Source: Schizochytrium sp. TIO01
Lineage: Eukaryota > Protista > Bigyra: Labyrinthulomycetes
DNA length: 64,000 bases
Assembly: GCA_004764695.1 (NCBI GenBank)
Contig: SMSO01000034.1
Location: 1,364,001-1,428,000 of the forward strand
Reading direction: 5' to 3'
The first letter of the stretch is position 1, and the number at the start of each line of letters is the position of its first letter. The notes under the pieces were generated by a model, which made no database searches, had not been told where the DNA came from, and saw only the letters and a list, made by a program, of their open reading frames with translations. The position numbers and the translations under genes are program-made. Shown here piece after piece: positions 1 to 64,000 of the stretch.

Positions 1-1
1 C

Positions 2-754
2 AATGACCAGAGAGCCAGGTCCAAGCTCAAGCCTGCTGTGTACAAGCTAAACCTAATGGACAGGATCGAGAAAGAGCTGCGCCCTGTTGAGGCGCGTATG
101 GCTTTTGTGTCAGGATCAGGCCTAAAAACTCTCAAGAAGTGGCTCAGTCCTAACGCAATTGACCAGACGCTGCCGGCACTCTCTCTGCGCTCCCGTTTGA
201 TCGAGCTGCTCTCAAAGCTTGATTTGGAAATGGAGATGATTCGCACTAGCGGAATCGGAAAGGTTGTCAACTACTTGAGCCAGCACCCAAAGGAAACTAC
301 CGCCAACAAGAAGGTTCTTACCGCTCTCATGCACAAATGGTCTCGTGATATTTTTGGCCGTGGTGATGGCTACCAGACACGCCGTGCTGATCCCACTGAG
401 GATGACAACATCGTTCGAGGAAGATCCCCGTCCCCGAGTCGGCCTTCTGAGAAGCGTAAGGCATCCTCTGGTGACGACGATGCCTCTGCTCGCCGTGGCC
501 TTGGGGATATTACTGGAGCATCGCGTAAGGACCGCATTCGTCTTGCTGTGGAAGCTCACCAAGCAAACAAAGATACTGGTTCGGCACGTGCTCGCATGCC
601 AACTGCTGTCAATCGCGAATTCAAGGTCCAGCCTCGTAGCTCTCTACACTTGGATGGTGGCGATCGAAAGCTTTACACAAAGGCCTCAAACAAACGTCTG
701 GAGATGGAAAAGACTCTTGCGAAGCGTCGTCGTATGACAAGTAAGGGCGTGTAA
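2..754 (+). CDS. IWS1: IWS1/Spn1 transcription elongation factor, C-terminal part (5'-truncated by the window)
   Basis: The frame is open from position 2 (NDQRARSKLKPAVYKLNLM...). It shows the IWS1-type TFIIS N-terminal domain motifs LKKWLSP..TLPALSLR, SGIGKVV.YL..HPKET.ANK and LMHKWSR.IFG, followed by RAR.P....F.V.P. Confidence 0.88.
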   Translation, partial: NDQRARSKLKPAVYKLNLMDRIEKELRPVEARMAFVSGSGLKTLKKWLSPNAIDQTLPALSLRSRLIELLSKLDLEMEMIRTSGIGKVVNYLSQHPKETTANKKVLTALMHKWSRDIFGRGDGYQTRRADPTEDDNIVRGRSPSPSRPSEKRKASSGDDDASARRGLGDITGASRKDRIRLAVEAHQANKDTGSARARMPTAVNREFKVQPRSSLHLDGGDRKLYTKASNKRLEMEKTLAKRRRMTSKGV

Positions 755-2601
755 ACATGAAGAGCGCCAGCTTATTGTTCCCTTCGCTTTCGAGTTCTTA
801 TAAAACACTTATCATATTGGAATAGTCTCGCCACACAGACGAGCCTGAGGATGTGCTCGCTTCCTCAGGAATTAAAGTTTCTGAATAAGGGAACCGAAGA
901 CAATTTTTCTTGTCAGTCTCATATGGACGGAAGAAAGCCACAAACCTACTTTAAAACCTAGATATACACATACTTACATAATTAACAGATATGGCTCAAG
1001 CTATTGTAATAATACGTGACGTGCTTTTTGCTTGGCTTCGGTTTTTTCATTATGTTGTGCCTCCGAACTAACAACTGCTACCCTAGTATCTTGGAACTTA
1101 ACATTCCAGGCTGCGTTGAAGGTTTTACTTAAACCCTTAGATCGGTTACCACGTGCAGCTTGAGGAAGTTCAGAACAAAGTCAACACCGGGTGATTGTCG
1201 TCAAAAGGTGGTATTGACTACGCCTTGAACTGTGCGAAACCCTCCAAGCTTTTACTTTTTTAACTTTATAACTATTTTTCTTGTTTAATGCGAATAATGC
1301 AATGTCATATGTCACAGATAGTATAATATTTAGGTACATTGTAGTAGGAACATGTCCGTGTCCCAAAACAGAAAAGTAGGCATCGGCATTTCTAACCATG
1401 TTTTGAGAGGTAAAGCTCAAGCACAGGAGAAGATACTGGTGTGCCTCGAAAATCCTTTCAGGTGCAACTTGTTTAAAAATTTAAAGAATTAAAATTAAAA
1501 TAAATAATAAACGCATAGAAAATAATAGAAAAATGATTTTGTCACTGAATGAGAAAAAGGGAGGACTTGGAGTTCGGGTATGGCACAAAAGTAACATGAT
1601 GAAGGGACTGAGTGATTGGCTGATTACACCTCTCGCAAGACAACATATTGAGTTGAGCTGAATGACTTAATCTTTCGGATGTGAAGGAAGGAATGAAATG
1701 AGCAACATTTCTTCTATTTCAGATGCCTTAAATAATTTAAATAATTTATTTTTTATATCATAAACAGTAAATGGCTTTTTTTTTCTTTTCTTGAAACCCC
1801 ACACATCTTTGTTTACCTCATCATCAGTCACACCTGCTTATAGACGAACTAAATCAATCATTCGAACTTCTCCCAATCTCTTGAGAATAAAAATTCTGAG
1901 TGTGACATCCCCACGAGTCGCACTCAGCAAATGCACCGTATCTCGTGCGCCGCGCTTTGCTCAGCAATTCTGTGAAGACAGTAAAGTATTAAAATACCTA
2001 ACTTCAGGTTAGGTTTTAGAATTGGAGGGTGCCCATCTTGCAAGTGGTAAAGTTGTACCTCTCAGCTAGCTACCTCTAGAGGTAATTTCACTAAATTTTC
2101 AATATCAAAGTTAAGAAATGCACCCCATTTCAAGCTTCGCATAGGAAAGGTCACCTGATTTGCTTGTCAACACGTGTCGACACGTACTCACAACATGGAC
2201 GTCACAATAAAATTTTCAAGTCCTGAGATTAATTTTCAGGTTTCTTATTTAGCGTAGAGGGGAAAAGGAAGAAGGAAAAATAGAAGAGAAGAGAAACGAA
2301 ATATTAGATCTTTTCTCTAGCTAGGTTAGGAAAAAAACACAAAAGACAAGAGGTCTTGCTAAGGCTTGTCTTTAATTCTCATTTGGATGTCACCCTTGAA
2401 AGTGCACAAACAGGTTTATCGGCAAGCATCTTCCAAGATTCTGGCCTCTTCCTTGCATTCTAGATATGTTGTATTTCTCATGGCGAGATTTGCTGCATAT
2501 TTTTGCCTTGTACATAAATGCGGAGAAGAGTGTCAAATTTTCTGAATCTTAGGTGAGTACGGATTGAAGTCAACCTAATACTCATAATTATTTAAAACAA
2601 T

Positions 2602-3567
2602 CTAAGGAGCAATATCTCGCCACTCAAGCTTGCCAGGGCGGAAAAGACCAAGGAAGCAACCAAGAGATTTTGCCTTCTTTACCATTTCCGGGGAAACGCT
2701 CTTACCTAGCGCAGAGCGATTTCCACTTAGACCCAGACTCGCTAACTTTGAATCTACTTTAATAAGCTCCTTCATAAGCGGCTCCACAGCAAAATGTTTG
2801 TCGAGTAATTTCGAATCTTTGAGCAACCCAAAAAACACGAAGTCTGTGAGATATGGTCTATTCGGATCTCCAGTTCGCGCACCTACGCGGCTTGCAACCT
2901 CAACGGGACGCCATAAATCTGAGCTTGGGAATGACTCCCTCATCATATTTAAGCATGACGTAGCTAAAGCAGTTTGTCGTTGCGTCGGGAAAAACGATCT
3001 TGGGTCGCTTGGATAGCTATTCTGAAAATGATCGAGTTCTGCTGCGGCCTCTTTCTCGTTCTTGACGCGCTTGACTCTGAACTGGAAATTTATAGGTTTG
3101 CCATATTCCACAAGCCTGCCCATCGTAAGACATCGATGCTGGCCATCCATAATGTAGAATGTCTTATCCGTAACCTCATCGATGATCAGAAAGTTGATCT
3201 GGCCAAAATCAAAGAACTCGCCTCGCTCTTTCATGCGCTGCAAATTTGATTGTACGCGTTCCTCAACGACATCATTGTTTACGGCCCGATTCGAGTTCAT
3301 GGGCATGAAGATACACTCGCTCTCCGTGAGCGTCTTGAAGTCCGCGAAGCCCGTGTACACGCTTCCCTCGGGGGATCGAACCACCGTGTGCTCACGCACG
3401 CCGTGTTCCATCACGTCCACGAGAGGCGACCGCAGCTCAGACGAAGCTGCCGCATGAACGTGAGCAGCGCCAGACCTTCTCGACGAGGGCGACCCGCCGT
3501 TGAGCGACGCCCTCTTGGTGGCCCTCCCCGTGCCGCTGTCTGAGTCAGAGGGAGCAGAGCGCTTCAT
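2602..3567 (-). CDS. DGQHR-motif (ParB/sulfiredoxin superfamily-like) protein, 321 aa
   Basis: Intact ORF with an ATG start. Motif order is NSNR...FDFGQINFLII...FYIMDGQHR...EAAAELDHFQN. The low-complexity N-terminus contains an NLS-like MKRS..ATKR. Confidence 0.72.
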   Translation of the reverse strand: MKRSAPSDSDSGTGRATKRASLNGGSPSSRRSGAAHVHAAASSELRSPLVDVMEHGVREHTVVRSPEGSVYTGFADFKTLTESECIFMPMNSNRAVNNDVVEERVQSNLQRMKERGEFFDFGQINFLIIDEVTDKTFYIMDGQHRCLTMGRLVEYGKPINFQFRVKRVKNEKEAAAELDHFQNSYPSDPRSFFPTQRQTALATSCLNMMRESFPSSDLWRPVEVASRVGARTGDPNRPYLTDFVFFGLLKDSKLLDKHFAVEPLMKELIKVDSKLASLGLSGNRSALGKSVSPEMVKKAKSLGCFLGLFRPGKLEWRDIAP

Positions 3568-4031
3568 GGTGACTCGGGCCCGAAGGTATTCTTGGGAGCG
3601 GAAAGATCAAGCGGCGATCGATGGGGCAGTTTGGAGCCTCTCAGCTCGGAGCAAAACGGCCCGATGGGTGCGGAGAGAAGCAGACTGGCAGGCCTCTGGC
3701 TGCGGCGCCAAACGGAGTTTCAGTTCTGCCCAAACACGCGAAGCAATGGACGCTTATTTTCGATTTTTTATTCTCTGACGAATTAATAGGATTTGGGGAG
3801 AAAGGCGCTATTTTATGCTATTGATTGATTGATTGATGGAATGATTGTTATTTCCTCCTTCCTTTGCTGGTTTTTGCAGCACTTCAGCACGGCATTCAAT
3901 GGCAACAGAGCCTCGTTCTCTACGCCTTCTCGCTTGTCCAATCGAGGCTCAAACTGCTCGGCGACCTCCTGCTGTCTTCTACTCGGAAAGGAAAGGTAAC
4001 CAGCGAGTGAAAGTGGTCAACCACAGGCTTC

Positions 4032-4125
4032 AATTAATTAATTAATTAATTAATTAATTAATTAATTAATTAATTAATTAATTAGTATGCAATGCAATGC
4101 AATGCAATGCGATGCGATGCGATGC
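4032..4125. repeat. (AATT)n microsatellite followed by (ATGCA/GCGAT)n pentamers
   Basis: Tandem repeats directly visible. Confidence 0.95.
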
Positions 4126-5134
4126 CCAGAACCAGAAATCAAGCACGGCATTCCCGCTGTTTCAATGTGAAATAGAGGACCCCGTAGGGGAATCTGGTCG
4201 ATCGGAGTCTGCCGAAGCAATCCGTGGTGTCGTGCAGACCTTGCGAAATGGACAGTTGTCGTGGACCTGCCGAAGTAGAGCGGCCTGAAGAAAGTTGACA
4301 GGAAGCGCTGGGAGCGCTCCAGCAACGCTCTTAAGTCTGAACAGAAGTGAGGCTAAGTTGTACAGTTTACCGTAACTGGGCCATTAAAGGTACACCACTT
4401 TTATCAACTTTTTATTTTATATTTTGTATTTATAATTTATTTTAATTGATGAAAATAAAAATTGAATGAATCAAAATGCTAACTTGAAACTTTTTTATCT
4501 TTATTAATTAATAATTCCGATTTGTAATTGTTTTAAATTTAATTTTAACAAAAGAATTGAGTGTTAAGTTTTTGCTTTTGCTTTTGCTTTGCTTTACTTT
4601 TGCTTTTCTTATTTTAAAAAAGTATTTTTTAAGATCTCAATGATACTAAGGCACTTCTTTTTGCCGTTCGCAAGATGACGACCTCGAGATCTATAGATGC
4701 CCTGCCATCTACATCGAAATAACCCATTCCGCGACCGCGTTACCAAGCTGCTGCAGAGGAGCACTGGGGCCAATAGAAAGTTCGCCAGGACACTCAGAGC
4801 AATTTTAGCAGAAAGAACTTCGAAGCCGAACCCGACTCGAAAGATACAAACAACTTAATTAAAGATTGGCACTGCTTCTTTTCAATTACTAGGCTCAGCA
4901 TAAAAATATTAATATGCTAGTAGTAAAAATATGCGATGGAGCGGCATGAGCTCGTGCGGAATTGGCAGCTCGCCTTTGGAAAGATTTCGAGCTCGCTCGC
5001 TGGAGACCTGGAGCGGCAGAACCATAATTAGCGGCAGCCTCGAACCTGGAGCAACAATCTGCCAGGTTTGAGCAACAGAGAGGATAGCTTTGTTAAAGCG
5101 AGATCTACAGGAGTGAAGGCAAGTCTGAACAAAA

Positions 5135-6754
5135 ATGGCGGCAAGAAAGGCGGCGATGGGCGCCCTCGTCGCTGGAGGCGCTGCGTTCTGGGCTTTCAGA
5201 GGCGATGCAAATGATGCTGGAAAATCGCTGGAGGCCCGCGCGATGCCACAACAGGAGAAACCGCGCGAAAGCGTCTCCAACTGGTCCCAGACGCACGAAT
5301 GTAGGCCTCGCGAGGTGCTGAGGCCCTCAAGTGCAGGCGAAGTACAGGAGATCCTCCAGAAAGCTCATGAAAATGGGGACAAAATCCGCATCATGGGCTC
5401 GGGGTTGTCGCCAAATGGTATTGCATTTTCGCAGGAAAAGCTGCTCACAATTGAGAACATGAACGAAGTCATCTCGGTTGACAAAAGCAGCAAGCAGGTT
5501 ACTGTGCAATGCGGCACGCTCGTTGGCGAGATTCTAGAATACCTGAAGGAGCATGACCTCACGCTTCAGAACTTGGCCAGTATCAACCAGCAGCAGCTTG
5601 GTGGATTTATCCAGGTTGGCGCCCATGGTACAGGCGCAGCTATTCCACCTGTTGAAGAGCAAATAGTGGCTCTGGAAATTGCAACACCGGCCATGGGTAC
5701 GCTCAAGCTCAAGCGCGGAGATGAGCTCTTCGACATGGTCAAGTGTGGACTTGGGTGTTTTGGAGTTGTCACACAAATCACAATCCAGTGTGTGGATGCT
5801 CATAGACTTAAGGAAGACACCTTTGTTCTCCCACAGCCTAAGATTAATGCAGCGCATGTTGACACTCTTCACAAATATCGGCACGCACGGTACATGTGGA
5901 TCCCTTACACGGGCCATGCAGTTGTTGTGCAAAGTAATCCAACAAAGGACCCACTGAGTGGGGATGAGTCTGTTTCTACCAAGGAGCATGCACGCAGGGT
6001 TGCACCCATGACCTCGTTGCTTCAAACATTACTGCAAAAGACCTCGCAGGTTGTCCCGAAAAACCTCGATGCTATGGGATTTGGAGAGCTCCGAGACTGG
6101 CTTCTTCGCGCAGGGCCGGGTCCCCTTGATCCGGAACATGTAAAGGAGGCGAACAAGGCAGAGTTAGAGTTTTGGAAGCGCTCAGAAGCACGAGGAGTTG
6201 TAAACGATTCTTTTGATGTGCTGGCTTTTGACTGTGGAGGCCAGCAGCTCGTTCATGAAGTCGTCCTTCCCTGCGGTACTGTCAAAAAGCCCGATGGCCG
6301 TGACCTTGAGTTCATTGATGCCATTCTCAAGCGTATTGAAAAGCTCAACATTGCAGCGCCTGCGCCAATTGAACAGCGCTGGAGCTGTGGCTCTAGTGCC
6401 CCCATGAGCCCTGTCCATGTGTCTAGCGACAGCCCGCACAAGCCGCATGATTCCCTTTTCTCCTGGGTTGGCATTATCATGTATCTTCCTACCCAAGACC
6501 CGGCTGAGCGCAAGGCTATTGAGGATGCATTTTACGACTACAAGCAGGTTGTTGAGGAAATCAATGAGGAAGGTGACTTTAAAGCTGTCACTCATTGGGC
6601 CAAAATTGAGGTACCTCGAACTGATGAGGTTGTCGAGCAGGAGCGCAAGAAACTTGCAAAGAGGTATCCTCTCAAGGCTTTTGAGGAGCTTCGTTCCAAG
6701 GTCGACCCCAAGCGCGTGCTTACCAACGACCTTATCGACACCCTGTTGTCCTAA
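5135..6754 (+). CDS. GLDH: L-galactono-1,4-lactone dehydrogenase (FAD-linked, mitochondrial)
   Basis: Motifs NWSQTHEC, GSGLSPNG (Leu at the position where GULO has its covalent-FAD His), LQNLASI..QQLGGFIQVGAHGTG, APAPIEQRW, FSWVGIIMYLP, HWAKIE and DPKRVL.N. Confidence 0.93.
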   Translation: MAARKAAMGALVAGGAAFWAFRGDANDAGKSLEARAMPQQEKPRESVSNWSQTHECRPREVLRPSSAGEVQEILQKAHENGDKIRIMGSGLSPNGIAFSQEKLLTIENMNEVISVDKSSKQVTVQCGTLVGEILEYLKEHDLTLQNLASINQQQLGGFIQVGAHGTGAAIPPVEEQIVALEIATPAMGTLKLKRGDELFDMVKCGLGCFGVVTQITIQCVDAHRLKEDTFVLPQPKINAAHVDTLHKYRHARYMWIPYTGHAVVVQSNPTKDPLSGDESVSTKEHARRVAPMTSLLQTLLQKTSQVVPKNLDAMGFGELRDWLLRAGPGPLDPEHVKEANKAELEFWKRSEARGVVNDSFDVLAFDCGGQQLVHEVVLPCGTVKKPDGRDLEFIDAILKRIEKLNIAAPAPIEQRWSCGSSAPMSPVHVSSDSPHKPHDSLFSWVGIIMYLPTQDPAERKAIEDAFYDYKQVVEEINEEGDFKAVTHWAKIEVPRTDEVVEQERKKLAKRYPLKAFEELRSKVDPKRVLTNDLIDTLLS

Positions 6755-7025
6755 TTAGCAAACAAACACATAATATTATTCACTATGCAACACCTTTCAC
6801 TTTGCTTTATCAATAATTATTCCTCGTGCTAAAGCTATATGAGTGCTCTTTGTTTAAACAAACAGAGCCTCTTGTCTACATCTTTACAAGCTATACTGTA
6901 TATTTACAAAGTGACATGACTTTTAAAATAGATTGCAGATACCACAGGTACGTATTTATTTGCTGTTTCCTTTGGAACGAAAGAAAATGAGCCCCAAAAC
7001 TATCTTTTTGAAGGCTAGTCGTACT

Positions 7026-8888
7026 TCAATTTGTTTCAAGCCTACTGAATAAATTAGGGCCACCACGTGGAGTGGTGGCGTCGGCATGCCTAATCATTTG
7101 ATGAAGCGCATGTCTATCTCTGATACGCTGTAAAGTTGATAAGGAATTTCTAATTTCTATTTGACGTTCATAGCGCTGCTCTAGTACATGTTCAGCCCCA
7201 TGTTCATACTTGCCCAATGCGTCCAATACAAGATTATCCACATCATTTCGAGGTTTCTTGTATGCTTGTTTCGAATAACGAATACGATTGGGATAGAACC
7301 AGTCGTAATCTGTTTCTGGTGGAATTGGAGACTTATTGATATAGTTGTCAACCTTAGTCAAATCAAATGTGTCTGCGTTGCTATGATCTTGGAAACTGGC
7401 TGTAAAATCGTTCCGATGAGTAGTTTTAAATTTTTTATGGTGGTGGTGGTGGTGTTGATGACGATGGCGATGATAATAATCCCGATTCGAACTATCTAGT
7501 GAAGTTTTTACATCTCTCTCTCCGTTTACCCCTATTTTCAGCTGTTGATGTTCTGCCTGCTCCTTTTGTCGAGGACTCAGAAGCGTCATGTGTTGCCATG
7601 AATTGCGTAATATTCTAGGACGTTGCTCATAAATAGACGTAGGGACATAATGACCGTTATATAAATTCACCAAAGGCATGCGTGAGCCATCATACATCTG
7701 CAGGACGCGACAACCTTTAATTTCAGAAATAGAGAAGCTGACACGCGTACTTGAATACCACACCTTGAAGGCATATGCAATACGACCCATTATCCATTTC
7801 TCGATAGAGCTTCGAAGCATTGAGCGAGCCCGCTTTTTTTCACGTAGAAAAAGCATCCACATTTCAAAAGCTGACGCCAATGTACGAGCTGTCCACATTT
7901 GGTTTGCAGCACGCTCCCGAAGTGATGCTGCAAGCCGCAGATCATGCGCAATCTGCTGGGCCTCGGAAATTGCGTTCTTAGCAGCCATGAAGCGTTGCAG
8001 CGTCACGATAGCTCCAAGACGCTGATTGGCAATTCTACGTGCTGATTGACGCCTCTGTAAGGATTGAATACGTTGCGCAGCAGCACGACGACGTTGTAGT
8101 CTGACAAGAGCTTGGATTGTACGAACTGCTGAATGAAACTTCGCGGCCCGGCGTCGCGCCAAGTACCCTCTTACTCGAGCTTGAAATATTGTCATACAGC
8201 GAATGAAATCTAGCTTTGACATTGTTTGTTCTGCATTTCCAAGACGAGCCTGTAAATGCGAGTTATCAACAACTTTCTGTACCTCTTGTAAAAGCTCTTG
8301 TTCGCGTGCCTGTAATTTTCGCTGGGCAGCTTTGAGCGCAGCAATTTTTTCATTAGCGGCGGCCTTGTATGCTTCAACTCCCTTTGATTTCGTTTGTGAA
8401 AAGACTTTGGATTCAAGAGCATCTACCTGGGCTTGAATCATTGCTTTGCGATCTAGATCAGGAGCCATCAAGCTTGCCATTACCTTGTTTCGATTATGTT
8501 GCAGTCCCTCTGTTAGATCTTGAATGATACGCTTTGTGCGTTCAATCGTAAGAATGATGGTATACATTTTGTCCACACACTCCCTGCGTATGCTTTCGTC
8601 AATACCACTTCGAAACTCCTCAAATATGTTATCTTCTTTTGAAATAGATGCGATAAGAGGTTCGGCAAAATCATCTACGTGCATATTCATGATCTTTTTT
8701 ACATCTTCGTCCGCGATTGAAGTTAGCCCATTCACACTATCCTGGTCCTTTGTGCTTATGACCTCTCTCTCAGAGTCGTTTGCTTCCAAAGAAACGTGAG
8801 GTTTAGCACTTCGCTCTTTTGTAGTCTTTTCCTCTGGCTTGGTTCTTGCGAATCGAAGCGCAAGACGCATGCGCTTCCAAGCACCCAT
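7026..8888 (-). CDS. Coiled-coil protein with tandem IQ (calmodulin-binding) motifs
   Basis: 620-aa ORF with IFQARVRGYLARRR, IQALVRLQRRR, IQSLQRRQSARR and LQRFMAAK motifs, an upstream coiled coil and a His-rich tract. Confidence 0.75.
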   Translation of the reverse strand: MGAWKRMRLALRFARTKPEEKTTKERSAKPHVSLEANDSEREVISTKDQDSVNGLTSIADEDVKKIMNMHVDDFAEPLIASISKEDNIFEEFRSGIDESIRRECVDKMYTIILTIERTKRIIQDLTEGLQHNRNKVMASLMAPDLDRKAMIQAQVDALESKVFSQTKSKGVEAYKAAANEKIAALKAAQRKLQAREQELLQEVQKVVDNSHLQARLGNAEQTMSKLDFIRCMTIFQARVRGYLARRRAAKFHSAVRTIQALVRLQRRRAAAQRIQSLQRRQSARRIANQRLGAIVTLQRFMAAKNAISEAQQIAHDLRLAASLRERAANQMWTARTLASAFEMWMLFLREKKRARSMLRSSIEKWIMGRIAYAFKVWYSSTRVSFSISEIKGCRVLQMYDGSRMPLVNLYNGHYVPTSIYEQRPRILRNSWQHMTLLSPRQKEQAEHQQLKIGVNGERDVKTSLDSSNRDYYHRHRHQHHHHHHKKFKTTHRNDFTASFQDHSNADTFDLTKVDNYINKSPIPPETDYDWFYPNRIRYSKQAYKKPRNDVDNLVLDALGKYEHGAEHVLEQRYERQIEIRNSLSTLQRIRDRHALHQMIRHADATTPRGGPNLFSRLETN

Positions 8889-10766
8889 CTTGTGCCCGGC
8901 TCGCGAGTTTTGTTAAGATTTACCATACCAGAGCCATTCTGCAAGGGCGCGTCTCACAGCTGGATATAGCAAAATTGTTGATTGTTTTACCCAAAATCAT
9001 CTGCAAGCTCCGTCGATCGAGGTGCAACCGGGCTTCAAGATTATTTTAAAGGTAAACTACTAAAGACTTAAAGTACACACCCACCGCGCCCAAGGGAATG
9101 GTCAACTATGACCTATGTGTATTGATAAGTCCCTTCTTCTTTTAAAATGCAGAAGAAGGGATATTATTCCAAGAGAAATCTATGTTTTTCTGTAGAATGC
9201 TGAAAAGGCAGTTCGGATATATAATCAGAACCTCGATGTGTTTCAAAGGGGTAGTATATAAAACACCTATAACTTTTTAGTTGAGATTTGTCATTAGAAA
9301 TGTTTTTTGTGTTGAAGTTCCGACTCTGAGTAAAGCTCAATCTCCACGTCCTACTTTCCGAGTGAAACAATAAAAAGGTGCACATTATAAATTTTTAGAC
9401 TCAACTTCAGCTAGAACATTCAAAAGAAATATTGTGAACTGTCACAGGCTAATGTGCATTGTGCGAATTGCGTACCCTATCCTAGTGTCCCGAAGATATC
9501 AAATTCAAAGGTTATCTATTAACTTATTTACAGTTCTAGTCAGATGATTTTTTTCTGATCTTGGGGTTTTCCAATTACGCATACACCTATTGCTTGGTTC
9601 AGGTCGTTAGAACGCGAAGATTAGATCCCTTCGCATACCTCATAAAGATTCAGATACCAAGCACTTATTGTCCATTAGGGCAATTAATGTTGGACAATTA
9701 ATGTTGTGCATAATGGAGAAAGGTCACCACATGAGCAGCACTACTGAGTATAAGACCACCACTAAGTCAATTTCTATTATCTGACTAAGCCTAGGTCGTG
9801 CTGTCTTCATACAATTATTTTTTACTAACTTGCCGGTCCCCAGCTGCTCGTGTCTCTTCGGTGGAAGCTGCAGCAGATCCCTTCACCAGCTGGAACTCTT
9901 TGTATATTCTGATGAAACAAAGTGTAGGTCGGGTATGGCAGATACACGGTTCCTAACATACAGATAAGGTATCATTTGGGAGTTCTTTCTCTTCATTACA
10001 CGCACACACATACTATAAAGTGAACAATGACGATAGTATATGTGAGGTAATAATGATGAGCCAAAAACCACTTATGCGGGGAAGAGAAGCATTTAGGTAT
10101 CTTCCAGGACGCCAGCTGGATACTTTTCTGTGTAGATACTTAGGCACCTAAAGTCGCTATTAAGTATCCTACTTACCAAAAAATAAGAAAAGAAAAATGC
10201 GAAGAAGAAAAAAGAGTTAGGCTAAATCATGTTTAAACCTTGGGAGCTTTTGACGTTGAAAATTTGAGGCTACTTATTCACTCATTGAGGTTCTTTCAAA
10301 ATGCAAACATACCTGGAAAAGTGATTTGTAAAACCCAGAGTCAACTTACTCTGATCATGGGTAAGCTTTGGTACCTACCTCTAGAGGTAGTTCCCAGACA
10401 CTGTAAAAGGTACTTTTCCACTTTTTGTTTTTGCACTTTCTGGACGGGTCCTAGAGCATTAGTACATATTGGAATAGAATGCTCAATGCACCGCACGTGC
10501 AATGGAGTAAATTTTGCTCACACTATCGAGCTTTGGAGTAGAATAAGAGTTATTAGATCTTAGGACAAGTCTGAGTGGACAGTAGTCCTAGTGGTAGCCA
10601 CGTTCGCTTTAAGAAAATACTTCCTAGGCCTATTCGGGAAAAGGTGACCCTTGCGAAAATTTTCATTTGAAGCTTTAGAGAAAATCAAACAGCAGTCCCC
10701 GAATGGACGGTACTGCATTGGAGTTCTCTTCGTCCAGCGCGGCAAACATAGGGACTCAACTTCACT

Positions 10767-11429
10767 ATGGATGAATCAGACCAAGAGAGTGCTGCCAAAC
10801 AGCAAGAGTTGCGGACTACAAAGTCTGTACAGTCTCTTGATCGAATGGCATCTATCACAAAGGATACACCGAAATCCGGTCGAGAATGTTGGCAGGAGGT
10901 GCTTGATATTGGCGGCGAGACAGTATATAGCTATTTGCAAACTCAATATATTTTGTGGGATGGTATTGCAGTTGCCCTTTTGGTGCTGGCATTGCAAGCT
11001 TTTTGTTTCAGCATCTTTCTTCAGGAGGCCATCAAGTGCGGTATCTGGAATGCTGATGACTGCACTCTTAGCGGAGGGATTTTGAGCCATGATGATAATG
11101 GCCAACTAGAACTAAACGATGACGCTGCAACACCTGCTGGCATTGTTGTTGGTTTGGTGATTGCACTCATTTTCTTGCTGCCTGATTTTATGAAAGGTAT
11201 GGTTTTTCTACGTAAAGGCTATATTATAATTGGCCTTGTACACGCAATGATATCTATTTATGCAATTGTGACTTCGTGCATGTATTGTGCTACAACTTCT
11301 GCATCAGATGTCTCTCTGCTTACAAACATTGTTGTTCTTGTGTTTCTCACTGATCTAGACGAGCGAATGTTTGAGGTCCATGGCTATGCAAGAAATGCTT
11401 TCCACGGGAAGTATGTGACTGCGATGTAA
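10767..11429 (+). CDS. Uncharacterised multi-pass membrane protein, 220 aa
   Basis: About four hydrophobic segments and a C-terminal TNIVVLVFLTDLDE motif. The ORF is clean from ATG to TAA. Confidence 0.7.
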   Translation: MDESDQESAAKQQELRTTKSVQSLDRMASITKDTPKSGRECWQEVLDIGGETVYSYLQTQYILWDGIAVALLVLALQAFCFSIFLQEAIKCGIWNADDCTLSGGILSHDDNGQLELNDDAATPAGIVVGLVIALIFLLPDFMKGMVFLRKGYIIIGLVHAMISIYAIVTSCMYCATTSASDVSLLTNIVVLVFLTDLDERMFEVHGYARNAFHGKYVTAM

Positions 11430-12669
11430 GCATCGTTTGACTGCCTGGCAAAGTATCAACATAATTTGTCTGTAGCATTTAGATTCTTTTCAACTTAATT
11501 CTTATGTTTATCCCCTTTGATATCAGCACTTCAATTCAATCCAGGTTTTTATTTTAATTCATGTATCGAGACGCTTCAAAGGTATGTTTCATATTTCGGG
11601 GATTCTATGTGTTTGGTGGAATCTATATGTATGGCTTTCACGAGTAGAGTCTCTTGAGTAAGGGATAAGGGTCGCACTAAAAGTATTGATTGCGGACCAG
11701 GATACAATGAGACTAGTATGAAGAAGGCCGATCGGTGCTAGGCAAGTAGCGTTAGACATATGATGAGTATGAGGATATTGCACTTTTAAAAAAAGTAGAC
11801 AACTCTTCTTCGATGCAGGTTTACTTCGTTTCGGCAGATTTTTAGTCTTACAGAACAGTTTTCGAGTTGCTAGTATAAACCATGTATGCACCTTATGGAT
11901 CGAGGAACAGACAAAAATTACACTTTAGATGAGGACTCCTCAGCTTGAAGCGATTAACTCGAAAAGAGTATTGAAAGCCAATCAATGCATGGAGTAACAG
12001 ATACGATCTTTAATGAGGAACTAAAACAAGTAATACTCCAAGTACAATCCATGAACATGTCCAACATGGTCCTGTTTCTGCACCTTGAATCGTATTACAT
12101 CTATTACAACACTGCACGACGTTTATTCCCACAATTCACTCCCTTGTACAAGGCTAAGTCTTCAAGGTAAAATACCGCGACTATAAAATTAATTTGGAAA
12201 CCCTGTATCTATTCTGATCCTTATATTTGAGAGGTGAAAGTATGCTTTCAATTAATCATTGAGGTTCAAACTTACCCTTTTGAGTAAGAGGCTGTAAGCC
12301 ATTCTTAAAGTTTAAGTTTAAGATAAAATTCAAGTCGAAGCAAAAGCAAAAGCAAAGAAAAGAAAAGGAAACACCCAGAAGAACCGAATTTGAGAACTAA
12401 ATAAAATCTACTCGGCAAGGGACGCCTCTTTTCCGCGTATGTAACACGTACAGTATTGGTACAGCTACGAATTTCTCTGCGCAAAATTGAAGAAACTAAG
12501 CAAAGTAACATAGCTTACATATACATTTCAAGCCCATTTTCACAAAGAAAGTATTGCGGAAAAAACAAAAACAAAAAACAAACATCCGTTACAACTTAAA
12601 AAGGAATACTTCGAAGGCCAATATGCAGCGAGTACCAGAACTTCAAGAAGGAACCAGGGCTTGCACAAG

Positions 12670-13881
12670 ATGGCCGAAAATGACGATGCAGAGAGCTTGA
12701 GTAGCCTAGACAGCGTCACAGAGAAAGAGATCCGTCGGTCTGTGGTTATTGCAAGGCGAAAGAGTGAGGGTCAGAGCGAGGAAGAACTTCAAGCAGGCCC
12801 ACCAGATGATTCAAAGGAGGAAACAAAGCTCAGTAGTGAAGAAGAACGGCTTCGTCGTGAAGAGGAGGAGGAAAAGCGCAAAGTAGAACTAGAAACTGGT
12901 CAAGAGCTTATCCAAGCGGCGAGGCAAGGTAATCTTGATGAGGTCAAGGACATCATCTCCTTTGCTCAAGAAGAAGAGCTTGACATCCTAGAATGCCGTG
13001 TACCACCCCTTTCTGGAAGTGACCCAGCAATACACTGGACGGGATTCACAGCTATTCTATCTGCTGCCAGAAATGGCCATGTCGATGTTGTTCGTTATCT
13101 ACAGGAAGTGGGCTCTGATGTTGAAGCTAAAGATCAGATGTGCTATATGACGCCTTTGATGTGGGCAGCATACTATAATCGTGTAGAAGTTGTTTCTTTG
13201 CTCAAGACTGTAAATCCTAATGATGTAGATGCTCAGTCACGAACTGCTTTAATCATTGCAGCAGACCAGGGGCATATGGATACTGTTGAAATTCTTGTTT
13301 GGAACTCGAGCCTCGACGCCGTTGATGCCTCTGGATCAACACCACTAATCGCTGCAGTTAAAGCTGGAGCCTTTCCTATGGCGAAATTACTTTGTGACTA
13401 CAGTGCAAACATTGAAGCAAAAGACATTGCTCGCCGGACTCCGTTGATGCATGCAGCGCGTTGGGGATTTATTAAAACTCTTAAATTACTGATTAAGCGT
13501 GGTGCTGATGTAGATGCCAGAGACAAGACTGGTTGGACTGCGTTGATGTTAGCAAGTCGTTGGAACCACCCTGCGTGTGTGAGTGTCTTGCTCGAATCAG
13601 ACCCTTCCCTGACTACCAGGGATCGCGTTGTAGGTAAAAATGCTGTCATGTGGGCTGCTGAGAAGCATCGTGACGTGACTGTTTTGAAGATGCTGTTGAG
13701 TGTGGCTACTGAGGAGGTCCTTGCTTGCAAAGATATTTATGGTCACACTGCACTCCAGCTCGTTGTCAATGTTGAAGCTGAAGCACTTATTAAAGACCGA
13801 CTTGCAGAACTTGCAGAAGGACATAGTGATGACGACAATGATGACAGCGATAATGATGACGACGATGATGATGAGTTATGA
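12670..13881 (+). CDS. Ankyrin-repeat protein with acidic tail
   Basis: Repeated TPLMWAA, TALIIAA, TPLIAAV, TPLMHAA and TALMLAS ankyrin consensus units. The first in-frame ATG is at 12670. Confidence 0.92.
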   Translation: MAENDDAESLSSLDSVTEKEIRRSVVIARRKSEGQSEEELQAGPPDDSKEETKLSSEEERLRREEEEEKRKVELETGQELIQAARQGNLDEVKDIISFAQEEELDILECRVPPLSGSDPAIHWTGFTAILSAARNGHVDVVRYLQEVGSDVEAKDQMCYMTPLMWAAYYNRVEVVSLLKTVNPNDVDAQSRTALIIAADQGHMDTVEILVWNSSLDAVDASGSTPLIAAVKAGAFPMAKLLCDYSANIEAKDIARRTPLMHAARWGFIKTLKLLIKRGADVDARDKTGWTALMLASRWNHPACVSVLLESDPSLTTRDRVVGKNAVMWAAEKHRDVTVLKMLLSVATEEVLACKDIYGHTALQLVVNVEAEALIKDRLAELAEGHSDDDNDDSDNDDDDDDEL

Positions 13882-14199
13882 AAATATTGAATAAAATCCG
13901 CTTTCGCAGAAAGGTCGAAGAAAAATGAGGGTAGAGAGAGATTTAAGAGCCTTTTCTTAAATATTTGTCTGGTTGAGCAAACCTACAAAAACCTATGGTC
14001 TGATTGAAACAAGCACGATCTTTATATACCTAGGTGCTAGCTAGATGTTCAGGGCACTTCTATCGTTATCATCCGAAAGAGTCAAGAATGCTAGTAAAAA
14101 GAGAGCAGTATGGTCTTTGATTGTTCACAAGGTATACCTGGAGTTTGTCAGACGATTCACCCATATCCCACCGCTTCATATTTGAACAAACAAGTGAAA

Positions 14200-15900
14200 A
14201 AGCGTAGGCAAAATATTGAAGTTTCTTCATGAGCGCCAGGACTTTCGAGATTTTTTTTACTTCCAAGCGATTGTTCCATCGAACCCTTTGACGCTGATAC
14301 GCTAATTGAGGTAAAAGAGTTTAGTTCCAGTGTAAACACACTGCAGCCGATAGCAGATACACTTTTAAAGGAAGAACTATATAAGAAATACTCAGAACAT
14401 AACAGATAACGAGCCTGCCTCCTGGTCTCAGCGTTCAATTGGAGAACTTTAAATCTGTCCTCCTTTAAACGATATTCACAGTGGCATAGTCCCTGACAGA
14501 AATCAATTGCTAAATTAGGCTTTCTTGAAGCGAAAAGGCATACAAAACTGAGATTACAATAAAATGGACTTGGTCGTCAATTTGCCATGCTCAATAACAG
14601 TTGTCAAATTCTTGTTGGAGAATGTAAATAACATTTACAACGCCATGTGCCATACAAGCCATGCCGAATCGTATCGAAAACCATCGTTGCAAATGAGTAC
14701 TACAAACGGGAGCTTATCATAAATCAATCATGAACCAGGCCCACCAATGAGATCTCCCGAGGTCATAAAAAATTACTAGAACCTATTGCACACGCCCAAA
14801 AGTTTTGCCAATGTGAAGGGGAAATAAACTGGGAACAGCCGTATTTTACACATACACAGAAGAGAACGATGCCAAGTACTTCAGCCAGAGCGAAATCATT
14901 TTCTTTATCCACGTGCGGATCTAATTAAGGTATGTTGATGCTTACCATAGCTATTAACGATCTGGCAAGCGAAGATGTGTGTCCAAATGTGGATTTCTAT
15001 ATAGATGACAAGCATTTATATAATAGGGAGGATTGTGAGCCCAATATAGACAATTATTTACAAACATCTATTAAACTGGGTTCACGCAATGTGTCAAGTA
15101 ATACTGTGATTGACATGCATAAGCAGCTTCACAAGTAATACAGGGGCTTATTTGACATATCTAATTAAGCTCCTGAGATAGTTGCCAATGATATTATGTT
15201 TGCAATGGTAATCTCACCTTTAAAAGTTTAAATTATTTGCTAGGATACCAAAATAGCCTTCAATGTGCAGTTAGTATTTATGGAATACACGAAAATGTGT
15301 CTTGCTCGCTCAATAGAGCAGAGTCACCTAAATTTAACTATTTGACTGTTTTGATGGAGGGATTAAAATATTGTGCGCCTTTGATGATGTAGTCCCTACT
15401 GATGATGCTGACGAGGTTGCTAATAGTTTGAATCTTGGAAATCAAAGGAAGAAGGATACTGCCCTTATACCACCTGAAAAAATAAAGGAGAATATGAAAA
15501 ACAAACCTAAATTCCTCTAATAGTTGCGGGGGTGATAGTAGTGTACAGAATTAAGCACTCTCTCAACCCAAAGAAAAATAGTATCGCAAAACCCGATTGT
15601 CAAAACCTGTCAAATTCAATAAATTGTCATATATTGAGCCAGGCAGAGCAAAGGGAAAGTCCCCGATGCCCCATGAGTAAGTAAGACATTATCCTTTCTC
15701 TCCTAAGTCTAGATAGGAGTAGTTTGAATATGAAATCCAGGAAGATGAAGATATACAGGATCCTGATTTGGGCAAAATTGTTGTCAGAAGACCTCGAAAA
15801 TTATAAGCATTCAGTATAGAAGAGCAAACAGTTTCGCTAGTCAAATCACAGGTGTGGCTGAAAATCAAGAGCATCAAGTCGACAGCGTAAATTCTGTACA
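14200..15900 (+). pseudogene. Possible decayed AT-rich coding relic of unknown family
   Basis: Short protein-like plus-strand fragments broken by stops: EPFDADTLIEVKEF..IADTLLKEELYKKY, NVDFYIDDKHLYNREDCEPNID, DDVVPTDDADEVANSL and IQEDEDIQDPDLGKIVVRRP. No family motif was recognised. Confidence 0.25.
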
Positions 15901-18193
15901 AAACCTAAGAAATAGCGGTGACTTACATAGGTAGAAGCAGCAAAATGATAAATTTCTTGTACGCTTGGTGCTTGAGTGAAAGAACTTTCTTGACAACTAA
16001 TTCATGATATTTTTTTCACTCCGAAAGGAACTCAGCGCACCAGCAAACGAAAATGCTAATCATCCTGAATACCGCCAATCTACGTGTAGGATGAAGATGA
16101 GCTCATAAGACCAATCCGGGGGTTGTGAAAAAGAGTTGATAAGTCCAGAAATGGGAGAAATACGTTTATTAAATGGGATTCTAAAAAAGGAAAAAAACTA
16201 CGAATCTATTCGGTTGCTGTTCTAAAGCCCAGCAATATATACGGAAAATAGATTTACTGCCACGACGAGCAGCTGAAGCAGTGCATGAAATACATCAATT
16301 CGAATTAAACACAATAAAAATTTGTTATAAAAAAATAACAAGATATTTTTCTTAAATTTTTTATTATTAAAATTAATAATATTTTTTAATTAAATATTAT
16401 TTTATTTTATTTTATTTTATTTTATTTTAAATATATATATCTGAGTTTTCATTTAGAAATTGGTCGTTCCAGGCGCTGCGCAGCCAAACCAATTCCCCGT
16501 CTTAGGCCGGCCTCTGAGACTCTTACGTACGGAACTCACCACTCTCACTACTCGGTATAATACGTTGAAATATTTCAGCAAGTTGGAGGGGGAACTCAGG
16601 CCAAAACCATCACTCAATACAGTTCTTTTGATTATTATTAAACATAAAATAAATGCTAGGTATTTGGGTAGATAGATAGGTAGGTTCCTACTACCTACTA
16701 CATTTTTATTTTAGTGAGCTAACTTTAGAGTTAGCTTCATCTGCTTCGAGCTGAAGCAGGTGAAATCGAGGCATTGATTCATTGCATTGCATTGCATTGC
16801 ATTGGTCGATTGATATAATAAAATTAAAATTAGCTCTGTAGATTTCACTCAGGTCAACCAATGGACTTGCGTGCGCTAGACCTTGAGCCCGCACCCGAAG
16901 CTTCTATCCCGTTCGTTTGGTTTGCGCCGAAATGTTCCTTTTGGCAGTTCTTGGGGACCACCAAATTGGTCCATGACCGTATGTATAGTAAGTAGGTAGT
17001 ATCTCCGCACTTGCCAATTTGCAAGTTAGTTCTGCAGGGCTTGCTTGAGCCAAATCGCTCCATTGTGCACCTGGCCGTTGTTAAAAGTGACAGAGCTGTG
17101 AACGCAGTCTTGAAGCTGCTCCGTCTCCGGGAGCTGCTGTTGAAGGCAGACTTGCCGCAAGCAACCTCGTGCAAACGAGGATCCTCGGTGGTCGCTGGCT
17201 TGGCAAACATCCTTGCAGGATTGATGTGGCTCGTCGGAGACGCATGCTTCAGCTGGAGAACTACTCTACTCAGAGCTCAGTTCCGAAGGCCGACTCTGTC
17301 GCTGGTTCTGGATGGTGATGGAAGAGACACGTTGGCGTGGCTTTCGAACTTGAGAGTTGTTAGAGCTCTGCAGACTTTGCGCACATGAGCTGAAAAGTAA
17401 AGTGCCCAGGAGAAGGAGAACTTATGAAGGAAAGTACAGCAACAGCAAGAGAGCCCTGCTGGTATGCATCCGGGTGCTGCGATCTTCGAGTTGTGCTCGC
17501 TCGCAGCCTCGATCGATGGCCACACGTCGAAGATAATTTGGTGCAGTGCGATTCCTTGCTGGTTGGCTGGAGGACTGGTTGCCCGGTGCTGGGGTAGTTA
17601 TGGTCGCCACGGGATCGAGATTTCGTGTGAGGCAAGGGCCCAGTGAGCGCTTGCAATTGATGATGGCAGCTCCGAGTCAGAGACACCAACACCTGATTGA
17701 TCGTGTGCGTATCCAGCTCGCAGCAGAAGCTTGGCACCAGGAGAAGGGCTCGGAGCGCAGGTCTTCGAAGCTGCCATAACTGTCGTTGTTTCCAAGTACG
17801 ACAATGAGAAGGATTTCCTTCCAGAGAATCGGCCGTCCACCTATGAGCTTGAGAACTCCGTTATGGGCGTCAGTCATCGAGCGAGTTTAGTTAATTCATC
17901 GTTGTGTCTTGCCCAATCAAAGCAGGCCACTACCAGAGCCCTCGGACAGCAACTCCTGGCATACTCGTTCACCAAACCGTCAATGATGAAAATGGAGAAC
18001 GCCAAGGCCAGCTTTGGCAGGTAGATAGATATACAACCATGGGCTCAAAGCCGATAGCGAAGTTGAGACGACGTTTCTGTCCAGCTTGATTCACCGCCAT
18101 AAATCTGATCGTAGGAACTGTTAACTCGGCCTGATCCGACTCGAATCGACTAATCTTGACTTCACTCCGCTCGGCTCGGCTTGGCTTGGCTTA

Positions 18194-18239
<46 letters not shown>
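18194..18239. repeat. (GCT)n microsatellite
   Basis: Directly visible. Confidence 0.95.
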
Positions 18240-18241
<2 letters not shown>

Positions 18242-18598
18242 TTCATAATCATTCGTGTGCTGTTTTCACCATCGATTTGCATTCTCGTGTACCAGGCTGG
18301 CCGCTTCTTCCGCGAGCTCTTCTTCTCCTCCTCCTCCTCCTCCTTCTTCTTCTTCTTCTTCCTCCACATAAACCGGTGCTCAGACGTGAGTCTCGGCGGG
18401 ACTCACTCGGGTTCCCGCTGTTCGAGCTTGTGCCTGTGGCCGAGATGCTGCTTTGACCCAAACCTGAAGGTGAACTTGAAACCCATGCTGGCGAGGCTGC
18501 TTTCAGCGTCCGAGCGAGGTCCAAGGCTTCGCGAGGTGACGCCGTGGCGCCATCTTCCTCGACATCGACGGCCTTCTTCAAGAAGCATAGAGACGAAG

Positions 18599-18631
18599 GA
18601 TCAGATCAGATCAGATCAGATCAGATCAGAT
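18599..18631. repeat. (GATCA)n microsatellite
   Basis: Directly visible. Confidence 0.9.
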
Positions 18632-19031
18632 CGACGACAGTTCTTTCTGTACCAAAGTAAAAAGAGAAGCGCAGTGCGGACTCTACTTTAGAAGCCTCTG
18701 ATCTCACATCGACCATCCCAGTTTCGAGGAAGGAGTAGATACGTGTATAGCCGGCCTTCAGACCTGCAGAGTCGGGGCCAATTGCATCGCCAAGCTTGGC
18801 ACCTCAGGCACTTTTCGAGCCGGATCTAGCATCCAATCAGGGCTTCGGTTTGTAAAAATCGTAGTTCCGCTCATTAAAGCAAACACCGCCAACATTCAGA
18901 AATGAGGGCCTTTCAGCTGTGCCATTTGTGTTTGCAAATTCATGCGTAGGCTCTCATCATCTCCTTCGCCAAATCCTTCGCTGATGAACCGCGGCTGCAA
19001 ATGGCAAAGCCTCGCAATAAATAAAGTCAAT

Positions 19032-19109
19032 AAACAAACAAACAAACAAACAAACAAACAAACAAACAAACAAACAAACAAACAAACAAACAAACAAACA
19101 AACAAACAA
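19032..19109. repeat. (AAAC)n microsatellite
   Basis: Directly visible. Confidence 0.95.
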
Positions 19110-19620
19110 TCAGATAGATAAATGCTCTCGCTCGACCTCTCGAGCGATGAAGAGGACGACCCGTTTCCAGTCGCATTGGCAAAGTGGCCAGTTCACGATT
19201 CATGAACCACAAGCCACGATCCGCGATCCTCGAATGCGAAATCTCTATGACATGATCCATGATGTTCCATGATTTGCGCTGCCCATGACTTATGAATCGT
19301 ATATGTCACGAACCGTGATTCGTTATGCAGGAATCCTTCTTCTTCACCGATCATTCTTCGGTATCATATCGTCAAATCACTCATTGCCATTTATCAGTTA
19401 TGATTGTTTTCATCATCCTCATCCATTTTTATTTTTTATTGGAATTCTTTCCTTTCCTTTTCCTTTTTAAAATTGCATTCAGGAACATGTTTTAAATATA
19501 TTATACATATACATACTTTTTTCTTCTTTTTTTATTTGCACGAAGGGCCTGAGCGCTACTAGAATGCTTACCACCTCCTACTATCTGGCATGTGGAAGAA
19601 GAAGAAAAAGAAAGAAAAGG

Positions 19621-19657
<37 letters not shown>
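19621..19657. repeat. poly(A) run of 37 nt
   Basis: Directly visible. Confidence 0.9.
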
Positions 19658-19660
<3 letters not shown>

Positions 19661-19866
19661 ACAAAAAGAAAAGTGAGTGCCTTTGTCTTCAATTGCATCG
19701 GCCGTCTCATCGTTCTTAAAGTCGTTTGTGGGAGTAAATATAAATATAAATAACCAATATGACATACTTTGTTGACAGCACAGCACACCAAAACACAGCC
19801 TAAGTTTGTGGTTACAATCGTTCGATCAGCTCGAAGAAGCCATGGGCGATCTCGAGCTCTGATGAA

Positions 19867-19901
<35 letters not shown>

Positions 19902-20159
19902 GCGTCGCCACCAGCGCATGATCTCCTCCTCAATGTCTGGCAGTGGCAATTGTGGAATTGTGGAAAATGGAATCGTGAGTCAGTGAGTTTCGTAACTGAG
20001 ATCACGAACATCCAAGTTCGGAGTTGCTGGAGGCAGCGCTGTCTCCCGCTGAACCGACCTCGGCACGATCCCTGCAGGCGCCGCGAATGCCTAATCGGTG
20101 AGAAGACATGGACACTAGCTCTTGGCATATATATGGCCAGCGTACTTTCCTTGCCAACT

Positions 20160-20444
20160 TGTAATGCGATTGGTGCAATGCAATCGATGCAATGTAATGT
20201 GATGCAATTGATGCAATGCAATCGATGCAATGTAATGTGATCAATGTAATGCGATGCAATTGGTGAAATGTAATGTGATGCAATTGATGCAATGCAATGC
20301 AATGCAATTGGTGCAATGCAATGCAATGTAATGTGATCAATGCAATGCAATGCAATTGATGCAATGCACGACAATCCAACACAACGCAAGCCAATGCGAT
20401 GCAATGTACTGCAATGCAGTGCAATGCGATGCGACGCAGTGCAA
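20160..20444. repeat. Degenerate (TGCAA)-based pentamer minisatellite
   Basis: About 285 nt of TGCAA, TGTAA, TGCGA and TCGA variants. Confidence 0.92.
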
Positions 20445-21309
20445 CGCAGATTTGCAGACTCACGTATCGCCGACGGTCAATCCAACGATTTCGCGAAGCT
20501 TGAGATCCCGAGCGCTGCGGAGAACTTGAAGGCGGTCATCGGCAGGCGAGAAGGCCCATCCCGCATGCATGTGCAGGCAAAGTTTCCCATGCACGTGGAT
20601 GGGATTGTGTCGTGCGATTGCATCACTGCTGACACTGCTGTGCGATTTGCCACCAGAGAACGTCGACCTCGAGGTCCTCTTCGATTGGGCAACCGATCCT
20701 GCGAATGATGCCCATCGGTGGCGTAAACTCCACGCTGGATGGCCTGCCTCAAGGCGCTTTAGCGAGCTCGCTTCACTGCGCTGCGCTGGAATTGGTTTGC
20801 AGCCGCAGTTCTCCCCTGACAGGTCGGCAAAACCGATTAGCCGCCTGGGTAAATGTAGACAGCGAGCAGACGGTCTCCAAGAAAGCGTCGCCTTCGCCGA
20901 GCATGGCCTCGAGTCGAAGAGCGGCAGCGTCTGCTCAGAGGCAAGACAAATGATGCTTGGACATTAGCCCATCAGTTGAGCAATTCCGGTGTCGCTGCAG
21001 CGTGAGAACCGGAGGCCTTGCTCCTGTCCACGTTGCCGTTCTCCACCTCCACAACGGAAAGCGTTAGGCACAGTGATGTGATAGAAGCATCGCATCGACC
21101 CTCGTCCATGTTCGGGTGCCGCTCAAACGGCCAAACGAAACTGGAGAATCGACGTCTCTGCGGAAATGGTCGCTGCGATGCTCTCTCTGCTGATCTCGTG
21201 TCGATTGCAATGAAGAAGACCGCATCCATTCATTCATTCATTCATTCTATTTTGGTTGAGATTGGGTTGCAGCAAAAGCACATGACAATGTGGAGTCGAA
21301 ATGAACACA

Positions 21310-21377
21310 AATGAATGATGAATGAATGAATGAATGAATGAATGAATGAATGAATGAATGAATGAATGAATGAATGA
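21310..21377. repeat. (ATGA)n microsatellite
   Basis: Directly visible. Confidence 0.95.
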
Positions 21378-21909
21378 AATCGCAATCGCGAGAAGAACTT
21401 CAGACTTTTGCGCTTCGCAGCTCCAAAGAGCTTCAGCCTGGAAGAAGAAAAGCTTTTGCGCATTCATGATCCGAACAAACAAAGCATTCATTACAGGTAC
21501 TTCGTTAGACTCGGCGGGATTAAAATAAAGTCGCGGGAGTTGGAGCAAAGCTCGAGCTGATGCCTCCTCCCTTCGAGGAATCGCAGTTCCTCCGCAGCGA
21601 AAGCGAAACGAACGACAGAAGAACCGACAGGTACTGCAGAAGATAGTTTACTCTTCAAGAAACTTGAACCACTCGCTCACTCACTTGAAATAGAATAAAT
21701 GCAATTGATTCGCTCTTTCTCTTCAGGTTTAGAACTTCGACAATGCTTTTTTCTCTTTCCTCTTTCCTTCGGTTAATTTAATTTAATTTAATTTAATTCA
21801 ATCATAAAAAAAGCTTTTTAAACTCATCGATAAAGATCATTATCATTACGCTACTGGAAACTATAATAGTAATCACAATAATGGTGAGAAAATTCATCAA
21901 TCAAGTAAG

Positions 21910-21940
<31 letters not shown>

Positions 21941-22533
21941 AACTAAGTTAAAAATCAATTAATGAATTTTATTTTTATTTATTTTAAATAAAAAGGATGA
22001 ATGTCCGTCAATCAAAGGTGACCGCCGTAGAACAGCGACGACTGGCTTCTTCTGCACTACATAACCCCTCACCGCCTTTCGTACCCTTCATTACTCACCT
22101 TTAACCTCCGCGTCCTGGGGGTTATTTAGGAAGTGAGTGTACCTGCTTTAAGTCTCCAACGGGACAATAACTAGGTAACATACCCCCTACCACTCTTCCA
22201 CTTTTCTCATTATAATATGTAAACGCGTGGGAAGAGCTAGCCGGTCTGAGAGGTAGGGTGGAAGAAGCAGCAGGAAAAGAGATGGAAGGGGAATACGGGG
22301 AATCATGGCAGGCGCCATCTTAGTTGTGGCGGGAACCAGAATTCGATTTGAGCGTCACCGCCGCCGCCGCTTGGAGCGGGGCCTATTAGCGGGAGCAGGC
22401 GCCAACGGCGTCGTCCTTACGAAGCTTCGAGGCCTGTCTGAAAGCCAAAGTCAAAGCTTGGAGTTTGCCAGCTTGCCTACTGGCCGGCTGCGCTGCCGAT
22501 CGGCGATTGGCGACCTCGGAAATCCTCTCTCCC

Positions 22534-22540
22534 TATAAAA
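22534..22540 (+). promoter_or_regulatory. Candidate TATA box of the Dispatched-like gene
   Basis: TATAAAA sits in GC-rich context with ATTGG (reverse CCAAT) at about 22506. No ATG occurs between here and the start codon at 23063. Confidence 0.45.
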
Positions 22541-23062
22541 GGGTAGAGAAAGGAGTAACTCATCTCGAACCTGAGCTGGCTGAAGAGGAGGAGGCATCGC
22601 AGTCTGCGAAGAAGGCCTCAGACGAGATCCTCCAGCGTGAGTGCTTATTGCAAGTAACCTTAGCTTCTGGTGCTGCAAAGACAGCGTGGTGTTCTCGCCG
22701 AGCACGGTCGTTGGCTTCGTCTTCAATCTTACTATTAGCAGCAATAAGAGCGGTAAACTGAAGACAGCAAACCTCGTGAACTCCGAAGATCTGAACCGAC
22801 TGTGCACACTTGGCGCGCACGTCTCAAAACTAAAAAGCAGAGTGTGGTACTTGCTGGGATCTAAAGAACGATCAGATCTTGAGTAATTGCGGGAATCTGA
22901 CGGCCCGGAGAGTTGGTCAATATTACGAACCAACCAGTCTCGTCAGTCACCTACACACAGACGATTTTTCACGCACCCAAACGCACTTTCTTAAATTACT
23001 GAAGACGATAGTTTCTTAAGTGGACAGAACACGGATACACAGATACACATATTTCGGACACT

Positions 23063-26000
23063 ATGCATGCCGAAGCAAAAGCACAAGAGAAGCTTAGTCT
23101 AGCATGGGCCTTCGCGGCCAGATTTCCATGCCTGATTTACATATCTATTCTCATTATTCTGCCAGCAGTGTCGATTCCAGCGATATTCCTCACCTCGGCG
23201 AAAGATATTACTCTCGAAACTGATTTTGAGGACTATTTGACCTCAAGCGAACCTGCCTCACAGGAGTATGAGACGCTCGCAAATCTTCTTGCAGACTATT
23301 CATACCCGGTGGCGACTAGTTCTCCCACATCAGCTCCTTCGAGAAACCGAAGGGCGTTAAGCTCCTCAAGTGTTACTGAATACCTAGAGCTCATTTACTA
23401 TTGTGGTTCCGATTGCACTTCAATCTTCACTGAGGCGAAAATTGAAGCTATTCACACTTTCGAAACGAAATTCAAGTCCAGCATTTACAGCTCTTACTGC
23501 CCAATCGACAGCGATACCTCCGAGTGTGTAACACCAGACTCCCTTCTGAACTTCTTTTATCCTACAGTCGATGGATCTACTATTACCTTCGATGGTGAAG
23601 GCAGTGAAATGATCAGCATTTCATCCGCTCTCCAGTATATTGAGGAAACAAGCGACACCAGCGACCTCTGGTATTTCCCTCGCTCCTTTGTGGAGGACGG
23701 AGCGAATATTTCACTTGCTCGATCCGAGTACCGTCTTGTTTTTGACAGCGATGATGCAATGACTGCAATGGTAAAGGAAACCTTGTTGCCGTTCCTTAAT
23801 GAGCATCTAGAACTCGGTGCAAATGTTCGTTTGATGTGGTACAACAGTGACATCAACTCAATTGAAGTTTATGTGCTCATTCTCAACGATATGAGATTTG
23901 CTGCTGTTTCGTTGGCCTTTGTCTTGGCATGTATGTTTTTCCACTCTCGGTCTGTCTTCCTTTCTATCACAGCTGTTTACTCTATCGCGATGTCATTCCC
24001 TCTCACATATGTGATTTACACCTTGGCCATTGGCAACGAGGTGATGATGATCTTCAACTTTACAAGTGTTTTTGTTCTTGTAGGAATTGGAGCAGATGAT
24101 TTTGCTATCTTCGTTGACATCTGGGGCCAGAGCCGAGAGCTGCCCGGATTTACCCTTGGTGATCGCTTGAGGTGGACCTGGCGTCGCGCTGCTGGTGCAA
24201 CGCTTGTCACCTCCGTCACCACTGCGGCTTCATTCCTAGCAAACCTTGCAAGCCCAATTAACCCAATCCAAGAATTTGGTCAATTCATGGGCGTGCTGGT
24301 AATCGTCAACTATGTATTCATCATCATGCTGCTCCCACCTGCGCTTGTCATCCACGATCGATACTTCTATCACTTGTATGACTGCTGTACAATTCCTATT
24401 GGGAAAAGGATTGAGAAACGGAGGCAGGAAAAGGCGCAGGGCAAAGCAGCTGCCGCTGCGGCTGAGACAAACGCTGCCACTGAAACCGAGGCCAGACCAG
24501 GTTCTTCACATGTAGAACGCGAGTCTGATGAGAGAACCCACGTAGAAGGATTGCCGGCCTCTGGCGCTTCGTTCCAGTTTACTCGCGGATCATCTTTACA
24601 CGAAACTCGTTCTTTTCCATTTGCTCAAGAGACCTCTAATCTATCAATAGACTCTGAACCGGTACTCTCAGAAGAGGTTCCTGTGGCTAGAGTTGGTTCT
24701 AACCATTATCCAAGTGCTCCCCCCGCTGAAGAGTTTGTTCATTCTCCAACATCAGTCAACTCAGTCAACTTAGATGTCCCATATGCTACTGAAACATCCG
24801 AAGAGGAGGTATTGCGTAATCAGCAGCAAGCTGAAGCAGAAAATGTAGAGAGACAGCCATACCTGGTTCGCTTCTTTTATGTTTACATCGCTCCGTTCGT
24901 GTACAAACGCCGCTACTTCTTGGCTGCTGGTTTTATTGTACTGACAGCCATTCTCGCTAGCTTTATGGGTACCCGTGTTGCAATCTCCGATTCTCTGCCA
25001 GACATTTTCGGCAACAACACAAACCTTGGACTCTTGCTTCAAATTCGCAGTGAATACTTCTCGGATACAACGATATCCTCATCATCAGGTAGCTCCAGCG
25101 GTTCTACTGTCACGGCTTGCGTGGATAGCTCTGGTTCACTCGCCACTTGCACACCGTCGCCAACCTCAGAGCCAACCACATTGATTCCCACCTCCCGACC
25201 TACTACTCAAAATCCAACCTCGCGTCCGACCTCAGAGCCAACTGGTCAACCAACTGCAGCACCTGTTTCCACTCCTGCGCCCACTCTGAAGCCAACTGGT
25301 CAACCAACTTCCCCAACTGTAAGACCAACAACTCTGAGCCCTACTTCGAGACCAACACAAGCCCCTACCCTTCAGCCTACTTCAATTGTACTTCCATCCT
25401 CCCTACCGAGTATGGTCCTGATCGTCAACGGTACAACATTGATCTCTCACTATGGAACAGATGGACCTACAAATGGATACATTTACTCAACAGCCGATGC
25501 TAACGCAATTTCAACCACATTGTGCACTTCGTCTCTTTCTGGTAGCTCCAGTAACTCTGTTTTTGCTGTTGAAGATGGTAGTGTGGGAGACTGCACTCTT
25601 GATCAGAAGCTGGAAAATGTCGTCAATCAGTTTAGTGCGACTGAGGTCCTTATTGCTATTCACCAGAGCAGCAGCGAGAATTCTACTTCAAGTAACAGTC
25701 GCTATGCGACCACAATTGATGAAACTAACCTGGCTTCTATTGTCTCAGCAACCTCTCTGGCATTTGGGCCTCCTCTTGTTGTCACATACTCTTCTTCTGA
25801 TTCTCGTCGTCAACTGCAATTTACCGGGGGCAGCAGCAACAACAACAACAACAACTTTGGATTTGGATCAACTACGAACCAGGTTAACCCTACTTCAGCC
25901 CCGACATCCAGTCCGACATCACAAACGTCAAGCGAGATTTTGTCAACTTTAAGCCCCACTCTTATATTCACAGATTCTTCAGGAGTAACGAGTGTCGTAA

Positions 26001-27553
26001 TTCCAAGTTTTAGTACATCTGCGGCGGAATCTCTTGCTGATGAATTGCAAAGTGCATCTGATGTAACTGCGGTTGAAGTTAGTGACTCTGTTGCCCAAGT
26101 GACCTTGGCTCCTAGTGCAGCGCCAACATCATACCCCACCACCACGGCGCCAACAACTGCGAGCCCTACAATTGCACCAACCACTGCGAGGCCGACTATG
26201 GAGCCCACTTATCCTCCCACAGATGCTCCATCCCAACAACCGACTATATCTCCAACGCTGGCACCTTCTCAAGCACCAACCCTGGCTCCTACCTTGTCCC
26301 CGACTGGAGCCCCAACGATTACATGCGAATGTAGCGGTCACGGTGATTGTGCCAGTGACGCTACTGTTTCAAACCCCGTCTGTGAGTGCTATTCTGGCTG
26401 GGAAGGAGACTACTGTAACACCACGGACCCTTCTGTAACTGAACTTAGTGATGACGAGGTTGCAGATGTGGACATTACCTGGTGGAGCAGTGTTCTTGAT
26501 GATATGACACTGACCCAAGAACGCATGATCACTATGTGCGACACAATGGAAGCAGAAGCAAATTCAACAGACAATCCTCTTGAAGTGCGTCGAGTCTCAA
26601 CATGCTTCATGCCAAATTTCCAAGCCTACGTTGAAGACGACCTTGGATTAGACTTCCCTATCACAGACCTCGCAACGTATACCTCGACTCTTCGTCACTG
26701 GGTCATGTATACGTCAGAAGGCTACGCTGCACGTTATTATGCCCTTTTCACTGACGCTGGCGAGTTGGAGGTTGTTCGTATGACTGTCTTGACAAACTAC
26801 AATGAGTATTTAGCTGCAAGTTTGGCTGATACACCTTATAACAACTGGGAGAAGTTCGTGAGCAATGTAGACAGCTCAGCATGGCAAACTTCTTGGTTGT
26901 GGGCACGCACTCAAACTGAACTTGCAATCATTCGTGGAACTCTTTGGTCTACGCTGATTAGTCTTGCATTTTGTTTTGGAGCTGTCTTTATCTTCTCACG
27001 ATTCAGCATCATTGTGGCTATCATGAGTACCCTCTCTATTGTGGTGATTCTCGCTATCTTCTTGAGCATTCTGGTGGTGTTTATGGACCGATCCTTCGGA
27101 GCCATCGAGGCTTTGGGTGTGATCATCTTGGCAGGACTTAGTGTAGACTACAGTTTACATTTGGCACACTCGTTTCATGAAGCGAAACAGTATCCTCTGG
27201 CAGAGCGTGTGCGTCAGGCCTTGGGTCAAACCGGACCTTCTGTCCTTTTTGGTGCCATTACAACTGCTGGCGCAGCTTGCATTCTGATGATTTGTACAAT
27301 CCAGCTCTTCAAAGACTTTGGTATGATGATTGCTGTTAATACAGCCCTCTCATTGGTGGTTTCAATTTATTTTCTCATTCCTTTACTGGTAATGAGCTAT
27401 GCAGCAGTAAACACTGTACGTTGCAAGATTTGTGGACGTAAGGAGCCTGAGACGTCCAGTGAAAAACCGGCTCATCCAGCTCAAGAGTCCCGTAGCCACG
27501 CTTCTTCTTCTGTGGACAGCGAAACACTAGGACGTTCCGCTAACTCTGCTTGA
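23063..27553 (+). CDS. Dispatched/Patched-family (RND, sterol-sensing domain) membrane protein with mucin-like PT repeats, PA-like and EGF-like inserts
   Basis: Topology is 1+5 and 1+5 TMs. It has GIGADD (TM4), LVTSVTTAASF, PI..FG.FM, GLSVDYSLH (TM10) and GPSVLFGAITT, plus PT repeats and an EGF-like CECSGHGDC...CECYSGWEGDYC. Confidence 0.9.
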   Translation: MHAEAKAQEKLSLAWAFAARFPCLIYISILIILPAVSIPAIFLTSAKDITLETDFEDYLTSSEPASQEYETLANLLADYSYPVATSSPTSAPSRNRRALSSSSVTEYLELIYYCGSDCTSIFTEAKIEAIHTFETKFKSSIYSSYCPIDSDTSECVTPDSLLNFFYPTVDGSTITFDGEGSEMISISSALQYIEETSDTSDLWYFPRSFVEDGANISLARSEYRLVFDSDDAMTAMVKETLLPFLNEHLELGANVRLMWYNSDINSIEVYVLILNDMRFAAVSLAFVLACMFFHSRSVFLSITAVYSIAMSFPLTYVIYTLAIGNEVMMIFNFTSVFVLVGIGADDFAIFVDIWGQSRELPGFTLGDRLRWTWRRAAGATLVTSVTTAASFLANLASPINPIQEFGQFMGVLVIVNYVFIIMLLPPALVIHDRYFYHLYDCCTIPIGKRIEKRRQEKAQGKAAAAAAETNAATETEARPGSSHVERESDERTHVEGLPASGASFQFTRGSSLHETRSFPFAQETSNLSIDSEPVLSEEVPVARVGSNHYPSAPPAEEFVHSPTSVNSVNLDVPYATETSEEEVLRNQQQAEAENVERQPYLVRFFYVYIAPFVYKRRYFLAAGFIVLTAILASFMGTRVAISDSLPDIFGNNTNLGLLLQIRSEYFSDTTISSSSGSSSGSTVTACVDSSGSLATCTPSPTSEPTTLIPTSRPTTQNPTSRPTSEPTGQPTAAPVSTPAPTLKPTGQPTSPTVRPTTLSPTSRPTQAPTLQPTSIVLPSSLPSMVLIVNGTTLISHYGTDGPTNGYIYSTADANAISTTLCTSSLSGSSSNSVFAVEDGSVGDCTLDQKLENVVNQFSATEVLIAIHQSSSENSTSSNSRYATTIDETNLASIVSATSLAFGPPLVVTYSSSDSRRQLQFTGGSSNNNNNNFGFGSTTNQVNPTSAPTSSPTSQTSSEILSTLSPTLIFTDSSGVTSVVIPSFSTSAAESLADELQSASDVTAVEVSDSVAQVTLAPSAAPTSYPTTTAPTTASPTIAPTTARPTMEPTYPPTDAPSQQPTISPTLAPSQAPTLAPTLSPTGAPTITCECSGHGDCASDATVSNPVCECYSGWEGDYCNTTDPSVTELSDDEVADVDITWWSSVLDDMTLTQERMITMCDTMEAEANSTDNPLEVRRVSTCFMPNFQAYVEDDLGLDFPITDLATYTSTLRHWVMYTSEGYAARYYALFTDAGELEVVRMTVLTNYNEYLAASLADTPYNNWEKFVSNVDSSAWQTSWLWARTQTELAIIRGTLWSTLISLAFCFGAVFIFSRFSIIVAIMSTLSIVVILAIFLSILVVFMDRSFGAIEALGVIILAGLSVDYSLHLAHSFHEAKQYPLAERVRQALGQTGPSVLFGAITTAGAACILMICTIQLFKDFGMMIAVNTALSLVVSIYFLIPLLVMSYAAVNTVRCKICGRKEPETSSEKPAHPAQESRSHASSSVDSETLGRSANSA

Positions 27554-27959
27554 TTTATGAACGAATCGACTCGATTCTGATTTCTTAGCCTCTCGTTTGA
27601 TGAAGTATCAACGATGATTTGATTTGAAAACCATAAAGTATACTATCTTTAATGAATTCATTGACCATCACAAACATCTTCAATCATTAGATTCTACGAC
27701 CTTGACAATCTAAATAGATTGGAATATACTGCTTAAAGGATTTGCTTTAAAAGGCTCGAAATACACTATCTTTTATGCATTTATTTACCACAATGAAAAT
27801 AAACGTTCAATGGTGCTAAGAATTTGACATTTTATTATTGAAAATCAAAAATCAAATAAGAAATTGATATATTTGGTAGTTTATATTTGTTGAAGATTAT
27901 ATTGAGTCCCTACTCTGGTGCTGTCGAGCTATAGGCCTTTCAGAGTTGACGGCATTGGC

Positions 27960-28601
27960 TTACGTCTCGTAGACCTCATCGCTCTCCTTAGTTTCAGACA
28001 TTATCAAGTCGTTTATCTTGACTTCTGCTCTTGGACTTGCTTTTCGTTTTGGTTTTTCCAAAGGCAATCTTGCGGCCTTTCGAGCTAGACCTGTACGAGC
28101 AAAGTATTGGCGTCGACCATCCGCTGCACAAGGTGAGAACCCCTCAGCAATACGCATCTCAAGAGCTGACCTCGCGGTTTCAAACCGGACTCTACGCTCT
28201 TTAGCGCGCTCGGCTTCTAGCGCTGCTTCTCGACTTTTGTAATCTTCATGTTGCATCTTTTGTTTTTCAAGTTGCTGCTTTCGGTAAGCTGCATTTTGCC
28301 TTGTGAAGGCGCCATACTCACCTAGTTTCTCCTCGCGTCTAGCTAGTGCCTTTTGAACAAAGTATGCGCGAGTTTCATCTCTTGTATTCGAGCAGGATCC
28401 ATGCTGACAATTCCGCTCTCCAATCTTCAGGCCTCCTGCGCATAGCTTACAGTAAGCTTCTTGCCTTCTTTCTTCGCGTTGCCTTTGGTACGCTTCTCTT
28501 CGTGCTTGACGAGCTGCTTCCTCGTTACGAATGCCAGCACAAGCAAACTTTGATTCCCCCTCAGCAGATTTAGATTCGCTCTTCCACTTCACGCCATCCA
28601 T
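27960..28601 (-). CDS. Uncharacterised basic, helical protein
   Basis: Long ORF with R/E/K-rich helical composition and a small Cys cluster (CKLC...CQHGSC). The first ATG is at 28601. Confidence 0.55.
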   Translation of the reverse strand: MDGVKWKSESKSAEGESKFACAGIRNEEAARQARREAYQRQREERRQEAYCKLCAGGLKIGERNCQHGSCSNTRDETRAYFVQKALARREEKLGEYGAFTRQNAAYRKQQLEKQKMQHEDYKSREAALEAERAKERRVRFETARSALEMRIAEGFSPCAADGRRQYFARTGLARKAARLPLEKPKRKASPRAEVKINDLIMSETKESDEVYET

Positions 28602-29388
28602 GGTCTTAATGTGAGTGAAATCGTGTGTGCGACCCAGTGACACAGCAAGGTGCCCCTGTGCTACGTTTCTCGCATCGCTCTCGCCAATACATAAGGGCTT
28701 TGATCAGCTGCCTCGTAAATCATATTTCTCCGCGCCAGTGCACACCTTGCAAAGCAGGGTCGGGAATGACTCTAGGAGTGGTTATTATTACAACAACAAA
28801 GGTTTGACCGTAATATGCCATGCTTATGAAATAGAATCACCTTCCTATCACCTAAAAAGCTACGTGAAACTTAATGTATTTGATAGGAATGGGCACGAGG
28901 CAAGTGATAGAGAGGAAGACTAATATGCCTTGACAGATTTAGGAAAGGATTAATCTTTAGAAACTAGCGTCTCCTTAGTTTTAGTTCTGAAGAAAATCAT
29001 CCCATGGTTTCGACCTGCTTTTCATCATTGTAGACCCTGCCAGGCATGAATAGTACTTTGCATCGTGACTTGATTAACCAAACCATACTCAATACCAATG
29101 TTAGGTAGCATGATTATGCTTACAAGCGACCGAGTGACTCGGGCATGCTAATCACTGGTCGTATATAAGGAAAAAGGATCGTAGAATTCTGGATCAACAA
29201 TTTCGATGATGTTTATCAAAATTGAGCTTGTGTTTTGCGCTTAGAAGGCAGGAGATTCTCAAAGCATTTGAGCCGCTAGGCACTAATAGTAAACCTTAAA
29301 GCATAGGTATTAGAAGCACACTAATAGCAGACAGCGTGTATGTTCCCTGCATTACCATTCATAAGGAAACAGGCGAAGTTGTGTTTGC

Positions 29389-29425
29389 AAAGCTCAAAGC
29401 TCAAAGCTCAAAGCTCAAAGCTCAA
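29389..29425. repeat. (AAAGCTC)5 heptamer repeat upstream of the Coa1-like gene
   Basis: Directly visible. Confidence 0.9.
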
Positions 29426-29606
29426 ATCCTCTAGCAGGTTTGCAGAGCTCTTGTCGAACATTTCCTCTCTGGCTGCGTGCACAAGCGGACCAGACACGAG
29501 TCTAATTCTGTTCAATAATCGGCAAACCTCAAGCCGCAGCTGCTTTCTTTATTTTCATCTAAAGCCCTAGTCGTGAGCTTTTCTTGTGTAGACAAAGACA
29601 TACAGC

Positions 29607-30395
29607 ATGTTCTCTTTGCGAAACGCCTCCCGTTTGGCCCGTTGCGGATTGCAGGGCCCTTCTCGCAATGCTTCCCGCGCTCCTCGACGTCTGACAACGC
29701 AATCGAATAATTCCAGTAGCACAAATAGCTCTGGCAAAAAGCTCGATGGTCAGGGTTTCATGCCCAACGTGGCTCCCAAGCAGCCGAAAAGAGTCGTGGA
29801 GGCACCGCCCAAGATGACAGAGCCTGACGATAACATTTTGCCACCTCTGCAGTTGTGGAAATTCTTTCGTGTATCTGGTCTCGTGATCTTTGTTTTCGCC
29901 GCTGGCAAAGCGCTTGGTCTCGATGAGCATTTTGAAGAGTTCCGTACGAAGGCTATTGCGGAACAGCGTGTCCAAGATGCGCGGCAGCTGGAACTCGGTA
30001 TGAAGAAGCGTGAACCGAAAGACATTGCTTACCAATTCGGAACTGCTCTTGCGCTCGGTGCTGTTGTAGGTCTTGGTGGAGGCATTTACTTTGCTCGCTT
30101 TTACAAGCCTCGTCGCCACAAGGCAGTTGTCTCTGTGCTCGAGCACCTTAACAGCCAGCTCGGGGCGCCAGAGATCAAGCCCCTTGGTCGCGTTCATGGC
30201 AAGTTTCAAGACAACAACGCCAAGTTCTCATTTGAAACGCGGGTGAACAAGAATACTGAAATGACGGTCTCTGCTGAGGCTTTTCGTGATGCTGTTGAGG
30301 ACAAGTGGAAGGTGGTTAAGGTAGATTTCTCCGCTGGAGGAAGAAATGTTCCACTCTCTGGTGTCCGTGCTTTACGAAACGAAGACAGCAAGTAA
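29607..30395 (+). CDS. Mitochondrial inner-membrane protein with Coa1-like C-terminal domain
   Basis: Arg/Ser-rich presequence and two TM segments. The C-terminal LGAPEIKPLGRVHG...AKFSF...AEAFR...KWKV resembles the Coa1/Tim21-type domain. Confidence 0.6.
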   Translation: MFSLRNASRLARCGLQGPSRNASRAPRRLTTQSNNSSSTNSSGKKLDGQGFMPNVAPKQPKRVVEAPPKMTEPDDNILPPLQLWKFFRVSGLVIFVFAAGKALGLDEHFEEFRTKAIAEQRVQDARQLELGMKKREPKDIAYQFGTALALGAVVGLGGGIYFARFYKPRRHKAVVSVLEHLNSQLGAPEIKPLGRVHGKFQDNNAKFSFETRVNKNTEMTVSAEAFRDAVEDKWKVVKVDFSAGGRNVPLSGVRALRNEDSK

Positions 30396-30683
30396 AGCAT
30401 ACCTTTGTGTCCAAAAACTTGCGAGATGAAAATCAGGGTTATCAATTCAGTGCTGAAGATTATAGGAACTAGCGATTTTAAGATCGTTATCTGGACAGAT
30501 GGTTTATTCCCTCTCAAACAGAAGCAAACGATCACGTAATATGCTCTGTTTCCAGTCAAATAATACCCTCTTCCATCGCTACAAATTCGACCGGGAAGAA
30601 GTGAGATTCAAGAAAACAGCAATAAAGAATAGCGATAGCAATAGCAATAGTAGTAGAACTGACACCGCGAGCGTGTATTCATT

Positions 30684-31604
30684 TCACGTGCAGGTCGGCT
30701 GCGTTGGTGTAGTGACACCAAGGCCTGTGAGTACATGCTGTGCAAGACGGCTCGTATCTAAAGTCTCTGAAAGTACTTGTAATATTGAAATTGGTTGGTC
30801 CATGCCTGGGTCAGGGCAGATAATGATCAACTTTTGTGTGCTTACAACCGGAATGTGTATTTCTTGCATTAAAACTGTGGCGAAAAGGGTGGCAAGTATG
30901 AGAACGACAAAAAAGCTACCAAACACAGTTCTTGAAATGATCTTGCGATTCAATAGGGTAGCTCCGAACATCATAGCAGCAAACGAAAAGGTTGCAGGAA
31001 TGTATACATATTGAACAAATCCGGTGCGTTGCTGAGGATATTTTGACATGATACAACTGTACCAAGTTGAGTCTCCAAATGCGAGCTGCAAGGGGTACCC
31101 AGAAAGAAGCGTGAGACAAAGGCAACCAGCCATTACTGAAACAGCTACAACTTGACCATATAGCTCTGTCACCTTCCGCATTGTTATCCATGCAAACGAT
31201 ATAATGCCAACTACAATTGATGACGCGAATGCTTGATCTGCTGTTCGCAAGGTTTCACTTATTCGGTTGTTCGGCAAACTTGCAGCAGAAGCGTTCATAT
31301 AGAACCTTGCTGCAAACCATACCAAACTAATCTGTAGCATTGATGCAAGCTGGAACATTGTTTGCATACTCTTCGATGCAAGATGGCTAAGGCGCAAGCC
31401 AGAAAGAGCATTGATTGCTGCCGCAGTCAGATAAACAATGATGAGAATCGGAGATCCTCCGAGGTCACCACGCAACGCATCAAGCGTATGTTTAGCTCCA
31501 AGTACAAGTGTCACACAGCCAGATAGACCGTGTGGTAGCCACGGAGAGGGAGATTTCCATTTCAGTCCTGCCCATTTTCGTGCTAGGTGGCTCTGATTTG
31601 TCAT
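30684..31604 (-). CDS. Uncharacterised polytopic membrane protein
   Basis: ORF of about 306 aa with roughly seven hydrophobic segments. The first ATG is at 31604. Confidence 0.72.
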   Translation of the reverse strand: MTNQSHLARKWAGLKWKSPSPWLPHGLSGCVTLVLGAKHTLDALRGDLGGSPILIIVYLTAAAINALSGLRLSHLASKSMQTMFQLASMLQISLVWFAARFYMNASAASLPNNRISETLRTADQAFASSIVVGIISFAWITMRKVTELYGQVVAVSVMAGCLCLTLLSGYPLQLAFGDSTWYSCIMSKYPQQRTGFVQYVYIPATFSFAAMMFGATLLNRKIISRTVFGSFFVVLILATLFATVLMQEIHIPVVSTQKLIIICPDPGMDQPISILQVLSETLDTSRLAQHVLTGLGVTTPTQPTCT

Positions 31605-33149
31605 TTCCAATTCACTATAAAGTACCTTGACCCTGAGCAAATTCTCGAGTCGTGGGACTCCCCTACCAGTTCACAGATGTTGCTGGCACTACGCTCAATA
31701 ATGCCACACTTTAATTGCGTAAGGGTTTTGCAACTTCTACAATTGAAACCTTGAGAAACCTCTGACGCATGAACTAATACCTTGGAACCACTTCTGACAC
31801 CTACCTACAATCGGTCTATAAGAACTGCTCGATGGGCCCTTGAAGACAATAGAACCTCTTGACTGTAGCTCCCCAAGGCCGCGACTCCTTTCGCAGTCTT
31901 TCCGCCAACGTCAAGCAAGTATGGTACTACGTGCCTACTTCCCAAGATCCTGAGGGGCGAAGAAGCGATTCTGCTCTCTAGAATGCCTTGAACTCGTACG
32001 TTCTCTTAATTCAGACTAGGCGAAGAAATAGATTTCACTCTCTTTGACGTGCATAGAGAAACAGAAACACTACCTAGTACCCAGGCAGAGTCACTGTCGG
32101 TGGAGTCAGTCGCCTCGGTGTTTTACGTCGTGTATCACGTTCGGCCCTGCCATCGCACAAAGAAGCGAGTGCGCTTCTGTAGGTTTTAGTAGAAAGGTAT
32201 CTACCAAGCCGCCACCACGTGTCAAAGATCGCTCAGATCGTCGAGCGCGTTGAGATTCTTGCACAGCTCGTTCATCTTTATCGTGAGCTTCTCTTTCCAC
32301 ATGAAAAGGTCAATATTGACGGTGTGTACCAGTGCGGGGATACCAGTTACTCGAAGGTCTGTCTTGATTTCTCGATTTGAGACTGCCTGTTTGATCTAAA
32401 ATACGGACTCTGTAAACTGCCCATGGTGGAGACGTAGAGAGCAACGTTTACGTGGCTAGATTTCAGGAGAGCGTCGTACCTACAGGGTGCCACGTGTATG
32501 CATTTCTGTTCTTTCCTTTTTCGTCTATAAAACTTCATGAGTTATGTCCCAGTCCCACGGCACACTGGAGAAAAGTTTCGCCTGACGGCTAAGTCTTGTT
32601 TTGGCCTGATATAAGCACAGTTCGGTCATGGCACAGAAGAAAACGAGCTGTTCTTGGAGTCGTGATGATGACTCGATAATAGCTTTTCCTGACATCCGGT
32701 TTATAAATTGCAAACATTTTCTTTTCTGTTCCTTGCATCCTAGAACAATCATTCAACTCAAGCAATGCCTCTATCGCGCGAAGAAAACTAACTTGGTCAA
32801 CATACTCGTAATCTCAAAGAAGGATCCTTGCTGCTGTATGCCCACTCCAAATTTTAACTTTCTCTCTTTATGGAAGCAACGAAAATGTCTCGACCTCGAA
32901 CACTTCATGTACTACGAATTCCAAACCTCAATTAACTATGCTCTGATCAATGGCTTTAATGCACGTGAGTCTGCAAGATTTCTGTCTTCCCACGAAACTC
33001 GTGTGACTTGATACCGTAAATTGTAAATTATGAATAATAAGAATTCCACTTTTTTCTGGCCCAAGTGTCTCTTGAAAGTGGCCTAAGCTGAGTGCTCAGG
33101 GACCACTTGAAATGAAGCAAACTTTGAAAGAAGTGGAGCTCGAGTAAAC

Positions 33150-33911
33150 ATGGACGACGTCAACTCCGTCGGGTCGGCAGACCCTTGGGACCTCGGTAGC
33201 GATAGCGGTGCCGAGGACGCTTATCGTGGCTTCGAGGATGTCTCGAACACCGACGCTGGCATGCCTGGCATTTCCATTTCGGGACCTGACGCAAGATCGC
33301 CGCAGGAAACCTTGGAAGAACGCAAGCTTGATGACGAAGACACCGAGCAAATGCAAGGACCCCGCGCTGATCTTCTTGGAGATTGGGACGAAATTTTGAA
33401 TCTCGAGGCGAGGTATTTTGAAGAGGGTCGTCGCGAAGGCCTGGAGATTGGCGCCGCTCGAGAACAAGATCAGGCAAGAATCACTGGTGAACAGAAAGGC
33501 GCCGAGTTCGGCCTCGAACTGGGCTTTTATATTGGTGTTGTGGAGACTTTGCTCAGTATCCAGACCAATCCTGAAGGACCTGTGGCGTCCGCGTTCAGGG
33601 AATCAATGGTGGATGCTCTGGCTTCAGATTCGGGAAGTAACCGAGTGCAGCAACTTGCCGAGGTGTATGAAAAGCTCGCCAAGCCAAATGTGTCCGGAGT
33701 TCTTTCGACCCTGACAGAGCTCCTTGATGATTACCCCGTTGGAGCTGCTTTCACAGATGATGTACATGCCAAATTTTTGCGTATCCGGGCCAAGTTCAAG
33801 GTGCTCGAGGCTCGTGTCGGACTTACCTTTGATATCACCCCGAACCTTGATGAAACAAATGCTACCTCTGCGCAGGGCTCCGCTTTAGATGCTGCATCTC
33901 TTGAATTTTAG
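33150..33911 (+). CDS. LTO1: LTO1/ORAOV1-family protein (Yae1-N deca-GX3 domain; Fe-S delivery to ABCE1)
   Basis: E.RYFEEGRREGLEIG...G..KGAEFGLELGFY.G repeats, RIRAKFK, and a C-terminal SLEF. Confidence 0.8.
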   Translation: MDDVNSVGSADPWDLGSDSGAEDAYRGFEDVSNTDAGMPGISISGPDARSPQETLEERKLDDEDTEQMQGPRADLLGDWDEILNLEARYFEEGRREGLEIGAAREQDQARITGEQKGAEFGLELGFYIGVVETLLSIQTNPEGPVASAFRESMVDALASDSGSNRVQQLAEVYEKLAKPNVSGVLSTLTELLDDYPVGAAFTDDVHAKFLRIRAKFKVLEARVGLTFDITPNLDETNATSAQGSALDAASLEF

Positions 33912-34771
33912 AACTCAACCTGTTGGGGTCATATCTGTACAGATAATGATTCTCTCTGAATTGTAGCAACCGATTTTGCTGAAATACTTGCTACCACAAC
34001 ATGCACCACCACAATTGCAATTGTTATTATGTAATACCTGAAAGTATCAATTACTGCCTTTTCTTTAATTTTTCATTTCTTAAGCCTTGCGTTTGGATTT
34101 CAGAAACTGAGCTTATCTCGTCCTGCAAAAGTTGGAGATGCTAATATGAACTAGGTACCGTATACGTCATTGAAAATGTGACATTTGATACAAAAGAATG
34201 ATGCAAATTGTGTCTTGAAATGCACGTTTTTGCCTTTGCGTTAGAACTGTTGTACGTAATGTGTTTTAATTAAAGTATCAATTTACATTGATGGCAATCG
34301 TGAAAAAAGTTCCAAAGTACAAGAATCAAAACTTTGAGTATGCGCTATTTTGTTTGCTGCCATCATCCACCAGATAGGAGCCAATAGCCTTGTAGTTAAG
34401 TCGAACAGATTTTCTCAAACATATTTCCAAGGCACGGATGACATGATCTTTTATTAATCCACTCGCGAATATGTAGACAATATAGGACCTGTCATAGTTG
34501 GTAGAGAGGAAAAAAGAACACTGATGAACCAAAGAAACAAAATCACTTGATTTTTTCAATCAAAATCGTCCTCCCAAACCCCATCCTCACCAAGGATCCC
34601 AATTGTCGCAGACCTCCTCCATCCACATCAACTCGAGTGCTAGAGCAGGGGATATCGACCAGCCTTCTGTCACTTGCGGTTCAGTATCTACAGCGAGCGA
34701 TAAGCCTGTGCGAAGACTGCTCTTCCAACCCCTCCCGCTCATCTTCGTTTTATTCGTTTTCTTTGTCATCG

Positions 34772-36808
34772 ATGGCGAGCGACCGCAAGCGGTCGCGCTT
34801 TTCCGACGGGCCGGGCGAGCCCTCCTGCGACGATGAATCCTCCTCAGCGCCTGAGCCTAAGATCTCCCCAGCCGAGCGTGCAAGGCAGATTGCCGCTCGT
34901 CTGAACGGTGCAAACGGAGATAAGTCACCGTCTCATCGAGACTCCAAAACTGCCTCAAACCCAACTTCTTCAACCCCCTCTTCGTCGCAGCTTGACGCTG
35001 AAAACTCCTCTGAACCCCACGCCCATCCCAAATCCCCTTCGGCAGCGAATCCTTCGAGCTCTGCCTCGAATTCCACGTCTACGGGCTCCGCCACTGATCT
35101 CGTTTCATCCTCAGAGATTTCGAGGTCTACGGTACCTACGAACTCCTCGAGTACATCAAACCCATCGAGCTCAACGGCAGTAGAACTTCGCAAGAAAATC
35201 TACATTCCCATCAATAAGTTCAAGGACATGGACTTTGCTAGACTCATCTACGGCGCCCAAGACGCCACCAAGAAGCGTGTGGAGGCTGACAGTGGCTGCA
35301 CCATCTGCCTCAAAGGTCGCGGCGCTAATCGCGATGACCCTTCACTCGATGACCCCGAGGATCTCCATGTGCTCGTGGTTGGGTTTCAAGAAGAACAGGT
35401 CAAGCGAGCTGAGGATCTTGTGCGTAATATTCTTGCGGACCCCGCTCTCGTGGACGAGAGCAAGGTCCAAAAGACTGAGTGGGCTCTCACGGTACGCAAT
35501 GCACAGCACGGCTATAATGACCCGAATTTGGCGACACGAAGCATCATTGTGAAAAGGGAACTTGTAGGAGCCATCATCGGCAAGGCCGGCGAGAAAATTC
35601 GCGAGATTAAGGATAGCACTGGAGCTCATGTTATGATTGTGGACCCTCCTGATGCATCAGAACCAATGCGTACAGTGAACTTGCGAGGAAGCCAGGAATC
35701 TGTCGATCGTGCTGCCATGATAATTGATAGTCTCATTGCGCAGAGGGACGAACTCCCACCACGCATGAGGCCACATGGGACGGAGAGAGGGCCGCCAAGA
35801 AATATGGGCCGAGAGAGGTTCGAGGTTGTTATCCCGAATGAGTTTGCGGGGAAGATTATTGGACGCAGAGGAATGACGATCAAGGGCATTCAGGATCGGA
35901 CACTTACAAAGATTGAGGTTCCAAGAGAGGCAGACTCTCGAGACCCCCGGAACCGCACAGTGGTAGTCTATGCAGACTCGCAGAGGGACTACGAGGCTGC
36001 GAAGGCTGAGATCGAAGCAGTCATTGCGGATACTAACGACGGCGACGGTGGCTTTAGGGGCAGTCATGGAGGACAAGGAGGACATGGACCCCCCTCAAAT
36101 GGCCATCGAGAGGAAATGCTTGTATCGGATGACCACGCTGGACTTATCATTGGCAAACGTGGATCCACCATTTCGGGCATTGAGGGTCGCACTGGTGCTA
36201 AGGTACAGATTATTCAACCGCCTGAAGGAACATCTCCTGGACAGCGCCAGGTTGTCTTCAAGGGCTCCCCAGCACAGTGCGCCGCGGCTCGAAGAGAGGT
36301 TGACTATGTTCTGAACAGCGTCAACAATAACAATAATAATATGTATGGAAACTATGGGTATGGAAACTATGGACACCAGTACGCAGCTTGGCAGCAACAT
36401 GGGCAACAATACCCGCATTCCGGCTACGGTCATCACCAGCAAACTTACCAAAATCCATCCCAACATTATGGCCGCAATCAAACCTACCAGCAGCAACGCC
36501 AGCATTCAGGTGCGTACTCCCAAAATGCTGGTAATGCTGACGGCAAACAAGGATCATCTCCTGCTACCCAAGCAACCTCTACAACACCGACGGCTCAGGG
36601 CGCCACAACACCAGCAGCGGTAGCGGCTACAAACAGCACTACAGCATCCACACAGCAATCCTCAACGCAGCAGCAGCAACAACAAGCAATGGGTGCCAAT
36701 GGGCAGAAATATACACGTGAACAATGGAAAGAATGGAAAAAGTACTATGCTCAGTATGGGTATCATTTGGATGACGAACCACCTGCTCACTTGCTCGCCG
36801 ACTCCTAG
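34772..36808 (+). CDS. FUBP/PSI-like multi-KH RNA-binding protein with an SF1-type first KH domain
   Basis: N-box-like ERARQIAARL. Three canonical KH domains (IIGKAG, IIGRRG, IIGKRG) follow one SF1-type KH. The C-terminus has a Tyr/Trp box QWKEWKKYYAQYG. Start taken at ATG 34772. Confidence 0.85.
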   Translation: MASDRKRSRFSDGPGEPSCDDESSSAPEPKISPAERARQIAARLNGANGDKSPSHRDSKTASNPTSSTPSSSQLDAENSSEPHAHPKSPSAANPSSSASNSTSTGSATDLVSSSEISRSTVPTNSSSTSNPSSSTAVELRKKIYIPINKFKDMDFARLIYGAQDATKKRVEADSGCTICLKGRGANRDDPSLDDPEDLHVLVVGFQEEQVKRAEDLVRNILADPALVDESKVQKTEWALTVRNAQHGYNDPNLATRSIIVKRELVGAIIGKAGEKIREIKDSTGAHVMIVDPPDASEPMRTVNLRGSQESVDRAAMIIDSLIAQRDELPPRMRPHGTERGPPRNMGRERFEVVIPNEFAGKIIGRRGMTIKGIQDRTLTKIEVPREADSRDPRNRTVVVYADSQRDYEAAKAEIEAVIADTNDGDGGFRGSHGGQGGHGPPSNGHREEMLVSDDHAGLIIGKRGSTISGIEGRTGAKVQIIQPPEGTSPGQRQVVFKGSPAQCAAARREVDYVLNSVNNNNNNMYGNYGYGNYGHQYAAWQQHGQQYPHSGYGHHQQTYQNPSQHYGRNQTYQQQRQHSGAYSQNAGNADGKQGSSPATQATSTTPTAQGATTPAAVAATNSTTASTQQSSTQQQQQQAMGANGQKYTREQWKEWKKYYAQYGYHLDDEPPAHLLADS

Positions 36809-37540
36809 GGGAAATCACGATTACCTTAGGAACGAAATGGTGCCGCGAATTAAATCACAGACTTTCACACATCAATGATACACAAGCCAACAACCTTGAG
36901 TTCGGCGTAGCCCAACTCATTTTGAAGCACTACGCGAGATCATTAAATTTCTTGATTACCTAGACCTAAATTCCTTGGTTTTCTTCATCTTGCTTTTTCT
37001 TTTGAGTTCTCCCTATTTTTTGGAACAACCTTAATAGACTCCTTACTCAATCGAAAATTTCTGTTCCTGCGCTTCCCCGTGGAGAATATTGGTTTTCTTC
37101 GCTGCCAACCTCTGTGAAGTCTTATTTTCCAAACTATCACTGAAGACACTTACATTAAATAACCAATGTAAAGCAATCCACAGGAAATCCACGCCCTGAT
37201 AAGACCTAGCCCATCAATCGCAAGCTTAAATGCTTTACTTGAAGCAGACGACGCCATTGGCAGCCCGAATACTTCTAGTTTGCTTGAGTGGTAGGTTAGA
37301 ATAACTGTTACTAGAAGTCAAACCTTGAACAGACTCGTATCACTCAAATACTTTTCTTTGGTGGTCGGTCACCTAGCAAGCAAACCTGATCCCCTGCAGT
37401 ATCGTCAAGCACGTAGAAGGGCACGTAGAAGGAATTCATCCTCTTGTTTTCAACCATAATCTTCCGGAAGAAGATTTTCTTAGCGGAAGAGAACCACGTG
37501 GAGCTTGAATTGCTAACTTTTGCCTGCATTCTTGGGCGTC

Positions 37541-38395
37541 ATGGCCAAAGGTCGCAGCAAATCGAAACAAACTCCAACCGGCGCCGCGAGCAAGAAAGCC
37601 AAACACGGCGGCAAGGCGGCCGGTAAGGCGTCCTCTGAAGTTCCTGCTGGAGGGCACAGAGCTCCACGGGACCCTCTCGAAGGTAAAACCCCCGAGCTTA
37701 AGTCGAAGGGTGTCTCCCTGCCGCTTTTGCCGCCTGAGCTTGAAAGTGCCGAAAACGACATCGAGTCCGACGTGGACTATTCATCTGTGGAGAATATTGC
37801 TGCTTTGACGCACGTCAAGATTGATCTAGAAAGATATTCGCTCCTGAGGGACCTTATCTACGGCGTGCCGAGAGCGATTTCTCCTGAAGAGTGCCAAGCT
37901 TGGATCTCCTGGGGCGAGAACCACGGCTTCGAAGCCGCAAGACAAGCTGCCAGCGCAGGCTATGCGCACAGAGATAACGGGCGTATTAGTGTGCACAGTC
38001 CAGAAGTTGCGGCAGTGATCTTTCAGAGGCTCCGAGGTGTCGTGCCACCTGAGATTGACGGACGAAAAGCTGTGGGTTGCAGCCCAAACATTCGACTGTA
38101 CAGATATATTGTGGGACAAAGGTTTGGGAAACACATTGACGAATCAAATTTTGAGGAGGAACTTCAGGCGTGGTCAGAGTTTACGCTGTTGTTTTACCTT
38201 AACGACGAAGACCTCGAAGGCGGCGAGACTGTCTTTTACAGCGGCAATACTGGCACGAAAGAGGCGCTTCGCGTGCCTCCACAACAAGGTCTTGCTTTAC
38301 TACACTGGCACGGAGACCGGTGTCTTGTACACGAAGGTGCAAACGTTCGGTCTGGTGTGAAGTATCTACTACGTTCTGATGTGCTTTATCAGTAA
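37541..38395 (+). CDS. 2-oxoglutarate/Fe(II)-dependent oxygenase (prolyl-4-hydroxylase-like)
   Basis: Motifs RLYRY..GQRFGKHID (HxD), TLLFYLN...GGETVF and HEG..V..G.KY.LRSDVLY. Confidence 0.9.
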   Translation: MAKGRSKSKQTPTGAASKKAKHGGKAAGKASSEVPAGGHRAPRDPLEGKTPELKSKGVSLPLLPPELESAENDIESDVDYSSVENIAALTHVKIDLERYSLLRDLIYGVPRAISPEECQAWISWGENHGFEAARQAASAGYAHRDNGRISVHSPEVAAVIFQRLRGVVPPEIDGRKAVGCSPNIRLYRYIVGQRFGKHIDESNFEEELQAWSEFTLLFYLNDEDLEGGETVFYSGNTGTKEALRVPPQQGLALLHWHGDRCLVHEGANVRSGVKYLLRSDVLYQ

Positions 38396-38399
38396 GAGA

Positions 38400-39569
38400 A
38401 TGCAAATACAGCACATTTGGCAGGAGTTGGAAAGCCGCGTTCATGGGCGTAAACCTTGGCCTTGGCTCGTGGTTCCTGTGCTCGCAGGGCTTTCTCAGGT
38501 GTGGTCTGCTGCTGCCGTGACACGCGAAATTGCGTACGCATACTTTCCAAGTTTGTCTACAAGGCTGCCTGTTGAGCGCTGCATTAGTATTGGAAATGTT
38601 TCTGTCGGGGGGACCGGGAAAACACCGATGGTGCAATTTCTTGCCCGTGAATATGCAAAGCATCATACAGAAAATCTCTCAAAATGTATGGTCTTAACCC
38701 GTGGGTACGGAAAGGATGAAGAATTTGAGCTTCGATCTACTCTGCCAGGTGCCATAATTGTGGCTGGGGCGGACCGCACTCGTCATGCCAAATCCTCTTT
38801 AGCTGCACATTCTTCATCGCATTCCCAAGTGGATACCATCTTGCTTGATGATGGCCTTCAACACCATCAAATTCGTCGAGATATAAATATAGTCATGGTC
38901 AACGCTTTAAATGGCTGTCAAGGGGGCTATACTTATTGTTTGCCACGAGGTCCACTCCGGGAGCCTTGGGCTCGGGGCCTCACACGTGCAGATGCAGTGG
39001 TCTTGCACCATGGATCGTTGCTTGACATAAGTCAACGCCAGAAGTTATGTGAGCAGCTACAATCATACAGTTCGCATCCTCTTCGATTCTTTGCTTCCGA
39101 TATGCGACCTAGTGTAGACAAACTCAAACTCTCTCGCAAGAGCCCTGATCATCTCATTCTCGTCTCTGGAATCGGATGCCATGAAGCTTTCGAGCAAACA
39201 GTACGCCATGCCTACCCAGCATTCAAAAATGAGATTGAAAATTTTCAATACAGTGACCATTATAAGTTTACAGAACAAGATCTACTCAAAGTACTAGCCT
39301 GTGCATCATCAAAACCAGGATTCAGTCTCATTGTAACAACCGCAAAAGACTTTGCACGTACACCGGAGGTGTTTCAGAAAGTATTTCCCTCTACTAAAAA
39401 GTGCGAACTCCTTGTGCTTGAAGCTCGTCTGCAGATCACAAGTTTTGACAAAACTGAAGATTACGATGAAAGTGACGAGGATGAGCCAAACCAAAACAAA
39501 CGGCATGTGCCAAGTTTTGGTTCTCAACAGGACTTTTTGCGGCTTGTATTTGGTAAAACCAACTACTAA
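38400..39569 (+). CDS. lpxK: Tetraacyldisaccharide (lipid A) 4'-kinase
   Basis: Motifs SIGNVSVGGTGKTP (P-loop), LTRGYG.DE, ILLDDGLQH, LPRGPLREP, SGIG...F, Y.DHY.F and IVTTAKD. Confidence 0.92.
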   Translation: MQIQHIWQELESRVHGRKPWPWLVVPVLAGLSQVWSAAAVTREIAYAYFPSLSTRLPVERCISIGNVSVGGTGKTPMVQFLAREYAKHHTENLSKCMVLTRGYGKDEEFELRSTLPGAIIVAGADRTRHAKSSLAAHSSSHSQVDTILLDDGLQHHQIRRDINIVMVNALNGCQGGYTYCLPRGPLREPWARGLTRADAVVLHHGSLLDISQRQKLCEQLQSYSSHPLRFFASDMRPSVDKLKLSRKSPDHLILVSGIGCHEAFEQTVRHAYPAFKNEIENFQYSDHYKFTEQDLLKVLACASSKPGFSLIVTTAKDFARTPEVFQKVFPSTKKCELLVLEARLQITSFDKTEDYDESDEDEPNQNKRHVPSFGSQQDFLRLVFGKTNY

Positions 39570-39659
39570 TGCACAACTGTCAAACGCGTGTGCACCTTCT
39601 AGATTATATAACGCAAAACAATATTTTAAACTAAGCGAAGGGACTGACATTTTCCTCGT

Positions 39660-42600
39660 CTACCGTCGAGTTTGCTTGAGGTACATCTCGACGAGCTGTG
39701 CGGGTGTGGTAGCATCTTCTGGCCTTTTGTCTGTGCGAACTCGAATAAAACGAGGAAAACGTACGGATAGTCCTCGCTCAGAAAATCCACCTTGTCCATC
39801 AGGGACAAGGCCGCGGGCAGCGGTCGCATTTTCTGACAGTGTCAATTCCGCGCCGCGAATTTCCCACACCTGGGATGCACGAAACCAGGCACGGGGTTGA
39901 TGCTCTGCATCATAATCCAAAGGTTTGTGTGTTAGCATGCGAGGAGAACCCATCACTTCGTCGTCTACATCATTGGGGTCATTAGAATCGCCATCTTGTT
40001 CGATCTCATTACCATTGTAGAACTCGTTTTGGGATTCGTAAAAGGCGTCGGTGAAGCCTGACATGCACTTGCAGACTGCTCGATATACCTCTTGATCTGG
40101 ATCCCAGCATGCAAGAAGAAAAGGGGACCACCATTTTGCTTTGCGGCCTTGACCATGCCAACCACCAATCGGCACAAGGTCTAAAGTGTCGCCCAATCCC
40201 CCTCCGACCAATTGCTCTCCAACATCTTGGTCTGTAATGTAATCTTGTTTGAGTTTTAGCCACACGCTGCTCCGGTAATTGGGCTGATATGTCGCACTTT
40301 CGTGATCAAGGAGTTTAGCCATCAATCCTTCACAGCTATTGTGGAGAGCATCCTGCATAACCTTCATCATCGCTTCGATTTCTTGCGCACGATTTTCTGC
40401 ATCTACCGGTTCAAAATCTTGCGACTGCACGAGTGCAAATCGCCCAGGGAGAAGCTCAAAGGCATCTGTCAGACGTGCGCGTCGTTGTCGCAAGGGTAAA
40501 TCCATGAGCGACTCACCATCAAAAGATATAAGATCGAAAGCAAAGACACATAATGTGACTTTGGCGTCGATTATAACAGCTTCATCATTTTTGCGTGCTC
40601 TTGTACTTAAAGTTTGGAATGGCAAGATCTTAACCTCATCTGTGCTCCGATCCACTGCAACAACTTCTGCGTCAAGAATAAATGGCTTGTTTTGAAACTT
40701 TTGAGCATCACGCATGATCCCTGTTACCTCGGGAAATCCGTTTGTACTATCTCGACAGTGCCGGCTATATATGCAAAACTTTTGCTCAGGTGTATAATGG
40801 ATCTGGATGCGCTGACCGTCATATTTGTACTCGCATGTGAACGCCCCACGTCCATCAAATGCATCCATAAATTCTTCTACACCATGGCACACATTTGCGA
40901 GCATGGGGCGTACCGGAATTCCAGGCGTCATTGTACAAGCAGCCTCTAATCCTTCTATGCCGTTACCTTCGATGAGACCCATTACGAATCGGCCCATATT
41001 TGGCACGCAATTGAAAGCTGCTCTAGCTCGGGAAACTACATCCGCGATGGTATCGCTGGTGGGTGGGTCAGGTGCACGACTATGCCATAAGGCTGCTTCA
41101 GCAAAAGAGTCTAAAATAGATGCTTCACTAGCACCAATGCGCAGATTGCGAATGAGCATACGAACGAGATAACGTGTCTCTTCACCTACACAGCGTCTTA
41201 ACAATTTCAAAACTAGATCAGTGCGCCGCTTTTTAGAGCCTGTGCCCTTTTCATCGCTGATTTGACGCAAAGTATCAAAAACAAAAGATACCGTCAATGG
41301 TTGTTTTTGCACGCCAAACAAGGTTCGCTGGCTCATTTTACATTGGTAGGCCACATCACCAAGATCGCCAGTATCTTTGTAAAGTTTTCTCATCTCTGCA
41401 GCAGTCGTACCCGTTGCACTACGTATAGCTTCGGAAACTATACTTCCTCCGACAGAAAGCTCGACGCCCTCGTATTCATTCGCAATGCGGCCCATTGATA
41501 GTGAAAGCATTTTAACAAGCATATCAGGTTCCTGAGTTATGGCCAGACCACATCGGAAAGCATTCACGAGCACATTATGCTTTTTGAGGCGTTTCGTAGT
41601 CCCAGAGGTTAATTTAAGAGCCTCGATGAGTACTGCGAAGGGTACATCTTTGAGGTTGCTTTGCGATGGTGGCGTAAACACAGGTATTTCGGTGGCTAAG
41701 TCAGGAATGATGACCTCAGTTGGTTGCGCCAAGGTATTTAAAAACGACCCAGAACTGCCTTGAGGCTTCTTGCCTTCCTTCGATATAGCATGAGACATTG
41801 CTGATATTTGTTTACCTTCGTATTGAGTGAAAAGGTCTTCTTTATCCTCAATTGATACGCTCTTGTTATTTTGTGAATGAATTGAACTCTTGACTGGAAT
41901 ATTATCCGCCTGAGGTGCTGCTGGACGAACTTGCTCAACTAGACTTTGCGGGGATGAGACTGATTGTGGATTTGTAGTGCCTGTCGCCTTGGGTGCATTT
42001 CTGCTGCTTGAATTTGAAGCAGATGAACCAAAGTTGAACTTGAAAAGGGTTGGGATATTTCCCGCCTTTCGCTTCTTCACTGGCGGAGCTGAAACCTTGG
42101 GTAAAGGCTTTGATACTACTTGTTTCGGAGAAGGCCTTGGTGTTTCACAAATAATACAAACGAGCCCATTGGGGTTTGCGTTTAAATAGGTGCATGCTGT
42201 ACAGCTCCAAGAATTGGAATTGACTGCAGAGAGTGTACCCATTCGCGACTGTAACTCTAAGTTATTATTCGTCACATTATCCTCCGACACCTCATCTTCG
42301 TCGTCCAAAATTTCTATAACATGATCGCAATCAGCACAATATACGCCAGAATTATTTTCACAAAGTTTTTGTTCTTCGTTTGGATAGTCTTCGCCTAACT
42401 TCTGCAAGCTTGCTGACTTAGTCTCAGGTACTTTGCAACTAGCTAGCGACGGTGTGTCTGACGTATTTTCCACCGATTTGTCGTGACCATCACTCAAGTC
42501 ATCATTCATTGATGATGAGCTAGGGGCCTTCGTAAAAGCAGCTAGAAACTTGCGTTTCGCCTTTCCCTGATCGATGTAGTGACGAAAGCGATGAACAATT

Positions 42601-44079
42601 TTCCGTTGTTCATGAGGGTTCGAAAAGACTGTGGGATAAATCTTTCCAGGTTTTAGAAAGCGAACAAATGCTTCCAATTCTGGAAAGTTAGAGTGTTCTG
42701 AGTATGGTATGAGGTTAACCATCATATTTCCTTCGTCATTGATTCGAGATCTGTTCAACTTATTCCAGTTGGAAGACTCCGCCCAGCCAGTAGGCAGGAA
42801 GGCAATGACTCGGTCAAATCGTACATTTGTCTGCTCTCGAATATTGTCAAGGTATTTTTGGATATTCACAAAGTTAGGCTGGAAGTATGGCCACACATCA
42901 CCTGCAGCGCCCATGCGACACATGTGCACCTGGCTGCCAAGATCTGCACTAAGCATAGCGGCACGTTCTGGAGGTAGTTGCAAACATTGCATGACCTTGC
43001 GTTTGCGCTCTGAGGCGTAAATCGCCTGGCTGCCTATAGCTTCAGCTACACCAAAAACAATACGCTCCTTGCCAATTGTGTACGCTGAGATCATGACCAG
43101 GGTTTTGGCGTTTGGATCAGCCTCAACAAACTCTTTTGCCTCCATAGCAGCCTTCTTTATTGATTCTTCTTGCGTGGGAAAGACATGCTTTGGGTTTGCA
43201 TAAGTTGTATCCAAGAAAACTGTGTCGAGCTTCCCTCGCACCTTTTGTAATGACTCATACTCCTCCATTCGTGGGGCGTACCTCATATCACCACAATGTA
43301 GAAATAACGAATTGTCTTCGTGACGCCGCACAAGTAGAAGGGCAGATCCAGGCGCGTGGTTTGCATCAAGAAAGGTAATTGAGAAACCTTGGAACTCAAT
43401 TTCCTCATTAAATGGATACGACTTCACCAAATGGGGAGCTACACCCATGACTTGTGTCAGTAAATCGGCTGTGATCTTCGTGCAATGCACTACTCCACCA
43501 TCCCACTGGTCTGAGAGTCCCGAGTAGCTACGGTCACACAAATTTGAGGTGAGCACACCAATTAGTTCGCGGACACATTGTTATTCATCATCCATGCACT
43601 TGCCATTTATTCGTTAGTTTTGTCTTCCCACGTCAGCATTCCCAATCACAGATGTCTTCTGTCTAAACGTACTGGTCCCCATGAAAATGCGAGAGGAACC
43701 GGACAAACGGCGGATATTCAGGTTTCTGGACCTGCAGAGCATCATCTTCTATTTTGACACCATTCCTAGCTTGTGAAATGGCGTCACCCTGAGCTTCTCC
43801 ACAATTGCTATCTCTGGTATTGCCTTGCTCTTCGTGCTTAATTTCCGCTGTTTTAGTTGCAAGCCTTGTTCTGGTGCTCCTCCTCGTCGGTGCTGTGACC
43901 CCACTACTAACGTTTACCTTATCTGCCTTACTATTCACTGCCAGCTGCCGGGCCTTCTTACGCCATGCCGCATCCGGCAAGTGCGGTGCGACCTCTGCCA
44001 ATATCGCCTCTAGCGGTCGAAAGTAGTCCACAAGACACCACGTGCCAGGCACTAGATGGGCCTCGCCAGCGGAGTTCAT
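39660..44079 (-). CDS. LIG6-type fusion: SNM1/Pso2 MBL-beta-CASP nuclease + RanBP2 zinc finger + ATP-dependent DNA ligase; exons 44079-43673 and 43527-39660
   Basis: Removing a 145-nt intron (43672-43528, GTACGT...CGTAG) restores FLSHFHGDHYSGL. Nuclease motifs are DANHAPGS, HCGDMR, LDTTY, YTIGKER and PYSEHS. The zinc finger is WSCTACTYLN...CIICETPRP. Ligase motifs are EYKYDGQR, EGLMAK, WLKLKQDY and RFPRFIRVR.DK. Confidence 0.92.
43528..43672 (-). other. Spliceosomal intron of the LIG6-type gene (phase 2)
   Basis: GT-AG boundaries. Splicing joins CA|C to give the last His of the HxHxDH motif. Confidence 0.88.
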
Positions 44080-44348
44080 CGCGACACCCGCTCGCTAGCT
44101 TTGGCCCACAGCCTCGCCGTGCCTTCTTGCGTCAGGATCTGCGCTTGCGAACCCAACTTTTTTCACCTTCTGTCCTCCATATTAATTTTACTACAAAAGA
44201 AGAAAAGAAAAGAAAAGAAAAGAAAAGAAAAGAAATGTACCTCTCTATAATGTGTATTTATTATCTATCTATTCACTTATGCTATTAATTACGAGTTTTC
44301 TCGCTCCATCTTCAGTGAAAAGTACTATAAATCTTCGACTTTTGCACT

Positions 44349-44403
44349 CATTCATTCGTTCATTCATTCATTCGTTCATTCGTTCATTCGTTCATTCGTT
44401 CAT
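44349..44403. repeat. (TTCA/TTCG)n microsatellite
   Basis: Directly visible. Confidence 0.9.
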
Positions 44404-45299
44404 TTATCCATAATAACAGAACAGAATATCAGCCATTATTTCATTCATTCTTTCTCTCAAAAAGAAACCCATTTCTCAACTCTCTTCTTTTCCATACGCA
44501 GAGAACAGCGAAGCTCTCCTCCCATGGCTAACTCAGCATACTAATACACGTTATAAGTCGTTACCTCATGTCTACCCAACTAGGTAGCTAAAATGGTAGG
44601 GCTACTGTCCTCTGCCTTCTACTGTTCTCTCTAATGAGCTTCCAGCTCCTCTTGTACTATATACCTACTAGCTTGAGTTATAGTAGTCCAATCCAATAGC
44701 GAATAGGTAGATAGATACATGGGAAACTGTTAAGCTTGTACAGGACGGCTCTTCACTGTCCCTTCTTAAGCAAAATAATAAGTAGGTCCTATGAAAGCGC
44801 CAGTTGCCCTACATTACACAAACAACTAGTTCTGCATAGAGATACTGCTAGCAGCCAGCATTAGTAGCACTGCTATTGCTTACAATAGCGCTTTCCTCGA
44901 AGCCAAAATGCGTTGCGCTGTGTCCAAATTGCGTTGCGCAAGCGCCGCATCCCTTCACTCTCTCCTCCTTCCCTGCCCTCTCTGGGTTCCCTGCATTCCC
45001 ACTCTCTCTTTCGGGTTCCCTGAATTCCCTATGTTACCATCATTCCCGTCGAGGTTAGGGTATCGCGTCGATATACCGGACTCAACCTGAGAGTGACGAT
45101 TAGTATGTGGTTGGACTCGAGTCTTGTTTTTAGGCACACAGAAATGGAACAGTATTGATTAGAAGCAGGGATACCGGTGGCGGCGGGTGCGGAAAAGAAC
45201 GATTGAGGAAAAGAACGCGCACGAGTGGTGGAGGAGCAGAAAGAGGCAAGCGAAGCGGCGGCAGATCAGAACGGAGTCTAGCCACAACTCTTGTGCACG

Positions 45300-46549
45300 A
45301 TGACGGTCAAGCGGCGCAACCACGGACGCAACAGGTGCGTGAGGACGGACCCCGCGGGCCTTCGACAGGACCTGCGCAGGGCAGGGACTTCGGGGACCCC
45401 GGCGTGGCCGAGATGAGCGAGATTCGGGCTTCGCATGGACGAGGACGCCGCAGATGGAGACGCGGAAAACCACCCTCCCGCTGCAAGATATTGACTACAT
45501 ACACGCTCTGTGGTGTAGTTGAGGCAAGCGGGAGAGAGAAGAGAAACTACAACGCCACGCAGTGACTCGAGGAGGGTTCTGAAGGACAACCGCTAGGAGG
45601 CGAAATTAAGATGCTCAAGTTTCGAGCAACTTATGGTCATATTGGGCTCTACTTGATGTATCCTTTCGATCAAGAGGTCGATGCATTTGCAGAGTTTTAA
45701 TTCAAACAAGCGATCTGGTGTCGAGAAATCTATCTATTGAGGTGCACAGCAAGCATGGGCTTCGTGCTAAGTTTCTCGCGCTTTCTGAGCTAGAAGAATG
45801 CTCCGAGAGTTGGGAACACTCGATGACTAGACGATAAACCTCTTTGACGCTTTTGACCATTCATTTCCGCTGTGCCCGGTTGTTTTTTTGTTGACGGTCA
45901 TTGAGTCCTGGTATAGTTGTAGAAGAAACCTGCGCAACTGGTTTCCATGTGTGTTCTCTCTCAAGAGGGTTGCAATTGTCTTCCTGTAGCGTTGTTCATG
46001 GATCTGGGCCATCTTATTTTGTGACGTTTCATTACGTACAATGAATGGTATGGGAAATGAAGAGTGTGACTAACAGAGGTATTTGTTTTACGTTTTTCTT
46101 TAATGCGACGGTGGTTATTTAACCAATCTACAGAAAGGGACGCGGCTCCCAGGGCGTCAACGTCGTCTGCGATGGCTGCGGCTCCCGCCCCTCCAAGGAC
46201 AAGGCTGTGAAGCGCTTCCAGGTGCGCAACATGGTTGACTCCTCCTCCATGCGTGATATCCGTGAGGCTTCCGGTAAGTGAAAATGACTGCATCTTTATC
46301 TTGAGAGTCGTGGTATACTTTCAAGTCGATGGACATTCTATTCGTTCAATTAAAAGACACTGGAACACTAACAGAGCCGACATTTACATTTGATAATAAA
46401 CAGCATACGAGAACTACCAGGTTCCCAAGATGTACCTGAAGATGCAGTACTGCGTCGGCTGCGCTGTGCACCGTCGCGTTGTGCGTGGTCGTGCTCGTGA
46501 GGCTCGCAAGATCCGCGACCCCCCTCCCCGCCGCCCCTTCCGCAAGTAA
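45300..46549 (+). CDS. RPS26: 40S ribosomal protein S26 (eS26); exons 45300-45334, 46134-46273 and 46404-46549
   Basis: The spliced product is [106 protein letters not shown]. Donors are GTGCGT and GTAAGT, acceptors are CAG, and both introns contain CTAAC branch-like motifs. The ORF track misses this gene. Confidence 0.96.
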
Positions 46550-48825
46550 ATATTAACCTTTGTTGCGGTATTTCGATTTTTTTCTTTGACTAAAACATGT
46601 GTCGCTGGACATTGTTTTCCACCCTTTATAACTTGGCCTGCTGAATCCTCCCATGCTATATGTATCTTGTCATCCACTTGTGTCTCTCTTCCTTTCATAG
46701 GATCTACATGAAGGTTAAGTGTTGGTGACCTAATAGGAACGTTGAAGTCGATGAAGAGAGTGGTCGTGCAAGACTACGATAGATGCCTTTCTCAAAGGAC
46801 GGCAGATATGGTTGTACTTGGCCTTATTAGTTTTCATGCTTGTTAAACATGAAGGAATATTTTGGCAGTACTGATTCACTGTTGGGATAAATTCTATGTA
46901 TGGAAATTTTAATGCATCGTTTTTCTAAAATTAAGTCCTTTCAGATAATGATGTATTTGGGACATGGAAGATGTGGTTGCACTTGCTTAGAGAACTTTGA
47001 TGGTAGTAAGATAGAAGAGACATGTTGAAGGTTGTAGCTCGCTTCATACTCGCAATAATTATAATGTATTCCAAATGAGGTTATTTCTTTGTTAGAGTAA
47101 TTCTATTGCAAAAGGCATATTATCGCGAAGCTCTCTTGCTAGCTAAACCCAACGAACCATGGCGAATGAGCTGAATGCTCTGATCTGTATATATAGCTTC
47201 GACAGGCCAGCATTATCGTAGTTTGTAACGAAACTAGGTTTTCTGACAGTTTTGGCACAAGATACGTAAAAAATAAAAGAAGCTACTATATTTTATAAAG
47301 GTAGAAATTCGTATCTTTCAGCGAAAAATTGACAACAGTGTTTGAAGTGTTTACATTGTCTGGGAAGTACCCGTTAAGGTTAAGCAACTGCGCTCCAGTA
47401 TTATTTTGTAGTAATGCACACATTTGCTTGAGAGGTCAAAATCCATCAATTGTCCGGCTATAGTCTCCGTTTCTTTGCAGATTTTATGTGTGCGTGCGGA
47501 CTCTAGACTTTTTGCGAGGACAGTTATTAAGAGCATGGTTAGGGCAAGGCCCAGTTCTTACTTCCTTTTGGTTCACTGTGATTTCCAGCACACCACAGTG
47601 GTCTCAGCGAGGTAAAGTTTACTCTTCTTTCTGCAAACAAGACAGGAATGCACAAGTTTACGCCGGGGTTAAATTTATTTGAAGAATAGGCCCAGGAATC
47701 TCCAGATGCGAGTTGTTTTGTCAGTTTACATCGCGGTCGGCAAGTCAAACGATGTAGCAGCAGCACTACTCGAAATTCCGAGGAAGCCAAAGGAGACTCT
47801 AAGAGAAAAACTCGTAAATCACACTCGAGACGTGGAAGGAAAGCCACCCCGTCTAAGTCTTGCTGCGAAGGTATATATGTAAATGTATATGCGATAAATT
47901 ACCTTAAGATGTACAGTAAGTCGATCTCCGCATACCAGACTTACAACGTAGGCAGTTTAATTTCTTCCTTTCGTTGAGATTCCATAATTTCGCCATTTCT
48001 CTCTCTCACCATGACAACTTGGTCGCCATTACACTTAAAAACAGCTAGCTTTACACACGCCTGCAGCGTGCAGGTGAGTAGGTATTTATGCGCACGACCC
48101 GGTTCTGTTGCCACCAATCGACGGCTGCTGGCGATTGCGCATTGCACCATCGCTCGCCCAATTCCTGCGGATATTCTGTCCAACCTCGGCTAGTGCCACA
48201 TTGAAAACCTCATCCATAGTCCCAAAGTTTCAGGTAACTCGAGTTAGAGCAGTGCCATATTAGTTTTCTTTCCTGAGGACCTTGGTTCTTCAAGTTGTGT
48301 CTCGATAATCCACTTCCATCCTCGATTACTCTGGATTTGAGGGAGGATCAATTAATCATGATAAAATCCCGCGTCCCTGAGAACCGCTGATTCCGCCTCC
48401 CTCCCATTTACTACCACTCCTGCAGACCTTCCTACCGTATACTCTATGCCTTGTTCCGCCGTGGTAGTCTTTTTTCAAAATTTGAGAACCAATTTCAAGG
48501 ATCCATTCTATACTTTTACTTAGTGGTTTCAGTAGCAATCGTCGGTGTTATTTCGACGGTGAAGACTAAAATCTTTAATTTGTTTTTAAAATGAGAAAAG
48601 ATAAGAATGTAATAGATTTATATATTTAAAATTAAAAGAAACCTTTCAATACTAATTCTGTGAAGAGAGAGTAAGAATCAAAAGATATTGATATTTCAAA
48701 GCGCCTCCAAATTCCAAAACGATCTCGTTGACGGCTTCTTCTTCGCTCGCACACGCAGTTGCGACGGATCTCCAGGTTCAATCTCCCTCAGCTCAAACTC
48801 TAGTTTACACACACCCACGCACACC

Positions 48826-49398
48826 ATGCTTTCCCGCGTAGGAGTTGCCGGCAGAACCCTTGCCGTTCGTGGTGCTCAGCCCATCGCCATGCGCCGTCTC
48901 GCCACCAAGGCTGCCGCCTCCAGCCTGAACTGCTTCTCGCGCCCCCATGTAGTGTCTTCCCGCGCATCATCCCTCGCGGTTCCCGCTCGTGCCTCGCTCT
49001 CTGCTGGTGCCCGCGGTCTTGCGTCTTCGGCCAACTCGGGCATTATCTCACTCAAGGAGCTCAAGTCGCGCATGAAGGACAAGTCCGTCGTGGTCATCGA
49101 TGTGCGCGAGCCTGATGAGATTGCTGCCACTGGCGCCATCGAGCACGCTGGTATGACCGCGGCCAACATCCCGCTTGGTCTCATCTGTGGCGAGGCCAAC
49201 GTGTTGTCCATGTCTCCGGAGGACGTTGAGCACGACTTTGGAGTAAAGCTTCCTGCGAAGGATGATGACTCCAAGGCCATCGTCTTCTCGTGCCGTTCAG
49301 GCATGCGCGCAGGAAACGCGGCCATGATGGCGGAGTCTCTTGGCTACAAGAACGTGCTTAACTACAAGGGAAGTGCCAACGAGTGGTTCTCCCAGTAA
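48826..49398 (+). CDS. Single-domain rhodanese/sulfurtransferase with probable mitochondrial presequence
   Basis: Motifs VIDVREPDE...G.I, NIPL, active-site loop FSCRSGMRA and NYKGS..EW. The N-terminal extension is Arg/Ala/Ser-rich. Confidence 0.9.
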   Translation: MLSRVGVAGRTLAVRGAQPIAMRRLATKAAASSLNCFSRPHVVSSRASSLAVPARASLSAGARGLASSANSGIISLKELKSRMKDKSVVVIDVREPDEIAATGAIEHAGMTAANIPLGLICGEANVLSMSPEDVEHDFGVKLPAKDDDSKAIVFSCRSGMRAGNAAMMAESLGYKNVLNYKGSANEWFSQ

Positions 49399-49874
49399 GC
49401 GACCGTGTACGAATGATTAAATCAATGAAACCATGAATCAATGAATCTATGAATGGGAAATGTGCTCTCAGAAAAAGCCGTCTCTACTAGAGTCTTCGCC
49501 GCTTTTGAAATAGATATTGGCCTTGGCATCCCAAACTTTCGTGGTCTTGACCTTGAACTTGCACTTGTATCCTTGAACTTGTCTTGAGCTACCTTCGAGC
49601 ACATATGGTACCTATGAATGGATCGGGTAGAATGCCATTGGCTTGAGATAATTTGCATTGGTTGAACTGTGATGTGAACCAGTGTTGTTTATTTCAATTA
49701 TGGTGCGACGCGGGCAAGTGGAGGGTAATTGGGCTAGACTTGACATTCAGAACTTGAATTTTAGAATATACCAACACTACATTTTAGAGGACTTAGTTTA
49801 CCGGAGTTGTGAAACTAAAATAAAAAGGGAGAGAGAGCATCAGAATGTGAAAAATGTTGGTGTGATTTATACGG

Positions 49875-52820
49875 TTATGGAAATACTGCAGCCCGACGCT
49901 TGCTAATTGCCGCTAAGAGTTCACTCTGAGGGTCCTTGCGGGCCTGCGGCACTGGAGGGGGCTGGTTCTGGCGCGGTATAGGTTTCTGGGCTGAAGCAGT
50001 TGAAGCATTTGGTTTTTTGGCTGCTCGAATTGCCGCCATCAAGTCACCGCGATCCGCTGAAGGTCCAGCTCCACCAATAAGCACAGGCGGGCGGCTATGC
50101 ATGGATGTGTTATTTGGGGGTTCAGGAGGACCTTGCTGTCTTAAGATTACAGGGGTCTCCTTGTGTAAGCCTGCATTGGTAGTGCTTTCGGTGGGCTTTT
50201 TAGCAGCTCGGATAGCTGCCATCAGATTGCCTTGTGACGGTGGCGCAGATGTTGAAGCATGTGTTGAAGCGCTGCTGAAAGTGTTGCTACTTGTATTGCT
50301 GCGCGTAGCATGAATCTCCGAAACTAGGCTCTTCTGCGCAGGGTGTTCTCGGCGCAAACTCTGGCTGGGTAGGGCGGGAGGGGCTGGTGCTCGACTCGGG
50401 ATAGGCGATGGTGATGCTTGGCCTATTGAAACACGCTTAGACTTGGCCTGAAGAGCGGCCAAAAGTTCACTTTGAGGATCTTTCCTAGATTGTGGTACAA
50501 CAGGTGCTCTGGCAGAAGACATTTCCTTAGACGAAGGCGCATTTTTGGCCCCGGTTGGCATTTTTGCTGCACGTATTGCAGCTAACAGATCACCACGATC
50601 TGCTGAAGTACCGCCTCCCATTCCAAGGCCTGTTTGTGATCCTGATTTCTGTGTTGGAATAGGCGGCGGGGCTTTTGTAGATGCTGTTGAATGAGTTGAC
50701 TGAGGAATAGGCGGAGCTACAGCTTGACCACTGCGACGAGAATTAGTAGGAACTGGTGGGGGTCCTTTTGGCATAGATGCAAATGATGATAAATTTGATC
50801 TCTGAAGATTCGCATTTCGAATCGACGACATCAAATCGCCTCCTTCAACTGCTTTGGGTGGCGAGATGTTTCTTTGTTGTGCTGGAGGCACAGGAGGTGG
50901 TGTAGAGCTAACGCTCGTTTCATTCGCTCTTTGATTCGCAGCAGCCCGAATGGAATCCAACAAATTACCTCCGCCGCTGTTCGCCATAGAAGACTGCGGT
51001 GAAGGAGACCGAGGTGGCAGAGGACTTGACGTTGTACGTGCATGTGTTGTCGAGTGTTGATTGGAAGCGTTAGAGGCCCTCTGATTCGCTGCACTACGAA
51101 TAGCAGAGACTAAGCTACTGGACGCTGATGGTGGAGCTGGTGGAGACGAGGATGTTCTAGCATGATTTGTTCCTGCTCGCAACTTTGCTGCATTAGAAAT
51201 TGCACTTAAAAGGTCATTTTGGCCTCCGGCGGATGCTGCTCCTGCTGCGGTCTTAGCAGACTCGGATTGCTTTTCTACTGGTCTGAGGCCTCCTCCTCCT
51301 CGGTTCCGGATCGACGCAAGTAAATCTCCTCGGTCAGCTTGTCCATTGCTTGCGACAGGGGGTCTTGGTGGTTGCGATATAGCAGCAGTTTGAGCAGGTG
51401 GGGCAGGTGGCTGCCCGCAAGGATGGACTCCCCAAGAAGGTGCAGGAGATGATAGTCCACTAGAGTCTTGGTGAATAAGGTGTGGAGACGGGCTAGTTTC
51501 TCTGGGTGCAGATGCTGGAGTTCCTTGGACATGTGGCAGCGTGTTAAATTCATTTTCATAGTGGGTACGCGCATTATTATTATAAGGGGTTGGTGTGTCG
51601 CCTTGAAATGACCTCTTCTCAAGATAGTCAACTGACTTTCCTGCATTCTGACTGAAAAACCCGTCTTCATCAGCTCTATCACAAGGATCGCCGAAGCTTG
51701 AGTCTAAGTCACTTTCTTCAAAGGGGTTGTCTTCTTCGTCATCATTGTTCCTTTCCGCTGACGCCTCTTGTTTGAGCTGTTGTCTAGATATAGAAGCTTC
51801 GAGGAATCCATCATCGTGAGGAGGCTTTGAGCTTGGAGGAGCAGAAACATAAACAGGGTCTCGAAAAGGGACCACTTGCCTCGGCTGGCGTTGAGGTGCT
51901 GGTTGCGCTTGATTATATGCTGTTCTTGTAGAATGAGCTGTTCGCTGTTGGTCGGGCTGGCTTGTAACCGCATACTGCTGAGCAGACGAGAAGGAGGATG
52001 TGGATGGTGGGATGCCTGTAGTAACAGCTGGCGAAACTGCCAGATCGTCTTGGTGAGTAGAGCTGTTGGGCGTCACCGGCGTGCAAACGTAGGGCTTTGT
52101 GAAACGTCGTAGGCACGATTCCTGTAGGTCGCCATTATCAACGAAACGATCAAGGGCTTGCAGATTCGGGGGTGGCTTTGCTGACGCATAGAGACTTTTG
52201 AGGGCCGCACTACGAGTGGATTCTTTTAGAAGATCCGTGAGTGGAAGTTCCGTGTTTGTACTTTGTAAAGAGTCATAGGAGAGAGGCCGCCTTTCGGTTG
52301 TGTTAAGGCTGCTGCTATTTTGTTTATTTGTAGAACGTTTTTGGGTGACGAAACGCTTGCCTTGCACATCAGGCTCCAGGTTCATTATAATCATGGGAAG
52401 AGTGGCACCTTCGTTGTGCGCCCCCTCTTTGTTGATTCCATCACTTCTCGCAGCATTCCCAGCCCTGATGTTTTCGCGTACGGCCTGCACTCTTTGATCC
52501 ACCGACTGGATTTTCTTTGAAAGCTTTGTAGTCTCATGGTGTAAATCTTGCATCATATCTGCCGAGAACTCTGCTAGGGCTCCAATCTGTTTCATGAACC
52601 CCATCAATCTCTGTACGGCCAGCTGCTGGAGAGCCCTTTCGGGCGTTTTCCCAAACTTGTCCAGCCCTCGTCTGGAGTCATCTCGTCTCCTCTGTCTCGA
52701 CTGTTTCTTGGTGCTTTCTCGCCCCGCTTCTTGAGCGTTTCCACTTTCCGACTTCCTCTGATCGGCGCCATCTCGCACGATCTCGTGCCACGCCGGGACT
52801 TCTCGCTCCACAAGAGGCAT
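49875..52820 (-). CDS. WAVE/SCAR-homology-domain protein with proline-rich linkers and many WH2-like motifs
   Basis: WAVE-homology N-terminus: MPLVER.V, L..FMKQIG.LAEFS.DMM.DL, LY..AKPPPNL..LD.F and CLRRFT.P. This is followed by repeated DLL.(S/A)IR motifs, the first with LRPV. Confidence 0.85.
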   Translation of the reverse strand: MPLVEREVPAWHEIVRDGADQRKSESGNAQEAGRESTKKQSRQRRRDDSRRGLDKFGKTPERALQQLAVQRLMGFMKQIGALAEFSADMMQDLHHETTKLSKKIQSVDQRVQAVRENIRAGNAARSDGINKEGAHNEGATLPMIIMNLEPDVQGKRFVTQKRSTNKQNSSSLNTTERRPLSYDSLQSTNTELPLTDLLKESTRSAALKSLYASAKPPPNLQALDRFVDNGDLQESCLRRFTKPYVCTPVTPNSSTHQDDLAVSPAVTTGIPPSTSSFSSAQQYAVTSQPDQQRTAHSTRTAYNQAQPAPQRQPRQVVPFRDPVYVSAPPSSKPPHDDGFLEASISRQQLKQEASAERNNDDEEDNPFEESDLDSSFGDPCDRADEDGFFSQNAGKSVDYLEKRSFQGDTPTPYNNNARTHYENEFNTLPHVQGTPASAPRETSPSPHLIHQDSSGLSSPAPSWGVHPCGQPPAPPAQTAAISQPPRPPVASNGQADRGDLLASIRNRGGGGLRPVEKQSESAKTAAGAASAGGQNDLLSAISNAAKLRAGTNHARTSSSPPAPPSASSSLVSAIRSAANQRASNASNQHSTTHARTTSSPLPPRSPSPQSSMANSGGGNLLDSIRAAANQRANETSVSSTPPPVPPAQQRNISPPKAVEGGDLMSSIRNANLQRSNLSSFASMPKGPPPVPTNSRRSGQAVAPPIPQSTHSTASTKAPPPIPTQKSGSQTGLGMGGGTSADRGDLLAAIRAAKMPTGAKNAPSSKEMSSARAPVVPQSRKDPQSELLAALQAKSKRVSIGQASPSPIPSRAPAPPALPSQSLRREHPAQKSLVSEIHATRSNTSSNTFSSASTHASTSAPPSQGNLMAAIRAAKKPTESTTNAGLHKETPVILRQQGPPEPPNNTSMHSRPPVLIGGAGPSADRGDLMAAIRAAKKPNASTASAQKPIPRQNQPPPVPQARKDPQSELLAAISKRRAAVFP

Positions 52821-53688
52821 TGCGCAGGACTCTCAGAAACGTGCGCAGGCCCGAGCCTAGTATCAGGAACTGCTTGCCTACGCGACCTCCGTGTGGCCAG
52901 CAGCGTCGATATCTATACTGCCGTTCAATCAAGAATGCAAGGCACTGCCCTTTATACGTCTCTTATGTTTCTTGACCTTCGTTGCCGCCCTCGCGGTGGT
53001 CAACAGGAGGATCCCAGTGGGCTCCTGTTCCCACTATGAGCTATGGTTTTAACTAGATGGTGCTACCAGACGGGTCTTTCAATTCTTTCAGTGGTAGTGT
53101 TATTACGACTTATGGTACATTGTGACCCTATTTTTCTTCTTTTCTTCTCTAGAGCTAGCTAGAGAATGATTATTTCTTTAAGACTTCAATACATTGTGTT
53201 TAATTTAGTTGCTGGCAGAACCGATGATACTACTACCTGCCGCCATGAGGACAGTTTGAGGCAACAGTTTAGTTGTCATGACAGTGTTCTCAGTACCTAG
53301 CGCCTAAGACTGATCTACAATACTTATTTGTTCAAGCAGCCTCCTACGAGTAGTGCTGACCATGGTTAAAGAAATTGCAAGTCATTTGGTACTTCAAAAA
53401 AAAAGCTAAGCTCCATGTTTTCTTTCTTTCTTTCTTTCTCTCTTTCTTTCTCTCTTTCTTTCTCTCTTTCTTTTGCTTAAAAAAAAAAAAAAATCTTCTT
53501 GCTTTCCCTCTTCGGGCTTCCTTTTATTGTTTTATTTTGCAAACCAACCTTAGTTCGCTCAAATGCCATATCTCTCCATGAATTGAAAGTTGCTGGGCTT
53601 GCAGCGTCCAGCGAGATCGTGGCGGACGTGCAGCTAGTTGCTTGACGGGTGATCGTTTATCCCTTTTCATTTCTTCATTTCTTCATAA

Positions 53689-53697
53689 CAAACAACC

Positions 53698-53732
<35 letters not shown>

Positions 53733-53771
53733 ATAATAACAATAATAACAATAATAACAATAATAACAATA
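53689..53771. repeat. (CAA)n/(AAT)n compound microsatellite
   Basis: Directly visible. Confidence 0.92.
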
Positions 53772-55035
53772 AAACTGCTGCTGATGTAGGTATCCCTTCG
53801 GGCGGACAACAAGGTCCCCACGGCGCAGTCGAAAGTCTCTTATGGCGCCAATCTTCGTCCCTCGATCATTATCGACTGGGGTCCGCCCGGTATCAAGCCC
53901 AGTGCCAGCAAGCGGCGTTGCTTGGCTACCACCACTGAGAGTTTGGGGTCCAAGTCAGAGGTTACGCGTGTGGCATATCTTTCAATGCAAAGAGCTTACC
54001 GTGCTTGCTATATTTGCAAATTCTCAAGTCCCCGCCAGACTTTCAGAAGCCGCAGCTCGATGTTGAATGCTCAGCCTTGCCGTGGTCCACGTCGATGCTT
54101 GCTTGCTTGCTTGCTCTGCTTCTGTTTTGCAATATCGTGGCTGATCGGATCATGGGACTCGAAGAACCAGGAACTCGAGCTTCGCTTAGCTTAGCCCATT
54201 AAGCTCAGTTTAGGCGCGGGAACTGCAAAGATCCATCCACTTCGCACACCTTTTCAGAGCGAAGAGCCCAAAATCACTCGAACTCCGCTTTGCAAGAACA
54301 TGGTATGTACAATTAAAAAGTGTTCTTCCTGTGTTTGTGTGTGTGTTTAACTGTTTGTTTGTTTGATTGATTGTTTGTTTGTTTGATTGATTGTTTGATT
54401 TATTGATTTCTCCGGTTCGCCAATATAATGATTTGCGATTTGCTCGTTTTCGGAGGACCATTTCAGAATCCACTAACAGGGCTTCTGCAGTTCCGCCGGC
54501 CGTTCACATCCAAGCCAAGCTCCGCTAATGTCACGAGCGGGCTCGAAATTGCCTGGAGAGCCCGCCGCTTCAGGCCTGTGCCTAGGTCTGGCCAGTTTGC
54601 CTGGAGTCAGGGCTGCCGGAGTTGCGGACCCGAGTTCGTTTGCTTTGCTTTGCTTTGCACGTGGCTTTGCCCCAACGTTACTCTTCAGAGCCCGCTAGGG
54701 GTCCGCTAGTGATTACGATAGGACTCCCTCCATTTGTTGGTGATGGGTGATCGTTCTCTTCACAGCGTCGAGCTGCATAAAGCTCAGAGCTCCATGCGCC
54801 AGGCTCCCGAGCTGCCCAGCGCTGAGGAAAACCTTCGAAACCCCCGCAGGGTCGCGCAAGGAGCCCCTGAGTGTCTAGCTAGCTTCTGAGGCAAGCAAGT
54901 TATCGATGGTCAATTCTTCGCGCCGCCGCAGAGAACCTATAATAATCGGCAAGTAAATAATAAGAATAGCGGAAGAAAAGCAGAACAGACACCTGCAGAA
55001 CACACTTTCGTGAACAGGGAAATAAAATAACATAA

Positions 55036-55038
<3 letters not shown>

Positions 55039-55106
<68 letters not shown>

Positions 55107-55188
55107 AATTTATTCACTCATTCGCTCATCCATTGATTGAGTGATTGATTGATTGATTTATTCACTCATTCGCTCATCCATTGATTGA
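55039..55188. repeat. (GATT)n microsatellite followed by a 33-nt direct repeat (55108-55140 and 55156-55188)
   Basis: ATTTATTCACTCATTCGCTCATCCATTGATTGA occurs twice. Confidence 0.9.
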
Positions 55189-58100
55189 TGGACTGATTGA
55201 TTCCCACGTGATTTCACTACTATTTTTTATTTTGTTTTACTTTCTTTTTTTGGTTAGGAAAGTTGAAAAGTAAATAAATGTTAAAAGTATAATTAAAAAA
55301 CAACATGGCAGGGAAAAGGAGCAGAAAAAGAGGGGCGACGAAACGACCATGCGCTTGCGCAGGTAGCAGTAGTAGTTTTGGGGCGGAGGGTTTACATATA
55401 AATGCACATACACATTATGATTCGTACAGACAAATGCAGTGCGGGGCTGAGCAGTCGCAATTGGATCGAACAGCCATATGGCAGGGCTTTGCTTATATTC
55501 TTTTTCCATTTTCAATCTCTATCTTCTCATAAATTGGAGAAGATCAATGAGTGAGTGAACAAATGAATTACATAACAGAGATGAAAGACATAGAATTGGG
55601 CCTGTGGGATAATTAGTTTCATAGCCGGGATGGGATGGGATGGTGATGATACTACTACATTCTCGTGCTCTGGTTCCAGAAAAGCACGAATGAAACGCCT
55701 GGACCTTGAGGCGTCTGACTTCAACTCTGGCTTACGAGAACATCAGAGATATCTATGGTGCAAAGCTGATAGCTAGTCGTAGAAAGAAAGTGTGTCGTGA
55801 TGCATTAATTTACATCTCTTCTGTAGTATTGCAGGATGCTTGGGAGGAGGGTGGGCTAGCTCGACCATGCGTCCCGATTATCATCACCGTGGAATGTCAT
55901 GACCTGCCTGGATTGGGACAAAGGGCAACTTACAAACACTCCCGAATACCAACTGATAACACAACTCTAGAACAGCTGGGCGGTGTCTCAAGCCTGAGCT
56001 AAAGCGAGGCGAATCACACACCAAGCTCGCAGAATTGGATTATAGTTTGACTGTATTTAAAGTACCAAGCATCCATGCCAAAGGTATAAGGAAGATCATC
56101 GAGCGGATAGTAACTGCTTGCCTTGCCGAGTGGTCTCCCTTCGATGCTTATAACGAAGTGATCATCCACATTGTGGCAGCATGGAAAAGGTCATGGTCAT
56201 TATCTCAGGTTAATCTGCTACGAAGGTGTAGCACAAACAATGGTTTTCGAGGTCCGCAAAATTGATCTCAGCCAACGGAGTCAAGGAAACTGTCTTCCTT
56301 GTCACTCGCTCGCAGCTGTTTCATACAATCTTGGAGTCAGACTGTATATAAGAAGTCTAAAATAATACAGCCCGTCGTTTCTAGCCGGAACTCGTATCAA
56401 ATACCTGTGATAGGTGCTCGTTCAGATGACTTGAAGAAGTAATAGTTCACGGGCCTGCAAGCCTTTCTGGGATGAAACGGGGAGGATGCAACAATCAATA
56501 TTCTAGACGCAGGTGCCGCGACATGATGTTTAGACGCAAGGGTTTTTGCAACCCTCGAGAGATGTTATAAGTTACCTAGAACTTTCAGTCTGCGAAGCTT
56601 CAAGGTAAGGTAAGGAACGTGGTCATGTCTAGAATATCTCTCCATCTCAACTCCATTCTCTGAGATTAGACATTTTTTTCTTCTCAATTGGCTTTTTCCC
56701 CCTCTTTTGATTTTGTTTCAATCTCCCCCCCCCTTTTTTTTTTTTTTTTTTTTTAATTTTTTTTAATTTAATGTTTTTAATTTTTTTTTTTTTATTAAAA
56801 TGAATAAGTAATCTTGGTTTCAAAAGGGCTATTTTTAAATTTAAAAAGAAGGAATATAGACATTTAAAAACTAAAAATGAGGGTTTCCAGCTCGAAGGGA
56901 TGCTACTTCATTCGATTTATCTGTGAATTACCCCCATAGAGCCTTCTGTTGTTGAATTAGGGAAGACTTGCATACTTCAGGGTGATATTGACCTCTCTTG
57001 TTGGAGGTTGTTTTCATAGAGACAAGAATATCGGATGCTACTTTTGTTGCTTGAAGAGACACCGTTTCGTCGATCGTTTCTTACGCTGTCCCCTTTTCAA
57101 GATAAAGCTCAGTTTCATGCTTCATTGAAATAACAGGATAACATGATTAACTAACCTCATCATGTTTAGATTAGTTGTACAATTTTAAAGAAATAAAACT
57201 TATTAAATAAGAAACTGTTCGATAAATGCAAAATGTTTTCATTATTTGTTCTGTATTTCGTTATGTTTATTTCTTTAATTAAAAAGAGGAAAAAGGAAGA
57301 CTATTGCCTTTATTATCGTATTCCAGTGGGGTTTGTTGTCGTTGGGATGCTGTTTTAGAGCCTACCCACGTTATTTCTGGTTCACATCATTCTTGTGCGT
57401 GCGTGGATTTGCTGCACATACTGTGTTTGTCTTATATTCGCTGGGAGGGAAATCGAGGGCTGGACATGCTTGAATCTTGACTCTATGTCATGATAGATAT
57501 AGCGCTTAGTACAAGCTTGACTTGGGTGTATCATATATTCGTTCATTTTGTATTCTCGTCAGCCTAAAATGGCGTTCCCGCCTCGTGTAGCAAGGAGCTA
57601 GCGTTTTGTCTGGATCTGGCTTTCGCAGAACTCTTGAGGCTGCTGCATGCAGCACAAGGTTCTAGCCACCTTGACTATTTCGCAACGGGGTACTGTTTGG
57701 GATCGGCAAAGTAGCTGTTATCTAGATTGTGCTGGTTCTCCTTGAGGGTTCTCACTCACAGTGCGCACTAGGAAAAAGATTGAGACCAAAAAAGAACTTT
57801 TTGCAAAGGTCCTTAGAATTCTAGCAATGAGAACTATCCAGGCGGCCTCAAATTGAGGGTGGAGCAGATGAGATCACTGCTCGGGGTCATGGAGATTGAT
57901 TGCTCCTAAGCGATATCCCACTCGTGCCATGGATGTCCTATATTACGGGCTGAATGAATGCTGTGTCGAACTTCTTAAAATAGGGGTTGACCCAGAAGAA
58001 GCCGCTAGAACAGCACCGGCCGCAGTCTCGCTTATATGAATCCATTTTTTCAAGGCAAGTCGAGCAGAACGACTCCAGCAGCACCTTCCTGAAATGACGA

Positions 58101-61100
58101 GGGGGCAAAGCCAGTCCTAAAAAGTCAACACGGCAGGAGGTGACCTCCTAAGTGTAATGTTCTATCAAAGGTAAATTCGTTGGTTCTGTGTTCTCGCTAT
58201 AGCACTCCTTCGAGCACACATGTTCTCTTCTCAGTTCCCCATCCAATCTTGTTATGCTACTTTGTAATGACAAAAAACTTGGGATTCTTTGCTCCGCGAT
58301 ACTGCGCGATGCAATGTAGTCAGTGTGCAGCCCGTCTTCCACGGCGCAATTTTGTACAGTGCAGCTGAGCGCATCAACGCCAACAGATTGTCTCGGACAA
58401 TACCGCAGTGGCTGGAAGTACTGGCTTCAAGTGGAGTCAACCCATCTAGACGATGCGGTTGACTTGGGAGTGCTGGGTTTGGTTCGCTTTTTATGAAGTA
58501 TTGATGTGCATCTTAATCTTTCACTATAAGAAAGTGTCATCTTCTGCAAAAGCAAGGTCTATAGAGGTACTCGACGTTCCATAACAATGCTTTTCTCCTT
58601 CTTATTGCACTACCCGAATTCGTTGATGTGATTGTGTGCAAGGGTGTGCACCACTTATATTCTGCTCTCCTTCCGTGAGTTTTTCAAGGAACCGCTGCCA
58701 CAATTGGTTCGTTTGTAAACCCCACTCATGATGGTTTTTCGCCGTTTTTCGGGGGGCATCCAGCTCGAGGCCTATGCAGATCCATGGAGACAGTCCCATC
58801 GACATTCTGAGCGTCGCTAAGACCTCTCCGGGCTTGCAAGGATGGGCTAGTAGCAAGCGAGTGACAAAGGGCCTCGCTTAAGCCCATAATATTGTCAACT
58901 TTCTAGTTGTAGGTATTGTGTTGCCTTCATATCGCAACATTTTTCTCTATTTTTGTTGAAGATGTACACAAAAAAAAACAAAAAAAAACTTTAGGTCCTT
59001 AGGTTAAAACCAAGAAGGTATTATGAAATGCTGAATGCCCAACAAGAGCTTTATTCATAGCGACACGTTATCCACGAATTTCGAACATGGTTTACTCCAT
59101 TTTTCAAATGATAAAAATAAAATAAACATAACATGATGTCATTAAAAAAACTAAAAAAAAGAAAAAAGAAAAAAGAAAAAAAAGGAAAGAGTTTTTTATT
59201 TTAATAAAATAAAAGAAATAAGATTCCAATTTCTTCTTTCTGCTCGGCGTTACGATCGTCCGCATTCGCGCGCTCGAGAAAAGGAGGTTTCATGACAAAT
59301 TGGGCCCTTCAAAGCAGTCAGGTTGTGCGCACGAGCCCTCGGCCGCCTACCAGCACTTCAGAGTCTAATAATTATCCCTCCCTCCCTCCCTCCCGCTTAC
59401 TTACTTACAGGTATGAGATATGCGTCCACGAACGATAATCAGTCAGACCCGCTCACAGAGAATTGGGTCCCGCATCACATATCGATAAAGTCCATTATAA
59501 TAGAAAGAGAAAAAACGATCAAGAAAAAGAACCCCCGAAAAAAGACAAAAGCTCGGAAACTTAAATTTTCATTTACTCACCGTTGAAAAATTTATATAAA
59601 ATATATTGAAATAGTTACATAGTATAATATTCTATAATATTATGAAAATGGAGCTCCTGTTTATATACGCTACCTGGTACGCCGATTCTTTCGAAATGCT
59701 CTTTCCTGGTCTTCAAGTTCTCATGGCTTGTCCATATTTGAGCAAAGACTGACCTGATCATGATTGATCATAAGTCGAGCGACGCAAGTTATATACAATA
59801 TTCAAAGACAAGAAAATGATCCATATTATCATCACTATTGTTATTATTATTACATTAAAGGAAAGAAAAACAATAGACTCTAAAAGCAATTAGGTGGGAA
59901 GTGCTCGGAATCCGTTCTCTTCGAGCACTTAGACTCGGCGCAGCCAGAGTCCACCGGATCCAAGCCCAGGGAAATCATCCCATACACCAGCGGGAGTCAA
60001 CCCAAATGTTGGCCAATTCCGTGCTGGGCCCTCTGAGTGACAGCGAACAGCTCATTAGCAGCGATTACGGATTTCTTCGATCGTGGATCTGTGGAGTCTG
60101 TGCATTATTGCCTGTCTGTGAACGAATAAATGCACATCCTTAGCCTATTTTGATAAGTTCTAGAGCCAAATGCATAAAAGCACGAATATATGAAGACCTA
60201 CACGAAATCGCGGACTTGAAATTGTGGAGAATACTTATATATGAGATGAGTGAAGGCTTGCATTTGGTGTTTTATACATTGCATTCCAGGATGTAGGAAT
60301 AAAAACTATCTCGGCATATGCCTTGAAATACACACCCCTGTGTCTTTTAAAAAAGATTAGCATAGAAAGGCCATTGCGAGCAAGCCTGGGCTCTGCCTGA
60401 TGCGATGTGGCCCTTCACGTGCAGCACATTTCAATGGCAATCATAGCATTATCAAAGTCGCTAGGACTCTAAAGACACATTTTTGTCCTCTTTCAAGTTC
60501 AAGACCTGTCCTAAGCGGACAGTCTTGGTTTTCGTTACAGTTGTCGTATTTTCGAGCTTTTCATGCTCGAATGCCATCTTTCGCTTGTAAAATGTTGCGT
60601 GCATATATAGTTATACGAGAACGGAGGGCGTGGACAAGGATGGGTTGTTTGATGGAACAACGCTGCCATTCCGAGTATTTTTTTCGTTGCTTCAGGATTT
60701 CTGTTATCAACGAGTATATCCATATTGCAAAGTCGGAACTCCTCGTTGAACAGAGCCCAAGCATGCTTGGCAAGGAGGTTAGTTGCAACACCTCATCGGT
60801 GCTCAATTACAATTCTCTAGGAACCTGCACCCGGAACTGCAGACATATACAAAGACCTCCACAAACATTCTTAGTTATCGTTTACTACTTTTCCTACTTT
60901 TTTTTTTAATTCATCGCTTCTTACATCATTCTCAATTTAGTTTCTGGAGCCTGTTTCTTATGCTATATTGAACTTATGGACCTATTAGAAGGCTATCTTT
61001 CGTGATGTTTTGCCCGTTCAGGCGCAAGACTGAAGCATTATAATGGCCGCAGTGAGCTTTCTATCATGCGCACCAAAATAGCAAGGGGTCCCACTTTGTA

Positions 61101-62621
61101 AATTCAACTCAAGGTAGGTGAGGTGCCGAGGTAGAAGTAATTCTTTTCATTTTTTGGTACCTACCTAGGTACCTACTATTATATGATACAGCTTATAATC
61201 AGATATCCCCATTGAGCCAGCCATTTATGTCCGTTGATAGACATACTACTACTATAGCTTCTCTCGTTTTACCATGGTGCTTTCATTTAGAATTTGGTCC
61301 TCAAGCGCCGACTGCTTCTGCTGCATATGACCTTTCGCTCCTTTCGACTTACTCATGCGTGCTCGACACCATCTTCATAATCGCCGAGTACATTTTTTGT
61401 TTTAATTGGAAAGAGATTAAAGTATAAACATAGTATATATCAAAGTTTCAAAGAACATTTAAATAAATACATTTTTAAAACAACAAGAAAAAGTAATGAT
61501 AATAATAACAAGAGGTCCTCACCTGGAATCCATCTTCAAGTTCTTGCATGATGGCTGCTGTTTCATGTGAAAATACTTATCCCTCGCTAGTCATAGATGC
61601 AGAGCTGCAGCGGGTGCGGACTTTGTTTCGCGTTTCTTTCGCACATTGGTGTAATCGAATTCCCTTGCAGACGGCAATGGTCGTCAACTCGAAAAAGCAA
61701 ATGAAACGAAAACGTGAAACAAAATGTTTAAAATAAAGAGAGGATGAAACGACACAACATTTTCTTTTCGAAACGAAAAAAATGTAACCTTCAATGCGGC
61801 ACATATCATCCCAAAAAGGAAGATTGATGTTTCTTTTAACTTTATATAGATCTAGTATAGGATGAGGTTTCCGAGGTTTCAACAAGCAGTAAATTGACAG
61901 AGAAACAAACATCAGGGATGGCACGGAGACAGATAGGGTGGTGCTTGGTTTGCTGCAATTTTAAACTATCAGAAAAGGTACTACAATATATCGGGAGAAA
62001 AGAAAAGAAATAAAAACGAAAAAAAAGAAACGAAAAGAAAAAGAAAGAAAGAAAGAAAGAAAGAAACTAACTTGTTCTTCATTCTGCATTTTTAATAATT
62101 ATTTTTAAAGGCAGACATTCCTTTTCTTTAACACTATTCTCTCTTCTTTCTCGTCGTGAGGCTATCCGTTTGACGTTTCCTTGTGCTCGACGACGATGCC
62201 GACGACGACCAACGGATAGGCATGGGTTGAGAGGAGCTAGGAGGAACGCTAGGAGGTGGTTGGATTGGGCTCGGGACTGGGCTAACTAAAAGGAGCCCTG
62301 GGGAGAACGCTACTTGTGCAGATAACAGGGGGAGCAATGGCAGTATGGTATGAAAGAATGCGATTGCACAATGGCCCATGGGGCGCTGCACGCCCGAAAA
62401 GTAAACCTTGAACTCGAAACAAACACCAAAAGCCCAAGAGACCAAAGCAAGCAAGCAAGCAAAGAAACAAACAAGCGTGCAGCAGGAAGCCCGACACATC
62501 CGCACGCCAAGGTCCTTGCTCTGAGTCTTTGATCAATTGATTAATTAATTACCCAAGCCTCTCTGTCCACGAAGTAGTCGAGTCAGTGAGACGGGCATTA
62601 TATCTATCTACACTCCACATC

Positions 62622-63695
62622 ATGGCTACTACTCAGCAGCATGCACCCCGCGCATCATCTACTTTCTACGGCGGCGCCGCTGATAGTTCTGTGGACTTTT
62701 CGAGTGTAATCCAGCAGGCGGAGGCCCTCACGGCACCAGAGATGCGTGCCGTCGAGGTGCTCCAGGGTCTTCTCAAGCTCCGCTCTCAGGAGCAGTCGTA
62801 TGATGTACCCTCGAGTAGTCAGTCACAGCTCCAGAAGCAGCAGACCATGCAACAGCAGCAGCAATCACAGCAGCAGTCGCAACAGCAGCAGCTTTTCACC
62901 TCTTCTCTAACTTTAACACCGCAGCAACGGCAGGCCCAGGCAGTGGCCAAGCTCGCCGAGAAAATTATTGAGGTACCGATGAGTTTTTCCAGCATCCTTA
63001 ACGGGACGGACTTGTCTAAAAAATTCGGCACTGGACTCTCTTCTGCAGGCTTCATGACCACTCTTGCTAGAGCTGCACAGATTCAGGATGATAGTAGTAC
63101 GACAAACGACGGCGCCGAATCAATGTCCACCACCTCCGTAACCTCTAATGACGTCATGACGCGTACCATGAGTATGGCAAGCATGATGAGTATGACTAGT
63201 AACGCCAGCAGTGTCGCTAGCGGCGACTCAGATAGCAGTAGCTCGGGCCCTATGCCTAAGCGCGCTCGTCTCGCAACGACCACCACGATTGGCAAGCCTG
63301 CCACAAAGAAGGAGAACAAGTCTCGCTATTCCGCATATCGTAAGAACAGTGTGTGCGGTTTCTGTGCCGAGCTGGGAATTAATTGTGGCAAGGTCGCTGC
63401 CAAGTGTCCGAACCGCCCATGCAACCAATGTGGACGTCGCCATCGGTTGAACCGTTGCCGCAAGATTGGCTGCAAGCACTGCCCCGGAGATCACCTCAGC
63501 TCCAAGTGCCCTATCAAAATCAAGCAATGGGCTCGCGCATCCGTCGCAAGGCGGCGCGAGCGCAACCTTCGTGGCAAGTCCGATTCGCTTGAGCATATCG
63601 CTCTTCACAACGCCGCCAATAACGCAGCAGCTGTTGCCGGCATGGATCTGTCTGCACCACCTTTGCCCTCGGCTGTCTTTGGCCAGAGCCAGTAA
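62622..63695 (+). CDS. Gln/Ser-rich protein with C-terminal Cys/His zinc-knuckle cluster (putative nucleic-acid-binding regulator)
   Basis: ATG at 62622. PolyQ and Ser/Thr tracts and an NLS-like PKRAR precede C-x2-C-x6-C-x6-C and two C-x2-C-x3-H-x4-C knuckles, then a basic helix. Confidence 0.78.
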   Translation: MATTQQHAPRASSTFYGGAADSSVDFSSVIQQAEALTAPEMRAVEVLQGLLKLRSQEQSYDVPSSSQSQLQKQQTMQQQQQSQQQSQQQQLFTSSLTLTPQQRQAQAVAKLAEKIIEVPMSFSSILNGTDLSKKFGTGLSSAGFMTTLARAAQIQDDSSTTNDGAESMSTTSVTSNDVMTRTMSMASMMSMTSNASSVASGDSDSSSSGPMPKRARLATTTTIGKPATKKENKSRYSAYRKNSVCGFCAELGINCGKVAAKCPNRPCNQCGRRHRLNRCRKIGCKHCPGDHLSSKCPIKIKQWARASVARRRERNLRGKSDSLEHIALHNAANNAAAVAGMDLSAPPLPSAVFGQSQ

Positions 63696-64000
63696 TTGGC
63701 AGCTGTCCTTCTTTCCGTTCTTGACTCTGTTCATTTGTGTCTTGTTGCTATTTCTACCTGTCCACATTCCCGGTTCTGCTTTGTGGCAGCGAAGATAGTA
63801 GTTCTTCTTCGCATCGCTACATTTCTCCAGCCTGTCTGCAATGATAATTCTTCTGTAGGAAGAACTATCTGCGCTCTTCTCCCTGGTGTTTCTCCCTCTC
63901 TTTGCTACCGCTCTCAAATTCATAATCTTCTGTGTTTTATTCTTTAATTCAATCCTTTTACCTGCCCCCCCAGATTAATTTCTTGAAAATGTCAAGTAAT

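Follow-up and report, generated by a model that had tools for sequence, protein, structure and literature searches.

A 2OG/Fe(II) oxygenase gene and lpxK four nucleotides apart in Schizochytrium sp. TIO01: a candidate transcription unit for two proteins

Introduction

How two genes are expressed when they lie four nucleotides apart on the same strand of a eukaryotic genome is the question raised by a locus of the labyrinthulomycete Schizochytrium sp. TIO01. In a 64,000-nt stretch of its genome (contig SMSO01000034.1; hereafter the window), an open reading frame for a prolyl 4-hydroxylase-like (P4H-like) 2-oxoglutarate (2OG)/Fe(II) oxygenase (ORF A) is followed by an open reading frame for a full-length LpxK (ORF B; Table 1). 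Leaky scanning is documented in green algae as the mode of translation of bicistronic nuclear loci (Gallaher et al., 2021, PMC7896298; PMC11291117), and other polycistronic systems have been reported from a few more lineages. Full-text literature searches found no report of such a polycistronic gene arrangement in thraustochytrids or other stramenopiles.

Table 1. Features of the oxygenase-lpxK locus, in positions of the window.
Feature	Position	Strand	Details
ATG-free leader and promoter region, 310 nt	37231..37540	+	Last upstream ATG at 37230
ORF A, 284-aa P4H-like 2OG/Fe(II) oxygenase, Lys-rich N-terminus	37541..38395	+	Pfam, alignment, nearest structures
Out-of-frame ATG opening an 18-codon ORF	37962..38018	+	Poor context; ORF ends 382 nt before the lpxK start
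Alternative LpxK start ATG, lpxK frame, inside the 3' end of ORF A	38379..38381	+	C at -3, very poor context
Junction	38392..38399	+	Donor-like CA/GTAAGA overlapping the TAA stop (38393-38395), then the 4-nt spacer GAGA
ORF B, 389-aa full-length LpxK (tetraacyldisaccharide 4'-kinase)	38400..39569	+	Pfam, NCBIfam, alignment, structure match

Structure of the gene pair

Relative to ORF A, lpxK lies in the +1 frame, and the junction reads TAT CAG TAA, then GAGA, then the ATG of lpxK at 38400. The initial annotation had described a same-strand, different-frame oxygenase/lpxK pair with a 4-nt gap, and this was confirmed by the sequence and by Pfam matches to both ORFs. It had also stated that other same-strand neighbours lie far apart with AT-rich spacers, and indeed the genes of the clean pairs in the window are separated by 732 and 860 nt, with a GC content of 0.39-0.42 in their spacers versus 0.46-0.53 in ORF A and ORF B. 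Upstream of ORF A, ATGs occur at 36837, 36875, 37166 and 37230, the last of these bordering the leader. Long ATG-free leaders are fairly common in the Schizochytrium sp. TIO01 genome.

The start of LpxK can be placed at either of two ATGs. The one at 38400 has a context in the 13th percentile on a crude matrix, and the one at 38379, which had been overlooked, gives a 396-aa LpxK that is 7 aa longer (MCFISKR-). Gene callers took the latter start in P0001, P0167 and P0170, all of which begin MCFISKRMQIQ. The first methionine of ORF B as delimited in Table 1 lines up with the N-terminus of LpxKs that stand alone, and ORF B keeps the helix motif P-x-L-x-x-L-S-x-x-[WY] and has no N-terminal targeting extension.

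Identity of the two proteins

ORF A matches the Pfam family PF13640 (2OG-FeII_Oxy_3; E 3e-9, 38.1 bits against a cut-off of 27), its only match in Pfam, and has no NCBIfam match at E <= 0.01. The HxD...H...K residues are intact, with H198 and D200 invariant and H264 and K274 conserved in at least 90% of the oxygenase alignment (A1). The nearest solved structures are prolyl 4-hydroxylases, the closest being that of Bacillus anthracis (5HV0; profile E 6.5e-9). As judged from these sequence comparisons, ORF A is prolyl-4-hydroxylase-like, a predicted enzyme with a putative prolyl substrate. Its Lys-rich N-terminus is not informative on substrate. Members of the family occur widely among stramenopiles and green algae, and 15 stand-alone relatives end in DVLY[KRQ] followed by the stop; ORF A ends DVLYQ, which therefore represents its native C-terminus.

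ORF B matches PF02606 (LpxK; E 2e-48, 165.9 bits against a cut-off of 27) over profile positions 4-314 of 328 and passes the TIGR00682 cut-off (103.6 versus 91.95 bits). It carries the LpxK P-loop (Walker A, GxxGxGKT), in the form GGTGKTP, together with the DDG.QH and LRE motifs, and G70, G71, G73, K74, T75, P76, D150, D151, Q154, R187 and E188 are invariant in the alignment used (A2). It aligns to the Aquifex LpxK (4EHX) over residues 55-206 and groups in the tree with streptophyte and other eukaryote-like LpxKs (clade support 100/98). ORF B is a member of the LpxK family, for which kinase activity on tetraacyldisaccharide 1-phosphate is a prediction. A search with the LpxK N-terminal half found one eukaryote-like LpxK with a presequence (P0173) and no partial LpxK ORFs on short transcripts of other thraustochytrids.

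LpxO and KdoO are bacterial Fe(II)/2-oxoglutarate-dependent oxygenases acting on lipid A or Kdo, and the initial annotation had suggested that the pair might form a lipid A-like modification module. ORF A is likewise an Fe(II)/2OG oxygenase, but its single family match and its P4H-type nearest structures set it apart, and neither Pfam nor NCBIfam places it in the LpxO/KdoO lipid A/Kdo hydroxylase families. Its relatives are also unlinked to lpxK: a metagenome scan with the oxygenase alignment found lpxK near none of 80 related oxygenase loci, which leaves the window species and Hondaea fermentalgiana as the sole cases of the association. Furthermore, the other lpx genes of the window genome are scattered on other chromosomes, and the LpxC and LpxB loci have no comparable tight upstream partner. 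The module idea is thus not supported, and no functional link between the oxygenase and LpxK is implied here. In Arabidopsis, a nuclear-encoded, mitochondrion-targeted lipid A pathway has been described (Li et al., 2011, PMC3136250, as cited in PMC3355754). As far as that citing account goes, Arabidopsis is similar in being a eukaryote with dispersed lpxA, lpxC, lpxB, lpxK and kdtA homologues, whereas the window LpxK lacks a presequence at its N-terminus and is encoded by the second ORF of a candidate two-gene unit, and the LpxD N-terminal domain was not detected in the window genome.

Transcription across the junction

The odd geometry of the pair could arise if a 1-nt indel, through assembly or sequencing error, had split one fused ORF. 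Beyond that geometry nothing speaks for such an error, and at least five further assemblies or alleles, at ~99% identity, show an identical junction with the stop and the frame relation unchanged (P0001, P0167-P0171). Together with the C-terminus that stand-alone oxygenase relatives share with ORF A, this repetition rules out the indel that the initial annotation had kept in view, and the probability of an error of this kind is regarded as practically nil.

The same two ORFs are present in the Logan, JGI and MMETSP assemblies. In MMETSP, Transcript_14994 carries both, as g.29193 (P0167, the product beginning MCFISKRMQIQ) and g.29194 (P0171, which like P0121 ends DVLYQ). Since both ORFs, with the stop and the overlap, are found on this one transcript, the junction is transcribed and unspliced. 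The longest contig with the LpxK ORF is 6655 nt, a length that roughly equals the interval between the start of ORF A and exon 1 of the convergent ligase gene; adjacent transcripts that overlap are thus evidently merged by the assembler. Co-assembly is therefore weak evidence for a single mRNA, given that short-read assemblies merge transcripts in this way.

Retention of the stop also bears on a spliced in-frame oxygenase-LpxK fusion, which would use the donor CA/GTAAGA at 38392 and an acceptor at 38434, 38551, 38563 or 38587. The donor-like site overlapping the stop had been noticed in the initial annotation, as had the CAG sites at 38411, 38423, 38487 and 38498, which are out of frame; both observations hold. 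The AAG at 38434 (43-nt intron) is in frame as was stated, but it is not the only such site: 38551 (160 nt), 38563 (172 nt) and 38587 (196 nt) are in frame as well, the candidate joins having been checked by script for open frame only. In both its sequence and its phase, the donor is similar to a genuine one (CA/GTACGT) 5 kb away, where removal of a real intron (43672-43528, 145 nt) restores an HFHGDH motif, and candidate introns of 160-196 nt have a realistic length. However, the acceptors are AAG or TAG and have no clear branch site, the candidate introns have a coding-like GC content of 0.52-0.54 against 0.43 in the real intron, and the longer ones would delete the conserved LpxK N-terminal helix. 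No fused product is found in databases for the window species, and among proteins up to 680 aa none of ~620-660 aa is fused, except for a gene model of Hondaea fermentalgiana.

This model, P0002 (545 aa; PF13640 and PF02606), has LpxK directly after the oxygenase, is annotated as a 'Tetraacyldisaccharide 4'-kinase' fusion protein and as such counts in favour of a fusion. The predicted intron takes out the final two residues of the oxygenase, the stop and ~45 residues from the N-terminus of LpxK, and the model is short of ~110 C-terminal residues as well. Because the Hondaea-type donor (after DVL) is absent from the window and those ~110 residues are lacking, the P0002 fusion looks like a predictor artefact. 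A fusion would also leave the depletion of ATG triplets described below without a reason, and fusion by splicing is considered highly improbable at this locus.

Depletion of ATG triplets in the oxygenase ORF

From the start of ORF A to the lpxK ATG there are two ATGs in 859 nt (2.3/kb). In 264 kb of sampled genome, the median for 57 other ORFs encoding 250 aa or more is 20.4/kb (range 12.0-30/kb), and none of the 1011 sliding windows from that sample contains fewer than six; ORF B itself has 24 ATGs, which is a normal density (20/kb). When codons for the same protein were resampled from genome usage, 10.9 +/- 2.3 ATGs were obtained, with two or fewer in 0 of 5000 resamples. A shuffle of ORF A's own codons, which gave 5.3 +/- 1.6 ATGs, reached only p = 0.04. 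Out-of-frame ATGs are realised at two of 22 possible sites, with a background rate of 0.57 (binomial 4e-6), NAY codons before G end in T twice and in C 14 times in ORF A versus 16 and five times in lpxK, and ORF A is the only one of the sampled ORFs to have no internal Met.

Both leftover ATGs are in poor context (8th and 6th percentile), and they do not block lpxK translation; the 18-codon ORF opened by the one at 37962 ends early enough for ribosomes using it still to reinitiate. Among related oxygenases, Mucochytrium quahogii P0124 as well as P0122 and P0172 are likewise Met-free, and no LpxK turned up for these. In Hondaea P0002, the oxygenase part has no Met in 294 residues versus eight in 250 residues of the LpxK part.

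Expression of two proteins from one locus

The depletion discriminates between several ways of expressing the pair. The two genes could be transcribed into overlapping independent mRNAs, with the lpxK start site in the last few hundred nt of the oxygenase ORF, the oxygenase mRNA polyadenylated inside lpxK and the spacing reflecting a compact genome. Extreme packing is tolerated in this genome: lpxK and the ligase gene converge with 90 nt between their stops, and independent mRNAs are compatible with transcript co-assembly, given the merged 6655-nt contig. The packing is also seen in the SNAPC1-like/HAD-like pair, which overlaps by 11 nt and in which the ATG purge is confined to the final 1009 nt of ORF 1; this 3'-limited purge suggests that internal start sites exist in the window genome. 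At the oxygenase, however, the purge begins at the second codon, and the first 418 nt hold no ATG beyond the start where ~8 are expected. With lpxK transcription starting late in ORF A, a purge of the whole ORF would be unnecessary, and independent mRNAs are therefore judged unlikely.

Alternatively, LpxK could be produced from a dicistronic mRNA by termination-reinitiation at TAA-GAGA-ATG or by +1 frameshifting in 38361-38392. A stop and a start 4 nt apart have the geometry that favours coupled reinitiation, and the lpxK frame is open from 38361, inside ORF A. Both routes also fit the start context of ORF A (GCGTC ATG G, with G at -3 and G at +4), which is strong, not weak, ranking in the 81st percentile of 63 gene starts on a crude matrix and with some starts perhaps misplaced. 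Against them, reinitiation after a long ORF is inefficient in eukaryotes unless a dedicated element is present, ORF A has 284 codons, and neither a stable RNA structure (z +1.18) nor an Rfam match was found at the junction. This inefficiency is also discussed in PMC11291117. No slippery motif was seen in 38361-38392, and the ATG depletion of ORF A is explained by neither route, which makes both very unlikely.

It is reasonably likely that the oxygenase and lpxK form one transcription unit giving two separate proteins, with LpxK reached by scanning. This reading is supported by the native ends of the proteins, the unspliced MMETSP co-assembly, the ATG depletion and the gene order in Hondaea, and also by the lack of a structured element at the junction and by the non-blocking, poor-context nature of the two leftover ATGs. 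Against it count the strong start context of ORF A, the low rank of the lpxK ATG, the weakness of co-assembly as evidence for one mRNA, the modest outcome of the codon shuffle, the Met-free relatives for which no LpxK turned up, the frequency of long ATG-free leaders in the genome and the 3'-limited purge of the SNAPC1-like/HAD-like pair. Transcription would start close to the oxygenase ATG or at some point upstream of it and cross both ORFs, unspliced at the junction, and most ribosomes would initiate at the oxygenase ATG. LpxK would then be made, presumably at a low level, by ribosomes that scan across the oxygenase sequence to the ATG at 38400 (or 38379), either by leaking past the oxygenase ATG on a single dicistronic mRNA or on 5'-truncated transcripts of the unit that begin just downstream of that ATG. 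Selection may have stripped ATG triplets from the whole oxygenase ORF, so that the scanning path stays open. The initial annotation had proposed one mRNA encoding both proteins by re-initiation or leaky scanning; of this, separate proteins from a tight unit and the scanning route are retained, short of proof and with the qualification that the ORF A start is strong.

Comparison with related and green-algal loci

The Hondaea model P0002 is the closest parallel to the window pair. It has an orthologous oxygenase and LpxK in the same order and directly adjacent, which bears on the suggestion in the initial annotation that conservation of order and tight spacing be checked in relatives. Its oxygenase part is Met-free, and the LpxK parts of the two species are 52% identical and sister in the tree (100/99). 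The difference is that the two parts of P0002 are joined by a predicted intron, whereas the transcript assembly of the window species has two separate ORFs.

Green-algal bicistrons are similar in several respects. They too consist of two independent, complete ORFs on the same strand, often in different frames and with a very short spacer, and in some Auxenochlorella loci the stop even overlaps the start. A scarcity of ATGs ahead of ORF 2 is the published signature of green-algal leaky-scanning bicistrons (PMC11291117; PMC7896298), and it is found in the window pair between the two starts, as are the lack of IRES-like structure and an arrangement conserved between related species. In contrast, the window lineage belongs to the Labyrinthulomycetes (Stramenopila). 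ORF 1 is long in the window (855 nt versus medians of ~300-600 nt), and the weak ORF 1 start contexts of green algae contrast with the good context of ORF A.

More broadly, it is a tentative possibility that thraustochytrids express some nuclear genes as true polycistronic leaky-scanning mRNAs. The oxygenase-lpxK unit would then predate the split between the window species and Hondaea and be one of several such loci, including the SNAPC1-like/HAD-like pair, in which 1009 nt are free of ATGs, and further pairs that the scan picked out. If so, leaky-scanning polycistronic expression would have arisen outside the green lineage and would extend to stramenopiles. The mis-annotated 'fusion' protein, whose name has already passed to other database entries (P0125), would be explained, and a native two-gene expression design would become available for engineering DHA-producing thraustochytrids. 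ATG density has also proved to be an inexpensive way of screening unannotated protist genomes for such units from sequence alone.

Some candidates for tight gene spacing were rejected. The apparent tight downstream ORFs in loci L003 and L027 lie opposite real convergent genes and are spurious frames, and a short upstream ORF at 29340-29570 is a simple repeat rather than a gene.

Structure and genuineness of the oxygenase-lpxK junction

The initial annotation described an oxygenase gene (ORF A) and lpxK (ORF B) on the same strand in different frames, joined as TAA-GAGA-ATG, and re-reading of the sequence bears this out. The lpxK frame lies at +1 relative to ORF A, is open from 38361 and contains a second, earlier ATG at 38379, within ORF A. 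ORF A matches 2OG-FeII_Oxy_3 (PF13640, E 3e-9; Pfam), and ORF B matches LpxK (PF02606, E 2e-48; Pfam) and exceeds the NCBIfam lpxK equivalog cut-off. At the junction, no stable RNA structure was found (z +1.18) and an Rfam search gave no match.

The pair is confirmed and is no artefact. Both ORFs recur at about 99% identity in Logan, JGI and MMETSP assemblies, which rules out an assembly error at the junction; several LpxK calls in these assemblies begin MCFISKRMQIQ, so the overlap is read through exactly as in the window. The genome assembly comprises 37 contigs (64 Mb), and both proteins have their closest relatives in thraustochytrids, namely Hondaea fermentalgiana, Thraustochytrium sp. (MMETSP0199) and Mucochytrium quahogii. 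Eukaryotic genes flank the pair: one for a KH-domain protein, and one for an SNM1/DRMBL nuclease-DNA ligase I fusion with a 145-nt GT-AG intron (43672-43528, GTACGT...TAG), removal of which restores the HFHGDH motif. The stop of this convergent fusion gene is just 90 nt from that of lpxK, so the 3' UTRs of the two must overlap.

Features of the oxygenase-lpxK locus and of other loci in the genome (window positions unless a contig is named)
Feature	Position	Strand	Remark
ORF A, 284 codons	ATG 37541, TAA 38393-38395	+	PF13640
Spacer GAGA	between TAA 38393-38395 and ATG 38400	+	sequence
ORF B (lpxK), 389 codons	ATG 38400 to 39569	+	PF02606
Surviving ATG 1	37962	+	18-codon ORF, ending 382 nt upstream of lpxK start
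Surviving ATG 2	38379	+	lpxK frame
SNM1/DRMBL nuclease-DNA ligase I fusion gene	39660-44079	minus	convergent with lpxK
SNAPC1-like/HAD-like pair (L109)	G000:C30:7371001-7381000, 6125-3167	minus	11-nt overlap
140-aa and 857-aa ORFs (blk2)	20850-21272, 21269-23842 (G000:C30:2020850-2023842)	+	4-nt ATGA-type overlap
LpxA-like (L106)	G000:C24:4401906-4402061		uninterrupted open frame
LpxC (L082/L083)	C30:3896562-3897527		uninterrupted open frame
LpxB (L084/L085)	C30:2526796-2527842		uninterrupted open frame

Two proteins or a fusion

Three findings favour two proteins over one. (i) The C-terminus of the oxygenase, DVLY[KRQ]-stop, is common to 15 stand-alone relatives from stramenopiles and other algae. 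(ii) The LpxK methionine at 38400 lines up with the N-termini of stand-alone LpxKs, and the next 45 residues keep the N-terminal helix motif P-x-L-x-x-L-S-x-x-[WY]. (iii) Both ORFs lie on one transcript of the MMETSP re-assembly (Transcript_14994), as calls g.29193 (LpxK, 396 aa) and g.29194 (oxygenase, 284 aa), with stop, spacer and overlap region all intact. No fused product of this species was found among proteins up to 680 aa.

A spliced in-frame fusion is an improbable alternative, though possible in principle. The donor-like GTAAGA overlapping the ORF A stop is present, and the frame status that the initial annotation gave for its acceptors is right. This donor (CA|GTAAGA) resembles a real one 5 kb away (CA|GTACGT) in sequence and phase, and in-frame acceptors lie at 43, 160, 172 and 196 nt. 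However, these acceptors are weak, the candidate introns have a coding-like GC content (0.52-0.54; 0.43 in the real one), and excision of the longer candidates would remove a conserved part of LpxK. The sole fusion on record, the Hondaea model P0002, passes from ...RSDVL to LpxK 45 residues past the LpxK start and is about 110 residues short at the C-terminus; the window does not contain the donor that such a fusion would require. P0002 is thus read as a probable gene-predictor artefact which, at the level of the model, still places both genes next to each other and in the same order in Hondaea.

ATG depletion in the oxygenase ORF

ORF A has no internal methionine, and from its start codon up to the lpxK ATG just two ATG triplets occur in any frame. 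This density (2.3/kb) was compared with a 264-kb genome sample (the window plus two 100-kb blocks), in which the other 57 ORFs of at least 250 aa carry 12.0-30 ATG/kb (median 20.4) and 0/1011 sliding 859-nt windows within them hold fewer than 6 ATGs. The ATG-bounded span 37230-38379 (1149 nt, two further ATGs inside) is the longest of its kind on either strand of the sample.

The depletion extends to synonymous sites. The same protein re-encoded with genome codon usage contained 10.9 +/- 2.3 ATGs, with two or fewer in 0/5000 trials, and the most conservative control, a shuffle of ORF A's own codons, gave 5.3 +/- 1.6 (p = 0.04). Out-of-frame ATGs occupy 2 of 22 possible dipeptide sites, where the background rate is 0.57 (binomial 4e-6), and NAY codons before a G-initial codon end in T or C 2 and 14 times in ORF A, and 16 and 5 times in lpxK. 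The contexts of the surviving ATGs at 37962 and 38379 are poor (8th and 6th percentiles of gene starts), and from sequence neither would be expected to block lpxK translation.

In Hondaea P0002, methionine is found at 0/294 residues of the oxygenase part and 8/250 of the LpxK part. Met-free oxygenases also occur in Mucochytrium quahogii and as the related proteins P0122 and P0172, none with an LpxK partner on record in databases; either the Met-free oxygenase predates the pairing, or the relatives' downstream ORFs are absent from databases.

Translation of lpxK

The best explanation, which we consider moderately probable, is that oxygenase and lpxK would form one transcription unit yielding two proteins, and that ribosomes would reach the lpxK start by scanning across the ATG-purged oxygenase ORF. 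Published work on leaky-scanning bicistronic loci in green algae gives ATG depletion upstream of ORF 2, as in ORF A, as their signature, and describes loss of ORF 2 expression when one ATG was added to ORF 1 (PMC11291117; PMC7896298). On this reading the pair adds a member from a new lineage to this known class of polycistronic loci. The initial proposal of two proteins from one mRNA by re-initiation or leaky scanning is partly supported: the unfused ORFs and the purged ORF A fit it. Short-read co-assembly on Transcript_14994 is no proof of a single mRNA. The longest contig with this LpxK measures 6655 nt, roughly as far as the ORF A start is from exon 1 of the convergent ligase gene, so the assembler appears to merge overlapping neighbours. 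The start codon of ORF A lies in a good context (G at both -3 and +4; 81st percentile of gene starts), and leakage past it should be small, unless some transcripts begin just 3' of that ATG.

An internal start site within ORF A is the main alternative. ATG-purged leaders are numerous in this genome, with the nearest upstream ATG at a median of 141 nt and at 600-786 nt in 5/58 genes. The SNAPC1-like/HAD-like pair, on another chromosome, is a second case of purged coding sequence ahead of an abutting ORF, and favours the existence in this genome of internal start sites that give long leaders: the SNAPC1-like ORF (782 aa, PF09808), which at its 3' end runs into a 206-aa ORF carrying a HAD-like FDMDQT motif, has no ATG in any frame over its last 1009 nt and 23 in its first 1329 nt, suggesting a putative internal start with a leader of about 1 kb. 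In contrast to this purge of the 3' part alone, that of ORF A spans the whole ORF, so the lpxK start site must be at or near the oxygenase's own, on a dicistronic mRNA or on one from the same unit with a slightly shorter 5' end.

Across 528 kb of strand (window plus L086-L105, 264 kb), 33 ATG-free gaps of at least 400 nt were counted, far above chance and with a tendency to lie directly 5' of long ORF starts (e.g., gaps of 758 and 786 nt ahead of the ORFs at 23063 and blk1:61508, respectively), which suggests long purged 5' leaders or unrecognised upstream exons. The blk2 ORFs of 140 and 857 aa, the first with normal ATG density (14/kb), could belong to a single gene interrupted by an intron or a frameshift, or form a further abutting pair.

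Oxygenase function

The oxygenase is prolyl-4-hydroxylase-like by sequence: its profile matches a Bacillus anthracis prolyl-4-hydroxylase (5HV0, E 6.5e-9), and it has the conserved HxD...H...K residues. No match to lipid A or Kdo hydroxylase families was found in Pfam or NCBIfam, and lpxK was near 0/80 metagenomic loci of oxygenase relatives, a family widespread in stramenopiles and green algae. The suggested lipid A-like modification module is not upheld by these results, and a functional link between ORF A and lpxK is unsupported. A 314-aa protein (P0125) named 'Tetraacyldisaccharide 4'-kinase [Durusdinium trenchii]' contains the oxygenase domain only and is 68% identical to ORF A; the Hondaea fusion model seems to be the source of its name, and the sequence may come from thraustochytrid-like material within a dinoflagellate assembly.

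Origin of LpxK

Maximum-likelihood analysis places the window and Hondaea LpxKs as sisters (support 100/99), nested in a 100/98 clade that also includes eukaryote-like LpxKs from Klebsormidium, Chlorokybus and other sources. This placement marks the window LpxK as an old eukaryotic gene of a plant-like lipid A-type pathway (outlined in PMC3355754, citing Li et al. 2011) and not as a bacterial gene acquired recently together with its operon surroundings. LpxA-, LpxC- and LpxB-like genes sit on other chromosomes; an LpxD N-terminal domain was not detected in the genome search. A Raetz-type pathway dispersed over a heterotrophic stramenopile genome is worth separate study. A 274-aa eukaryote-like LpxK fragment from a Logan contig (P0173), 46% identical to the window LpxK, has a long basic N-terminal extension resembling an organelle presequence, which the window LpxK lacks.
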